A stretch of DNA of 63,942 nt, filler included, from Reticulomyxa filosa (taxonomy: Eukaryota > Protista > Foraminifera): NCBI GenBank assembly GCA_000512085.1. It is 27 parts of 27 records of this genome, joined end to end, with 100 filler letters (N's around TTAATTAATTAA, not from the genome) between each part and the next. Parts side by side here need not be neighbours in the genome. Positions count along the whole stretch, not along the records: positions 40,681 to 44,293 come from ASPP01003075.1; 26 more parts are not named here. The stretch is one strand, 5' to 3'. The position numbers and the translations under genes are program-made. Numbering within the stretch: position 1 is the stretch's first letter; each line of letters opens with the position of its first letter. The notes under the pieces were generated by a model, which was not told where the DNA came from, made no database searches, and saw only the letters and a list, made by a program, of their open reading frames with translations. Positions 1-63,942 of this stretch are shown piece after piece.

Positions 1-37
<37 letters not shown>

Positions 38-1875
38 CGATGATGACGAAACAATTGCGCGCGCCAACGAAGAGAAGGAGAAGAGAATGGAAATGGAAAA
101 AGAAGAGAACGAGAAAAAAGACAAGGAGAAAGAGGCCGAGGAAGAAGCAAAGGCGGAGGAAGAGGAAGAGGAAGACTTCAAAACGGAGGAAGAAGCATCG
201 CTCGCTTATGTCGTTTGGCCAAGCCATTGGAAGCAGCACCTATTGAATGTTGGGATTTTCGGGACGATGTGCATTTCCAGAAATCATTTGTATTTGGAAT
301 TCATGAAGCAATCTCTGCGAGCTATACATCCTCATGTTACCACACTCTTTTGTTTGTTCTGAGAGAATGGGAGGGGATCATTATAAAATAGGTGGAGACA
401 ATACACAAATTAAATAAAATAGTGTCGTGAATTATATCGCAACGGACAATGGAAAGAGTATTTGGAGACTTGTGAAATGCAAATGTTGGAGATTTTGGTT
501 GCTTGTGATAAACAAGCGTATGCCAATTTAAAACCTATTTTACCAGTTAGTTAATTTTTGTTATTATTGTTGGATCAAGTCAATACACAACATGAATAAA
601 CAAAATATAGGCCAATCGACATAAAAAACTACCGGACAGTTCTTCGTATACGCAAAAGTTTTTGAGCCATGTGTTATCGGATGTTCGTGTGTTAGAAATG
701 TTGTTGCTGCTTGCGAAGATTTGGCTGCAATGGCCGCTGACCCAAGAGTACGAAGATGAATACGACAAAGAAATGAAAAAGGAAGAAAACAATCGAAAAC
801 ACAAGAGCAAAGGTGCAGCGAGTAAAATCAAAGACAAAGACAAAGGCAAAAAAAAAGATAACAAAAATAAAGTCAAACACAAAAATAAAAGCAAATACAA
901 AAAAGACAAACAATGGATAAAATGGAGTTTGGATTTGCTGAAGATTTTAATTGAAATTGTTTACATTAGCAAACACACACAACGACTGGAGAAACAATCA
1001 AGTATGTGCAGTGAATATCTTGCTGAATTATGTATGATGAATGCAGATTTACATTTCCAAAATGAAGACTATGATGACTGCTATAAACTTCTTATTCAAG
1101 CATCTGATCTTGTTCCCAATAATCCTTATCCTATTCAATTCTTGCATCTCGTCATCGAAAAAAAAAGACATCATACCAAAATTTTTAAAACAATTCATCG
1201 TAGATTGAACACATAGTTATTTGTTTCTTCTTTTTCTAAAATAAAGTTGCTTCATATTAATGTGTATTATGTTATTAACATAGTATTCATGCAAATGAAA
1301 ACCCAATTAACTATGCTTTAATGGGTGCAAATAATTTGTTAGTTCGAGGTTATTGTGATGATGCATTAGAGTTGTACGAAAAGGCATTGCAATGGTCTGA
1401 AAATCAAAATAAACAAGATTATGTTGTGCGACTGCATTTTCTGATCGGAGTAGCCATGCTTGAACATGCAGTCAAACGCACTACACAAAATCCAAATTTT
1501 TATATGATGAAGGGTATGTGCTATTTCAAAAAATACATGACATTATCAAATTCGAACATTGAAAGTTTATATAATTTTGGGAGAGCATTGCATATGTTAG
1601 GTTTATTTGGTCCTGCAAGCATATATTATAATAGAGTTATTGATATTGTGTATAAAAAATTCCCAAATTCAATATCATCATCAATCAAACAAAATATTAA
1701 GCAAGATAAAGAACATGATAATAAATCTTATAATAATATGTCTAATTGGATTGATAACGAAAGTTCAGATGAAGTCATAATGAGACACTCTGTCTATAAT
1801 TTGTCTAGAATTTATGTAGTTTCTGGAGAGCCACATTTAGCTAATGAACTTTTGCAAAAATATCTTGTTATTTGA
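1..1875 (+). CDS. GTF3C3: RNA polymerase III transcription factor TFIIIC TPR subunit (Tfc4/TFIIIC102), C-terminal part; 5' truncated, spliced
   Basis: GT-AG exons <1..335, 423..545, 611..1215 and 1284..1875 join in frame. The C-terminal TPRs 'ESLYNFGRALHMLGLFGPASIYYNRV' and 'RHSVYNLSRIYVVSGEPHLANELLQKYLVI*' match the characteristic Tfc4/GTF3C3 C-terminus. Confidence 0.8.
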
Positions 1876-2409
1876 TTTATTTTAATACTTTCAAAATGAA
1901 AAATGTTAAATTAATTTTTAATACAATTTCCAGCCATTCAAAACAATTTTTCGTAAAAAAAGATTTGTTGATTTTCAATTATTTCTTAAATAAAAGTGAA
2001 AATATATTTTTTTTATTAAGATTTCTTAAAATAAGAATTTTGATTAACCGAAAATGAAGATGTATAGTACAAGTTAGTACAATAATATACTTATGTACTG
2101 ACTGCTTAAATAACAAATACTATTAACGTTATTTCTGCAGTTCGTAATAGGCATGATGATCTTATGGAGTAGACTTTGTCTGGTACATCTAGTGTCTCGG
2201 TTGATCATATGATCTAAACACACTGCGTTTTTTTCTGATATTTTTTCATTTTTTATTTAAAAATACAAAAATTTGATTAAGAATTTATAAAAAATATTAA
2301 ATATATATTTTTCTAATTATTTATTAAATATCACAATTTCTTATTTTAAGTCAAGTTAAAAAAAAAAAGGTGATAACAAATAAAAGTGATAATTCAACTT
2401 TCATTCTAT

Positions 2410-2606
2410 TGTAGGACAAGTCACTATTACACATGGCTGAACCCTTATTGAACTGAGGAGCTCTCGTTGGGTTAAACTTATCCACCAACTTTTCTTCACT
2501 TTTTGTTTGTTTTCTTCTTACTTATTGAGTTTTCATTTGGTTATTCAATTTACTTTGCTTTACTGAAAGAAACCCGCTCACTTGTAAAAGTGTAAACGTA
2601 TATCCA
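2410..2606 (+). mobile_element. Solo-LTR-like dispersed repeat, copy A (3' end approximate)
   Basis: Begins TGTAGGACAAGTCACTATTA, near-identical to the start of the copy at 59510. Carries the shared core GAGGAGCTCTCGTTGGGTTAAAC, also seen at 26660-26800 and 57774-57912. Confidence 0.55.
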
Positions 2607-3477
2607 GTAAACCAGAAATAATCACAATTTGCTACTAAAATTTTCGTTAGAAACACAAAAAGTTCATATTTTAGGGTTGGCTATTTTTTTTTTGTCGTAA
2701 CTATTACAAAAGAATTTGAAAAAGTATCATTTGTTTTGAAAATGGAAAAACTATAATGGCACTTTTTATTTGTCTTCTCGAATTGAATACTTGTGCACTG
2801 ACTTGAAGGTAGAATAATCACATCTATCAAAGAACAAATGATTCATTGATACACACATATGCACATTACAGAATGATACAATATCATGACAAAAGGTAAT
2901 GGACGAAATTGAAAAGGCTGTTATTTTCATCATATTCAATTGATAGTCCTGTATTTTGATGAAATAACAGCATTTGATAATTTTTTAATTTGTTTTCATC
3001 ATTTCTTAAGATAGTTGTAAAAACCAAATAATTACAAAATAATAAACAAGAAATAGCCAAATAAAAAAATCAACGAAAAAATTTAATAACATTTTTAAAA
3101 GTCCAAACATTTAAAGGCTTTTCAACGAAAAAAAATATAAGCATAAAATGATTGAAATCTTTGAAAAAATTAGGAAAGATGAATAAAAAGCCAAATCATA
3201 TTTAAAACTACATGATCTATAAATATTTTTAAAAATTTGATTAAACGAAAATGTTAAGACAAATCACGGTGAACATAAATAATGTATGGTAAAAAAAAAC
3301 ATAGCATTAAGCATCTTTTGCAGTAATGACTGTTGTAAAAATTTTAAAAAGTAGTTATTGATCAATGTAAACGGAAACAGTACTTTAAAAAATGAATCAA
3401 TGCACTACGTAAAAGTATTTTTGTCAAAGCAAATAAAGGCATTAAAAGGCATTTTAAAAAAAAGCAAAGGAAGGGAA

Positions 3478-3547
3478 AAGCGAAAAAGAAAAAGTGAAAT
3501 AATGCGGCGCCTTAGGCGCCGCCCAATTTCACCTTTTCTTTTTGCTT
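3478..3547. repeat. ~70-bp imperfect palindrome with GC-rich core, at a contig end
   Basis: AAGCGAAAAAGAAAAAGTGAAAT..GCGGCGCC-TTA-GGCGCCGC..ATTTCACCTTTTCTTTTTGCTT; the arms are reverse complements with few mismatches. Confidence 0.85.
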
Positions 3548-3647
3548 NNNNNNNNNNNNNNNNNNNNNNNNNNNNNNNNNNNNNNNNNNNNTTAATTAAT
3601 TAANNNNNNNNNNNNNNNNNNNNNNNNNNNNNNNNNNNNNNNNNNNN
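3548..3647. other. Artificial contig linker (N44-TTAATTAATTAA-N44), first of 26
   Basis: Identical 100-bp spacers, with stops in all six frames, start at 3548, 11064, 13314, 14506, 15686, 17620, 22716, 23962, 26801, 28357, 29695, 32119, 36163, 37767, 38945, 40581, 44294, 47623, 50377, 52122, 53222, 54914, 56925, 58564, 60609 and 62316. Confidence 0.99.
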
Positions 3648-4286
3648 AATAATAATAATAATGATAATTATCATCAATTAACATATGTTGATCAACAAAA
3701 AACTTTATTTGATATTCTCAAATCCACTAAAAAAGATTCCACTCAAATTAATCATTCTGATGGATATCAATCCAATTTGGGAATGTTTCATCAATGGAAT
3801 CAACCTAAACATTTAGGTCATTCCATTACTTTATGTTCTTATACTGCCAATGTTTGATCACACTTTTATCCATGCAAAATCGCAATACATGTATTCCAAT
3901 TCAAAATATTCCCCCTTTTCCCCTAACGGTAAAGACAGTGTGCTGTTTGGATTTTCGAAAGTTTAAAAGTGTTTGAAATGAAATTATGTCAACAAAAAGT
4001 TTGAAATTTAATCAATAATCTAGATTTTAATGAAAAAGAGTTGCTTGAGATTTTTTTTCTCCTTTCCTTACAAAATGCTTTTCACAAACTTAAAAAAGGA
4101 AAAATTACAGAAAGTGCCAAAGATTTCTTGTTTTAACAAATTCTTCCTTCAATTATTTTCTCGCCAAAAAGAACAAAACACAACCTCTGTGTACCGTACA
4201 GACCAAAAACAAACCCATAAACTTGTGACAAAAACTCAAATTACCAAGCCACCTTTTTCCCTGAAAAAGAAAGTAGGAGAATTCTT

Positions 4287-7200
4287 TTATTGACTACTCA
4301 ATAATGTGTCAGTATCTTTGGCATCACTGTCATGACGCTCTGCGGATTTATTATTATCGACAGGTACTGGCCATCCAAGCCATCCATAAACGCGTTCTCG
4401 CCATTTGGGATGCCATGTAACATTCATAGATATACTCAAGATCGATGGCACTAAAGTGGTTCTAATTAAGAAGGTATCGACTAACACGGATGTAACCATA
4501 ATAAATCCTGCTTGGTTTAAGCCAGGAACAGTGGACAAAAATAATCCTGAAAATGCTGCAGCCATAATTAAACCAGCAGCAGTAATAATCGAACCAGTCT
4601 TGAATACACCACGGACAATAGCTGGGCGCAGAGGAACTCCATGTTTCATGTATTCATCAATTCTGGACCATAAGAATATATCGTAGTCCAAAGCCAACCC
4701 GAAGAGCAATGTGATTGTCATCAATGGAATAATCCAAGAGATACCATCAGTATCGCTCACACTCTTTGAATTAAACCATGAAAGCCAGCTGTATTGATAT
4801 ACCAATACTGCCAGACCATAAATCATAAACATTGGCATGGCTATCGTCAAGAATAATCGCAAAGGCAAGAATTTGTTCTTCCAAATAATTCCTGCAATAA
4901 TGAATATGATAATCATAGTTACCAACAAAATGTACGGGAATGTTGTATACAAGTCATGGATAGCGTCAATGGTTTCTACGGTATTACTGTAGTAATAACA
5001 TCTATATCCACGGCTTTTTAACATGTGTTTGCACGTTGGGTTGATAGCATCACGCATTCGGTTGACTATTCGTTTGCAATTCATACCGTTAGGATCATCG
5101 TGAGTCAACATAACAAAATATGCTTCAGCGTTATTTTTGCCAACATAGCCATCAACCAAAGCGTGATACAAACTACTTTTTTTAACATAAGTGTTGTATG
5201 TACTTTGTGCAGAGGAATTTCCGCTCAAATACTTTCCACCCATCATTGAAACACCACTCACATGATCAACTTGACCGACAGTGTCAGTAAGTTGTCGCGT
5301 AATTTCTTTGAAATAGTTTGCCGTGTCATTAATATAGGAATAATTGAATACTGTTACTCCTGGTGGAGCACGGATCAACAAATACATTGGGCCAATGAAA
5401 CCGGCGCTAAAGTGATCTTGGATATGTCCAAATGTTTTCCAATGTGTCGAATCTCGCGGCACTTCCAAGGTTTGGGCATAGCTAATTTCAATTTGCCCTG
5501 TCATCACTGTGATCGGCAAGATTAGCGCATACACGACCGCAATGATCAACAGTGAACATGGGAATAAAGTGGTCCAAGTACCGCACACAAACCAGCACCG
5601 TTGGAATGCGTTCGCTTCATCATCAGGTGTTATCTCAAAAGGACGGAATGGATCGTCATTATTAACAATAAAGTCCATATACTTGCTTTGAGAAGCTGAT
5701 ACAGCGCCATCTTTTTCTGCTTTTTGAGGCTCAATGCCTTTCTCTGTATCTTCGGCACCAACTAATGATGCTTCTGGTTCTTCTTTTTCCTCTTTTTCTT
5801 TAGCTAATAATCCTTTGGTTTGGTTAGTTCCATAATCTCCTCCGTTTGATTCGTTCGCTGTTTCTTCTGTTATTTGTGTTATGAAAGAGGGGGAGAAGGA
5901 GGTGTAAGAGGAGGAGAAAAAAAAAGAACGTACAGACAAAAGCTAACGATAAACGTAACCAACCTTGGGGTTGTACATCAGAATCATCAATAATAGTTGT
6001 TCGACGACAGTTAAACCCAAACTGTGTGAAAAAGCTTGGGAAAAGCAAAAGGATGGAAGGTGTCAGGGTTAAATTGATGGAAATAGCACAGCCGACGGTG
6101 ATAGCTGTTCCCATACCATACGATTGCAAAAACTCGACGGAGCAGAAGATGTAACCCATCAAAGACAATGCCAAGATGAATCCACTAACCAATACAACTT
6201 CTCCACTCCATCGGATCGTTTTTCGAAGCGCCTCATACACTTCCGACATTCGCAGCGTCTCTCTTTCGTCACCAATTTCCTCACGGAATCGAACCAACAT
6301 GAACAAGTTGTAATCAATGCACATGGCCAGCGCAATACTCGTCATCAACGTGGGAGTCATAGTGGAGACTGTCACTATTTCGGTAAACGGCAGAAGTAAC
6401 ATAAATGCTATGTTGACACAAATGACCATGGCCACAATCGGGATCAACGTCAGGCGCCAGCTTCCAATCGTGTATCCAAAGATTAGCAAAATCAATGGGA
6501 CCAAATACAAATGACTTTCAATGGTTTTTTTGCTTTCTTCCTGCATGTCGTTCCACAGCGCAATTTCTCCAGTGTACTTTGTGACAACAAGGTTGCTGCT
6601 GTCTTTGTTAAAATCCTGCTCAATGTCGTCCAACCAGTTCAACAGCGTGTGTCTTTGAGAATCGTCAATGTCATCTTTGTGCTGAATTATTGATATTGCC
6701 GAAAGCCCATCTTGACTGATAAGTGAATCCTTCACGCTTTGTGCGCAGCTTGCATTTTCTTGTTGAACGCCCGTGGAACCAAGTAGCGCTTCATCGTTAG
6801 CGGAATAGGCAGAACAAATCTTTATAAAAAAAACCCAAGGGGAAAAAGGGACAAACAGATTTAACTTAAAATTTTTAAACAAGTAAACTTAAAAAAAGTA
6901 GAATCTCATGATGTATACACATTTAGTTTGCAAAAAAAAAAAAAAGGGCTTTTTTTTAAAAACGTATACTTTTTTTTTTTGACGTTTGCACAGAAAAGCT
7001 TAACACTCAAAGAAGTGTAATAATCCGTAAAGTTGTAAAACTGCCCATGGTGATCTTGGCTATACTGTTTGTATTTTCCATATAACTTTTCTTGGAGACA
7101 TTTATAATTACACTTGCCATCGCCAGTTGCGTTATAAATGGTCGCGCTTCCATTCAAACACGATGAGGATATGCACTGCGAAAAAAGCAATACGTAGTTT

Positions 7201-7508
7201 GATCCGACCAAAATTTTAAAACTTTTTTCCATTTTCCCTTTTGCGATATAACTGTCACTGGATTCAGGCGAATTGATCGTCAATTGTGTTTGCTGCAACA
7301 ACAATGGTGCAAAAAACAAACCTAGCACTAACACCAAAACCCATGTGCTAATGATGCAGTACTTCGCCCAAGGCTGTATCAAGCATTTGAAAAAAAGTTT
7401 GAACGGCTTTGGATCACTTGTCGCACTGAGTTCGTCTTCCAATTCTTCTTCCACTGGGTCCTCTTGATTGACCAAGTGATGGGTTGTATGTTGAAAATCC
7501 AAGCTCAT
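4287..7508 (-). CDS. MMPL/RND-superfamily membrane transporter (two MMPL halves), spliced
   Basis: ORFs 6906..7508, 5824..6882 and 4287..5939 join through GT-AG introns 7004..6820 and 5963..5867 (~980 aa). Twin MmpL TM motifs 'IALAMCIDYNLFMLVRFREE' and 'LLFGLALDYDIFLWSRIDE', plus 'GSIITAAGLIMAAAFSGL' and 'VLVDTFLIRTTLVPS'. Confidence 0.88.
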
Positions 7509-8738
7509 TAGTGGCTATCAACAAAACGCTCGTTAAAGTGAAGGAAGAAGGAAAACACTCAAGAAAACTGGAAGTTCAATACTTTTTTGTTTGCTGAAGA
7601 CGCTTTTCAGTGCCGTCCAGTAAGGAAGTGCTCTACATTGATTATACAAATTTTTTTTTTTCAGTATTTTTTAAAAATGTTAAATTCGATAATCGAAGAT
7701 TTGCGTGTTGAAAGGTTTTTGTTGAAAATAAGTGAAAGAATGTGTATGACATACAAAAAACCCGTCAATCTATATTTTATCTTGTGATTAAATAAGGTTA
7801 TTTTATTATAGTCATCTAATTAGAAATTATGTTGTCGTTATCTGGTCAGTCTTGAGTAGCCGCCTATAAAAAATGCACGGAAAAAGAAGCGTCAGTACAT
7901 GAGGAGCAAAATTAAATTAGCACGACCAAGAAATGACGAAAAGATTCTTGCCCTATCAACTATGCAGTTGTCTTAAGCACTCATTGAGTATTCACATTGT
8001 TCGCTACACTTTTGGACGGTTGGCTGTTCACTATGGAAGAGGCAAGAGAAAAAAAAGAAGAAGAAGTAAGCACCGACTTATTATGAATGAAGAAAGTAAC
8101 ATCTCCAGCAAAAGAATTTACAATCGTCCAAAAAAAAGAATAAGGCAAAAAAAAAGAAAAAAGGGGAGGGGAAAAAATGTGAAAAGTAAGGAGAGCGCAG
8201 GACAAGAGAAAATAACAAGAACAAACACGAAATAAATGTGAGCTACTTTTTATTCCGCTCAGAAGGAAAGGGGAAAAAATAGCAAATGTCCATTGGCAAC
8301 TAAAATTTTGTGCGAACTTTGTTATGATGTTGACTATTGCATTGTTCAATTATCGTCTCCGTAAAGCAAGCACAAAATTATTAACATAATCAACACCTCT
8401 AAATCGCCTCTCCCTCCAAAAAATTTTAAAAAAAATTGAAAAGAAAAGAAACCAAAACAAAAGACAAAAGTAACAAACCCATAAAACAAAGAAAACACAG
8501 CCACAAACAACAACACATAAGATTTCGTCTTTCCCGTTGTCATTATTTAGATGGTTTGATTAAGTACAAGTGCCTTAGTGTTGTTGCAATAAAAAAAAAT
8601 GCCTCATTGGCATTGACTAAGAAAGGGATAGTTTTTTTGTGTTAACAATGTCACTAATTTTTAGACTGACTATTGTTGTTGTGTTTTGTTGTTTTTTTTT
8701 ACTTTTTGTTTGCCGGTTTTGGCTCGAGTTTGTGGTAA

Positions 8739-9338
8739 TTATTGTATAAGGCAGCAATTACATGGTCGATCATTTTCAGAAGGCTCACCTTCACTAAAAG
8801 ATTGTGTCCTGGATGGGTCCCAATGAGGAACTGTGTGTACGGTCACTCTTTCATCAAAATGAACATTGACAATTTTCCCACTTTGCGTTCTTCCGATTGT
8901 TTTTGGGTTGTCTGGACTTGCTATGCAACTACCACTTGAATTTGCTACATTTGCATTATTGCTATTGTTATTCTCCCCAGCTGTTCATACAACCAAAATC
9001 GCATGTTGTTTTTTTTTTATTTTTTTTTTTTTTTTTAAGTAGATTCGTTTCAAAACTTTTCACGAATAAACAACAAAAAAAAAAACAGTGAGATGACATG
9101 AATACGTACCCCCACACTCAGGTGGGGGAAGACACCAAATAAAAAAAATTCTCTTTCTTGGCTGGCACATGCCACTTGCTTTTTTTTAAATTTAAGGTAA
9201 AAAAAAAAAGGGGGCTTTTTTTAACAAACATTGACTACTTCTCCCAGGTGTTGACAACTGAATGGTCCCGGCAGTACTGGTGACGTTATCGTTCTCTTTT
9301 GTGGTTTCTTGACTGTTCGTTTGGTTTGGTTCAGACAT
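8739..9338 (-). CDS. Small (139 aa) three-exon protein with PP1-docking-like motif and C-terminal CaaX box; not in the ORF track
   Basis: Exons 9338..9230, 9178..9110 and 8980..8739, all GT-AG and phase 1, give an open frame: MSEPNQTNSQ...RKRIFFIW...KIVNVHFDERVTVHTVPHW...PCNCCLIQ*. Confidence 0.7.
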
Positions 9339-10147
9339 TGTGGCTTAATTGATCGAATATCACTAACTTCCAACTGCGTTAAGTTGAAAGACACCAAACA
9401 AAGAGGGGATGGAGAGGAAAAACCACAACAAAAGAAACAACAAGGTTCAGATCATTGGAAAGTGTGCATATAACTTTTTCTTTGAATCCAATGGGTCTGG
9501 ATCAATTACAGCATATCTAATCACAAATGTGAACTTTGGGTTCTATATTGGTATATTTGCCTTTTTGTTTTTTCTGTCCAATCATAAAATCTATTTTAGT
9601 GGAAAGACAGTAATTTATGGGTATATACTATAATTACGCTTTTTTCTTAATTTTTGTCGTCTTGTTTTTTAAAGCAATCTTAAAACTTCTTAGTTTTTGC
9701 GTATAATAAAGCAAATTAAAAAAGTTAACCACTTTGGGATTGCAAATAATATTAGAAAATTATAACATCTCAAAGAACAATTTCCTTAAATATACGATTG
9801 CTTATGCCACCATTTGTTCATTACAAGAATAAACACAACCGTATACATATTAGTGAAAGAAAAAACAGTACCTCTTTCAGTAAACACGTGCTTAAAAGTA
9901 ACTTGCTTGTTTGAAAAAGGAGTTATTTGCAAAAGACAAAAAACGAGAGAAAATTGCCAACATGAAGCGAGGAATCCAACCCCCAACAGTCCGCATTCAT
10001 CAGCCAATAGTAAGATTGGTTAGTTTATTTGAACAAAACAATCAAATGGACCTTCTCTTTCTCTCTGCTCCTCTTTACTCTGTCTAAAAAGAGCACATAT
10101 AATCAATACCCTCAAAGAACGCTCCAGAAAAACCAAATGGTGAGGAG

Positions 10148-11024
10148 ATGATTGGAGATAGTATGACAAATGTGCGCAAACTGACAATGGAAAATCAAGA
10201 GAACAGACCTCCGTTCAATGAAGCAGGAAATCAACTGAGTGTTTCTGAAAACGCGAAGGAAATAAACACTTCGGACTCTTTGTTGAAGGTTAAGAGCAAC
10301 CCCAATTGTCAAATTGACATCAACATGTTCCAGCAGCTGGACAGTAGGCAAGTAGAAAATGCACAGTTGAGTGCGACTTGCAATGAATTGAAAGAAAAAT
10401 TGGAGCTGTATAATAAGGAAACTGAAGCTAAAGGTGTGGAGATTGTGACATTGAACGATCAAATAAAAAGTCTACAAAATGAACTGAGCAATCTTCATCT
10501 GCTCAAAGAAAAGGAGTCAAAAGAACTGAATACTGCCGTTCAAACTCTTACTGACAATGTTAATGAATTTTTTTTTATTATTATTTGATTTTTTTTTAAA
10601 TGCGTGCCTTCTTGCCCAAAAAAAAAAAAAAACAAAAAAATTACAAAATTTTTTTTGGTCGGATTTTTGTTCTTTTTTTTGTCTATGTAAGCAAAAATAT
10701 TGCCAACAAGAAAAATGAGAGATAGCTTTCACGTTTTCAATGTTTATTTGTAATGTATATCTTGTGTATGAGCAAATATATACACATATATGTTTAATTT
10801 TTTTGGAAAAATATTTTGAAAACTGTCTAGCAAGTGCGACTGACAAAAGATAACGACAAGTTAAAAGAAGAAGTTGAACAATTGAAGACAGAAAATATTC
10901 GACAGTTTAAAAATAATGAGTCGGAAACACAGCTAGCAAAAATTGAACTGGCAGAGTTGAAAGAACATGCAGTAACTTTGCAAGAGGAAAATAGTAAAAT
11001 TCAATTTCAAGTTTTGACACTCTT

Positions 11025-11063
<39 letters not shown>
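10148..11063 (+). CDS. Coiled-coil protein of unknown function (spliced, 3' truncated; true start may be upstream)
   Basis: ORFs 10148..10588 and 10834..11115 are E/K/N/L heptad-rich and are separated by an AT-rich intron-like stretch. Confidence 0.55.
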
Positions 11064-12760
11064 NNNNNNNNNNNNNNNNNNNNNNNNNNNNNNNNNNNNN
11101 NNNNNNNTTAATTAATTAANNNNNNNNNNNNNNNNNNNNNNNNNNNNNNNNNNNNNNNNNNNNATTTAAAAACTACAAGACTTGTAGATATTTTTAAAAA
11201 AAATTATCTTTAAATGTTTGTTTTTCATTAAGAAAATCTATCATCTTCATAAGGTGGCATTTTAGGTGTTCAGTTTTTTTTGCAACATACTGTATATTCA
11301 CTATCATTTTCTTTAATTACGTATAATTCTTTATTATTTGATTAAATATTCTAAAATTAAATTGTGTTATACCATTCCAGAACATATCAATTTTGAAATA
11401 TTATTAATTTTAATATTATCTACAACAAATGTTGAATAATATAACACTTAAATGAGTTAAGTCAATTGAACACTTGAATTTGCTTATCAGACTGTATCCA
11501 CAACTAACAGTATTTTCACAACAACTAATTATTAATTCACTTGATCAATATTTTACAATTATCGCCGAATTATAATATCTTTTGAATAAAGTCAATTGTT
11601 TAGCTATTTCAAAATCAATATACGAATAGTTTTAATCAGGTTCAGAACATTCTATATCAAGTACAACTAATTAAATTATATTATCAATTTTATTTTTGTT
11701 GTTGTAATTGCATTGCAATAGTGAAATATTAATATTACGTACAATATCTTCATGTCAATTAAAAATACGCAATAATAATTTGAAACAAGCTTGTAGGTAT
11801 CTTTGAAAAATAAATTTGATTTGCACTATTATTACCGAATATTTTCACTTTGTCATTCATTTTGTGATTCATAAAAAAATTGTAAAGAGAATATTATTTA
11901 AATTGTTTTAAAATGATATTGGTTTAGTTTTGATTATACAAAAATGGCTGTTGAATGGTTTATGTAAAATTGTGCAAGTATGCTTAAAAATATATTCTAA
12001 CCCCAAAAACTAAAAACTACTACGTGCTCAATTGTAACCACCTGAGGATCTAAAAAAAATTTAAAAAATTACAAGCACCAGAAAAACAATAAAAGAAATG
12101 ATGTTGCTCATTCTAAAATGGAACATCACAAGAAATAACGGAAAAGAAAGTGGAAAAACCGGAGAGAGCGCATGCCACTTTAACTTAGAAGAACATTGCC
12201 ACACTTGTGTTTCTCTGCCAGTCTTTCCTTTTCTACACATTAAAAGTTTCAAGAGCAAAAGAGTAACTGAATCATACTACCTTTTTAATGTTTTTTTTTC
12301 TCGCAAATTTAATTTCACAAAAGATTTTTTTTAACAGTTAGTCATAAAAGAAGAAGCAGCTCAAAATTTTTTGAATCTCAAACTAAGAAAAAAAAATATC
12401 ATTTACAGTCGCTTGCATCCGAAGCTTGTTACAGCGCAAGAGGTCCAGGCCACAGAGCCTGTGTCCGAGTGGACACAGCACAGGAAGTCCACAGAAGAGA
12501 TGCCGTTTCCTCAAGTCTGTAGTTCACCCCTGACAACACACTCGATACATACCTGAACACTACTTTTGAGGTATTTGTTAACTCTACTATTGCATTGTCT
12601 GGTTACCTGAAATAAAATCTCATGTATCACACTTTTATTTTTAAAATTTCAATTTTTTAAGAGCCAGTCAAAAAAAATTCGAACAAGACAACACTTTCGA
12701 AGATGTTCTGGCTCTGATTCGCTTGAAATTTAAAGAAGTGCGTTGCGAGATTTATGAAAA

Positions 12761-13313
12761 TCATAATAATAAGAGAATAGATCGAAGAACCAGTAACAGA
12801 AGAGTATGTGTCAAAGGTGGAACCAAGTCCATTGCATCCACTATGCAAAGTAACATTTCCAATGTTGCTATTGAAATTGAGTCCTGCGCCTGTGATTTTG
12901 TCGAGGAGAGCAAGTGAATCGGATTTTCAAAGGCATAGCAACAGCACAGTTTCAAAGATTGATGCTTATTGGTGCTTTCCAAAATATTGCGATTGACATT
13001 CAATTCGTGCACTCGCATGCTCACCGCACTTTGTGAGCTGTTGTAGTCTTTATACGTAATTAGGCAATTGGAGTTTTTCAAGTATGTCGAGTTGGTCATG
13101 TCAATGTCATGGATTTCCCCAAATCGACTAAAGTATTCAATCAATTCGTGCTATGTTGTAAAGTTCAATGCGCTATTTGAAATTGATTGATTGCTATTAT
13201 TGCTATTGCTATTGTTACTGTTCGTGTTATTGTTATTTCCGACAATGCTGTTGTTGCTGCCACCGATACCGCTCATGATGCTATCTTCGCTATTTTGGTA
13301 TGTCGCACGAATG
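12761..13313 (-). CDS. RRM-domain RNA-binding protein fragment (5' truncated)
   Basis: 'ELIEYFSRFGEIHDIDM...CLITYKDYNSSQSAVSM' is an RRM helix1-RNP1-helix2 pattern. An in-frame TAG at 13153..13151 is either a 3' splice site or a lesion. Confidence 0.6.
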
Positions 13314-14028
13314 NNNNNNNNNNNNNNNNNNNNNNNNNNNNNNNNNNNNNNNNNNNNTTAATTAATTAANNNNNNNNNNNNNNNNNNNNNNNNNNNNNNN
13401 NNNNNNNNNNNNNAAAAAATAAAAAAATCAGATATTCGATCATATACCCTACTTTTGTTCATCAAAATTGATAGGTCACAATAATAAGTACGTAGAATTA
13501 CAAAAAAATCATCACGACAGTGGGTAGTCAATTGTTACAACGAGTTTTTAATGTAAAGTACGTATTAGTTTTTTGTTAGCATTTTTTTACTTAAAATTTT
13601 TTTTATTATCATGTTTTTATTTATACTGTATTGTGATCGACAAGCAACAGCAAAAACCATTTCAAATCTAATACTGCAATACTTTGACTATCCAAAAAAA
13701 AGCAAAGAACAATAAAGTTATTAATGATTCAATTTGTGTATTCCTTTTTTCTCGGAATTATCATCAATGGGAAAAATGTTTGATACCAAAGACAAGAAAA
13801 TAGATTAAAAACCACAGGTAAATGTACAACACAATCAATCCAATAATACATTATCAAAGCATGTAAATCTTCAACTTGCTACAATTACAACAAAACCATA
13901 ATTTCTGAACATTCCAGGGGTGGGAATCGGATCAGCAAATACAATTTTTGTTATTTTTTAAAGCTCTGATCTCTTATCAAAAAGTACGACTTTTTTAAAA
14001 AGGTTCCTAACAGAGAGAAGCCAAGTTG

Positions 14029-14487
14029 ATGAACGTCGCTAAAGTTTTGTCTTTAAAGTCAAGATCCTCCAAAGTAGATTTGAAGGAAAAAAAGAGCTTC
14101 GAAAAGAAAGACATGACACCACAATTGCGACTAGTGGCGGAAACACTACAGCGACGGCTGAGTGTGCGTCAATACCGCAGAATACTCCAAGCGAGAGGTA
14201 TCTTCAAACTGATGGAAGAGCTAATGACAACGATAACAGATTCTGAGAATTTTACGCAGCCAAACGAACAAAGTGAAGACGACATTGTGACAAAGAGACA
14301 TCACAAACCGACCTCTTTGCATATCTTTGCAAATGAATTTGTAAGCAAAGCAACATTAGACCAAAACACAAAAAGCTATTTCACCACTTACAGTTATCGA
14401 CTCGTCAACTTTGACGATGGCGCATCTGTAGGCAACAATGACGCCGATGATGTTACAAGTACAAGATCGTACAAAACCTCACTATGA
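14029..14487 (+). CDS. Hypothetical protein with one RPEL-like (G-actin-binding) motif
   Basis: 'ETLQRRLSVRQYRRILQARGIF' follows the RPEL spacing LxxRLxxRPxxxxLxxRGI, with P replaced by Q. Confidence 0.45.
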   Translation: MNVAKVLSLKSRSSKVDLKEKKSFEKKDMTPQLRLVAETLQRRLSVRQYRRILQARGIFKLMEELMTTITDSENFTQPNEQSEDDIVTKRHHKPTSLHIFANEFVSKATLDQNTKSYFTTYSYRLVNFDDGASVGNNDADDVTSTRSYKTSL

Positions 14488-14605
14488 TGACGTATACTAC
14501 TCAACNNNNNNNNNNNNNNNNNNNNNNNNNNNNNNNNNNNNNNNNNNNNTTAATTAATTAANNNNNNNNNNNNNNNNNNNNNNNNNNNNNNNNNNNNNNN
14601 NNNNN

Positions 14606-15685
14606 TCACTATCTTTTAATCCATTTGTCAAACATTTAAAAGCATCATCAAAATGTTTTCCATTTAGATTCACTGTAAGTGTCCCAAGTAATTCTGTACA
14701 TTCCATACGCACATCTGTATTATCATTTCCATCATTAAATATATCCATTAAAGAGTTAAAAACTTTATTCAATTGTTGTTCATTACATTTGTTTGAAATT
14801 ATTTTAAGTAATGCATTCGAAACGAATATTTTGATGTTCATTTTTATCATTTAATTTATCCATAAAATAATTCAATGCAATATTCATTTGTGTTTCATCC
14901 AATCTCTGTGCAATTCTACAAAGTAGATAACATTCATTATCCCCCTTCACAATTTAATCTATTAATGAAATAATTAAAAGCATTATCAAATTGTTCCCCA
15001 GACAATTTCACTTCAATTGTCTCAAGTGCTATATATCTCCAATGATAATCTTTATTAAACATGTCTTTTAAAGAATTGAAAGCATCATTCAATTGTTTTT
15101 CATTCCATTTCATTGAGAGTTCTCCAAGTAATTCTGCACAGTTTTTACGATTATATTCATTTTCCTTTTATCAGATAATCGATTAATTAAACATTGAAAG
15201 ACATCACCCAGTTGTTCTTCTTTCAATTTCATTATAAATTGAGTATAATAATGACAAAAATATGAAGGAGACCCATGAATTAAAAATTGGAATGCATTAT
15301 CTGACTGTTTTCCTCCCAATTGTGATGAAATCGTTGTGATAAATGTTTTGATTTTGATTCTTGTCCTTGAACAAATCCAAATGAATTGATTCGAGGTCAT
15401 TGAGATATTACTGATACGTGGATATTTCTATTTTATCATATTTAATACTTCTTGTTGAATTTCACAAGAAATGATTGGTTGTCCACATTTTAATCCTTCT
15501 CATGCAATTTGAGATAAATAATCCATTTCCATTTTAAATATATTAAATATCTTGTCATCGTTTAATTTATTATTCAATCCATTTGATTTCATCCAATTCC
15601 ATTTCATATAACTTTTCAACAATGTAATAATAATAACAATCCATTGAATTAATAATGCATTTGGTGTCATTTAAATTCCATTGAG
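14606..15685 (-). pseudogene. Degenerate HEAT/ARM-like helical repeat gene
   Basis: Recurrent units such as 'NEQQLNKVFNSLMD', 'KHFDDAFKCLTNGLKD' and 'EEQLGDVFQCLINRLSD' are spread over several frames and interrupted by stops and frameshifts. Confidence 0.7.
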
Positions 15686-16117
15686 NNNNNNNNNNNNNNN
15701 NNNNNNNNNNNNNNNNNNNNNNNNNNNNNTTAATTAATTAANNNNNNNNNNNNNNNNNNNNNNNNNNNNNNNNNNNNNNNNNNNNATATATTTCGAAATA
15801 TCTAGTTGATATTGCTTTGCTTTCTAGATCTTGATAATCTTTCGCGATAGTCGTCGATGATGATATAGATTTATTTTTATTTATTTTTTTTCCTGAGAGG
15901 TTTGGTTATTGTTACATAATTGTCTTTTTTTTAATAAAACTATTTCAGAAAATATCTATTATTTAGTGTCATGTCCTATTTTGGACCACGTACTTTTTCA
16001 ATTTGCTTTTGTTATACTTTGGCAGTGCTAATAACAATGAAGCAAGGGATAGTCTAACACCTTCACGCCTCACAGTGCAAAAGCTTCAAAAAAAACAAGC
16101 AGGATTCCATCCAATCT

Positions 16118-16480
16118 GAATGGGTTCCGTCCAATACAACTATCGTCAATTTAAATTCATGTCTCGTGTTATACCACGACTGTAATTCATACTGGAATTC
16201 AACAACGATCTATATTAATTATTTACAGACAGTGTCTATCAACCCATTCAGTGTTGATGTTTGTTGATGGTGTGAAATATCTTGATTGTTTCTTGATTCA
16301 AGCATATTAATTGCGTGCATGGTAAAGCGGCGAGGAAACTTGGATATTTGACATATTATATTCATACAAATGTGTCAAGTTTATTCAAGTGTATAATTAT
16401 TCGTCCAGCATCGAGTATGCATCGTCATTTCGGAATGGTGCAGCGGATATTATAAGAGACTATTGGAAAAGATACAATGT
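16118..16480 (+). mobile_element. Degraded non-LTR (LINE-like) retrotransposon reverse transcriptase remnant
   Basis: Frameshifted fragments 'VDGVKYL/LFLDSS', 'VHGKAARKLGYL' and 'LFKCIIIRPA/EYASSF.NGA/KRLLEKIQ' correspond to RT domain 7 and the thumb region (KYLG..D; Y...IRP.LEYA..W; LE.IQ). Confidence 0.65.
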
Positions 16481-18318
16481 GTCGGATTCAGTAAATGCTA
16501 TTTCCCAATTTCATTGTCACAAGTGTATCAAATGATCATGTTGATTCAATAGTCATAATCTTGTGTTAGCATCAAAATTTGGAATAAATCAAAACAAAAG
16601 ACTTATTTGAATTATATCTAATTGATTTGTAAAATGTCGATACTGGAGTGCCGACAGTCGAACTAAATCCACATGCAATCACAAATACTTCACCAATCCA
16701 AATAGCAATGATGCCACAATTCAATAAATCACTTTTTACGATATATCGCAAGACAAAATCCGAAGAAATTTCAATTTGTGAAAATTTTTTTTTATAGTGA
16801 TATAAAGATTTTTTATAGTCTCTGGATTTTGTAATTGTGAATTGGAGTGACTTCTTTCATTTTGTTATTGTTTTCGGCAACATCTTTTGTTGCAATTTAT
16901 TTTGGGGGTTTTCGTCGTCGGTTCAGCATCTAGTGTGGTGTGTGACTTTGAGAGTTGGAAGTGCTTTAAAACTTCCAGGTATATTTGCATCAGTTACTTT
17001 AAGAGTAACAAGGTGCAAACTACTGATCACCGGAATAGTAATCCTTTTACTGGAAACGGGCTGCTTGCGGGGAAGATCGAACATTGCTTGCCTTTGAGAA
17101 TTTGCAATCTCGAGGCAATACCCAGTTTTTTATATTTGGAAAAACTCCGATGGTCCGGTAACTTCTACGAACTTCGGGCAAAACAGAAATCCATTCGCTG
17201 ATAACAAGGCTTGTGAAGGCGATCCGGACCGCCATGGTAAGGTGTTTTTACACTAATCGGCTATACTGCAAACATGTTGGGAGAAAATGAAATTGAATCA
17301 AGAATAGTATGTCAGATATATTAACTATACTTCCGAGCATGTCTGCCACTAGTGAACTATTAAATATCGGTATGCATGGTGGAATCAATTATAGTATATA
17401 AATACTAAATTACAGGATATTAAATCCACAAAATTATGCAATACCAACGGATAAAAACAAGATGGACATTGGCAATAATAACGCTAAAAGAAGTGCAACA
17501 AAAAGGAAAACACCAGGTGGATTAATGTATGTTGATTTGAAGAAGGCAAAGTATCATCGATCAGACTTGCAAGTCGTTGTGTCAAATTCAAATGTACAAC
17601 ACAATGACGAAAAGACAGCNNNNNNNNNNNNNNNNNNNNNNNNNNNNNNNNNNNNNNNNNNNNTTAATTAATTAANNNNNNNNNNNNNNNNNNNNNNNNN
17701 NNNNNNNNNNNNNNNNNNNTTTTTTTTTTCGAAATGCAGAAAATGCATACACGAAACAGATTTCTTCTTTTTTGCTATAGAAAAGAAACGCGTACGTCCA
17801 ATAACTCACATGTACTAACTTTTTCCCCTTTGTAATTCAATATAAGAATTTTTGCGCGTAGACATTTTATTTTAAATAAACATCAAAATATATTTCAGTT
17901 TTTTAGATAGTGTAAAGGAGTCTGTCTGTGTTGCCACAGCGTTTTTGCTTAAACTTTGAAAAACTGCAGTGCTCGAAAAAAAGCAAAAAAGCAGTAGCAA
18001 CAACTACTAAACTGTGTGGTCAAACTAACAAAGTCCAAAGAATGGAACGACGTCTGTCTCCAAATGTCTCAACAGTTGTGGTATTTCCCCACCTCTACGT
18101 CACTAGAAAGTCAGCTCGTCAAGTTTGCTCGTCTTACTTTGTTTTAGAACATAAGATCAAATTGCTATTATAAAGTGGATCAATGATTATAAGATTGGAA
18201 ATAGCACGTTAACTTTCAACATACAATCAAATGATCAACTAACATTACGTCCATGCACCACATTTTTAAAAAAAAAAAAAAAGCAAAAGCGTTAGCAAAT
18301 CTCAACACGTTTTTTAGT

Positions 18319-18830
18319 ATGGACGAAGAAGTGGGAATGACAGATACCAACTTTGGAAGTGAGAATGTTCCACAAGTAGTGTTTTCGCTTATTGTTGGAA
18401 GACCCAAACAAAAGATATGCCAGGACAAAAAAAAGATGTATATTGGAGATGGTGCAAATAAAAGAAATATTCTAGGATTAATGGTTAAAAAAAAAAAAGT
18501 GAAAACGAAATAACTCTACGCTTTAAAAATGAAATCAATAAATGTACATTACATACATATCTAAGTTACAATGAGATATCAGTTAACCCTAAAAGCAAAC
18601 GAGTGAAATGATGCAGACTATGTTTGGTACCTTCAATATCCCTGTAATAACTGTGCATATTCAAGTAGTATAATCTTTATACTAAAAGAGCAATGGATCA
18701 TAATATAGAAAAAAGATTCGCACATATTGCCAAAGATTATCAATCTGAACTAAAGAAAAGCAAATGTATCAAATGACATTGAAAAAATATTAAAAACTGC
18801 CTAATTACCATTGGGTCTGAACAAATTTGA
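18319..18830 (+). pseudogene. Actin (or Arp) pseudogene, internally deleted
   Basis: Colinear actin blocks: 'GMTDTNFGSENVPQVVFSLIVGRPK..MYIGDGANKRNILGL', 'NPK..MMQTMFGTFNIPVITVHIQVV*SLY' and 'ITIGSEQ', with stops, frameshifts and large deletions. Confidence 0.8.
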
Positions 18831-19219
18831 TATTCTGAAGTATCACTTTAACACAAAATGTGAGTTATTCGATTAAATAAACCGCTTATGTGGTTAAAAG
18901 AGATGACAAAATATTTTTTTAATTTCACAAACCCATTGGTCATATCATTCTTTATCTTTTTTTCGCAATTGTAAAAAATATTTTATTTTCAGTTGCTAAA
19001 AAGGGCTGCTATATTAACGCTACTTATTTTGAACCAAGAATAGTGCAAATAAATGGCTGAAGCAATAATTTATCTCAAAAGTGACAGCAAATAATAATAG
19101 CATTATTTTTTGTGTCCTGAAATGATTTTTAAAAATTTCGAATGAGTTCGTAATTTTTAACAAAATTTTGAAATTTTTTTAAAAATATTTTTTTGTAATG
19201 TTTTTAGTATTTTGCTGAT

Positions 19220-19805
19220 TTTCCTTGTGTATTGATTAAAGCTTCAGCATTGGATCAACTAGAGCTTAACATAGTTTAGTGTCAGTTTTTTCCCATATTT
19301 TTTCAAATTTTTCCCAAAGTTATTGTTTGTTGTTAATTTTTTATACTTTATATAATTTTACTTTAATTATCAACCAAATGCTATCAATTTATTTAGGTCT
19401 GGTGAATTATTAGTAAAATTTATCATTAATATTATTTTCTTTAAACAAATTCATTATTTTTTTAGTTTTGTGACATGATGAATCTTTTATGACATGCCAG
19501 ATCCAACTTTTCTTTTTAATGTTCCATTACACTTATATGACTATAGCTAAAATCGAAGCTATACTTATATTAAATTTATTTGCTATATATCGAATGCTAG
19601 ATCCAACAACTAGCATACTAACAGCAACTACTTTCTTAAAAGCACTTAAATGTTAAATATCAAAATTTTGAAATGTCAATAAAAATATCAACAATAAAGA
19701 AAATTAAAAAAAAAATTATGTTTAAATCTTATTTTTAATGGAGAAAATCGATTCTATTCATATAATGCCATTTAGTTATGTCTGTTTTTTTTGCAATTTA
19801 CTGTA
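19220..19805 (-). mobile_element. Internally deleted Tc1/mariner DNA transposon remnant
   Basis: The minus strand gives an HTH 'GSSIRYIANKFNISIASI...GTLKRKVGSG' fused to the DDE C-terminal part 'DSSCHKTKKIMNLFKENNI...NSPDLNK...IWLIIK...LWEKFEKIW'. A Tc1-type end ACTG|TA lies at 19800-19805. Confidence 0.7.
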
Positions 19806-20839
19806 TAATTATGTATTAATACAATTAAGAAATTTATTTTTAAATATATGAACTTATTTACTCTTTATATGTAATCAATATACACAATATCTTGTTATAT
19901 TTACATATTGTCTTTATTCTAATTGATCTTTTCACTACATTCATTACACAATATGTACAAACAATATTAGTTTTTGATAATTTTAGATTCAGTTGTTTAT
20001 TACATTTTAAATTATATTTTATAATTTATTGAAATAATTAACATTTATAACTGATCTATTTCCATATTTCGTTTTTGTATTTTAATTGTCAATTATAACA
20101 AATATGTACTAATATTGAACGTAATTCGAAAATGATTATAATAATATCAAATTTATCACATCATTAATATAATTTATACATAAATTCGATATATAATTGA
20201 ACATATTGAAATATCAATTGAAAATTTCACGTAATTTATTCTCCAAGTTAATTATAATGTATTCAATCTATGTATTTTATTTTTTTCCAGACAGTTCAAA
20301 TATATTTTTCCGTAATTGATATTTTACTTTTGTTGCTGTTATTGTAAATAACAGAATTTGTTACTTGATCATTATGTTCAAATTTTCATTTTTTTCCTTT
20401 TTCGTTTAATTCTTATTTGATGTCTTCGTTTATATTTTGTTTTGCATAATACAAAATTAATAATAATTTTTTTAACTTATTTGTACTTGATCATTTTCTT
20501 TATCTTATGTCATATTGTTGGCTTTTTGTTTGTAATAATTTGCATAGATTATTATGTTTACAATCAGATTACATGTTTATCATTCCAATAATTACAATAC
20601 TGTTGTATTACATTATAGTTTGCAGAAAGTTCAATAATAATATGATATAGTGTTCCTGATATTTCACGTAAGATTGATAAAATATCAATCAAAATATATA
20701 GTGATATTTAATCAAATATGAAGATGAAAGCACTATATCGTGAGAAAGTATGAACCGGAGCTGGGATACTTCAATATGTTATGATTATTAATATTAAACT
20801 ATTTTTTTTAAGTTGTAATGTTGCATGTATTATTGAAAG

Positions 20840-22670
20840 CTATTGCAAGTTGTCATTGTTTATGTTGTCCCTTATTTGCTGATTTTGTCCAGTTCTAACA
20901 ATGAGTGGATTAACCCAAGGCAGCAATGAATAAAAGAAAGCCACAACAGGGTGTTGTTGCAAAATAGTATTTCCTTGTTCGATTTGTCTTTGCAGAATTT
21001 GTGGCAAATCAACATTTTGGATGTTGTTGAAGATGTTATTATTTATTGGATTATTATTGGCAAGCAATTGCTGCAAGTTTGGAATTCTAGCCGCTCCCAT
21101 AGCTTCGGGTAAAGCATCTAAAGGAAGCGTAGTGATGACATCGCTGAAATCATTCAAGTCTAACATACGAAAACGTTGATGATTCGCTTTTTCATCATAC
21201 ATCGAAGCAGGTATAGACGTCAATGGAGCCAAGTTTTCTTGGTCAAGGCCAGTGTCGTTTGAATGCGAAAGTGTGGAGTGATTGTTGTTTGAGGACGGAA
21301 ATGACAGTGGACGGTCCAATCTTTCCAAAACAAATACACAGTGTTTGTGCAGCCAATCCAACACATCGCTACCTTTCCACAACACATGACATCTCTCCGC
21401 GTAGATATCACACAATTTCCCCAAACTGCCTACCTCTTGGCGTCTGTGATATTATGATTGTAAGATATACACATATACATATGAGTACATATACATATAA
21501 AATATATATATATATATGTATATATATATATTTGCATTGCAAATATCAACTTTCATCAGATATAAGTTGGTTACTTCACCTCAATTTCGCATCGATGAAA
21601 AACTTGTGGGCCATGATGGTCTGCCATTTGTGCTCTTGTGCCAAGCGAGGTTCGACTTTGACGAGGAGCGGTGCGATGACTTCGGGGAACATGAGAATGG
21701 CTTGCTGCAGCAACATGCTGCTGGAAACGAGGAACAAGTTGGGCTTGGACGAAGACGACTCGAGCAAGGGCACTTTGGAACGGTCCATCTGTCCAGGTGC
21801 AATGTCGCAACTAATGCAAGATTGTTTCGCTTTTTTTTGTGCTTTTTTCAAGCTCTGTTTGTCTTCAATGCATTCCTTTTCCAGCTTGTACTTGGCCAAA
21901 GCGCAACTGAAGCACCAATTGGGCAGCATCCGAACACTGGCTTGCGTGTCGCAATCCAAAATCCAATGATTGGCAAATGACAAGATCCACACCCAGTCAT
22001 AGCATCGAAGTGCCCAATAATCCACACATAGCAATGTGCACAATGGATCTCGCGAAGGAGATAAACTCAACAAATATTTGGTCAATTCGAATGCTTACAA
22101 TTCAAACATATATAAGTTTGCTATTATTATTATTATTATTGTTATTTATTTAAAAAAAAAAAAAAAAAGGTTACCCGTGTGAACACAGCCTCTTCGACCA
22201 ACATTTTGAGAATACTTCCAAAGTGCATAATAAAAGGATCGATTGGAGGGGATGTCATAGCACAGACGCAATTGCACTTCAGAAGAAGAAGAAGAAGAAG
22301 ATGAAGAATTGTCTTCATTGCGGAAATAGCGTAGCATTTGCGGATGAAAAGCTCGTTCCAAGCGATACAAACAGCGCTCGATCAAGTCGCTTGCCTCTTC
22401 CAAACGTCCGATTTGCGTCATGTAGTTGCTCACACTAAGCAAGGTATCGATGTGATAAGGGTATTTCCCTAACAAGTGGAGCATGTCATTGGGGTCGTTT
22501 GTGGATACTTTCTCTTTGTACTCTCGCTGCGCGTATTCAAACAAGCCGTCCCATTCAAACGAAAAGTATTTGTAGCGATTCTCCACCTCCGCGTACAGTC
22601 TCATGAACAAATTGCCACTTTGTCTCGAAAGCGATTCATATGGCAAAGGCCATTGATTATTGTTATTGAA
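20840..22670 (-). CDS. TCF25: TCF25/Rqc1 ribosome quality-control factor (DUF654), spliced, 5' truncated
   Basis: 'PYHIDTLLSVS...ASDLIERCLYRLERAFHP', 'NRSFYYALWKY...RRGC' and 'LLSLSPSRDPLCTLLCVDYWALR...LPNWCFSCALA' are found across ORFs 22146..22646, 21576..22085 and 20840..21424. Confidence 0.9.
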
Positions 22671-24061
22671 CTTTATGAGTTCCCCTTTTTTTTTTTTTTT
22701 TTTTTAAAAAAAAAANNNNNNNNNNNNNNNNNNNNNNNNNNNNNNNNNNNNNNNNNNNNTTAATTAATTAANNNNNNNNNNNNNNNNNNNNNNNNNNNNN
22801 NNNNNNNNNNNNNNNACAAGATCCGTCAGAAGTAAACACAAGGTTGCTTTGTCTATATGCGCAACCCATAAGGTTTAAAAATTAATAATAAAAGAAGAAA
22901 AAATAAAACGCGACTTAAAATTTTCCAGAGACCTGTCCGTTATAGTTCAGTTTAGGATGGTTACATCTTGAGCAAATGAACACTTTTCTGTAGTCTTTGT
23001 TTTGAAAACCATAATATTGTTGTTCGAGTGACTTTCATCATATGGCAAATCATCGTCTTTATTTTGTAAGTGTGAAATGTAGAATAGCTCAAATTTTCTG
23101 ATATGACATTGAGATTTGCATTTTGTAAAAGTGCAACAACGGCACAAAAACTAAAGAAATGACAGCAGAATACTCCTCCATAATGACAAGAGTATCATAG
23201 CGATGCAAGATAATGCCACCAGCCACACAGCAATTATAGCAAAAGTAGTTTGAACAAAATGATATCAAACTATCGAATTTCAATCTAAATTCTCGGACCT
23301 GAACAAATCGAAAATCTGCAGTGGATAGTGAAAACAAAAATAATCAAAAGTAGATCATTCAGATCAAAAAAAGAACTACATAAATAATTTAAATTAAAAT
23401 AAAACTTGTTTAACATTTGACAAAAAAAAGCAAAAAGAATTATAAATAAATGAAAAAAGTTAGTTACAAAATACCAATCATTTGAAAAATTTTTAATAAA
23501 AAAACAATTAAATAGATAAACAAACCAAATGTCAGAAAGAAGTAATTTTTTGGTTTTAAAGCTATACGTGTTTTGTCACATATTTTTAAAATTAATTTAG
23601 TTTTTATTGAAGTTGTTAAAAAGTGACTTGTCTTGATACAATTGTGTTTTTGATATATTTCAATTTCAAAAGAGCATTTGTTGTAAAAAATCAAAAACAA
23701 AAAACTTTTTTTTTAGAAAGATTATATAAATTATTGAGCTTTTTTTACTCTCTGGTTCCAATATGCCACAAAAAAGTCGGAGAATTGAGGAAATACCAAT
23801 CAGTAGCAGTAGTAAGAAACTGACAACAAAGGAGTTGTACTGTACGCAAGTTTTGGCAATCTTGAGCTAATAATTTGTTATCAGATTATTCAATATTTGT
23901 AGATAATTTTTTGTATAATGTACAGTAGGTTGCAAAGAAAACTGAACGCATAAAACATATCNNNNNNNNNNNNNNNNNNNNNNNNNNNNNNNNNNNNNNN
24001 NNNNNTTAATTAATTAANNNNNNNNNNNNNNNNNNNNNNNNNNNNNNNNNNNNNNNNNNNN

Positions 24062-24685
24062 TTCTTCTTCTTCTTCTTCTTCTTCTTCTTCATTTCTGTT
24101 TTCATTTTCATTCATTGTTTCACTTGTTATTTCATTTTCATTTTCATTTTCGTTTATCTTTTCACTTATCATTTCATTTTTATTAATTTTATCATTTCCA
24201 CTTTCATTTGCATTGCCATTGTTCAATTCATTCCAACGTGCATAAAATACCTTATATTTATTATGAATTTCTTTGTATTGTTTTGTCAATGTCTCCAATT
24301 CCATTGTGTTATTTTTTATTGCTTCTTTTTGATCTTCTCTTTCACTCTGCTCATTACGTTGCATTGACTCTGTCCATTGCTTCAATTTTGATTCACATAC
24401 GTGAATGCGCTCATGCATACTTCGCAAAAACGCTTTGTCAATTGCCCCTATCGGAATTTTGGGGGGGGGCTTGCTGGGAGGAGGCTTGCTCATTTTTCGC
24501 TTTGGCTCGTCTGTTCTCCTTATTTTGCGCTCCAAATTGTATTCGAGTTCTTTTAGAGCACGCGTCAATTCACTTTGCTGGTCGTACAATGAAAGCATTG
24601 AGACCTGCTCAAAGGCGGACTGAACATCCACTGAAGCCTTTTTTGGTAAGTTTCGTTGATAAGAAGAGCGAGAGGTCTCCTCCAT
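24062..24685 (-). CDS. Coiled-coil protein with Pro-rich segment, unknown function (3' truncated)
   Basis: Open frame from ATG 24685, with heptad-rich segments, 'KPPPSKPPPKIP' and an acidic tail running into the gap. Confidence 0.6.
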
Positions 24686-25099
24686 TGATTTGATAATAAC
24701 AAGTTCAATCAAAAAAAGGTGCCACGCGTTCAAACACAGTACACTAACTTTTTTCTTTTTTTCTAAAACAAAGAATTTTCAACAGTTTCAAGATTATTTT
24801 AGAAACAAATACCTCCAATTCACTAAATCAAAAGATACAAATAAATTCAACACAAATTTTGAGTAAAAATATATCATAAACATTGCTTCGTATCATGTAA
24901 AAAAAAAAAACGTTAAAAATCTGCTGTTCATTAATTTTTTTGAGCAAAACTTGTTTATTGTATTTCTGACTGTTACCAAACCAAATTTTCTTTTCTTACG
25001 ACTCTTTAATCAATCGTACAACTTTCAAAATTTTTGTATTGATTTTTTGTATTTCGGTAACTCCCTCGTAAAACTACAAAATACTATCATCACTGTAAA

Positions 25100-25963
25100 A
25101 TGGGACTTACTGCAAGTTCAAATTTTCCTTGGACAGAGACACAAAAAAGTGAAGAAGAAAAGAGCAATGAAGCGGCATTGAACTGGCAAAAATGTTCATC
25201 ATTAATAATAAAAAAAGCAAGCGATTTGCGAGAGACCCGTTTTTCTTCTGATGTTGCACAACGTTTAGACACAGATGAAGATATGGGATATTGTGAAAAG
25301 TATCGTTTGAATACGCAGCAGCGACAATTTTCAGTAAATAAGGAGTTAAATTGTCGAATATATTTGATGCACGGAGACATAACTACGTATCCAGTGACGT
25401 ATATTGTGAATGCAGCCAGACCATCATTGTTGGGCGGAGGAGGAATTGACAAAGCAATACATAAAAAATCGGGCGAAGATTTAAAGAAATGTTGCAAGCA
25501 AATGTATTCACAAGGCTGTCGTCATGGCGATTGCAAAGTGACTCCATCTTTTGGAGACTTAAAGTCAATCTGTCAATATGTGATTCATTGTGTAGGACCA
25601 AATCGAGACCTTCATAAAGAAGAAGAAGCGGAAATATTACTGAAACGGTGTTATTTGCAATGTTTAAAAACTGCTTTTGAAAATGTGACAAACACAAGTG
25701 CAAATGCAAATCGTGTTTCAATTAGTCTTCCTTGCATCTCTACTGGTGCGTATCGCTTTCCAAATCGCAAGGCTTGCCATATTGCCTTGCACTCGATACG
25801 AGATTGGCTTGACGATATCTTTCAACGTAAACTGCAACAAAAAGATACTACATCGAGCCCATCTGTCTTTGACAAAATTGATAAAATTGTTCTTGTATGT
25901 TTTCTTCCTTTAGATTTTTTACACTACGGAGAACTTCTTCCGTTCTATTTTCCTGTACACTAA
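25100..25963 (+). CDS. MacroD-type macrodomain protein (ADP-ribose glycohydrolase / O-acetyl-ADP-ribose deacetylase-like)
   Basis: 'GDITTYPVTYIVNAARPSLLGGGGIDKAIH', 'YVIHCVGP' and 'LPCISTGAYRFP'. Single intact 287-aa ORF. Confidence 0.92.
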   Translation: MGLTASSNFPWTETQKSEEEKSNEAALNWQKCSSLIIKKASDLRETRFSSDVAQRLDTDEDMGYCEKYRLNTQQRQFSVNKELNCRIYLMHGDITTYPVTYIVNAARPSLLGGGGIDKAIHKKSGEDLKKCCKQMYSQGCRHGDCKVTPSFGDLKSICQYVIHCVGPNRDLHKEEEAEILLKRCYLQCLKTAFENVTNTSANANRVSISLPCISTGAYRFPNRKACHIALHSIRDWLDDIFQRKLQQKDTTSSPSVFDKIDKIVLVCFLPLDFLHYGELLPFYFPVH

Positions 25964-26659
25964 TAATGTATGTGTGGTGTCCTTGCTTCATCACTGAAAC
26001 AAGGAACATGCATGTCCCTTTCCTTTTCAATTTGCGTTCACAATTTTATTAATTACGCTTTATATTTTAAACTTTCTCACTGACTTTTAAAAACTAATCG
26101 AATGGACGTTTTATTTTCAAACCAAAGCAAAAAAAAACTCGAGGCACAAGCTGACATCCAATAACATATAGAAGTTCAGCTTGATAGACAAACACATTTT
26201 CTTTTCAAATTTTTCTCGCTAACTTACATCAAGTGTTTTTATTTTGGAATAACACGATTGCGCATTCTCAATTTGGTTATAATGTTATATATTTACTTGA
26301 ATATTATTGCACAACGTGTATAAACGTGAAACAATTACTTTTATTACAACTGAAATCATTTCAGCATGACTGTCATAAATAAATCATGTTCAAAATAAAT
26401 AAAAAAACTTTTTTAAACAATAAGTACTTTTATTATTTAGAAAATCTTATTGTGAAGAAATATCAGAATTAAATTAAGTCAAAATATGAACTAAAAGTAC
26501 AAACAAAGATTAAAAATGTAAATAGTTTAAAAGAATACGAATAATAATTTGTATAATAATTTGTTCATTTTAATATAAAATATGCTGATAATATGGTTGA
26601 TCAATAATAAGTGTCAATGCTGTCTTTCAAATATGCGTAGGAATAGTGAGATGACTAAG

Positions 26660-26800
26660 TGTAATACGAAAGGAACTTAGTTCCAAAAAGCAAATCCAGT
26701 AAAAGGAAATTAAATTAACAAAAATAATCTCAACACAAAAAAGGAAAACAAGTAAAAAAACACAAAAGTGAGTTGTGAAGAGGGTTTTAACCCACCGGGG
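26660..26800 (-). mobile_element. Solo-LTR-like repeat, copy B (truncated by contig end)
   Basis: TGTAATACGAAAGG is the reverse complement of the copy-D end (CTCTCGTATTACA). Contains TTTAACCCACCGGG, shared with copy C. Confidence 0.55.
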
Positions 26801-26942
26801 NNNNNNNNNNNNNNNNNNNNNNNNNNNNNNNNNNNNNNNNNNNNTTAATTAATTAANNNNNNNNNNNNNNNNNNNNNNNNNNNNNNNNNNNNNNNNNNNN
26901 AAAAAAAAAAAAACAAAAAAAAAAAAAAAAAAAAAAAAAAGA

Positions 26943-28168
26943 GTGGCAAACATTGTAGTAAATGTGAGGGACGTATCTGCAGTGCTACTCGTAAACGCGG
27001 AGGTATATCCTTACGTACTCTATTATGGCCGTGACGAGATCTACGCAATGGGGTCTGACAACATTGAGGATTGGACGCAAGCCACGACGATGTTGCTATT
27101 ACCGTCTTGGAAGTCTTGGACGAATACTAACGGCAGCAATGCCTCGCATTGGAATTGGAACAGCATCTCTCCGGCTACGTCGCCACTGCAATTGTCTTGT
27201 GGCGACTATCTACTCTTGTACAACGTGTGGAGCCAAAAACTCTTTGGGAAACATTGGCTGGGTGATCTTGAACGGACAGAACCCTTTTCAAATCAAAGTG
27301 CAAAGTGAAGAACCTCTCTTGTCGTTGACCATGCCCTTTGCAAACACGTGCATCACTCCTTATCTTTCCCCGCAGACCCTAAATGGCGTCTATCTCACTG
27401 CTGCCACCTTTGTCTCTTTCACTTCGCAAACACACAATTCCTTTTCGCTTCAAACCACTGTTGTCACCAACAACATTCGTCTGTTTTTCTTAATCAATCG
27501 TGCATCCATTGGCACCACGCTTTTGCATGTTAATGGTAATGTATACGTTATTCTTTTTCAAAACAAATATATATATATATATATGTATATGTGTATATCC
27601 TTTTTTTTTTTCTCTTTGTGTGTTAGTAACGTATCAACACAAAATGATATATTGGTGGGCATTACTTTTGTCGTCCATTATAATCGTTCTTTGTGTCGTT
27701 GGCATTATGTGTGGCTGGCTGAACATGAACAAAAGAAGACGCTTGAGTTGTGCTATGGACAGCAAGTCAGCTCCGACGTTGAGTGTACTGGATGCACTGT
27801 TGCAAAGCGACGAATCCTTTCAGGTCGCTATAAAACAACACAAAGTCGCGCGAGATGATTCCACACAAAGCACGAACAGGACCTCTCGCACTGACAATGA
27901 CAATGACAATGACAATGACAATGATAATGATAACGACAACGACTCTACCGATTATGAACACAGCGACAGAGAACGCTACAATGAAAATGAAGACGAAAAG
28001 AAAGCAGAGGAGGATTACGAAGACAAACATAAACAACGTGATAACGATGACAATGACGATGACGACAACGATGACGATGATGATAATGATTATAATTATT
28101 ATTGTGGTGACGATGAAGAGAAGGACGAAACGGAGCAGAAACAACACAAAACAAGGAGGGATGTCTAA
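26943..28168 (+). CDS. Membrane-anchored glycosidase-like beta-propeller protein (GH130/DUF377-like) with acidic tail; 5' truncated, one frameshift
   Basis: 'SPLQLSCGDYLLLYN' followed by 'GWVILNGQNPFQIKVQSEEPLLS' resembles the GH130 signature (PP+..DG.+L+Y; G..+LD..DP..+..RS.EP++). The frames join if A5 at 27235-27239 is A4. A TM helix 'IYWWALLLSSIIIVLCVVGIMCGWL' and a D/N-rich tail follow. Confidence 0.6.
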
Positions 28169-28524
28169 CAAAAAAAAAAAAAAAAAGGTTCATTGCAATT
28201 GTTGAAAACACCCATATCACTAAGTGCAATTTCACATTTTTTTTTTTTTTCTCTTTCCTTTTTTTTTTTTTTTTTTTGTTATTATTACTATTGCGACTAT
28301 AATTTTGATTATTATTGTTTTGGCTTAGTTTAGTTACCCCAACTCAAAAAAAAAAANNNNNNNNNNNNNNNNNNNNNNNNNNNNNNNNNNNNNNNNNNNN
28401 TTAATTAATTAANNNNNNNNNNNNNNNNNNNNNNNNNNNNNNNNNNNNNNNNNNNNGGGGGGGGGGAGTGTATAAAAAAAAACTTTTTTCTTTTTTTTTT
28501 TTTTTTAATATAAATTTTGTCCAG

Positions 28525-29694
28525 ATAAATGGAACCGTTCACGATATGCTATTTAGTCCAATAATTCTTGAATTGAAATTCAAAGACTGTAAAGACCTGT
28601 TTAAAAACTGTACGTTACGTTTGGAGTATGGGCTGATCGACAACAACACGATTTACAATGAGACGACATACACCGGTACTACTTGAGATCAAGAAACAAA
28701 GAAATAAAGAGAAAAGGGGGAATTTGTGAACATATTCAATAAATAAAAAAAAATTATCCCCTTTTTTTTTTTTTTTTTTTTTTTTTTTGAAAAAAAAACT
28801 CATACACACAAACTCAATGACACATGTTGTTTTTTTAAATTTCCCTCAATATACGTAAATTAAAATAAAAATAATAAAAAAAAAAAGGTGTTGGAGACAC
28901 GTCTCAAATGGGAGAGGTGTTGATGTACGAAGGCCAGGAATATGTAATGTGCTGGAACCCTCCCATGTCGTTGTCCCCGGGCTATGACAGCTATTATGGA
29001 CTGTTCAATCTGAAGAAGGGAGATCCCATCTACGCTTGGGTCGACACGTTGTGGCGAAGTATATACGCTGATTATAACGGCACGGTGAATTACAAGGGAG
29101 TGGATGTGTTCAAGTATTTGGTTCAACTGCATCCTCAGTTTGACAATATCGACATCGACCCTTCCAACGCCCAGTATTATCAATACGGCCCCAGCGGAGT
29201 CATCAACTTGACTAGTTGCGAAGGCATACCCGTGTTCATGTCCATGCCCATGTTCCTTGGCTCCGATTACGCTGTCAACAATACCAAAATGGGCTTGCGC
29301 AATCCCATTTGGGACCAAGACGCTCCATTCCTCGATGTGGAACCCATCAGCGGTGAGTTGCTCATGCTTTCTATTGTTTACTTGTTTTTTATTTTTTATT
29401 TTTTGTATGTACAATTTTCATGTTTTTTATTAAACAAAAGGGGCAATATTCAATGCCAACAAATCGTTGCAACTCAATTGGCCATTGCACAATCTTCCTA
29501 CCCATGTTCTGGGCGAAACCAACGAAACCAACGCGCAAAGCTCGGCTCAAAATGATGGCGTCAACGGGGCACGACGTTTACTTCAAAGCCCAGCACCAAC
29601 ACCAATTCCAACGCCAATCCCAACATCAATTCCAACGCCAATCCCAACATCAATTCCAACGCCAATTCCAACAACAACAATTCCAACAACAATT
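28525..29694 (+). CDS. CD36/LIMP-II (scavenger receptor class B) family protein, partial, spliced
   Basis: 'GVINLTSCEGIPVFMSMPMFLGSD', 'FLDVEPISG/AIFNANKSLQLN'; followed by PTPIPTSI repeats. Confidence 0.85.
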
Positions 29695-29794
29695 NNNNNN
29701 NNNNNNNNNNNNNNNNNNNNNNNNNNNNNNNNNNNNNNTTAATTAATTAANNNNNNNNNNNNNNNNNNNNNNNNNNNNNNNNNNNNNNNNNNNN

Positions 29795-29832
<38 letters not shown>

Positions 29833-29835
<3 letters not shown>

Positions 29836-30463
29836 AAACAGACCAGATTTAATTTTACACCATCGTCGACCATTATCGCAGACTATCTCGACTAATACTT
29901 CACCGGTTTTGATGACGTTGGACGTGCCATCTTTACTCGACTGGGCTTTTTTCTTGTTTTTTTTCACGTAATGGAAGCGCTTAAATAAGCCGCTTACTCG
30001 CGGCCCTTCTTCTTTTATTTGTTGCCAAATTCCAAATAAGTATGGAATATTTGATGAATTTTGTCGTTGCTGCGTTATGGTTTGACTCTTTTTCATTTAT
30101 TTTTTTATTTTTTTTTTTTGTATGTTGTGTGTTACTTCTATTGGTCTTTCTTGTTCTTTTTTTTTTTTTTTTTTTGGACATGACCCCAGGGGCCCCTTAA
30201 CTTCACTCAATAGACTCAGCTCTTTCTTCACATAACGCCGAAATTTTCGCAGTCCATCAATCTCACGCCGCAAGGGGTTGGCTTCTAATTCTTCCACTGC
30301 TTTGTTCCCCATTGCTTTTAGAGTCTCCATCTTTTTCCCCATTTGTACACATACAACACTCTTTTGCTTATTGCTATCACTTTCACATGTTGCGACAACA
30401 CAGTTTCAACAGATTTTTAACCGAGTATTTGACGCTTTTGTCGTCGTCATCGCACGAGGCCAT
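29833..30463 (-). CDS. DUF1308/UPF0415 (C7orf25-like) protein, N-terminal part, spliced
   Basis: 'IDGLRKFRRYVKKELSLL', 'SSNIPYL..IW' and 'VLVEIVCDNGRRWCKIKS' match DUF1308 N-terminal blocks. Probable ATG at 30463. Confidence 0.7.
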
Positions 30464-30779
30464 TTTTCAATTTGTTCCTTTGTTTCTCACTGGGAACTAA
30501 TATTCAAACGAGATTAAGTGGGTGACACTCAAGAACGGTCACAAATATTGATTATCGTTTCTCAAACGTCAACACTCTGTCGAGTTTTTTATAATGAGCG
30601 GCCTTTTTTTTAGGAACAGAAATTGCGTTGGATTTTTCAAAAGAAATTTCTACTTTTCGTATATACAAAAAAAATATTTCACTATTACAAATTTCAATTG
30701 AAAGGGCCTAGACTTGGCACGTCAAAACATTCTTCTTTATTTTGAAATAAAAAGAATATACTGAAAAATAAAAGGAATA

Positions 30780-32118
30780 ATGACCTCCAATCAATCTACT
30801 GACAACCCGTCTGACACGAAAGAAGCACCACAAAGCCAGACAGAAGCAGCCAACAAAAAAGGCATTTTTGTTTTGTACTAGTCACAAAAGTGGAAATGGA
30901 GAAGTACGGATGACCGGGGGGGGGGGAAAAATATAGACATTAGATCATTAGATTTATCGAATGGTGAGGTAAAAATAGAATTTGGGACAAAGATGTTTTC
31001 TCCATATAACCATGACGAAATCACTTCATTTGACCAGCTGAACCTGTTTAGATAAAAACAAACAAATAATTGCGACTTCGCGTGTGGCTTCTTTATTTGT
31101 GTGTTTTTCAACAAATTGCCAAAGAGGAAGCCGAATGAGAGAAAAAACTAAAAATAAAAAAAATAAAAAAGACGAAAAGAATTGATTGAAGCCTGTGCGT
31201 TGGCTCATTTCGTCCGCCCTTCAAAAATTCAAGCCAATGCATTGCCTATCCTCCTTTCAAAAAGTTTGTAGAAGAAAACTTCCCGTTTTTTTTTTTTTTA
31301 ATTAATTAATTATTAAAAAAAAAAAAAAATTTGTGTGGACTTTGGGCAAGTACAGTGAGAAAGGCAAATATCCAAATTTCGTCGGACAAGCGCAACACGG
31401 CAGTGGTAAAACGGCAACGTTTGCATTGACAATACTACAGAGAATTGAAGAAGAAAGCACTAAGTTGCAAGCAATATGTCTATGCCACTCTAGAGAACTG
31501 GCAATACAAACACACGATGTGATCAAAAATTTGTCTTGTCGCATGAACAATGTCGAGATTTTCCTTGCTGTGAAAGATGAGACCTTGCCTGCTCCGTGGA
31601 AACATCAAATTATTGTTGGCACTCCAGGGACCTTACTCAAATTGCTTTTCAATACCAAAACAGATGTTTCATTATCCGAATTTTTGAAGAAATTGAAAAT
31701 GTATTATTTTTTTTTTTTAATTGAATGCCGTGTATAGTAATATTGCTAATCATCATCTTTAAACAAACACAAAAAGATTAGTAATCGATGAGGCGGATGA
31801 GTTTTTACGTCATCCTGATTCATCCCAAGACGGTGCTAACAGCAATAACCAAACGGAAGAGGGAGAGGAAGAGGCAGGGGGAGAGGCCGAGGCCAAACGA
31901 GAGATATCCCAGGCAGTGAAAATTTGACGACGCAACTTCGCCAAATAATCAATAAAATCGAACAATTTTCGGAACCGAAACACAAAGCCGAGCAACAAAT
32001 ACTTTTGTTCAGTGCGACGTATCCCAAAAAAATTAAAGAGCTGGTTGACAAAATTGCCCCTGATGCGATTATTATCAGTGTTTTGAAGTTTTGTTTTTTT
32101 GTTTTTTTTTTTTTTTTT
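30780..32118 (+). CDS. DBP5: DEAD-box RNA helicase Dbp5/DDX19-like, spliced, 3' truncated
   Basis: Q motif 'RPSKIQANALPILL', motif I 'GQAQHGSGKTATF', 'HSRELA', 'GTPG', 'IDEAD' and 'LLFSATYP'. Confidence 0.85.
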
Positions 32119-32218
32119 NNNNNNNNNNNNNNNNNNNNNNNNNNNNNNNNNNNNNNNNNNNNTTAATTAATTAANNNNNNNNNNNNNNNNNNNNNNNNNN
32201 NNNNNNNNNNNNNNNNNN

Positions 32219-32253
<35 letters not shown>

Positions 32254-34599
32254 GTGTTTGGGCATGAAATGTTCAGATATGAAATGTGCCAAAGTGCAAT
32301 AGACAATTTTTCCATCGAGGAGTAAGCATAAGCGTCGAATGATCAAATCGCCCCGTAGTTTCAGTAAGTCTCTTCTCTTTTCAAAAATGAGAAGCAAATG
32401 ATGTAGCAATATATGAAAATATTTGGGGAACAAACAAATCCTCGCAAGCACTTGAATGTCCAATTTTACGACAAGATCGTCCGTATCGCTCAAGCGCTCA
32501 AAGCACACGTCCATCAGCGTATCCATTTTGGACTCGACACAGTCCACCTTTTCATCTCTCAAGAGTTCGCCAATCCACTTCAAGGTGGCTTTGCGGGAGT
32601 GCACGCATTCTCTCCGCCCGAGCATTTGGATCAGCACATTCATGACCTCCTTCATGTCAATGCACGCATACTTGTCCTCGTTCATCAGCATGATGATCTC
32701 CAGCAGCGTTTGATTCAGCACCTCCGCCTCCTCGCAAATGCGGTTGTCATTCAGCGCATACAAAATGCACTGCAGCACTTGCGGGTATAGTTTACTGATC
32801 CGACGTTTTCCCAGCACGATTAACGTGTCGAGCCACTTCAATGCCGTCAATTTCTGCTCTTGACTGCCTTGCGCGAATAGATTCGTCGCCGTCGCCGTCG
32901 CCGTCTGTTCATGTGCGTCTGTTGCACCCGCTGCATTACTAGTAATATTTGTCGTCATAGTCGTGGTGGCAATAGTATTGTTATCACCTCCTTGCTTTGT
33001 TATAGTGTTTGTGTCAGCAGCTGCATTGGCAGTGGCTGTTTTGTTCGCAGCATCCTCTTTCCGTTCCTTCCCGGTGTCGTCGTACGCCAAAATAGCATCG
33101 ATTTCCAACGACTGGTCGTCGGACTCATCGCTTTGATCGGCGTCGGCGTTTGCAGGCACTGTCAATTGTTGTGCCGTCGCAGCAGCAGCTGTTGTTGTTG
33201 TTATTATTGGTGTTGGTGTTGGTGTTGTTGTTCTCACTTTCATTGGCGTCACAACTTCGATCGGCAAAGACTTGGCCTTCTCACTGAGTTGTGATGACGA
33301 AGGCAAAGATGACAATAAGAACGACGACGAAGAAGATAGCAATGGCAATTCTCCCCCTCGCTTTGTAGCAGTAGTAGCAGCAGCAGTAGTAGCAGTAGTA
33401 GCAGTAGTAGCAGAAGTAGTAGTAATAGTAATAGAAGTTGGTACTACTGTTATTGCATTTGCATTTGCATTTGCATTTGCATTTGTATTTGTATTTGTTA
33501 TTGTCTTTGCTGTCATTGCAATTGCTAAAGGCGAAGTCGTCAGAATCCTCATTCTCATAGCTCCATCGTCCTTATCCTTATCTCTATATTTTTTATCCGT
33601 GAGCATTTGGAGAGAGGAGTTTGTGGACAGAATGACGAACACCAGCAGTTCGACGACACTAAGAATGTCGAGTGACTCGTTTGCGTGCACAGGCTGTTCA
33701 TTGCGCTCTTTGAGATAGCACTCGATTTCCTCCAAAAAGTCTTCCATGACGTGTGCTGCCTGCGACGCCAGACGGTCGAAGCGATCGACCAAAGCCACAA
33801 ATAAATGTCCCAAAAACTTGGGCAGATGCTGCAGCATATCAATGTCGGGCTCGATGTCGAGTGCCGATAACCAGTTCAATGCCAACATGCGCACGTTGTG
33901 CGACGCGTTGGTCATCAGGCTTTCCAACGAGCGGATAAACGTCAACACGTCGAATCGATCGTAACTGCATGCCACGTCTTGCAGCAGCATGTTCACGCTG
34001 CGGTTGGCGTTACGCACGTTCGGATCTTCGTCGTCACACAGTCTTTGGATTTGCTTGAAAATCAGATCGAAAAATATCATTATGTTATATCTCGCCACTT
34101 TGATCACATTATACAACGTCTCGCATGCGTAGTAACGCACTGACGTGTCGTCGTCTTCCAAACGCTGCTCCAATATCGGCACCACCACCGCCAAAAATTG
34201 GATCCCTTCGTATGTCAACGATGGACTATTCGAGTCGCGCATGTGCGTGTGCGTGCCTTTCGTCAGTCCTATCATTACTCCTGCCAATGCCGACAATCCT
34301 CCCTTTCGGCTGTTCGATTGCTCGTTACGTATATAGTTCGCCAACAAATAGTCCACCACTTTCTGGATTTGGTCCGTTCGGTGGTACACCAATGGCAGGT
34401 CTTGGTGTCCGTGAGATGGTGCTGCTGTCGCGTTCTCTTCTCGGTCCTCTTCCGCTGCTTCCCCTCGGAAATCCGTCGAGTCCGGCTCGCTCTCCATTAT
34501 CTCCTGCACTTTCAACGCTATGCTCACCGCTGAGAGCTCGCGCTTCAAATACGAGCGGTCACCCAAGGTGCTCGTTATGGTTGCCAGATCGTGCGCCAT
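32219..34599 (-). CDS. VAC14: Vac14, scaffold of the PIKfyve/Fab1-Fig4 complex (3' truncated)
   Basis: 'NSRKGGLSALA', 'DDDTSVRYYACETLYNVIKVAR' and 'LSDTDDLVV...LLKLRGDLIIRRLCLLL', with a long T/A/S low-complexity insert. Confidence 0.93.
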
Positions 34600-35442
34600 G
34601 ATTGATTATTATACAAAAATTCTCCCTTTATTATCAAAAATGTTTACACTCCCCCCTTTCTATTCTTTCGCTAATTACTATTTTACTGACCTTTGAAAGA
34701 ATCACAATATTTGTAAAAGTGCTGCTATCATTTTAGTAAACATTTTAGACGTGTTAACATTAAAATAGCTACAAGGTCATTGCACAATCAAGCAATTTTT
34801 AAAAAAATGAGGACTCACTTAGAAATAAAGACTGTCTTTTGTACTAAAAGTCATCAGTTATTATCACAATGAAAGATGTACTGATTAAAAGAGACGTGGC
34901 AACGGGAACTCATTATAAAAATCTCGTAAGTACTCTACCTGCTAAAAATCCTGTAAAAACTATACATTGCAAACTAAATTTTTCAAAATTAAAAACAAAG
35001 GAAGCTCATATCTTGCTTTTATGATGTTTTATCACAAGTATAAAGATTCACTAGCGCCAAACGTAAGTACAAAACTAAAACTGACATAAAATAATTATTC
35101 CAATTTATCCATAAGATTAAACCATAACTACCTTCTATAATGCTAATACTAAATAAATTGGAATATTCTGCATCTTATGGTGCGGTATTTCCAATATTAT
35201 ACAGTGGAAGTGAAAACTTTATAAATCTGTTGAACCGAACCAGCTCGACTCTTGTTTGACGTTCGGTTTTTTTGGCCAGAAGGGGGCAATAAAATTGAAT
35301 CAAACGAACTGAACAAATCATGACCACTCCCAGAAATCCCAACAAAAATGTTATGTGAAACTATTAAAGAGAAAATCCGAGCAAATAACATGATGTTTTT
35401 TACAAATTAGCTTGATTTTTTTTTCCCTTAAAAACGTTACAG

Positions 35443-35947
35443 TCACGGCCAGGCTTGTTAACCAGTTTTACGAACCTGGTGTGTCAGTCCGAGTTTTTGG
35501 CATTGTATTTAGCAAGTTTGCCATTGGGATGCATATTTTTATTGGATGTGTTACCATCAAGAATTTCATTATTGTTATTGGGACATTTAAGTGGCAACCT
35601 TTATCATTTTGATGCATTGTTTCTGTCATACTCTTTCACAAATTTTTTCAGCGTTTTTGTATTATCTCTATCATGTGGATTGGATACCCTTAGCAGCGTT
35701 TGTTGTATTTGTCTTTTATTTTTTATATTTATCAAAGCAATGACAATGTTGAACTTAAAAGTGTACCCTTTTTTTTTTTTCCCCTTCAAATGAAATATTT
35801 TTTCACAGGCCGATCTGCATCATTCCGTATACTACCGATATGCAATAATGTTGGTTACAGGAGGCTTTATCATTTATTTGCTTGCAGCGCTGTATTCTGC
35901 ACCTATTTTGACCATGTTGTATCAACCTACCTATATCATTTCACAAG
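35443..35947 (+). CDS. MATE-family transporter N-terminal fragment (start unresolved; may be a pseudogene)
   Basis: 'ISLLLLGHLSG...SFTNFFSVFVLSLSCGLDTLSS', then after an intron 'YYRYAIMLV...SAPILTMLYQP', follows MATE TM1-TM3. Confidence 0.55.
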
Positions 35948-37014
35948 TTGAAATTCGTGCTCGTGTGTAATGCGTGATTTTTTTTTTTACATACTCCCTT
36001 TCCCCTTTTCCTCCCTAATACGTCAAAAAAAAAAAAAAAAAAAAAAAGACAAGCAATTGCATACAACTTTTGATTCCTTATGCGTTATGTTATGTGACGT
36101 TTTCAATGGTACGTAAATCATTATTTAGACATTTGAGAGTGTCGTTGATTATTTTTTTAATGNNNNNNNNNNNNNNNNNNNNNNNNNNNNNNNNNNNNNN
36201 NNNNNNTTAATTAATTAANNNNNNNNNNNNNNNNNNNNNNNNNNNNNNNNNNNNNNNNNNNNGTGTTTGACAGTGGACACGCTGGACTAAAAATCAAATT
36301 AGTCACAACCTCACAAGGTTTCCGGGAATTATTCACAAATAGCACGTAGAAATGCAACCAGCTCCTTTTTTTGTCTTTTTTTCTTACAAAATAATGTGCA
36401 CTGTTTGATCGGGTTCTATGTTATCCTTTAGCTTGTTTGTACTAGATTAAATGAATTGCCTTTTGGGATATGTATTTCAGGCAAAAACGGGATAGTCTTA
36501 TTTGAGTATAGTAATCTGCTGGAGATTAATAATATCAAAATTATGTCATCTTAATGTCTCAAATCATTGCCAGCTTTTTTTTTTAATTGATTAAGTTTTA
36601 TAATCAAAATTGATCATATTAAATCAAAACATTATTAATAACTAAAAACATTATACGTTTTATTTGTTTTTTTCTGGTAAAAAAAAAAATTTGAATAAAA
36701 TTTATATAAAATATTTAATGTCAAAATCATAGCTCGCGACCAACAGCTGGTAATATTATCAACTTTCAGTTGCGAATTCTAATCATGTCATATAAAAAAA
36801 AAATAAATAAAAAATCAATATATACAAAGTTTATTTTTGTAGTAATGGTCAAATATTTAATTATATCTTTTATTTCTTTTTTTACTATTTCTTATCAAAG
36901 TTTAATATAATAAAATTTATTTATGTTTAATCAAAAAAATAAATATATATATCATTAAAAGCTTTAAAGTATAAAATATGCTTACTTCAATTTTCATTTG
37001 AGCTTATAGCAAAT

Positions 37015-37269
37015 TTAAATTTTCGTTTTTGTATCATTAATACTTAAATATAAATATACATTCAATGATTTAACATCATTACTAACATGTAATTCATAAC
37101 ATTGACATTTTTTTTCTTCATCATATTCAATTGATAACAATATATTATTACAAAATAACATCATTTTGTAATTTTGTTTATTTTCTTTAATTATTTCTTG
37201 TATTTGCCCAATATTTGAACTTGGTACAAAGCAATGATAACATATTTCAATATTAGTTGGTAATTTCAT
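37015..37269 (-). pseudogene. Fragment of lineage-expanded kelch-like beta-propeller family
   Basis: 'ICYHCFV...MLFCNNILLSIEYDEE...YLYLSIND' resembles the expanded kelch-motif family I recall from Reticulomyxa. No intact flanking frame. Confidence 0.5.
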
Positions 37270-39044
37270 GTTTAATAAATTGAAATGTATTTAAATTAAA
37301 CAAAATAATATTTTCACATTTATAAGTGATAAATAACAAATTATTGCTGCGTCCACCAACGGATTATTCATTCAATCAAGCATCAAGATCTGTTTTTTTG
37401 TTTTGTTTTTTGTATTGCTTTAACTGTACAAATAAAAATAAAAAAAATAAAAAAAAAGTAATCAAATAATGTAAAATTCTTTTCATTTATCTGCAAACAT
37501 TCCTATTGCTGGCTTCGACACAAAGTCGCCTGAATTACTCGTTCACAGACCTGAAGTAATTCCACAAATAAATTCTTGCGTCCTTAAAGTTTGTATACCT
37601 GGTTGTCTATGTTTGTTTGTATATCTTTGCAATTTAAGAACATTCTCCCAACGTAGATATTTTGATGCTAATAATTACGTTTTTTTTGTTTTGTTGTTTT
37701 CTTTCTTTCTAAACGTGCAACTCTTCCCGCTTTTTACAAATCCGTAGAAAAAAAGCAAATATACATNNNNNNNNNNNNNNNNNNNNNNNNNNNNNNNNNN
37801 NNNNNNNNNNTTAATTAATTAANNNNNNNNNNNNNNNNNNNNNNNNNNNNNNNNNNNNNNNNNNNNGGGGGGGTGTTGTAGATGATGGGATGATTAAAAA
37901 AAAATGTAGTAATAAAAAAAAAAAGAATAATAAATAACAAAAGGGGGGAAATGAATAATGGGGAAGAAAAAAAAGAGGATGATAAAAAAGAAAAAAGAAA
38001 ATAGAAAAGAAATATAAAATAATAGAAAAAAAAAAGAAAATAGAAAAAAGAATATAAAAAAGTATTGAAAAAAAATTTAAAAATGAGTATTTTTATAATG
38101 ATAATAATAATAAAGAAAATAAAAATAAAATGAAAAAAAGAATAAGATGTATATATAATTTTTTTTTAATGTTGGGTATCCCATACGAGGATAACAACAA
38201 AGTTAAGTATTTATTTTTTATTCTTTTTTTATTTGTGTTTGTTAAAAAAAACTAATCTAAAAATATAATATAACATTATAGAAATTGACATTGGCCAACC
38301 AAGGCGAGTGAAAGACAAAGACAAAATGCAAATATCAGATCTATCAAATCATTCCTGAAGAAGAACTTGAATATGGATTGTCTACTCTAATTCAATCATT
38401 TGTTCATACTATTGGATTGGTGGATATATAAATTGGACCATTTGCAAGAATTAAGCGATGCACTATATTCAATGGCACAATACAATAAATCAATAATATG
38501 TTTTCTCTATATTCAACATACATGCTATTCTTGGAAGCGGCATTGGCTCAAAAATAATACAAGCACCAGTGACAATATCGCACCATAAGTTCCATTGATA
38601 AAAATTCATCTGAATATTCGTTGTTGAACATAGGTTGCTGTGAACGTGAAGAAGTATTCCACAAAATTGATATTTTATTTTTACAAATTGAAAGTTGCAT
38701 CTAAGATATAATATCGAAACAATGCAAGACCAAATCCAACATTTGCAATATCGTCATCAAAGGGAACGCCAGCATAATTGAAAGGACAACAAGTTGAGGT
38801 GAATTGGGAACAAGTGGCTACTTTAATCTTTTTTCAATTGTCTTTAATTGATATGCTATTTTTGTATATGTATAGATTTCAAACAACAAGAAATGTTAAG
38901 CCGTTAGAGATTATGAACATTTCGTCCTGAGCACAGCTGGCATGNNNNNNNNNNNNNNNNNNNNNNNNNNNNNNNNNNNNNNNNNNNNTTAATTAATTAA
39001 NNNNNNNNNNNNNNNNNNNNNNNNNNNNNNNNNNNNNNNNNNNN

Positions 39045-39086
<42 letters not shown>

Positions 39087-39140
39087 GTAAAAAAAGGTTC
39101 TTTCATTTGTTTAATCAAAAAAAAAAAAAAAAAAAGTTTA

Positions 39141-39692
39141 AACTTTGGTAAGCGACATGAGACCCCCTTCGGTTCTTATTAATTCACCACCCAATTTTAG
39201 CGAATGCAAACTCGTCTGAAAAAAACCCCCGGTGGTTCGGAAACGTGGGTCCGTCATAACCCTCGTTTTTAAAAGCAACATTGGGCTCATGACAACTCCT
39301 TGGACAAACCCTCCCATCCCTCCGGATAGGATATCGCGTTGCCATTTTGTCATTTTTTCTGATGCCGAACGCTCCAATATGCGCTTCGCTGCAGCTTCGC
39401 CAAAGCCAAAAGACGAACCTTTGATCGAGGCTTGCAGCGCACCCCACGGCACAAACCCGTCCAATATGCCCACTATTCCTTTGTTGGCTATCATACGCTT
39501 GGTTATCGTTGCGTAACTATCGTTCGTTGTCTGCTTCAGTATTTTCACCATCTCAAAGTAATGACCCCCGCCCACTGCCTCAAACAGTATTGTCACTGTT
39601 CCAGAAATAAATAATTTTGCGATTGGATTCTCTGTTTTTTTTTCGGGTTTCTTTTCTTTCGGTGCACCCTCTTTTGCCAGCTCTTTCGCCAT
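39141..39692 (-). CDS. Mitochondrial carrier (SLC25), Yhm2-like citrate/oxoglutarate carrier type, 3' truncated
   Basis: 'GHYFEMVKI', 'GILDGFVPWGALQASIKG' and 'SGGMGGFVQGVVMSPMLLLKTRVM'. Confidence 0.8.
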
Positions 39693-40680
39693 TTCTTGCT
39701 CTGTTCGAGTTGGAGTTTAATATCTCAACTTTTCAATCGTTTTCACAACAGGGATTGGGTTGAGCAATAGCCACAAAACACTCTTTCACCCAATTAATAC
39801 CAATTTCAAGTTTTATTTTCTATTAGGTTTTTTTTTTGACTAATTTTCATTTGCAGTGAAAATATTTTGTATATTTAAAACTAAAGAGAACATTGACGAA
39901 ATACAATGAAAAAGAACAGATAGACTGTTTAGGACTGACACTTTTTTTCAAAACAAAACAATCACCTTGTTCTATTTCATTTAAATTCATTACTTTTTCC
40001 AAAAATGTAATTTCGCAAACGTGCTGATTGGTTTTTTTTAAAGTTTTCAAGAAAATGACATACACAATCTGAGAATAGCAATTCATATTGATAGTATACG
40101 AATTTGTTTATAAGTGGAGTTTATTATACACAATGTATTTGTAGCAAGTATAAACAGATTGACATTTGAATATCATTATTAAACAAATCAAACATAAATG
40201 TTTATATGCCATTTAGAAAAAAAGTAACAAAATGTATTTTTAATTTTATCTATAATTTTTTATCTTTTTCTTGTGATAAAAGTCTTTCATTAGATTCAAT
40301 AATAAACGTTTGTTACAGTAAACTAGAATAATTATATTAATTTCTTTTCAACAGTCGCAACAATGCTAACAGTTTATAAATAATTTGATTATTGCATATG
40401 TCTGCAACTCAAATTTTCATTGTCTTTTTGTGTAACTAGAATGTCAGTCGATTTGATTAACTACATCAATAATAATGCAATCGATTGCAAGATATCGTCA
40501 TCCCTTTTAGCATAATGTGTATTTATTTAAAAAAATTTTTACGCAAAAACATTTGTATGAGTAGTATGTATATATTATATNNNNNNNNNNNNNNNNNNNN
40601 NNNNNNNNNNNNNNNNNNNNNNNNTTAATTAATTAANNNNNNNNNNNNNNNNNNNNNNNNNNNNNNNNNNNNNNNNNNNN

Positions 40681-41496
40681 AAACTTAATCACAGGACGTA
40701 TACTGTTCCAAAAAAAAAAAAAAAGGAAAAAAAGAAAAAAACAATAACTTTTCCATGACAATGTACAAATATTTTTTGTTTTTCAAACAAGTCCAATAAT
40801 TTGACAATCGACTTGTGATCCAATTGTTTGAGTATCTGAATTTCAGAACGCAAAGCCTTCTGGTCACAGCAGCGCTTGTCAACAATTTTTATTGCGCATT
40901 CTGCCCCAGTAATACGATGCTCTGCTGCAACTACTTTACTATTTTGACTTTCGCTGGCTCCCAAAGTTTTCAAAAATCTTTTCAACAAATAAATAACAAC
41001 AACAAAAAAAAGTATAAGTTTTGTGTGTCCCCTTTTTTTTTTTAAAAAAAAATTATTTATTTTTAAATCCAAACCTGTAGATATCTTTAATCTTCAAAGT
41101 TGATGCCTTTTGAATGTTTTCTGCCCAAAAACGGCACATTTGGGGAGAACCTGCACGAAATTGTAAGTTTAGGTAACGAATCTTCAATTCAAAGGTGGTG
41201 TCAGTGTTTGTTATCGTTGATGCGAAATTGCTTCCTTCCAATGGGATGACTTTTTCAAGTTCTTCACAATGCTCAGTCGTTCCACACAACAAAAAGTTGT
41301 TGTTCAGCACAAAATAACGTCGGCGCCACACTTTATTCGCATTGTTGCGAACATCCAAATACCCTTGACAAGTTGAATATTTCGGAAATGGGCTCTTTCG
41401 CTCTGCGTGTGCTTGGTTCTCACTTTGCACACGATCACGAAATCTTTGTTGTTTGTCAGTAGAATCATCCACTGTTAATCTTTGATTTCTAATCAT
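40681..41496 (-). CDS. PH-domain + CAMK-type Ser/Thr kinase, spliced, 3' truncated
   Basis: PH: 'QGYL...WRRRYFVL...IPL...FEL...FRA...W'. Kinase: 'AIKIVDK', 'EIQILKQLDHKSIVKL' and 'YLYIVME', the last reached through an A-run frameshift near 40775. Confidence 0.85.
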
Positions 41497-41882
41497 TCTC
41501 TAAAGATCTATCCTTAATAAAAAAAAATGCAACTGTTTATTTTCTTAAAAAAAGTTTTTCTAATTGGGACTTCTGCAAAAAAACTTAGAGCAAAGTTGCA
41601 AACTTAAAAATAGAGACCTTCTGACAAACGCATATATAATAATTAATATAAATTACAACGTGTTAAAATAAAAAAAACAAAACAAACTAAATAAACAAAC
41701 AAAATATCCAAAAATAAAAATTGAATTTACAGACGCAATGTACAAGCGAAAACAACACATATTATTTCGATTTTTGTCAAGATGAACTTACAAACTATAT
41801 CTTCATCCAAAAGATTGACGACGCTTGACTGGCACAACGTACGGTTTAGTAGTTTTTTTAAATTCACAAACTTCCAGGAGGC

Positions 41883-44293
41883 ATGCAAAACGAATCAAAG
41901 ACAGGAAAGTATGAAGCAGAAATGAAGGCGTTGATAAAATTATACGGTGACGTGGTTAAAGAAGATATGTTGAGGACACAGCTGGAGCAAAGTAATGGAA
42001 ACGTATCAGCTGTGACTGACCAGATCACCACTACATTGCTGAACAAGAAAGTAATTTGCATTTTTGCATAACAACAAAAAATATAATACATACTAAATCA
42101 TTTTTGCATCACAAATAAAACAATAAATAGATTACTGTTCAAGACTCAATTGAAGAGAAAAACACTCAACAAGTTAAGAATATTGATTTTGTCTTTCCTT
42201 TTTTTTTTCACATTGTTTTTTGATATATTTGCGCAGTAGCGTGTATTTTATTTTATTGACCGTGCGAATTAAAAAAAAAAAAGGTAATAAATAACAAGGA
42301 TGAACTAAACGCTGAATTAGAACAAGTGTCAGATACATTGAAAAAAGAAGAAGAAAAAGTAGAAATCGGAGAAACTAAACCTGGAATTAATCTGCAAGGA
42401 TATTGCATAAATATAGATTGTTTAGCTTCAAAAGCAAAATTACCAGTTTGGGTAAATCTTGAATTTAATAATATTTCATTTAACTCGGACAAGACATCTT
42501 ATTGTTGTCCAGACTGTGGACAATCCACTGTTACATCCATTTCAAGGGCAATGCTTTTCAATTCAGAACATACTATCAGTTCAAGTGACAATACTATCCC
42601 TGTGAAAGATAACCATTATCAATGCTTTTATTCAATTAAATCGGGATTATCTTATGAAGTGGAATCCAAGAAAATAAGACAACGTGCAACGAGTCTGGAA
42701 GATCTAATTACTCGAAGTGAAGATGCAATGACAAGTAGTGAGATAATCAATTTGGTGGCTGAATTACAGAAGTATCTGATAACAGTAGTAAAACCACCCA
42801 AAGTAAAAGATAAGGTAAGATTGTTAGAAAAGATCCAGTATGATTATAATGGAGATTATAATCAAGTATTTGATGTTGGAAGATTTACAATTTTATGTGA
42901 TAATGCAACCAAATTGCAAACAGCAGTGGCAGTAATGAAAAAGGCAGAAAAATTTAATCTAATTGTATCTGAGGATAAAGATTTTTTTGAAAGACAATCA
43001 AAGACACATCACAGATTCCATAATATTAAATTGTTTGTTCCAAAACATGATGTATATGTGGAAATGCAAGCAACATTAAAAAGCTTTACGACATTGGAAG
43101 GATACACAGTAATTGAAAATCCAAAATTAAGTCATCTTTTTTTATGAACATATCCGAGCGTGGAAATCAAAGAATTCAGAAGAAGAAGAAGATCTAAAGC
43201 AAGCAAGTGATGAAACTTTAACAAAAATTAATGATATTATTTGTGAATGGATTGACGACAGAGGAATACAAAAATTAGCAAATCGTTATAAATCACATTT
43301 GGATATAGGAATATTGAAACCATCACAACTATCCAAAAATGAATTGGAAATTAATAATAACGCGTCGTTGAAAATGGCACAATTTGTATATGAACAGCTT
43401 TGTAAATTCACTCCAGAGAAAATGAAAGGAAAAGCTATTTATGTAATTTTATATGAATATTATAAAAGATATATAATTGGAGATAAAAATCCAGCAAGTT
43501 GTGCTGATTTTGCATTACTACTACAAGAATCAAGGAAGCAAGAAATGGAAGAAGATATCACAATAGCACAAGCACTTGAAACATATATTCCATTACAAGC
43601 AAACAACTATCCATATGAAGATAATGAAAAAAAAGATACATTTGATTGTCATCAACATATCATTGAATTTTTAGAGGGAAAAGAAGTATCAGAAGAAAAA
43701 AAAAGTGAACAACAGGAACATAAAAGAAAAGTAATGATAGTTCAAGGAAAATCAGGGTCAGGAAAAAGTATATTTTGTCGTCATTTGGAGGAAACATTAT
43801 GGAATAATTATAAAAATGATTCAAAACAACCTATTCCTGTTTATATTTCTTTTCCAAAGATTTATAATATAAAAAATGAAAAGGATATCATTTTACAAGC
43901 TTTACAAAGTAGACATATCAGTAAGGAAAGTATGAATGCAATTCGTGAGAGAGTACCATTTGTATTCATTATGGATGGTTTTGATGAAATATTTGATAAA
44001 TACAGTCAAAGTGATAACAGTGATAAGTATTTCTATGATCGTTTTCATTTAAATCAATGGAATGCAAAAGTAATTGTCACTTGTCGAAGTAAAGTATTGA
44101 ATGACGAAGATGTTACTATTACTTTAGTTGGTGTAAATCAAAATCAAAGTATAATAACATCATTGATGTATTTATGGCCATTTACAAAACAACAAATTAA
44201 TAGTTATATTGAAAAATTTGCAGCAATAAAATCCAAAGATAAAATAAATAATGATTGGACACCTAAAAAATATGAAGAAACGCTGAACAATTA
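41883..44293 (+). CDS. NLR-like protein: CUE/UBA-like + Cys4 Zn domain + RelA/SpoT-like nucleotidyltransferase + NACHT NTPase (3' truncated; +1 frameshift in T7)
   Basis: Exons 41883..42050, 42131..42172 and 42284..> are GT-AG and phase 0. Synthetase-like motifs '[11 protein letters not shown]', '[13 protein letters not shown]', 'KDFF..HHRFHN', 'VEMQ' and 'HLFYE.IR'. Walker A 'GKSGSGKS' (43746) and Walker B 'FIMDGFDE', then 'KVIVTCR' and 'LWPFTKQQI'. Confidence 0.85.
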
Positions 44294-44393
44294 NNNNNNN
44301 NNNNNNNNNNNNNNNNNNNNNNNNNNNNNNNNNNNNNTTAATTAATTAANNNNNNNNNNNNNNNNNNNNNNNNNNNNNNNNNNNNNNNNNNNN

Positions 44394-45611
44394 GACATCG
44401 CAAGCTCTTTGGTCGAAGACTAGATTGGAACTTCCGACAGTTTGACAGACCAAAACACAACAACAAAACAGTCCAACTAAAAAATTGATGATGAGTTTGG
44501 ATTTGTGTGTGTATGTGTAAATAAAAATATAATAGAATAAAGAAGGAGCGAAGACAGTTTAAGAAAGATGCAAAATTGGCAAGAAAGCTGCACGGTCGCA
44601 GAGCGAAGCAGCTGACAAAAAAGAGATATAAACAAAAGATCGAATTGAAGAAGCAAATCAACGCACATCAAGAAAAGGAGGATAAACACAAAAACGAGCA
44701 AGCGACGCCAGAGGGAGCCGTCCCTGCATATTTGTTAGACAGAGAAGGAGTATCTCGTTCCAAAGTTAAGTTTGTTTGTTGTTTTTTTTTTTTTTATAAA
44801 AAAAAAAGGGATCAAGTTTGAAAAGTTCATTGTTGACAAGTATGTTTGGGGGTGGAAAATAGGTATTGTCGAATACGATAAAACAAAAACGCAAAGAAAA
44901 AGCAGGCAAATGGGATGTCCCCATTTCAAAAATGCGAGCAGTCCCTGAAGCAGAAATATTCAAAGTGTTACGCTCTGGGAAAAGACAAAGTTAGTAATTG
45001 ATGTTAACAACACACACATACACACATATATTCACTTGCAATGATGGCAATTGGGAATTGCAAAATATTTGCAAACATTCGTGAATACACGTTTGTGTGT
45101 CTGTTTAAACAGAAAAGACTTGGAAACGCATGATTACAAAAATGTGTTTTGTCCCACCACATTTCACTCGTAAACCTCCAAAGGTATACTTTTTTTGTTG
45201 TTGTTGTTGTTGGTTACCCCCTTTTCTCGTTTGAGTTTCACACTATATATTGTCTCCGAAAGCAACAGCGCAATATTGACACTTTTCTCTTGCGTTTGTG
45301 TCTCTGGGGGGGGCGGGCTTTTTTAGTTTGAAAGATTTATTAGACCTGCTGCTTTGAGAGCAAAACGCGCACATGTAACACATCCCGAATTGAAAACGAC
45401 GTTTTGCTTAGATATCATTGGAGTAAAAAAAAATCCACACTCGCCACTGTTCACTTCACTAGGAGTGATAACAAAAGGGTCCATCATTGAAGTAAACGTT
45501 AGTGAACTAGGTTTGGTCACACCTGGTGGTAAGGTTGTGTGGGGAAAGTACGCCCAAGTTACTAATAATCCCGAGTTAGATGGATGTATCAATGCTGTGT
45601 TATTAGTATAA
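44394..45611 (+). CDS. NSA2: Ribosome biogenesis protein NSA2, spliced, 5' truncated
   Basis: '[11 protein letters not shown]', '[14 protein letters not shown]', 'FTRKPPKFERFIRP' and '[12 protein letters not shown]...[24 protein letters not shown]'. Confidence 0.97.
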
Positions 45612-47170
45612 TTTAATTTTGCTGAGTTTAACCATCTATTGTTTCAAAGCACTTGTTTTGTTATGGATTGTCATGATCCGACTTACACGTTGAATTATCC
45701 TCATTATCAGTTGTTGTTTTTCCTTTTTTTTCTCTGGCCTTTTTCAAAAGTGGAAAAAAAAAAGTTGGTTTTGAAACTGCAACACTGTGAATTATGACTC
45801 GTCCTCTCCCTTGGTTTGAAAGTATTTCTGATTTGCCTGTGGGATGTACATTTAAAGTCTGATATAACTCACTTCACAACTAACTTCTCAAATATAGTCT
45901 ACACGAAAGATTTGTCGTAAAACTATTAAAAGAATAAGTGTATACTATATTCAATATTCGCTCTGTTTCGTTGTCTTTAATCACAAAACGTTTAGAAATT
46001 TTCTGTGCGCAAATAACGTATTGATCTCTTTCAATCAATTACAAACAAAATCAGATCATAAGATAAATTAAAATCTCATTTTTGAAAAAAAAAATTGTGA
46101 TACATGAACAAAATTTTGGAGTATCTATGTAACATTTGACACAATATATTTATCAACTAGTTGTGTGACAAACTTGATCCTGATAAGTAGAGTTCTGAGT
46201 AGTACATTGTCCTAGAATTGATCAAGCTAGGATTGGTGCATGAAAAGGAAATCGAATGGAACGAATGTCGCATATTATATATTGGAGTACCGTTGACGGT
46301 TCAATGATATAATCCAGTTAATGTGAAAGCTACAAGATTACATAGCGCGCGATATGTAATGGGTGTGGGTAAGGGTTCTATGTGTTAAGCATTCAACTGG
46401 AACTAGTCATAAGGGCATAGGGATAGGGTATATAAGCACCGGTAGGCACCGGTACAAATTTTTTATATTATATATAAGATATTTAAATAAAATTTTTTCA
46501 TCATCGCATCAATTTGCAAGTGTTTTCACATCATGATATATTTATTGAAAATTTCAGTTAGTTAATGATGATAATGCAATTATTTTGTTTGTTCAATCAA
46601 AATATAAAGAAATAAAAAGTTAATTTTTTAATAAAAAAAAAAGAATGCACAATGTTGTGGTTAGGACAAAAACACAAACACTGCGCTCTTTTGCTGGATT
46701 TGTTGAGTCCACTTTGCCTGTCTGCTTTGAAAAGAACTCATGTAATTTTTTTTAGAAAGAAATTTGTAAATCCGATCTTCCTTTGGCAATTTCGCAAACA
46801 ACGGAAATATATCATTTGCTTTAAGTTTGAGAGACCTGACTTACCTCTTTTTAAGGGAAAAAATTTTGTCCAAAATTTAATTTAACTTTTCAGTTGTTTG
46901 CACCTAAATTGACTTAAAACTATAACAATTAATGAAAACAAGTTATAAAAAAAGATCGATTCAAAGTTGTATCTTTTACTTTAACAGTATCTTTCCAATT
47001 TTCAGCACTACTATTATCAATTGAAACTAGCGTGAGATTAGCAACTATATTTGCTACCTTTGTTTAGGGAGCCAGTAAGTACGAAAACCGTTGTTTAAGA
47101 CCAAGACGTCTCTTTGCAAGAGACAAGCAGACAAGAAAGGTTAAAAAATCTTGAAGTCTCGTTGTAAGAA

Positions 47171-47560
47171 ATGGCTACCGAAGAAGGCAGCACGGAAGGT
47201 GATGAAATACATTCAGATGAAGTCCTGGATGATTCCACCACGTACCAAACCAAAAAGGACAACCCGACCGAAGACGTGACTCATGACCGATCACTGAGCA
47301 GCCGAAACTTGATTCGTCCACGAGAAGTGGAAGAATGGGAAGCAGCAGAAGTGAAAGAAATGGAAAGCTCAATGAAACAAGAGCTACGAAGATTGAATCA
47401 CGAAAGCGTTCAATTTCAAGGCAAGGCCTATGGGTTCGATGCACACGTAATGAGTGGCTATCTAAGCCGACCAGAAAACGAAGAAGAGCAATTGACAGAA
47501 AACGAGCAAACAGACGCCGACACCACGATTACCGAAATTCGAATGTCCAAAAAAAGAGTT
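47171..47560 (+). CDS. Hypothetical acidic protein, first exon (truncated)
   Basis: ATG-initiated, coding-like ORF that runs into an intron-like T/A tract at the contig end. No family recognised. Confidence 0.45.
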
Positions 47561-47581
47561 TATACATACATATGCATAAAA

Positions 47582-47619
<38 letters not shown>

Positions 47620-47722
47620 TAANNNNNNNNNNNNNNNNNNNNNNNNNNNNNNNNNNNNNNNNNNNNTTAATTAATTAANNNNNNNNNNNNNNNNNNNNNN
47701 NNNNNNNNNNNNNNNNNNNNNN

Positions 47723-48404
47723 TCGACCTCTTTCATATACTACTTCTTCTTCTTCTTCTTCCTTGTGTTTGTTCATGTTCATGTTTGTATCCGTGTCCGT
47801 GTTCTTGATCTTGCACTTGCACTTGCTCTTGATCTCGATCTCGGTTTTGATCTCGACCTTCATCTTGGTCTTGATCATGTCCTTGCTCTCTCTCTCTCTC
47901 TCGATCTTGGTCTTGGTCTTGGTCTTGGTCTTGGTCTCGGTCTCGGCCTCGACCACGAGCACGACCACGACCACGAGCGCGTCCTCGCCCTCGTCCCCGT
48001 TCACGTCCACGAGGGAAGGTGTCATGTTCGTATTCGTATTCGTCTCCGTGCTCATGCTCATGCTCATACTCATGTCCATGCTCATGACCGTATTTGTGTT
48101 GGTGTGAATGTCCATGTGTATCATATCTGACGTCTTCGTACTCTTGTTCTTGTTCTTGTTCGTCACCCTGCTCGTGTCCATGGCCATGGCCATGACCATA
48201 CCCATACCCATACCCATACCCACGTCCACGTCCATGTCCATGTTCATGTCTGTATCCGTGTCCGTGCAAATCACTTTGACCACGTCCTCGTTCTCTTTTG
48301 GTCCTTTCTGGTCTTTTCACGCTGTCACTTGCTGTGCTCTCATCGATCCAATTATTATGCATTGCTTCTTCGTCGTTGTCATCCTCCTCCATCCATTCTC
48401 TCAT
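47723..48404 (-). CDS. Low-complexity dipeptide-repeat protein fragment (HG, YG, HE, RG, DQ, RE blocks)
   Basis: The 223-aa frame is built from hexanucleotide microsatellites. It is preferred because of its non-repetitive start 'MREWMEEDDNDEEAMHNNW'. Confidence 0.45.
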
Positions 48405-49183
48405 AGTTTTTACTGTCGCTGTTTTATTTTGTTTTGTTTTGTTTTATTTCGTTTATTTTTGCACAACGTCAAACAACCACTGTTCACTCAACAAGTTGCA
48501 CCGCTCCCACTGTCGGATTGTACTTTCGCCGACTGTCTATTTCACAATGTTTGCTTCATTTACTCAATTCATTTGCTAAACGTTCTTTTCAAAAAAAAAA
48601 TAAATTAATAACGCTTTGTTCTGGATTGTTGGACATCTTGTTGGGAGACCAATATGCGATTCAAATCAACAAGAAGAAAAGATTGGGGTCACTCTGTTCA
48701 CTAGTCGACTTTTCCCTGTCATTTATTTGCTCTTACACTCTAACATTTCATCTTCTGAAAAATAGAGTTAGAATTTTACATATCTTTCGTAACCATGAAA
48801 TCATGTTCAAGTTTTCAAGCAAGTCTAAACTCGTCACAGAAATAAACAAAAAAATTTGCACATTTTTAGATTTTCAAAATAAATAATTTCTCAAAAGACT
48901 GATTTATCTTTTAAAATATTTTTCATTTTGTTTTCGCTTTTTGACATGACCATATTTTCTATTAGAACGATAATTAACTTATGATACGTTTTTATACGGA
49001 TCAAAATGTACAATTGACCTTAGATATGCCATTTAATTAAACAACGCACATCCATGATAATTTTACTTTTGTAATGGATCTCTAGATACCACATTGTCAG
49101 TTGTGCGAGAATAATGATGACAACAGCTGAGCCTGTAGCAACAAACTTAAAAAACGGCATACCTTTTTTTAAAAAAATCTGTC

Positions 49184-50350
49184 ATGGGGCCAACGAAACA
49201 TCTCAAATCACAGACCGAAAAGTCTAAATGGTACGAAGTCGAGTTAAATTCATTCAATTTGATATTAATGCTAGCAATAGCCTTTATTTTGGCGCTGCCG
49301 CTGTACAATATGATGCAAAAGAGCCAAACAAGTGATGTAGTAGAAATGGGGTCGGAAGTGGCAGAAGTGAACATTCCAATTGATGTAGAAAGAGACGTAC
49401 CACAAGTGGCAATGTACTCGAAGGAGTGGAAGAAGTCGATCCAAGGAACAAAGGACGACGTGCACATAGTATTTACAAGCAGTTGTTCGGGTTATCAAAA
49501 CTGGCAAGCGGAAAACCTGTTATATTCGTGGGCAAGAATCCAACACCCCGGGAGGATAACCCGAGTGATAGCAGGTTGTCAAACAGAAGAGGACAAAGCA
49601 AGGGCAAATCGTACTGCAGTGCCAAACCCTGAGAATCGCATTCAATTTTTTTTCGTCCCAGACTATACTCCATCCAGGTCAAAAGTATTACTTGAAATAA
49701 CTTTTGTTATTATTATTGTTGTTGATTGGGTGTGTTTTAATTTTTTGAATAAATAAATAAATAATTAATTAATTAAATTTAAAAAAAAAAATAAAATAAA
49801 ATAAATAAATATGAATAAGTAATATAGTGATCAAAAAGGTGTCGATGTCAGCTATCGTCCGTTTTTGTATTTTAATAAGCCTTATGGAATGCTCCGTTGG
49901 CTAAAAGAAATGACAAAAAATGCGCAAGTGCAAGAAGAGCGCGAATTGTATGAGTCGTTTGTGATTTGTGTCGACCCGGATATGATATTGATGCGACCGC
50001 TGTTGTTCCATCTCCGTGACGTTGCACACGCATTTGCCAAGGAACGCGGTATGCAAGAGCAAGACTATGACAAAGTGTGGCTACGCAAAGGACATCCAGT
50101 TTCGCAAAAATATGGGATCGGCCCCAAATGGACCTTGTGGGGACATTGCCCGATGGATCGTCCTGGCTGCGCCAAAGTCGATGAAAAAGTGGCTTGGAAC
50201 CACTACAGCGTGGGCCCTCCTTACATGATGCACACCGATGATTGGCTAACCATCACCCCTCAATGGGTCGAATTTTCCCCAGGAGCCTTGGAAAAGACCA
50301 CAACCTTCCATTTGGCTGAAATGTACTCTTATTCTATTGCCTGCGCGTAG
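49184..50350 (+). CDS. Type II membrane glycosyltransferase of the HPAT (GT95) / peptidyl-serine galactosyltransferase (GT96) clan, spliced, 3' truncated
   Basis: N-terminal TM, 'HIVFTSSCSGYQNWQ', 'PGRITRV', 'FNKPYG..RW', DxD motif 'VDPDM', 'GPPYMMH' and 'LAEMYSYSIA'. Confidence 0.82.
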
Positions 50351-50476
50351 TTAAGTATTCATATATATATATATATNNNNNNNNNNNNNNNNNNNNNNNN
50401 NNNNNNNNNNNNNNNNNNNNTTAATTAATTAANNNNNNNNNNNNNNNNNNNNNNNNNNNNNNNNNNNNNNNNNNNN

Positions 50477-50679
50477 AGCAATGATTGAGCTTAAAAGAAG
50501 ATCCAGAGAATTATTATCAGCCTTAAATAATAATACTTTGAAAGGTTTAAAAAAATTTCTTGCCCACCTTATAAAAGCTTGGTCGAAATTCTCCATAAAA
50601 GATAGGTATAGACACACTAGGATATCCACACTCTCTGCCATAAAACTGATTGTCATAAACCCTTAACTTGACGCGTATG
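50477..50679 (+). mobile_element. 3' end of an IS4-family (IS231-group) insertion sequence
   Basis: A basic ORF tail stops inside CTTAACTTGACGCGTATG (50662-50679). Its reverse complement, CATACGCGTCAAGTTAAG, resembles the IS231 terminal repeat CATGCCCATCAACTTAAG. Confidence 0.6.
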
Positions 50680-52077
50680 GTTTAAAGAACTGTGTCATTG
50701 AGTAAAAATTTTAATAATAGTAAAAATCTATTATTAAAAAGATGATGTGTTGTGGGAATGTTGGTAACTTGAAGAGTTATCAATATTTCCACAACATAAA
50801 ATAAAAACTCAATGAAGGTAAAAATATGAAGAACAAACTAGAATTACCAAACGACCAACAAATAGTTAAAGAAATAATACAAGCATTATACGAGAAGAAA
50901 CCACTGTCTGGGCCAGATGGAGCGATAACGAAGCTAATTAAGCATTCAATGGAATTGGCGCTTGATGGAGAGATAGAAGCTCATATGTTGGATAATAAGC
51001 TTGAAGAAGCTGGTAATCGCAGGAATGGGAAAACAACAAAAACCATAAAGTCAAAATATGGAACTTTTGAATTAGAAACCCCACGAGACAGAGACGGTAG
51101 CTTTGAACCACAGTTAATTAAGAAACGGCAAACCACTATAAGTGATGAGATTGATAGCAAGATATTATCCCTTTATGGCCTTGGTACCAGTTACAATGAT
51201 ATAATAGCGCATATAAATGATATGTATGGTTTATCAGTCTCAGGTTCAACAATTTCAGCAATCACCGATAAATTATTGCCGGAAATATTAGAATGGCGAA
51301 ACAGGCCTCTGGATAAGGTGTACCCGATTATCTTTTTAGATGCCATGTTCTTTAAAGCCAGAGAAGAAGGCAGAGTAGGTACCAAGGTTATGTATAATAT
51401 AATGGGCATCAATCTTGAAGGTAGAAAAGAAATATTGGGTTTTTATTTTTGTGAAAGCGAGAGTGCAAGTTTTTGGCTTGGAGTGTTAAATGATCTCAAA
51501 GCCAGAGGAGTTGAGGATATACTTATTGCATGTATTGATGGGTTGAAAGGTTTCCCTGAAGCGATTAATACTGCTTATCCTAAGTGTGAGATACAGCTTT
51601 GTATAATTCATCAAATTCGCAATTCTCTCAAGCTTGTAGCTAGCAAGGATCAAAAGAAATTTATGGCTGATTTGAAAGAAGTTTATCGTGCTTCTTCCAG
51701 GGAAACCGCTGAAGCAAAGCTTTTTGGACTAGCTGATAAATGGGCTAAATATCACGCTGCTATAAAACCCTGGGTTAACAATTGGACTCAGCTTAGTACC
51801 TATTTTAAGTATTCTGAACAAATAAGAAAATTAATCTACACTACGAACATAGTTGAGGGCTTTCATAGACAAATACGCAAATTAACAAAAACCAAGGCCG
51901 CTTTTGTTAATGAAAATGCCTTGAATAAACTAGTTATTGTATAAATTAATAGGTTGTCAGATAAATGGTGTCAGCCTGTCCACAACTGGGCAGTTGCCAT
52001 ATCAGAATTAGATATCCATTTTCCTAATAGGCTGGGTATCTAAAAATGCTTAGTGATACACTTCAGAAAACACCCTC
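50680..52077 (+). mobile_element. Bacterial IS256-family insertion sequence
   Basis: Imperfect TIRs: left GTTTAAAGAACTGTGTCATTGAG versus right reverse complement GAGGGT-GTTTTCTGAAGTGTATCACTAAG (16/23 by eye). They flank a DDE Mutator-type transposase. Confidence 0.9.
50826..52043 (+). CDS. IS256-family transposase (apparent TAA at 51942-51944; same frame continues to 52043)
   Basis: 'NRRNG', 'TPRDRDGSFEP', 'YPIIFLDA', 'DGLKGFPEAI', 'QLCIIH' and 'IYTTNIVEGFHRQIRK'. The C-terminus 'SDKWCQPVHNW...FPNRL' lies after the stop. Intronless. Confidence 0.93.
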
Positions 52078-52541
52078 GTTTCGAAAGAAGTCTATTATGT
52101 TCTCTGCTATCTTTTTCTGGCNNNNNNNNNNNNNNNNNNNNNNNNNNNNNNNNNNNNNNNNNNNNTTAATTAATTAANNNNNNNNNNNNNNNNNNNNNNN
52201 NNNNNNNNNNNNNNNNNNNNNAAGACAAGTTTGTTAAAATCATTAATCCATCCTAATTTAATATTTTTAATATTAAAAATGTAAATCCAATTTTGTTGTT
52301 TGTTTTTTTTTAAAAAAATCTCATTAGAAAATATAGTTGTGTTTAAATTATAGCAGTAAAGTAAAAGAAATAATCACTTACTAGCTGTGGTGTTATGCTC
52401 TTTTTATCATTAATAATAGCAAAATTCGTCACTTCATCATCATATCTAAGGGAAAATTTTTTTTAAAAAAAACTCAATTAGAACTTTTGAAATTATTTAT
52501 AAAAAGTTTTTTTAAATCCAAAAATGAAGCATTCTTCAATA

Positions 52542-53221
52542 TTATTTATCCAATTTTTTTACCTTTTCTTTTGCTCGTAAGGTTGCTCCATCCCATTCTC
52601 CTAACATTATATTTCTAACTTTCCATAATTCTTCACAATATTCACACGCCTTTTTATCATTTTCTAATTTTGAAAATATATATTCCAATTTCCAAAGTAA
52701 ATCAATATTATCTTTATTTGCATATCCAAATATTTTCTTTCTTATTTTCCATGCATTTTCATACCATTCACTTGCTTTAAAATAAGATTCTTTTTTTTGA
52801 TAAATTTTTCCTAAATTTGTATATGAAATTGCTATCTCAATATGATTATCTCCAAATGTATTACATTTTATTTTTAATGTATTTTCATGATATTCAATTG
52901 ATTTATCATATTGTTTTGCATCATCATAATTATATGCAATATTTTCATATAAATGTGCAAGAAAATTACAATTATTTCCAAATATATTAATTATAATTGG
53001 TAATGCTTTTTTATAAAATTCAATTGCTTGTTCATATTGTTGTTTATAATTATAAATAGTACCAATCATATTATAAATAATAGCAATATAATGATGATTT
53101 AAATCAAAAATATTAATTACAATTTGTAAATATGTTTGTAAATGTATAATACATTCATCATATAATTTTTTTGTTATATATTCATCTATTTTATTTTCAA
53201 AATCTTGAAATTGTATTGGAA
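52542..53221 (-). CDS. TPR-repeat protein, C-terminal fragment (kinesin-light-chain-like 42-aa TPRs)
   Basis: Repeats such as 'IAISYTNLGKIY...YFKASEWYENAWKIRKKIFG'. Confidence 0.8.
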
Positions 53222-53321
53222 NNNNNNNNNNNNNNNNNNNNNNNNNNNNNNNNNNNNNNNNNNNNTTAATTAATTAANNNNNNNNNNNNNNNNNNNNNNN
53301 NNNNNNNNNNNNNNNNNNNNN

Positions 53322-54913
53322 AACATTAGTATTAGTATTAGTATTAGTATTAGTATTAGCATTAGCATTAGCATTAGAATTAGTATTAACATTAGCAACC
53401 ATGTTTTGCCTCGCATATGAATTGGAATACGTGTATTTGGTGCCATGCCTTTGATCACGACCCAAGTCAAGAAAATCTTCCCACGGCGATTCATCGTCTT
53501 CATTATCCACCACACAGCAAAACGGAGAGGCTCCAACCTTTTGGCGGTACAGCTTCATGAAGCTTCGAATGCTGTAGCGATAGTCCTCAAAAGGGGGAAG
53601 CTGAGCAGCTTGGCGCTTCGTCTGAATCTGCTGACAGCTCAAAGGGGAAAAGTCCGGAGATGCGTAGGATACGCGATTTGGATTGTGTTCAAAGAAGTTC
53701 ATCAAGTCTGTATTCAAATAGGTGAGCAGTACGCAATGCCACCATTTGTGATACGTATTCTGCGCTATGTCATTGCCACTGTCATCATAGTCATCATCAT
53801 CGCCATTATTATTATTATTAATATCATTATTATTATTATTATTATTTTATTATTATTATTATTATTATAGTCATTATTATCATTGCCATCATCGTTGCTA
53901 TTGCCAAAGAGATTGTCATTGTGAGTACTGTGGTGTGTCCATTGGCGCTGCAAATAAGGCAAGTATTGCACGCCCAGCATTTTGACGAGGTCGTGGAAGG
54001 CATTGAACGTGATCCAAAACAAGTCGAAGCAATGTGGCATCCCTTCGACCAGATATTCTCGCGTGGCGTCCAAGAGAGGGTCATCTTGTTGAAAGTGTCG
54101 AACAAAGTGAGCGCGATGTTCGACACAGAACGTGTCATTCAAATAAGTGTGTGGATTGGATGCATCCCACGTGACTGTCCTTTTCAACCACTCACCTACG
54201 GTCAAATGCGTAATGGTTGTTGCATTTGTATTTGTATTTGTATTTGTATTTATACTTTCATTTATATTTATATTTATATTTTCATTTTCATTTTCATCTT
54301 CAGTTATATTTACTTGAAACTTTTCCTTCTTGGATGTAGACTCTTGACTATCACCGTATAAACTGAGCACACTCAGAATGTCCAAGTTCGGTACGTAAGG
54401 CTTCAACAGAAACGTGCGCACGTGGCAATCCCAAAAATGGATCTCCTTGACTTTGGCGATGCGATTGACCTCCTCGTAATACACATGACGACGCATGTGT
54501 GCGAGACAATACTTGACGTATTCGCAAATGTGCTCCACGTCACTTTCCACGTCGACGCAGTCCAAAAATGGCAAGTACCTCTGGAGCCACGGCAGGTGCT
54601 TTTCCCACCACTTCACCTTGTCGTTGCCGAACGTGCACAAGCGCAGCAACACCAAGTGGTAGTTTTGCAGCATGCGCAGTGACTTGGGCGGCAGCTGGGA
54701 TAAGTCATGCCATTGCAACGCCGTCACAAGCTGTGTGCATTCGCTGGCACTGGGGAACAGAGTTTCGAAAAACTCAATGACGTAAATGCACATCCACTTG
54801 TCTTCTTTCTTCCCAACCACATGTTCGTCTATCCATCTTACCAAAGAGTCATGCCAAAGGGGTAGTAAATATTGATGTGTCGCGACATTATTGTTACTAT
54901 TGCTGTTGTTGTT
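53322..54913 (-). CDS. Hypothetical protein, internal fragment
   Basis: ORFs 53765..54844 and 53274..53717 join if one base is removed in the AAT microsatellite near 53847. Codon usage is coding-like; no family recognised. Confidence 0.6.
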
Positions 54914-57773
54914 NNNNNNNNNNNNNNNNNNNNNNNNNNNNNNNNNNNNNNNNNNNNTTAATTAATTAANNNNNNNNNNNNNNNNNNNNNNNNNNNNNNN
55001 NNNNNNNNNNNNNTCATAGCAAGAGGAGAGAAATTTGTTCATCTTTGTTACTACAAAGTTAGTACATTTCTTTTTTGTGTAGAAGAAAACATGTTTGGAA
55101 CGGTTCAAAGCTGGATGTTAACAAATTGACGAACATTCAGTAAAATACGTTCCGAAAATAAAGGTCAACACCAGAAAGAAAATATTTTTTTTTGTATCAT
55201 TTTTTTTTCTGTTATAACCTACATTAAAATATTTTAAAATATGTAATTGTAGAAAATGATGTGTATTTTTTTTAGAATTGCGCATTCGCGAAGCGGTTAA
55301 AGGGTGACAGATCTGCAATCGTAATTAAATTTAGAATTTTTTCTTTTATTTGTAACAAGAAATTGTTTTTTAACTTTTATCAAGTATTGATATTATTTTA
55401 ATAAAAATTTCAACCAAAAACTAATGCAATATGAAGTAGAGCTCACAAAAAGTTGCTACTGAATCAACACATTCTTGATAAAATTTGTATCAAAGGATAA
55501 TATCCTTCAAATAAGAGCTAAACATTTTGTTTCAAGAATTAGCTTATTATTGTCGTCATTGCATTACTTTGCGAAAAAGTGTCTTACGTTTTGCACTTTT
55601 TAACTTTTTTAAATCGTAAACCATTTTCCACTTGTTAAATGCTATGAGACTAATTACTCAAACATTGACTTTCAATAACAACTGGTCTTCTAGATTCATT
55701 GTATTAGTAAATTCGCTTATGTTTTAAAGTAATTATTATTTATTTTATGAAAAAATTGCAAATACTAGAATCTTTGATTATTTAAAAAAGATTTTGTGAG
55801 TGAACTTAGATAAGCTCCTTGATAAAAGAAAGGAAAAGATGAACTCCTTTACAAAACGCTTTTAAATGTATAAGCAAATCCTGCATTGACTAAACAAAAT
55901 GCAAAATATACAAGAGTTGGCAAGATTTGTTGTGCTTTTTGATTTGAAAGAATTGAAAGAAATTATCAGGAATAAGCTGAACGTAGAAATAGAAAAGGCC
56001 AAACGAGCGAACGCAATATCAACTCTTTTTTAGTACAAAATAAGATTTGTGACACATATTTGCGTATGATCTCATTTAATGAAATTTTACCAACAACTGT
56101 GCCATTTCACATTCTTTCTTTTTTGAATAATGATTCTTTGCTAATTTATTTATTTTATCCAATGATGGGGGCAAACCATGGATATTTATTATTCATTATC
56201 TTCATCTGCTAAAGATTTACAATTTAAAGAAACGCCATATTCCACACAATGTCGTCAAATGATATCGATTGATGATAAATCCTACCTTTTGAATAAGCGT
56301 GTCTGAATTAATGCAAAAAGATTTGTAAACTATACATCTGACTGCTCAATCTTTTGCACCAAAGACGATAGCTTAGACGAGCATAGTATTTTGGCATTAT
56401 GTTTTTTGAATGAATGCTCATCTTTTCAAAACAGTTTTCTTTATAACAATTACAAAAAAAAATTCGGGTCTATTTCATAAGCGACTGAAAGAACTCAGAA
56501 AAAGATTTGCGTAAATACATACTTGCCTTGGGTCAAGTAGATTACAAAACTGCAAAATGTAAGCATAAAAAGCAGGAATTTAATTGTACAATTGTAATAT
56601 TTCTATTATTACATTTTGTGTCTACTAGAATGGTTGGAGTCTTTGTACTGCACTTCTGACAATTTTCGATAGTTTCACAAAATTTGAGATAAAAGTAAAT
56701 GTAGAACAATTCACACTTATTGTACGCAAGGATGGAGAAAAGAAAACAAAAAAAAGTAAAAAGCAATGATGTGTGGGATGATAGCAATAATCCTGCAAGT
56801 GATTATTACGATGACAATGCTTCTACTATTAATGAATTTACACATATTTGTTAAGAAGGAGTATCAGCAATGAGTAATGCTACACAATATATTGTGTCGA
56901 TTTTACAAATGAAATAGAGTTAAANNNNNNNNNNNNNNNNNNNNNNNNNNNNNNNNNNNNNNNNNNNNTTAATTAATTAANNNNNNNNNNNNNNNNNNNN
57001 NNNNNNNNNNNNNNNNNNNNNNNNGTCATGTAAATCAAATTACCAAAAAAAAGTCTTAATTGCCAACAAGAAATATCTATTCCTTTTGTAGTATTGTAAT
57101 AAACAACTAAACACTAAACTAAATAACGTGAAATGGGTATAAGTTTTTTTCTTCATGATCTACCTTTCTTTTTGTTTTTCCATTACATTTTGGATAACTC
57201 CAGGCTAAAAAACCAACTTATAACAAAAACTAATTAGTTTCAAATATTTGCAATATTTGAAGCTGTTCAATTACATTGCATTGCTTTGCAGAAATACCCT
57301 TAGGAATTTACAACAACTGCCAATTACACTAATGACAAACAGAACAATTCTTTGATAAACACTCAAAAATTTTATAGTATTAAATTGGCTAAAATGAGTT
57401 ATAATTTGTAAATGAATTAATTCATTTGTTTCTATTATTTGACTTTATTATAAAAGCAGTTAAATAATTTTTCTCAATATTTAACTTATTCAAGTTACAG
57501 ATATCGCAAATCTCTTTTAATTTTCCTATTTCTCTTAAAGAGAGTGATCTCCAGTCGCTACAATTGTACTGTCTCTTAGGTTCGCAAAATCGGATGGCCA
57601 TCAATTGTGTTTTTGATGTCGGTTAATACAAACCTCATGTTTTTGAAGGAAGCTTAAAAGCTTGTCACCAAACAGAGATTGGAAATAAGTGTATTTTGAT
57701 ACGTTGAAAATATTGAGTAAATCAGAACGAGAAGTGGCAGAAACAGATTGCAAAGTCTCACTCACTTCCATAA

Positions 57774-57912
57774 TGTAAGAGCATTTGTTAGGAACTTGAT
57801 AGAGAAAAGAAAAAGGCACTGGTGAGTGAAAAGTATTAGGAAGAGTTTAACCCACCGGGAGCTCGTCAACCCCTTTAACGGTTCTGTCTGTATAGTAGGA
57901 GCTTCTCCTACA
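57774..57912 (-). mobile_element. Solo-LTR-like repeat, copy C
   Basis: GAGTTTAACCCACCGGGAGCTC...CTTCTCCTACA aligns to the reverse complement of copy A (AGTTTAACCCAACGAGAGCTC...CTTGTCCTACA). Confidence 0.55.
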
Positions 57913-59509
57913 CACTGATTTTTCCTTGTTCATATTCAAGATAAAAATATGCAAATATTGTTTTGTATTCCAATCTTGCCATTATTCACTTGGTATCCAT
58001 GAGGTTCAAAATTTTGAACATCAACAATAGCTTCTGTTTCCAAAAAATTGTTTAGCAATTGAAAATAGAAAATGCAATAACAAAGATAACAAAAAAGATA
58101 AATATGTTTATTTTTTAAAACAAAATCAATTGACAGTGCGAAAAGAAAAAATTAAGTGAAGTTTTTTTTTTTGGAGTTAAAGGGTTTTGTAAAAAAAGAC
58201 TTTACTGTCTTTGTTTCTGTTTTGTGTTGTTTTTTGTAAAAGCAAAAAAGAATGTCGTTATTGCTCGTACTCTATTTTTCGTTGGTATTTCAATCATGCC
58301 TTGGAAGTAATTTTTTTTTTTTTTTTTAGACTCTAGTACTCTAGTTTTTGTATATACGTGACCACAAATTCGGTGTTGGGGGGGTTTGCAAAAAAAAAAA
58401 AAAAAAAAAAGATGGACATGACTATAACGAACTAAGCAGTTAAGTAAAAACTAACTACGTTGTTTGATAGAATAAATGACGATAAAATTGTGTATTGATT
58501 GAATATTTTTTTTTGTTTATTTTTTAGGAAACGGTTTTGATGATGTAAGTAAGAAATTGGATGNNNNNNNNNNNNNNNNNNNNNNNNNNNNNNNNNNNNN
58601 NNNNNNNTTAATTAATTAANNNNNNNNNNNNNNNNNNNNNNNNNNNNNNNNNNNNNNNNNNNNTATTTTTCTCGTAGTCATGAAATTTGCCAATCTTTTT
58701 TTAAACAATTTTTAAGATTTGCCTTTTTTTTTTTAGGTGCTCGATATTGACTTTTGTCATTTTGATTATTTTGTTGCCAAAATATCGATTAACAACTATT
58801 AGATGAAAATTCCATAACAAAACAAAATTTGGTTGTGGAAACATTTTAGTCTGGTCATGTTTTGGAGCATTATGACAAAATATTTATAATAGAAAACGAA
58901 TAAATATAAAAACAAACAAAAGCATGAATATAATTTCGAAATTGGAAATTGTATTATTTTTTGTGGGAGATCAAAGAATTAGTAATAAAGCAAGTTAATG
59001 CCAAAATGTCGGACATTATGTTGTCATTCAGCGCAATAGTCCAGTAAATTTTAAAATAAAAAGTAACAACGGAATTGAAAAATTTTGCATATATCAAAGC
59101 TGAAGAAAATAAATTCTCAACAGGAGCAAAAAGAACAACAACCATTTTTATTGGATTACTGGACAAAATGCCACCTTCATTAGAACCATCTGGTAAATCA
59201 CCACCTTAATTGAAGCCGATAGACACTTCCGAAGATATTGAAATCTTTGAACTGCAAGTGTCGAAAGCCAAGTAGGGACACAATCAAAGAAAAGATCTCA
59301 AATAACAATTAAGTTATTTATTAAATATATTTTTAAGATATACATTTAGATATGTACTTGTTATTTTGTATCCTTTCTTTGAAAAAAAGCAAATCATTTT
59401 GTTTGAGTTCACAAGGAAAGGCATATTGAGTGTTTTGATTGTTCCACTTCAGTTTTTTTTGTTTTTTGTCTAACTATTAACTACAAAAAAACTGCGTGAA
59501 CTTAACAAG

Positions 59510-59683
59510 TGTAGGACAAGTCCCTATTATGAGGAATCCCCAGTAGGTTAAACTTCCTCAACAAACTACTTCTTATTTTATTGCTTTTCTTTACTTTTCT
59601 TTAGTTATCTTGTTTTATTAATTAAATTTCTTTCGTTTTACGAAATCCTTATTCTCTTCTTAGTAAACACCTCTCGTATTACA
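59510..59683 (+). mobile_element. Solo-LTR-like repeat, copy D (both TGTA...TACA ends visible)
   Basis: Starts TGTAGGACAAGTCCCTATTA and ends CTCTCGTATTACA. Has an internal deletion relative to copy A. Confidence 0.6.
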
Positions 59684-60457
59684 GTTAGTGTACCAACACT
59701 ATCAGCAGACATCCCACACAAGACTAAAAAAAAATCTGGTAAAGACAATTAATATTGCAACCCTTTTAAAATGTTTGGTAATACTGCTCAAGGTATTGTC
59801 TATCATCAACAATGAAAAACCACTTTTAGAACTCAATCAGTCTCATTTTTATTTGATTTATTCATTGTTTGTTTTTGTTATTCTATACAGTTATTTATTT
59901 AAAATAAAAAAATAAAATCAATAAATTAGGATGAATTGCAAAATATAAAAACAAAAACTATTTATATGGAGTAAAAATTGGTTTAATGATAATTCAAAAA
60001 TTATTTTAAAAATCATGTTTAGTTGGATATTTTTCATTATTATTTATTTCAAATACATTCTTGATCAATTAACAGCATTCCGCTTTACACTAAGAATACA
60101 TTGTTACCTTTGATGAGATTATTCTAAAATAAATAATAAAACAGAAGTGTTTATTCGCAATATGCTAGGTCTAACTAGAAATTAAACATACCAATATCAA
60201 CACGAGAATCACGTAATGTTTGCAATCTAGCACAAAATAGAAAATAAAACAGCTCAATTGTTTCATTGATCTTTGAAATGGTCTAATTTTATCAGCAAAG
60301 AAACGTGATCGATTAGCTCTTTTATTCAATTATGTGCAATTTTTTTGTCATTAACCAAATAAAAAATATCAATGTAATACTTTTTTGTTTCTTAAAAGGG
60401 GTCACATCCCCTTTTTTAGAAAAAGCAAACTTAAAAAACTTCAGCAACATTAACAAT

Positions 60458-60608
60458 ATGAGTAATCGAACTACAACACAAAAATCTTTTGAAAGAGAAA
60501 CTGAACAAGCCAAACAAAGTCAACAGCTTATTACTAACTTTCAAACTTTGAAGGCGCTGCCCATTATACTAAGAGATTCTCAATGTGTGCTACACAAACA
60601 CGAACTCC
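60458..60608 (+). CDS. N-terminus of an expanded kelch-like family protein (truncated)
   Basis: 'FQTLKALPIILRDSQCVLHKHEL' is the start of a kelch blade, the same family as 37015..37269. Confidence 0.6.
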
Positions 60609-60899
60609 NNNNNNNNNNNNNNNNNNNNNNNNNNNNNNNNNNNNNNNNNNNNTTAATTAATTAANNNNNNNNNNNNNNNNNNNNNNNNNNNNNNNNNNNN
60701 NNNNNNNNAAAAAAAAAAAATAAAATAAAATGTTTCACTGAAAATATATGACACAAAACAACATACATTCTTATCAATCTTCATTCTTCACTTCCAATTG
60801 GCTTTCTATCTTCTTTTTGTTTTCTATGCCGCTTTTTCTCCGTTGTCTTGATGTTGTGATTGCACAATGTGTATAATTGCAAGAAATGTTTTCTGTGGA

Positions 60900-62315
60900 T
60901 TGTGCATCCACTTGAATACTTCCCACATTCTCTAAAAATACAATCACATTTTACATCATCACAACTCCATCTTTTCGTTCTTATCTTAAGTTATATCGAT
61001 TGTATGGATTGACTTATAAGTTTACCACGAAGCAATCCGCTTTTGAGATGTAATTGCGATATGTATGAAGAGAGAGAGACGACTGCGTTCTGTCGATAGA
61101 CATGGATTCACATTGTCCCACTCCATCTTCTAATGTGATCGACGATGTAACTGTGGCTTGTCTCCTGAGATATCAATCGGCCAATTTGTTAAGCAGTTCC
61201 CAAAATTGCTTAGCATAATTCGATTCATTTGTTTGTCAGACGTTCCCACATGCAGTTGTATTTAAATCGTTTTCTAAACATATGCCTTTATCCAACGGCA
61301 ACATTGGCGAATTGGAAGCAGTGTTATAATAAATTGGTCGATCACATATCAGTGTTTGATTACTTGTGGCAATGTGAATTTGGAAAGGGGGTATAGCTCT
61401 ATTGTTGGATGTACTCAAGTGTACTAATACCCCATCTGTTGTCGAGGATAAAGCAAAGTGTTCAATGATTGCACAACAGCCAAGATTCAATCTGCAATGG
61501 GATATGAAAAGTTGATCATCAAAGATGAGTCGCTTGTGGATACGGTAATGGTGAAAGTAGTGGAATTATACGTATCATATGCTGACGATGCTTTTGCACA
61601 AGTTGTTGATAGGCTCTAAACCTTTTCACTTCAATCAATATTCCACCTTGGACAAACATTTCTTGAATTTCTGTTCAAATATACGGAAACAGAAGAAGAA
61701 GAGCCAGATAATAATGTACCACTTGGAGACGATTGTTGGGGGAAGATGTGTTCACTCTGGTGAATGCTTGTCTATCATTTACTTGTAACTGGTATATAGA
61801 CACATTTAACTTTTTCCGTACATATCAGTGATAACTGCGACCATCTCTGTTGCGCCAAGTAGACAAACTTTGATTGATATACGATTTTGTGAGTCGGTCA
61901 TTGGCCATTGATTATCATTATGATTGTTCCTGGCCATTTTTGCCAATACATGGTAAAGATTGTGTTCCATGATATTTTCTTTTTTGATAACGAGATTGAA
62001 CACGTGGATTTGATTTTGTGTCATTACCTGGAGAATTGTTTGCTTATTTCAAATGTAATCGATTTGCTTCCCAAATGTGACAACAATTGTCCACTCGTGT
62101 CTCTCAATAAAAAACATCTTGGATGCAACGTTCAACTTGTAAATATATCCAGACGCTGTGACAATTGAAATCACGGGTCAACAGATATCGATAGTATATT
62201 CGTTTGATTGCGTGTAACCTTTTCGTATACGTATTGACATTGATTGCACCTAGTCGGACTGATATTCGAAAATATATAAAGCCAAACCTTTTGCACAATG
62301 TCGTATAATTGGCAA
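60900..62315 (-). pseudogene. Degraded gene, family unknown
   Basis: Higher-complexity sequence with protein-like minus-strand fragments ('CQLYDIVQKVWLYIFSNISPTRCNQC', 'AYDTYNSTTFTITVSTSDSS'), broken by many stops. Confidence 0.35.
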
Positions 62316-62415
62316 NNNNNNNNNNNNNNNNNNNNNNNNNNNNNNNNNNNNNNNNNNNNTTAATTAATTAANNNNNNNNNNNNNNNNNNNNNNNNNNNNN
62401 NNNNNNNNNNNNNNN

Positions 62416-62456
<41 letters not shown>

Positions 62457-62748
62457 AAATAGTGCAACAGAAAAAGAAAATGAAAAGATTCCATTGACAA
62501 TAGAATTGGAACGTAGTGACGAAGAAGGGCAAATGAGAAAGCAATACAAAATGAAGATAAATATAAACAACAGCAAAGAGTATCTATTCGATAATTGGTA
62601 CGTTCGGAATGTAGTATTGAAGTCAGAGTCGAAAGAAACAAAAACGAAAATACCCCCGCGATTGCTGTTGAGCATCTCCGCGCACTTTCCATTTCCCAAA
62701 GTTGTCGTTGACAAAAAACAAAGAAGCATGTCTTCACTCTCGCCCTTG

Positions 62749-62785
<37 letters not shown>

Positions 62786-63942
62786 GCATGAATCCACAGT
62801 TGCTGTTTGACTTGAATAATGAAACCAATGTCAATATTTTTCAAAGTGTCCAAAAGAACATACACCAACTGGCCAACTCCACAACAACAACAACAACAAC
62901 AACAACAATAACAACAACAACGACAAGATCAAAATCGATAGAAGAATTGACTTTGCATGACCTAGTGAAAACAACCAATACAAGACCTATTGTTTTGTTG
63001 TCGTTGTATTGTTTGTTGAAAAAAAAGTGGGAGCAATCCAACTGCCGTCAGTCATCGTTGCTTATTCTAAACGAGGGTTTCTATCATTTCTTGCGTCAAT
63101 TGTTAGAATTGGCATTGGATTGTGGTTATGTCACATTTTTTTTTTTTTTTATATTATACAATATATACATATATGTATATAAGTGTATGTATACAAATGT
63201 ACATATTTGTGTACTTATGATGTGAAAAGATCAAGCCCAAATTAGTTCCATTGACTTGTCTAAACGAGATTCCATTAATTTGCCTTTTGACTCGATGAAT
63301 CTTTATTTGGTCTTGTGTGTGGCAACCATTTGCTATCGTCAGAGTACTGATGCCAACTCTGGAATTGTTTGCGCTTATGTTTCGTCCTTTTTTGTATTTT
63401 GTTTTATTTTCTTCATTGCAACAAACAAACAAACATTCAACAAAAAAAAAAAAAAACAAAAACAAAGAATGAATTGAAAATAAACGAAATATGGAAATCT
63501 TCAGCCATGTTGAAACACTTGTTCATTAATACCTTGCGCTGCTTTCGTGGACATCCGTTGTCCTCATCGCTGTCATGCTTAGCTTTGCCGCGCAATTTCT
63601 ACGACCATCGTCGCTTTATTGAGCTTTTACGCATTTTTTGTTTCGTGATTGTGTGTCCATCTTTCAACTTTATTGCTTTTTGTTCAACTGTTTTCAATTT
63701 ATCACAAAATTTATCAAAAAAAAAAAAAAAAAAAAGTAGTCGTTTGGAGCAATGTTTCGTTTGTCATCACATGTGGATGTAATCCCTTGGAACCTGGATT
63801 TTGAGATCACAAATGAAATGAACAAACTCTCACAAGTCAAACAACGGGTGGGCAATTATTTTCATCAATTGTTGCAATCGTTACGACGGACTGCGGAATT
63901 GTATTTAGATAGCTCAATAATGAATAATAATAATAATAATAA
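62416..63942 (+). CDS. Hypothetical multi-exon protein, internal fragment
   Basis: Coding-like blocks at ~62460..63123, ~63230..63378, ~63480..63645 and 63740..end are separated by T-rich/A-rich intron-like stretches. Contains poly-S and poly-T tracts. Confidence 0.55.

Follow-up and report, generated by a model that had tools for sequence, protein, structure and literature searches.

What does the RelA/SpoT-like gene at this locus of Reticulomyxa filosa encode, and is a RelA/SpoT-homologue (RSH) synthetase domain really joined there to a NACHT NTPase? The window, by which we mean the whole 63,942-nt stretch of DNA that was analysed and to which all positions refer, carries on its + strand a gene that starts with an ATG at 41883 and is open to the edge of its piece at 44293. 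The best overall explanation, which we regard as probable, is that this gene belongs to a greatly expanded STAND/NLR-like family in which a predicted pyrophosphokinase is gated by a NACHT/WD40 module. From the N-terminus the order of modules is a CUE-like segment, a four-cysteine beta-sandwich, the RSH domain, a helical linker and the NACHT domain, followed in intact paralogues by pentapeptide and WD40 repeats. Searches were made with separate pieces of the gene (41883-42050, 42326-43144 and 43149-44291), with intact paralogues taking the place of the joined protein.

The 5' part of the gene can be divided as follows.

41883 to 42050, + strand: exon 1, 56 codons in phase 0, with the ATG at its start and GT at 42051
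42051 to 42130, + strand: putative intron 1, GT...AG (gtaatt...aaatag), A/T-rich and with in-frame stops
42131 to 42172, + strand: putative exon 2, 14 codons in phase, followed by gttaag
42173 to 42283, + strand: putative intron 2, GT...AG, whose acceptor follows an A-run

The two GT-AG introns proposed in the initial annotation hold up as putative introns; both are in phase, and the peptides of exons 1 and 2 recur in paralogues. The exon 1 peptide aligns with the N-termini of nine paralogues. Its Pfam match to CUE is weak (E 0.02, under the cut-off; present in 5 of 10 members) and a profile search of the PDB gave only the UBA-like region of USP25 at a non-significant E of 0.4; judged by these similarities, exon 1 is a conserved N-terminal peptide that is possibly a CUE/UBA-like helical module. 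Short acidic '..N.EQ' segments resembling exon 2, followed by read-through of the GT, are found in the paralogue models P0005 and P0013. Exon 2 may be optional because paralogue P0016 does not have it. The acceptor context of intron 2, an A-run and AG/GTAA.A.ATAACAAG, is also present in paralogue L001. Bacterial contamination was ruled out by the GT-AG introns, the G+C content of 30% and the more than 100 paralogues that lie beside eukaryotic genes on contigs of R. filosa.

Two globular domains precede the NACHT part.

42368 to 42676, + strand: four-cysteine beta-sandwich domain, unnamed, with Cys at 42404, 42419, 42506 and 42515
42677 to 43144, + strand: predicted RSH synthetase-like pyrophosphokinase domain, Tas1/Apk1-like, supported by AF2, Foldseek, VIA and profiles, with a sub-threshold Pfam match

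The four cysteines of the beta-sandwich are nearly invariant across paralogues, and the domain modelled alone gave an AF2 pLDDT of 93.5. No significant match to it was found in the PDB (Foldseek E of at least 0.07; VIA Z of at most 6.0). A cupin- or jelly-roll-like fold was considered and dropped, as the Z scores did not exceed 6 and lay within noise. The domain does resemble unnamed clusters from other eukaryotes (rotifer, sponge and Mucoromycota; TM 0.68-0.76, feature score 0.95), some of which are fused to ubiquitin/RING or ART. We flag it because it recurs in other eukaryotes beside ubiquitin, RING and ADP-ribosyltransferase modules.

In the RSH region Pfam PF04607 (RelA_SpoT) scored 21.3 bits (E 3.3e-4), which is below the 27-bit gathering threshold. 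Divergence of this domain within the R. filosa family is such that most copies fall under the Pfam cut-off. Higher scores were obtained for paralogue P0159 (30.2 bits) and for the more distant homologues P0112 (40.6), P0110 (30.7) and P0119 (30.0), and PF04607 is assigned in precomputed annotation to P0015, P0125, P0128 and P0159. The AF2 model of the domain reached a pLDDT of 87.7; with this model the top 50 Foldseek matches were all RSH enzymes, with E values down to 3.6e-6, and VIA-align placed ten RSH chains at Z 10-13.8 (model residues 122-265) and generic nucleotidyltransferases at no more than 8.4. Taken as modelled, the region 42677-43144 therefore has the RelA/SpoT-homologue synthetase fold, as had been claimed from the sequence motifs.

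The motifs themselves are present in the expected order: an 11-residue Syn1-like motif (42800-42832), a 10-residue motif with the catalytic Asp (42869-42898), KDFF..HHRFHN (42968-43033) and VEMQ (43055-43081). The window copy thus has K161/K169 in the place of the basic residues that bind ATP phosphates, D183-x-x-R186 with the Asp for Mg, K218-D219...R230-x-H232 as acceptor loop, and E246-x-Q248. Across about 125 homologous domains, the residues K161, K169, D183, R186, R230, E246 and Q248 show 94-98% retention. Homologues without the catalytic Asp or Glu are rare: D183 is present in 123 of 127 homologues and E246 in 108 of 110, about 97-98%, and the accompanying R186 and Q248 in 121 of 125 and 112 of 114, respectively. 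A last motif, HLFYE, had also been listed in the initial annotation. Here the annotation was mistaken: H270-L-F-(Y-E) is cut by a frameshift in the window copy, while it is intact in paralogues.

A mixed profile (A2) searched against the PDB found Tas1 at E 5.6e-18, ahead of RelP (1e-8), RelQ and Rel (1e-2). With a foraminifera-only profile (A3) Tas1 was the sole match (E 8e-4). CapRel was not found by RSH sequence profile in the PDB at E of 1 or less. In hhalign, A3 matched a set of bacterial RSH toxin domains (A7) with a probability of 99.3%, and A7 in turn found Tas1 in the PDB at E 6.9e-24. A phmmer search of 1.84 billion representatives matched bacterial and metagenomic RSH domains; no match was assignable to fungi, and most of the non-foraminiferal matches came from unnamed metagenome contigs. 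The enzyme domain has its closest relatives in eCIS, T6SS and phage-Mu-F polymorphic toxins, where they are cargo or toxin domains. By these profile comparisons the RSH domain lies nearer to Tas1 than to RSH or SAS enzymes of housekeeping function. The earlier likening to toxic small alarmone synthetases is strengthened by this result, since the nearest solved relative in profile searches is a (p)ppApp toxin which drains the cell's ATP.

As synthetases of (p)ppApp/(p)ppGpp, Tas1/Apk1 homologues work very fast and poison cells; their acceptor varies, being A, G or both (PMC12691689). Because these homologues differ in acceptor, the product of the foraminiferal domain is not fixed by homology. 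The examined part of that paper's supplement contains no Reticulomyxa entry.

It might also be asked whether the domain makes an alarmone at all. With the same architecture and gating, it could act like CapRel, FaRel2 or PhRel on tRNA. The CapRel structure 7ztb is a clear fold match (Z 11.6, Foldseek E 2.9e-4). Moreover, to our knowledge the eukaryotic cytosol has no (p)ppGpp effector network, and a direct macromolecular target is for that reason plausible. Many toxic small alarmone synthetases are reported to target tRNA (PMC11782079; 10.1101/2021.04.30.441581). The profiles, however, lead to Tas1, RelP and RelQ rather than to CapRel, and the acceptor-side motif KD..R.H (Syn3-like) is retained. 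We therefore consider action on tRNA unlikely, and nucleotide pyrophosphorylation remains the preferred prediction.

Downstream of the catalytic motifs the reading frame changes.

43137 to 43143, + strand: frame-breaking run of seven T, leading to a TGA stop (43145-43147); coding continues downstream in the frame that starts at 43146
43146 to 43730, + strand: helical linker including the RSH C-terminal helices, an open frame that is +1 relative to the RSH part
43731 to 44216, + strand: NACHT NTPase domain (Pfam PF05729, E 1.7e-10, 41.4 bits against a cut-off of 26.7)
44217 to 44293, + strand: continuation of the ORF, open to the edge of the piece

In the window copy the frame reads SHLFL-TGA at 43130-43147, and the NACHT part is read in a frame shifted by +1 from that of the RSH part; HLFYE would need six T. 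At this site paralogues L001 and L002 have CATTTATTTTATGAA (CAT TTA TTT TAT GAA), which is one nucleotide shorter and gives HLFYE. In paralogues an 11-residue stretch reads directly on into the NACHT part, and L002 is a single ORF of 1744 codons running from the beta-domain through RSH and NACHT to WD40. The claim of a single gene fusing RSH and NACHT is thus borne out for intact paralogues, where the two lie in one ORF, but not for the window copy, which as assembled has them in two frames. Since the paralogues are one nucleotide shorter and an intact paralogue is a single ORF, the break reflects either a sequencing error in the homopolymer or a gene that became a pseudogene very recently.

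We think that a sequencing error is the likelier of these and probably the correct explanation, with very recent pseudogenisation a serious second possibility. If the extra T is real, the gene is a recent pseudogene in a family with high birth-and-death turnover, and the locus encodes nothing or at most a truncated product of about 360 aa, consisting of beta-sandwich and RSH and lacking NACHT control. The stop at 43145-43147 and the frame change stand in the sequence as given, L001 is also frame-broken (at another site, an A9 run), and none of the annotated R. filosa proteins matches the window copy exactly, the best reaching 83-87%. NLR-like families, too, commonly contain many pseudogenes. 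On the other hand, 382 codons remain open after the break in DNA of 30% G+C, and dN/dS against L001 is equally low on both sides of it (RSH 0.11, linker 0.12, NACHT 0.22), so that both parts bear the mark of purifying selection. Both known breaks, furthermore, fall exactly in homopolymers of at least seven bases, which are typical sites of length miscalls, and selection would probably act against a toxic RSH fragment that lacks gating.

Could the frame change instead be deliberately decoded, the T-run prompting either programmed +1 ribosomal frameshifting or slippage during transcription? If tRNA-Phe slipped by +1 on TTT-T, the product would be exactly the conserved HLF-YEH. Paralogues, however, encode the junction in frame without any 7-T run, the break of L001 sits elsewhere, there is no conserved stimulatory context, and the A-site codon TTA is common in an AT-rich genome; we find purposeful decoding scarcely credible. 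Two further candidates were rejected. A tiny intron was ruled out because the paralogues are collinear through this site at both the protein and the DNA level, with a difference of exactly one nucleotide. Frameshifting by -1 on the heptamer T TTT TTA was ruled out because the -1 frame meets a stop within a few codons and only +1 restores the conserved sequence. A miscalled homopolymer remains our preferred reading of the break.

After the break, the linker is collinear with that of paralogues P0001, P0046, P0049, P0055 and P0162. The NACHT domain scores well above its cut-off and its Walker A motif GKSGSGKS (43746-43769) and Walker B motif (43959-43988) are intact, in agreement with the initial annotation; a TCRS motif (VTCRS) follows at 44070-44090. 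The window copy ends before any sensor. A C-terminal WD40, TPR or HEAT sensor had been guessed, and intact paralogues bear out the first, since they continue past NACHT with a helical region, pentapeptide repeats and WD40 repeats, of which the full-length paralogues P0063, P0061 and P0162 have 9-14. A strict NLR carries C-terminal LRRs, while the full-length paralogues carry WD40 and pentapeptide repeats in this position. We therefore speak of NLR-like or NWD-type STAND proteins rather than of NLRs in the strict sense.

The family is large. R. filosa has more than 100 paralogues with the RSH-NACHT design; the searches returned only R. filosa RFI_ proteins (58, 57 and 59 matches, with overlaps), and 59 of the family models are long (750-1990 aa). 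WD40 repeats form the end of the full-length copies. The paralogues are diversified, with a dS of about 0.7-0.85 between two copies compared.

What might such proteins do? R. filosa is a giant syncytial foraminifer whose networks fuse. We propose that the WD40 end would sense a ligand, either derived from a pathogen or marking non-self once cell networks have fused. On the model of other STAND proteins, NACHT would then exchange nucleotide and oligomerise, which would release or gather the N-terminal pyrophosphokinase domains. With ATP as donor, these would pyrophosphorylate a purine nucleotide at its 3' OH, giving (p)ppApp and/or (p)ppGpp; ATP would drop and the affected cytoplasm would cease growth or die. 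Alarmone synthesis consuming ATP on activation is thus a putative mechanism, argued from known relatives, and we infer both the immune function and the enzymatic product of the R. filosa family. We know of no foraminifer for which an immune or allorecognition phenotype has been described.

A different role would be regulatory rather than immune or lethal: a family of signalling ATPases producing a nucleotide second messenger for housekeeping, such as cytoskeleton or stress responses, in a giant syncytial cell. WD40-NACHT proteins with non-immune roles exist, for example TEP1 and NWD1-like proteins, and the RSH enzymes of plastids and bacteria are physiological regulators. More than 100 paralogues as diverged as the two copies compared are, however, typical of conflict genes, the closest relatives of the enzyme domain belong to eCIS, T6SS and phage-Mu-F polymorphic toxins, and the equivalent fungal design is classed with NLR effectors (PMC4986451, PMC10197012). 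A housekeeping role appears quite improbable to us, and defence by a toxic effector is still the reading we favour. In its boldest form, offered as a tentative possibility only, the main NLR-like repertoire of R. filosa (more than 100 genes) would be built on a Tas1-like toxin domain, probably captured from bacteria; recognition of non-self or a pathogen would lead to oligomerisation and local conversion of ATP to (p)ppApp/(p)ppGpp, killing or sealing off cytoplasm, and the whole would have originated independently of the fungal RelA_SpoT NLRs.

If true, it would be the first pathway of cell death or immunity in eukaryotes to act through alarmone synthesis. RelA_SpoT domains of fungal NLRs have been listed since 2014; the foraminiferal family would be the second case of RelA/SpoT on NLR-like proteins, one that is very large and probably of independent origin. 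The link to Tas1 makes a vague annotation testable, namely that NLR-like receptors outside animals and plants may respond by nucleotide pyrophosphorylation. It also brings Rhizaria into the set of lineages in which NLR-like repertoires have expanded, and bears on the reuse of bacterial conflict-system toxins in eukaryotic immunity.

How far is the design a new one? The initial annotation knew of no such description in this lineage and listed RelA_SpoT as a minor effector type of fungal NLRs. The three-domain arrangement RelA_SpoT-NACHT-WD40 has been published, functionally uncharacterised, for NLR-like proteins of fungi such as Gaeumannomyces graminis; among fungal NLRs RelA_SpoT makes up less than 1% of the annotated N-terminal domains (Dyrka et al. 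2014, PMC4986451). The lineage and the variant are new but the kind is not. Fungal and foraminiferal proteins share the order RSH effector, NACHT, WD40 (the foraminiferal WD40 being taken from paralogues) and both form multigene families. They differ in that the foraminiferal proteins come from Rhizaria, number more than 100 models, have an additional N-terminal CUE-like segment and four-cysteine beta-sandwich, and carry RSH domains mostly below the Pfam cut-off. The literature we searched, as far as it was accessible, contained no description of a RelA_SpoT-NACHT design in Rhizaria and no paper linking Reticulomyxa with NACHT or ppGpp; the single paper that mentions both Reticulomyxa and NLR deals with apoptosis induced by dsRNA in cnidarians.

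Tas1/Apk1, the type VI (p)ppApp synthetase toxin of Pseudomonas aeruginosa (PDB 6OX6), shares the RSH fold (Z 12.2, 134 residues aligned, rmsd 2.9) and the motifs K..K...EK, D..R, KD...YR/HR, E.Q and H.LYE. The acceptor-side loop is HHRFHN in the foraminiferal domain and GYSGVN in Tas1. Their settings also differ: Tas1 is a toxin for delivery into rival bacteria, restrained by an immunity protein, and its homologues ride on eCIS, T7SS and signal-peptide carriers, whereas the foraminiferal domain is fused to NACHT(-WD40) and sits on this switch in a eukaryote. Pfam searches of the window copy and paralogues for a Tas1-type secretion module found none.

With FaRel, FaRel2, PhRel and CapRelSJ46 the family would have in common an RSH fold used as a growth-arresting effector that is off until triggered, and with CapRel there is the fold-level match described above. 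These toxic small alarmone synthetases are bacterial or phage-borne, unlike the foraminiferal gene, and they are gated by an antitoxin gene or a C-terminal pseudo-zinc-finger domain, in place of which the foraminiferal proteins have a STAND NTPase. Parallels in overall layout are also offered by the fungal HET-E/HET-D/NWD proteins and the bacterial bNACHT anti-phage proteins, which likewise consist of an N-terminal effector, NACHT and C-terminal repeats. These proteins function in allorecognition or immunity, and in HET-E/D the WD40 repeats are the sensor (bioRxiv 10.1101/2022.07.19.500537). The effector in these proteins is HET, a nuclease or the like; in R. filosa the same position is taken by an RSH domain.

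The gene lay in a piece (40681-44293) with a G+C content of 30% and could be read as follows.

From ATG 41883 to a GT at 42051, plus strand: predicted exon 1, 56 codons, phase 0
42131-42172, plus strand: predicted exon 2, 14 codons, bounded by AG and GT, phase 0
From 42284, plus strand: predicted exon 3, the long exon, AG acceptor, phase 0
42368-42676, plus strand: four-cysteine beta-sandwich
42677-43144, plus strand: RelA/SpoT-homologue (RSH) synthetase domain
43731-44216, plus strand: NACHT domain

The exon 1 peptide was kept in at least nine paralogues (alignment A6) and gave only weak CUE/UBA-like hints. The short middle exon had counterparts in several paralogue models, and the acceptor context of exon 3 was found again in the paralogue locus L001 (ASPP01024156.1). 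Separate pieces of the gene served as search queries, with exons unjoined and the stop not read through. A neighbouring gene in the opposite orientation (40689-41496, minus strand) left the piece at its left end; an A/T-rich intron separated its PH domain exon (Pfam E 9e-9) from a second exon encoding a protein kinase N-lobe (Pfam Pkinase E 3e-9).

The initial annotation had described one spliced gene fusing a RelA/SpoT effector to a NACHT domain. Both domains are real, but it overlooked that the copy in the window is frame-broken between them. Translation of the long exon gives ...[10 protein letters not shown] and runs into a TGA stop at 43145-47; the NACHT-bearing frame, from 43146, is +1 relative to the RSH frame. 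The break site is CAT C TTTTTTT ATG AA, with the seven T at 43137-43143. At this position L001 (RFI_28085) and a second paralogue locus, L002 (RFI_21712), have CAT TTA TTT TAT GAA, one base shorter, and it is they that encode the HLFYE motif formerly ascribed to the window copy. Six annotated paralogues read ...[13 protein letters not shown]... uninterrupted to GKSGSGKS, and in L002 a single open reading frame of 1744 codons runs from the beta-domain through RSH and NACHT to WD40. The family thus genuinely has the fusion, but the window copy is interrupted as assembled.

Downstream of the break 382 codons stay open despite the low G+C content, and dN/dS between the window copy and L001 was equally low on both sides of it (beta-sandwich plus RSH 0.11, linker 0.12, NACHT 0.22). 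L001 is broken elsewhere, inside a run of nine A directly before its Walker A. That both breaks sit exactly within long homopolymers suggests length miscalls, and such an error probably accounts for the window copy. Genuine slippage mutations would, however, have the same appearance, which keeps a recent pseudogene a reasonable if minority possibility; that the break reflects recoding is very improbable. At 7425-7435 of L001 the one-nucleotide shortfall in the A-run cuts RFI_28085 off from its NACHT part; NCBI therefore lists two genes, one of 477 aa and one of 1177 aa. Similar homopolymer breaks may have produced, as artefacts, many of the 'partial' or short RFI_ models of the family.

Pfam RelA_SpoT matched the window copy below its cut-off (E 3.3e-4). 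With an exhaustive phmmer search, proteins from bacteria and metagenomes were found that match through a Pfam RelA_SpoT domain, above cut-off in three of them (P0112, 40.6 bits; P0110, 30.7; P0119, 30.0); in several others the carrier has an eCIS-core or phage-Mu-F module, as is typical of polymorphic toxins. A profile built from foraminiferal sequences alone aligned to these bacterial RSH domains with an hhalign probability of 99.3% (E 8e-21). Against the PDB its sole match was Tas1 (E 8e-4), and a mixed profile ranked Tas1 (6OX6, E 5.6e-18) before RelP (1e-8), followed by RelQ and Rel. The proposed RelA/SpoT fold was borne out by structure prediction: the AlphaFold model of the 273-residue piece 42326-43144 had a pLDDT of 87.7 and a pTM of 0.82, and its best 50 Foldseek matches were all RSH enzymes (Rel, Tas1, RelP, RelQ, SpoT, CapRel). 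With an independent all-against-all aligner, residues 122-265 matched ten RSH chains at Z 10-13.8, and generic nucleotidyltransferases scored far lower (Z 8.4 or less). Conservation was counted over about 125 homologous domains, and the catalytic Asp and Glu named in the initial annotation were retained (D183 in 123/127, E246 in 108/110), together with K161 (126/128), K169 (127/130), R186 (121/125), R230 (118/126) and Q248 (112/114).

The nearest non-foraminiferal RSH relatives, the metagenomic bacterial proteins P0106 (3127 aa), P0114 and P0109, are giant and polymorphic-toxin-like, with eCIS_core or Phage_Mu_F modules and the RSH domain at the C-terminal end; one additionally has a calpain-like protease. 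In P0112 (ENA metagenome, 505 aa) ankyrin and TPR repeats come after RSH and no NTPase was detected; it may be another repeat-gated RSH effector.

The NACHT domain of the window copy scored 41.4 bits against a Pfam cut-off of 26.7, with Walker A and Walker B (hhhhDGFDE) intact, as first reported, and also TCRS. Residues 15-117 of the 273-residue piece were confidently predicted as a beta-sandwich (pLDDT 93.5) with four cysteines nearly invariant in paralogues. It had no significant match among PDB structures; shape and language-model features matched unnamed eukaryotic clusters (rotifers, sponges, Mucoromycota), some of whose proteins are fused to ubiquitin/Rad60-SLD, RING or arginine ADP-ribosyltransferase. 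It may be an undescribed domain tied to ubiquitin signalling or toxin regulation.

All close matches were R. filosa proteins of assembly GCA_000512085.1: 58 short models for the RSH piece, 57 models for the NACHT piece, and 59 long models (750-1990 aa) when the RSH region of protein P0061 was the query. The window copy had no identical match; the highest identities were 83-87%. Outside R. filosa there were only a few metagenomic sequences, P0015 (55%), P0035 (42%) and P0084. Full-length members combine NACHT with pentapeptide repeats and 9-14 WD40 repeats, so that, among the C-termini first guessed, WD40 is borne out by paralogues. UniProt automatically names some members 'NACHT domain-containing protein'. 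The intact member in L002 (1930-7164 of ASPP01018909.1, protein P0162) would serve well as the reference copy in experiments: one exon encodes its beta-domain, RSH, NACHT, pentapeptide repeats and some 12-14 WD40 repeats. P0067 (1017 aa), which among the RFI proteins bears the name 'vcbs repeat-containing protein', has the beta-sandwich and RSH module at residues 589-865, preceded by about 590 residues without a Pfam match; NACHT was not detected in it. This suggests that the effector module has been shuffled into other architectures within the genome.

The initial observation is partly confirmed and its interpretation partly supported. The domains are identified and ordered, intact copies form a single reading frame, selection is purifying and the catalytic residues are retained. 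By analogy with STAND/NLR proteins, the WD40 repeats would sense a ligand and NACHT would oligomerise; the N-terminal pyrophosphokinase, if it behaves like Tas1-type toxins, would then become active and use up ATP in making (p)ppApp and/or (p)ppGpp, and the affected cytoplasm might be arrested or killed. Candidate triggers are a pathogen or, by analogy with the HET-E/D NACHT-WD40 proteins of fungi, of which the bNACHT preprint (bioRxiv 10.1101/2022.07.19.500537) gives a summary, non-self after network fusion. The sequence does not fix the acceptor: the alarmones that Tas1 homologues produce are of the A kind, the G kind or both (PMC12691689), and tRNA is pyrophosphorylated by other toxic RSH enzymes according to two reports (PMC11782079; 10.1101/2021.04.30.441581). 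We lean slightly towards nucleotide (alarmone) synthesis; a tRNA or RNA target is rather unlikely, and other outcomes share the remainder.

Our literature search found no paper tying Reticulomyxa to NACHT or ppGpp, and judging by titles and abstracts none mentioning Reticulomyxa together with NLR, or Rhizaria together with NACHT, appeared to describe this family. RelA_SpoT-NACHT-WD40 is among the listed fungal NLR architectures (PMC4986451), and in 2023 the fungal RelA_SpoT NLRs were called a small but intriguing clade whose function was not known (PMC10197012). The architecture is already known in fungi; what is new is its presence in a lineage without earlier description. The phmmer search gave no match assignable to fungi, most non-foraminiferal matches being unnamed metagenome sequences. 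Compared with the fungal RelA_SpoT NLRs, the foraminiferal family is far larger, has two additional N-terminal modules and carries an RSH domain nearest to bacterial Tas1-like toxin domains, and it offers a sharpened, testable mechanistic hypothesis.
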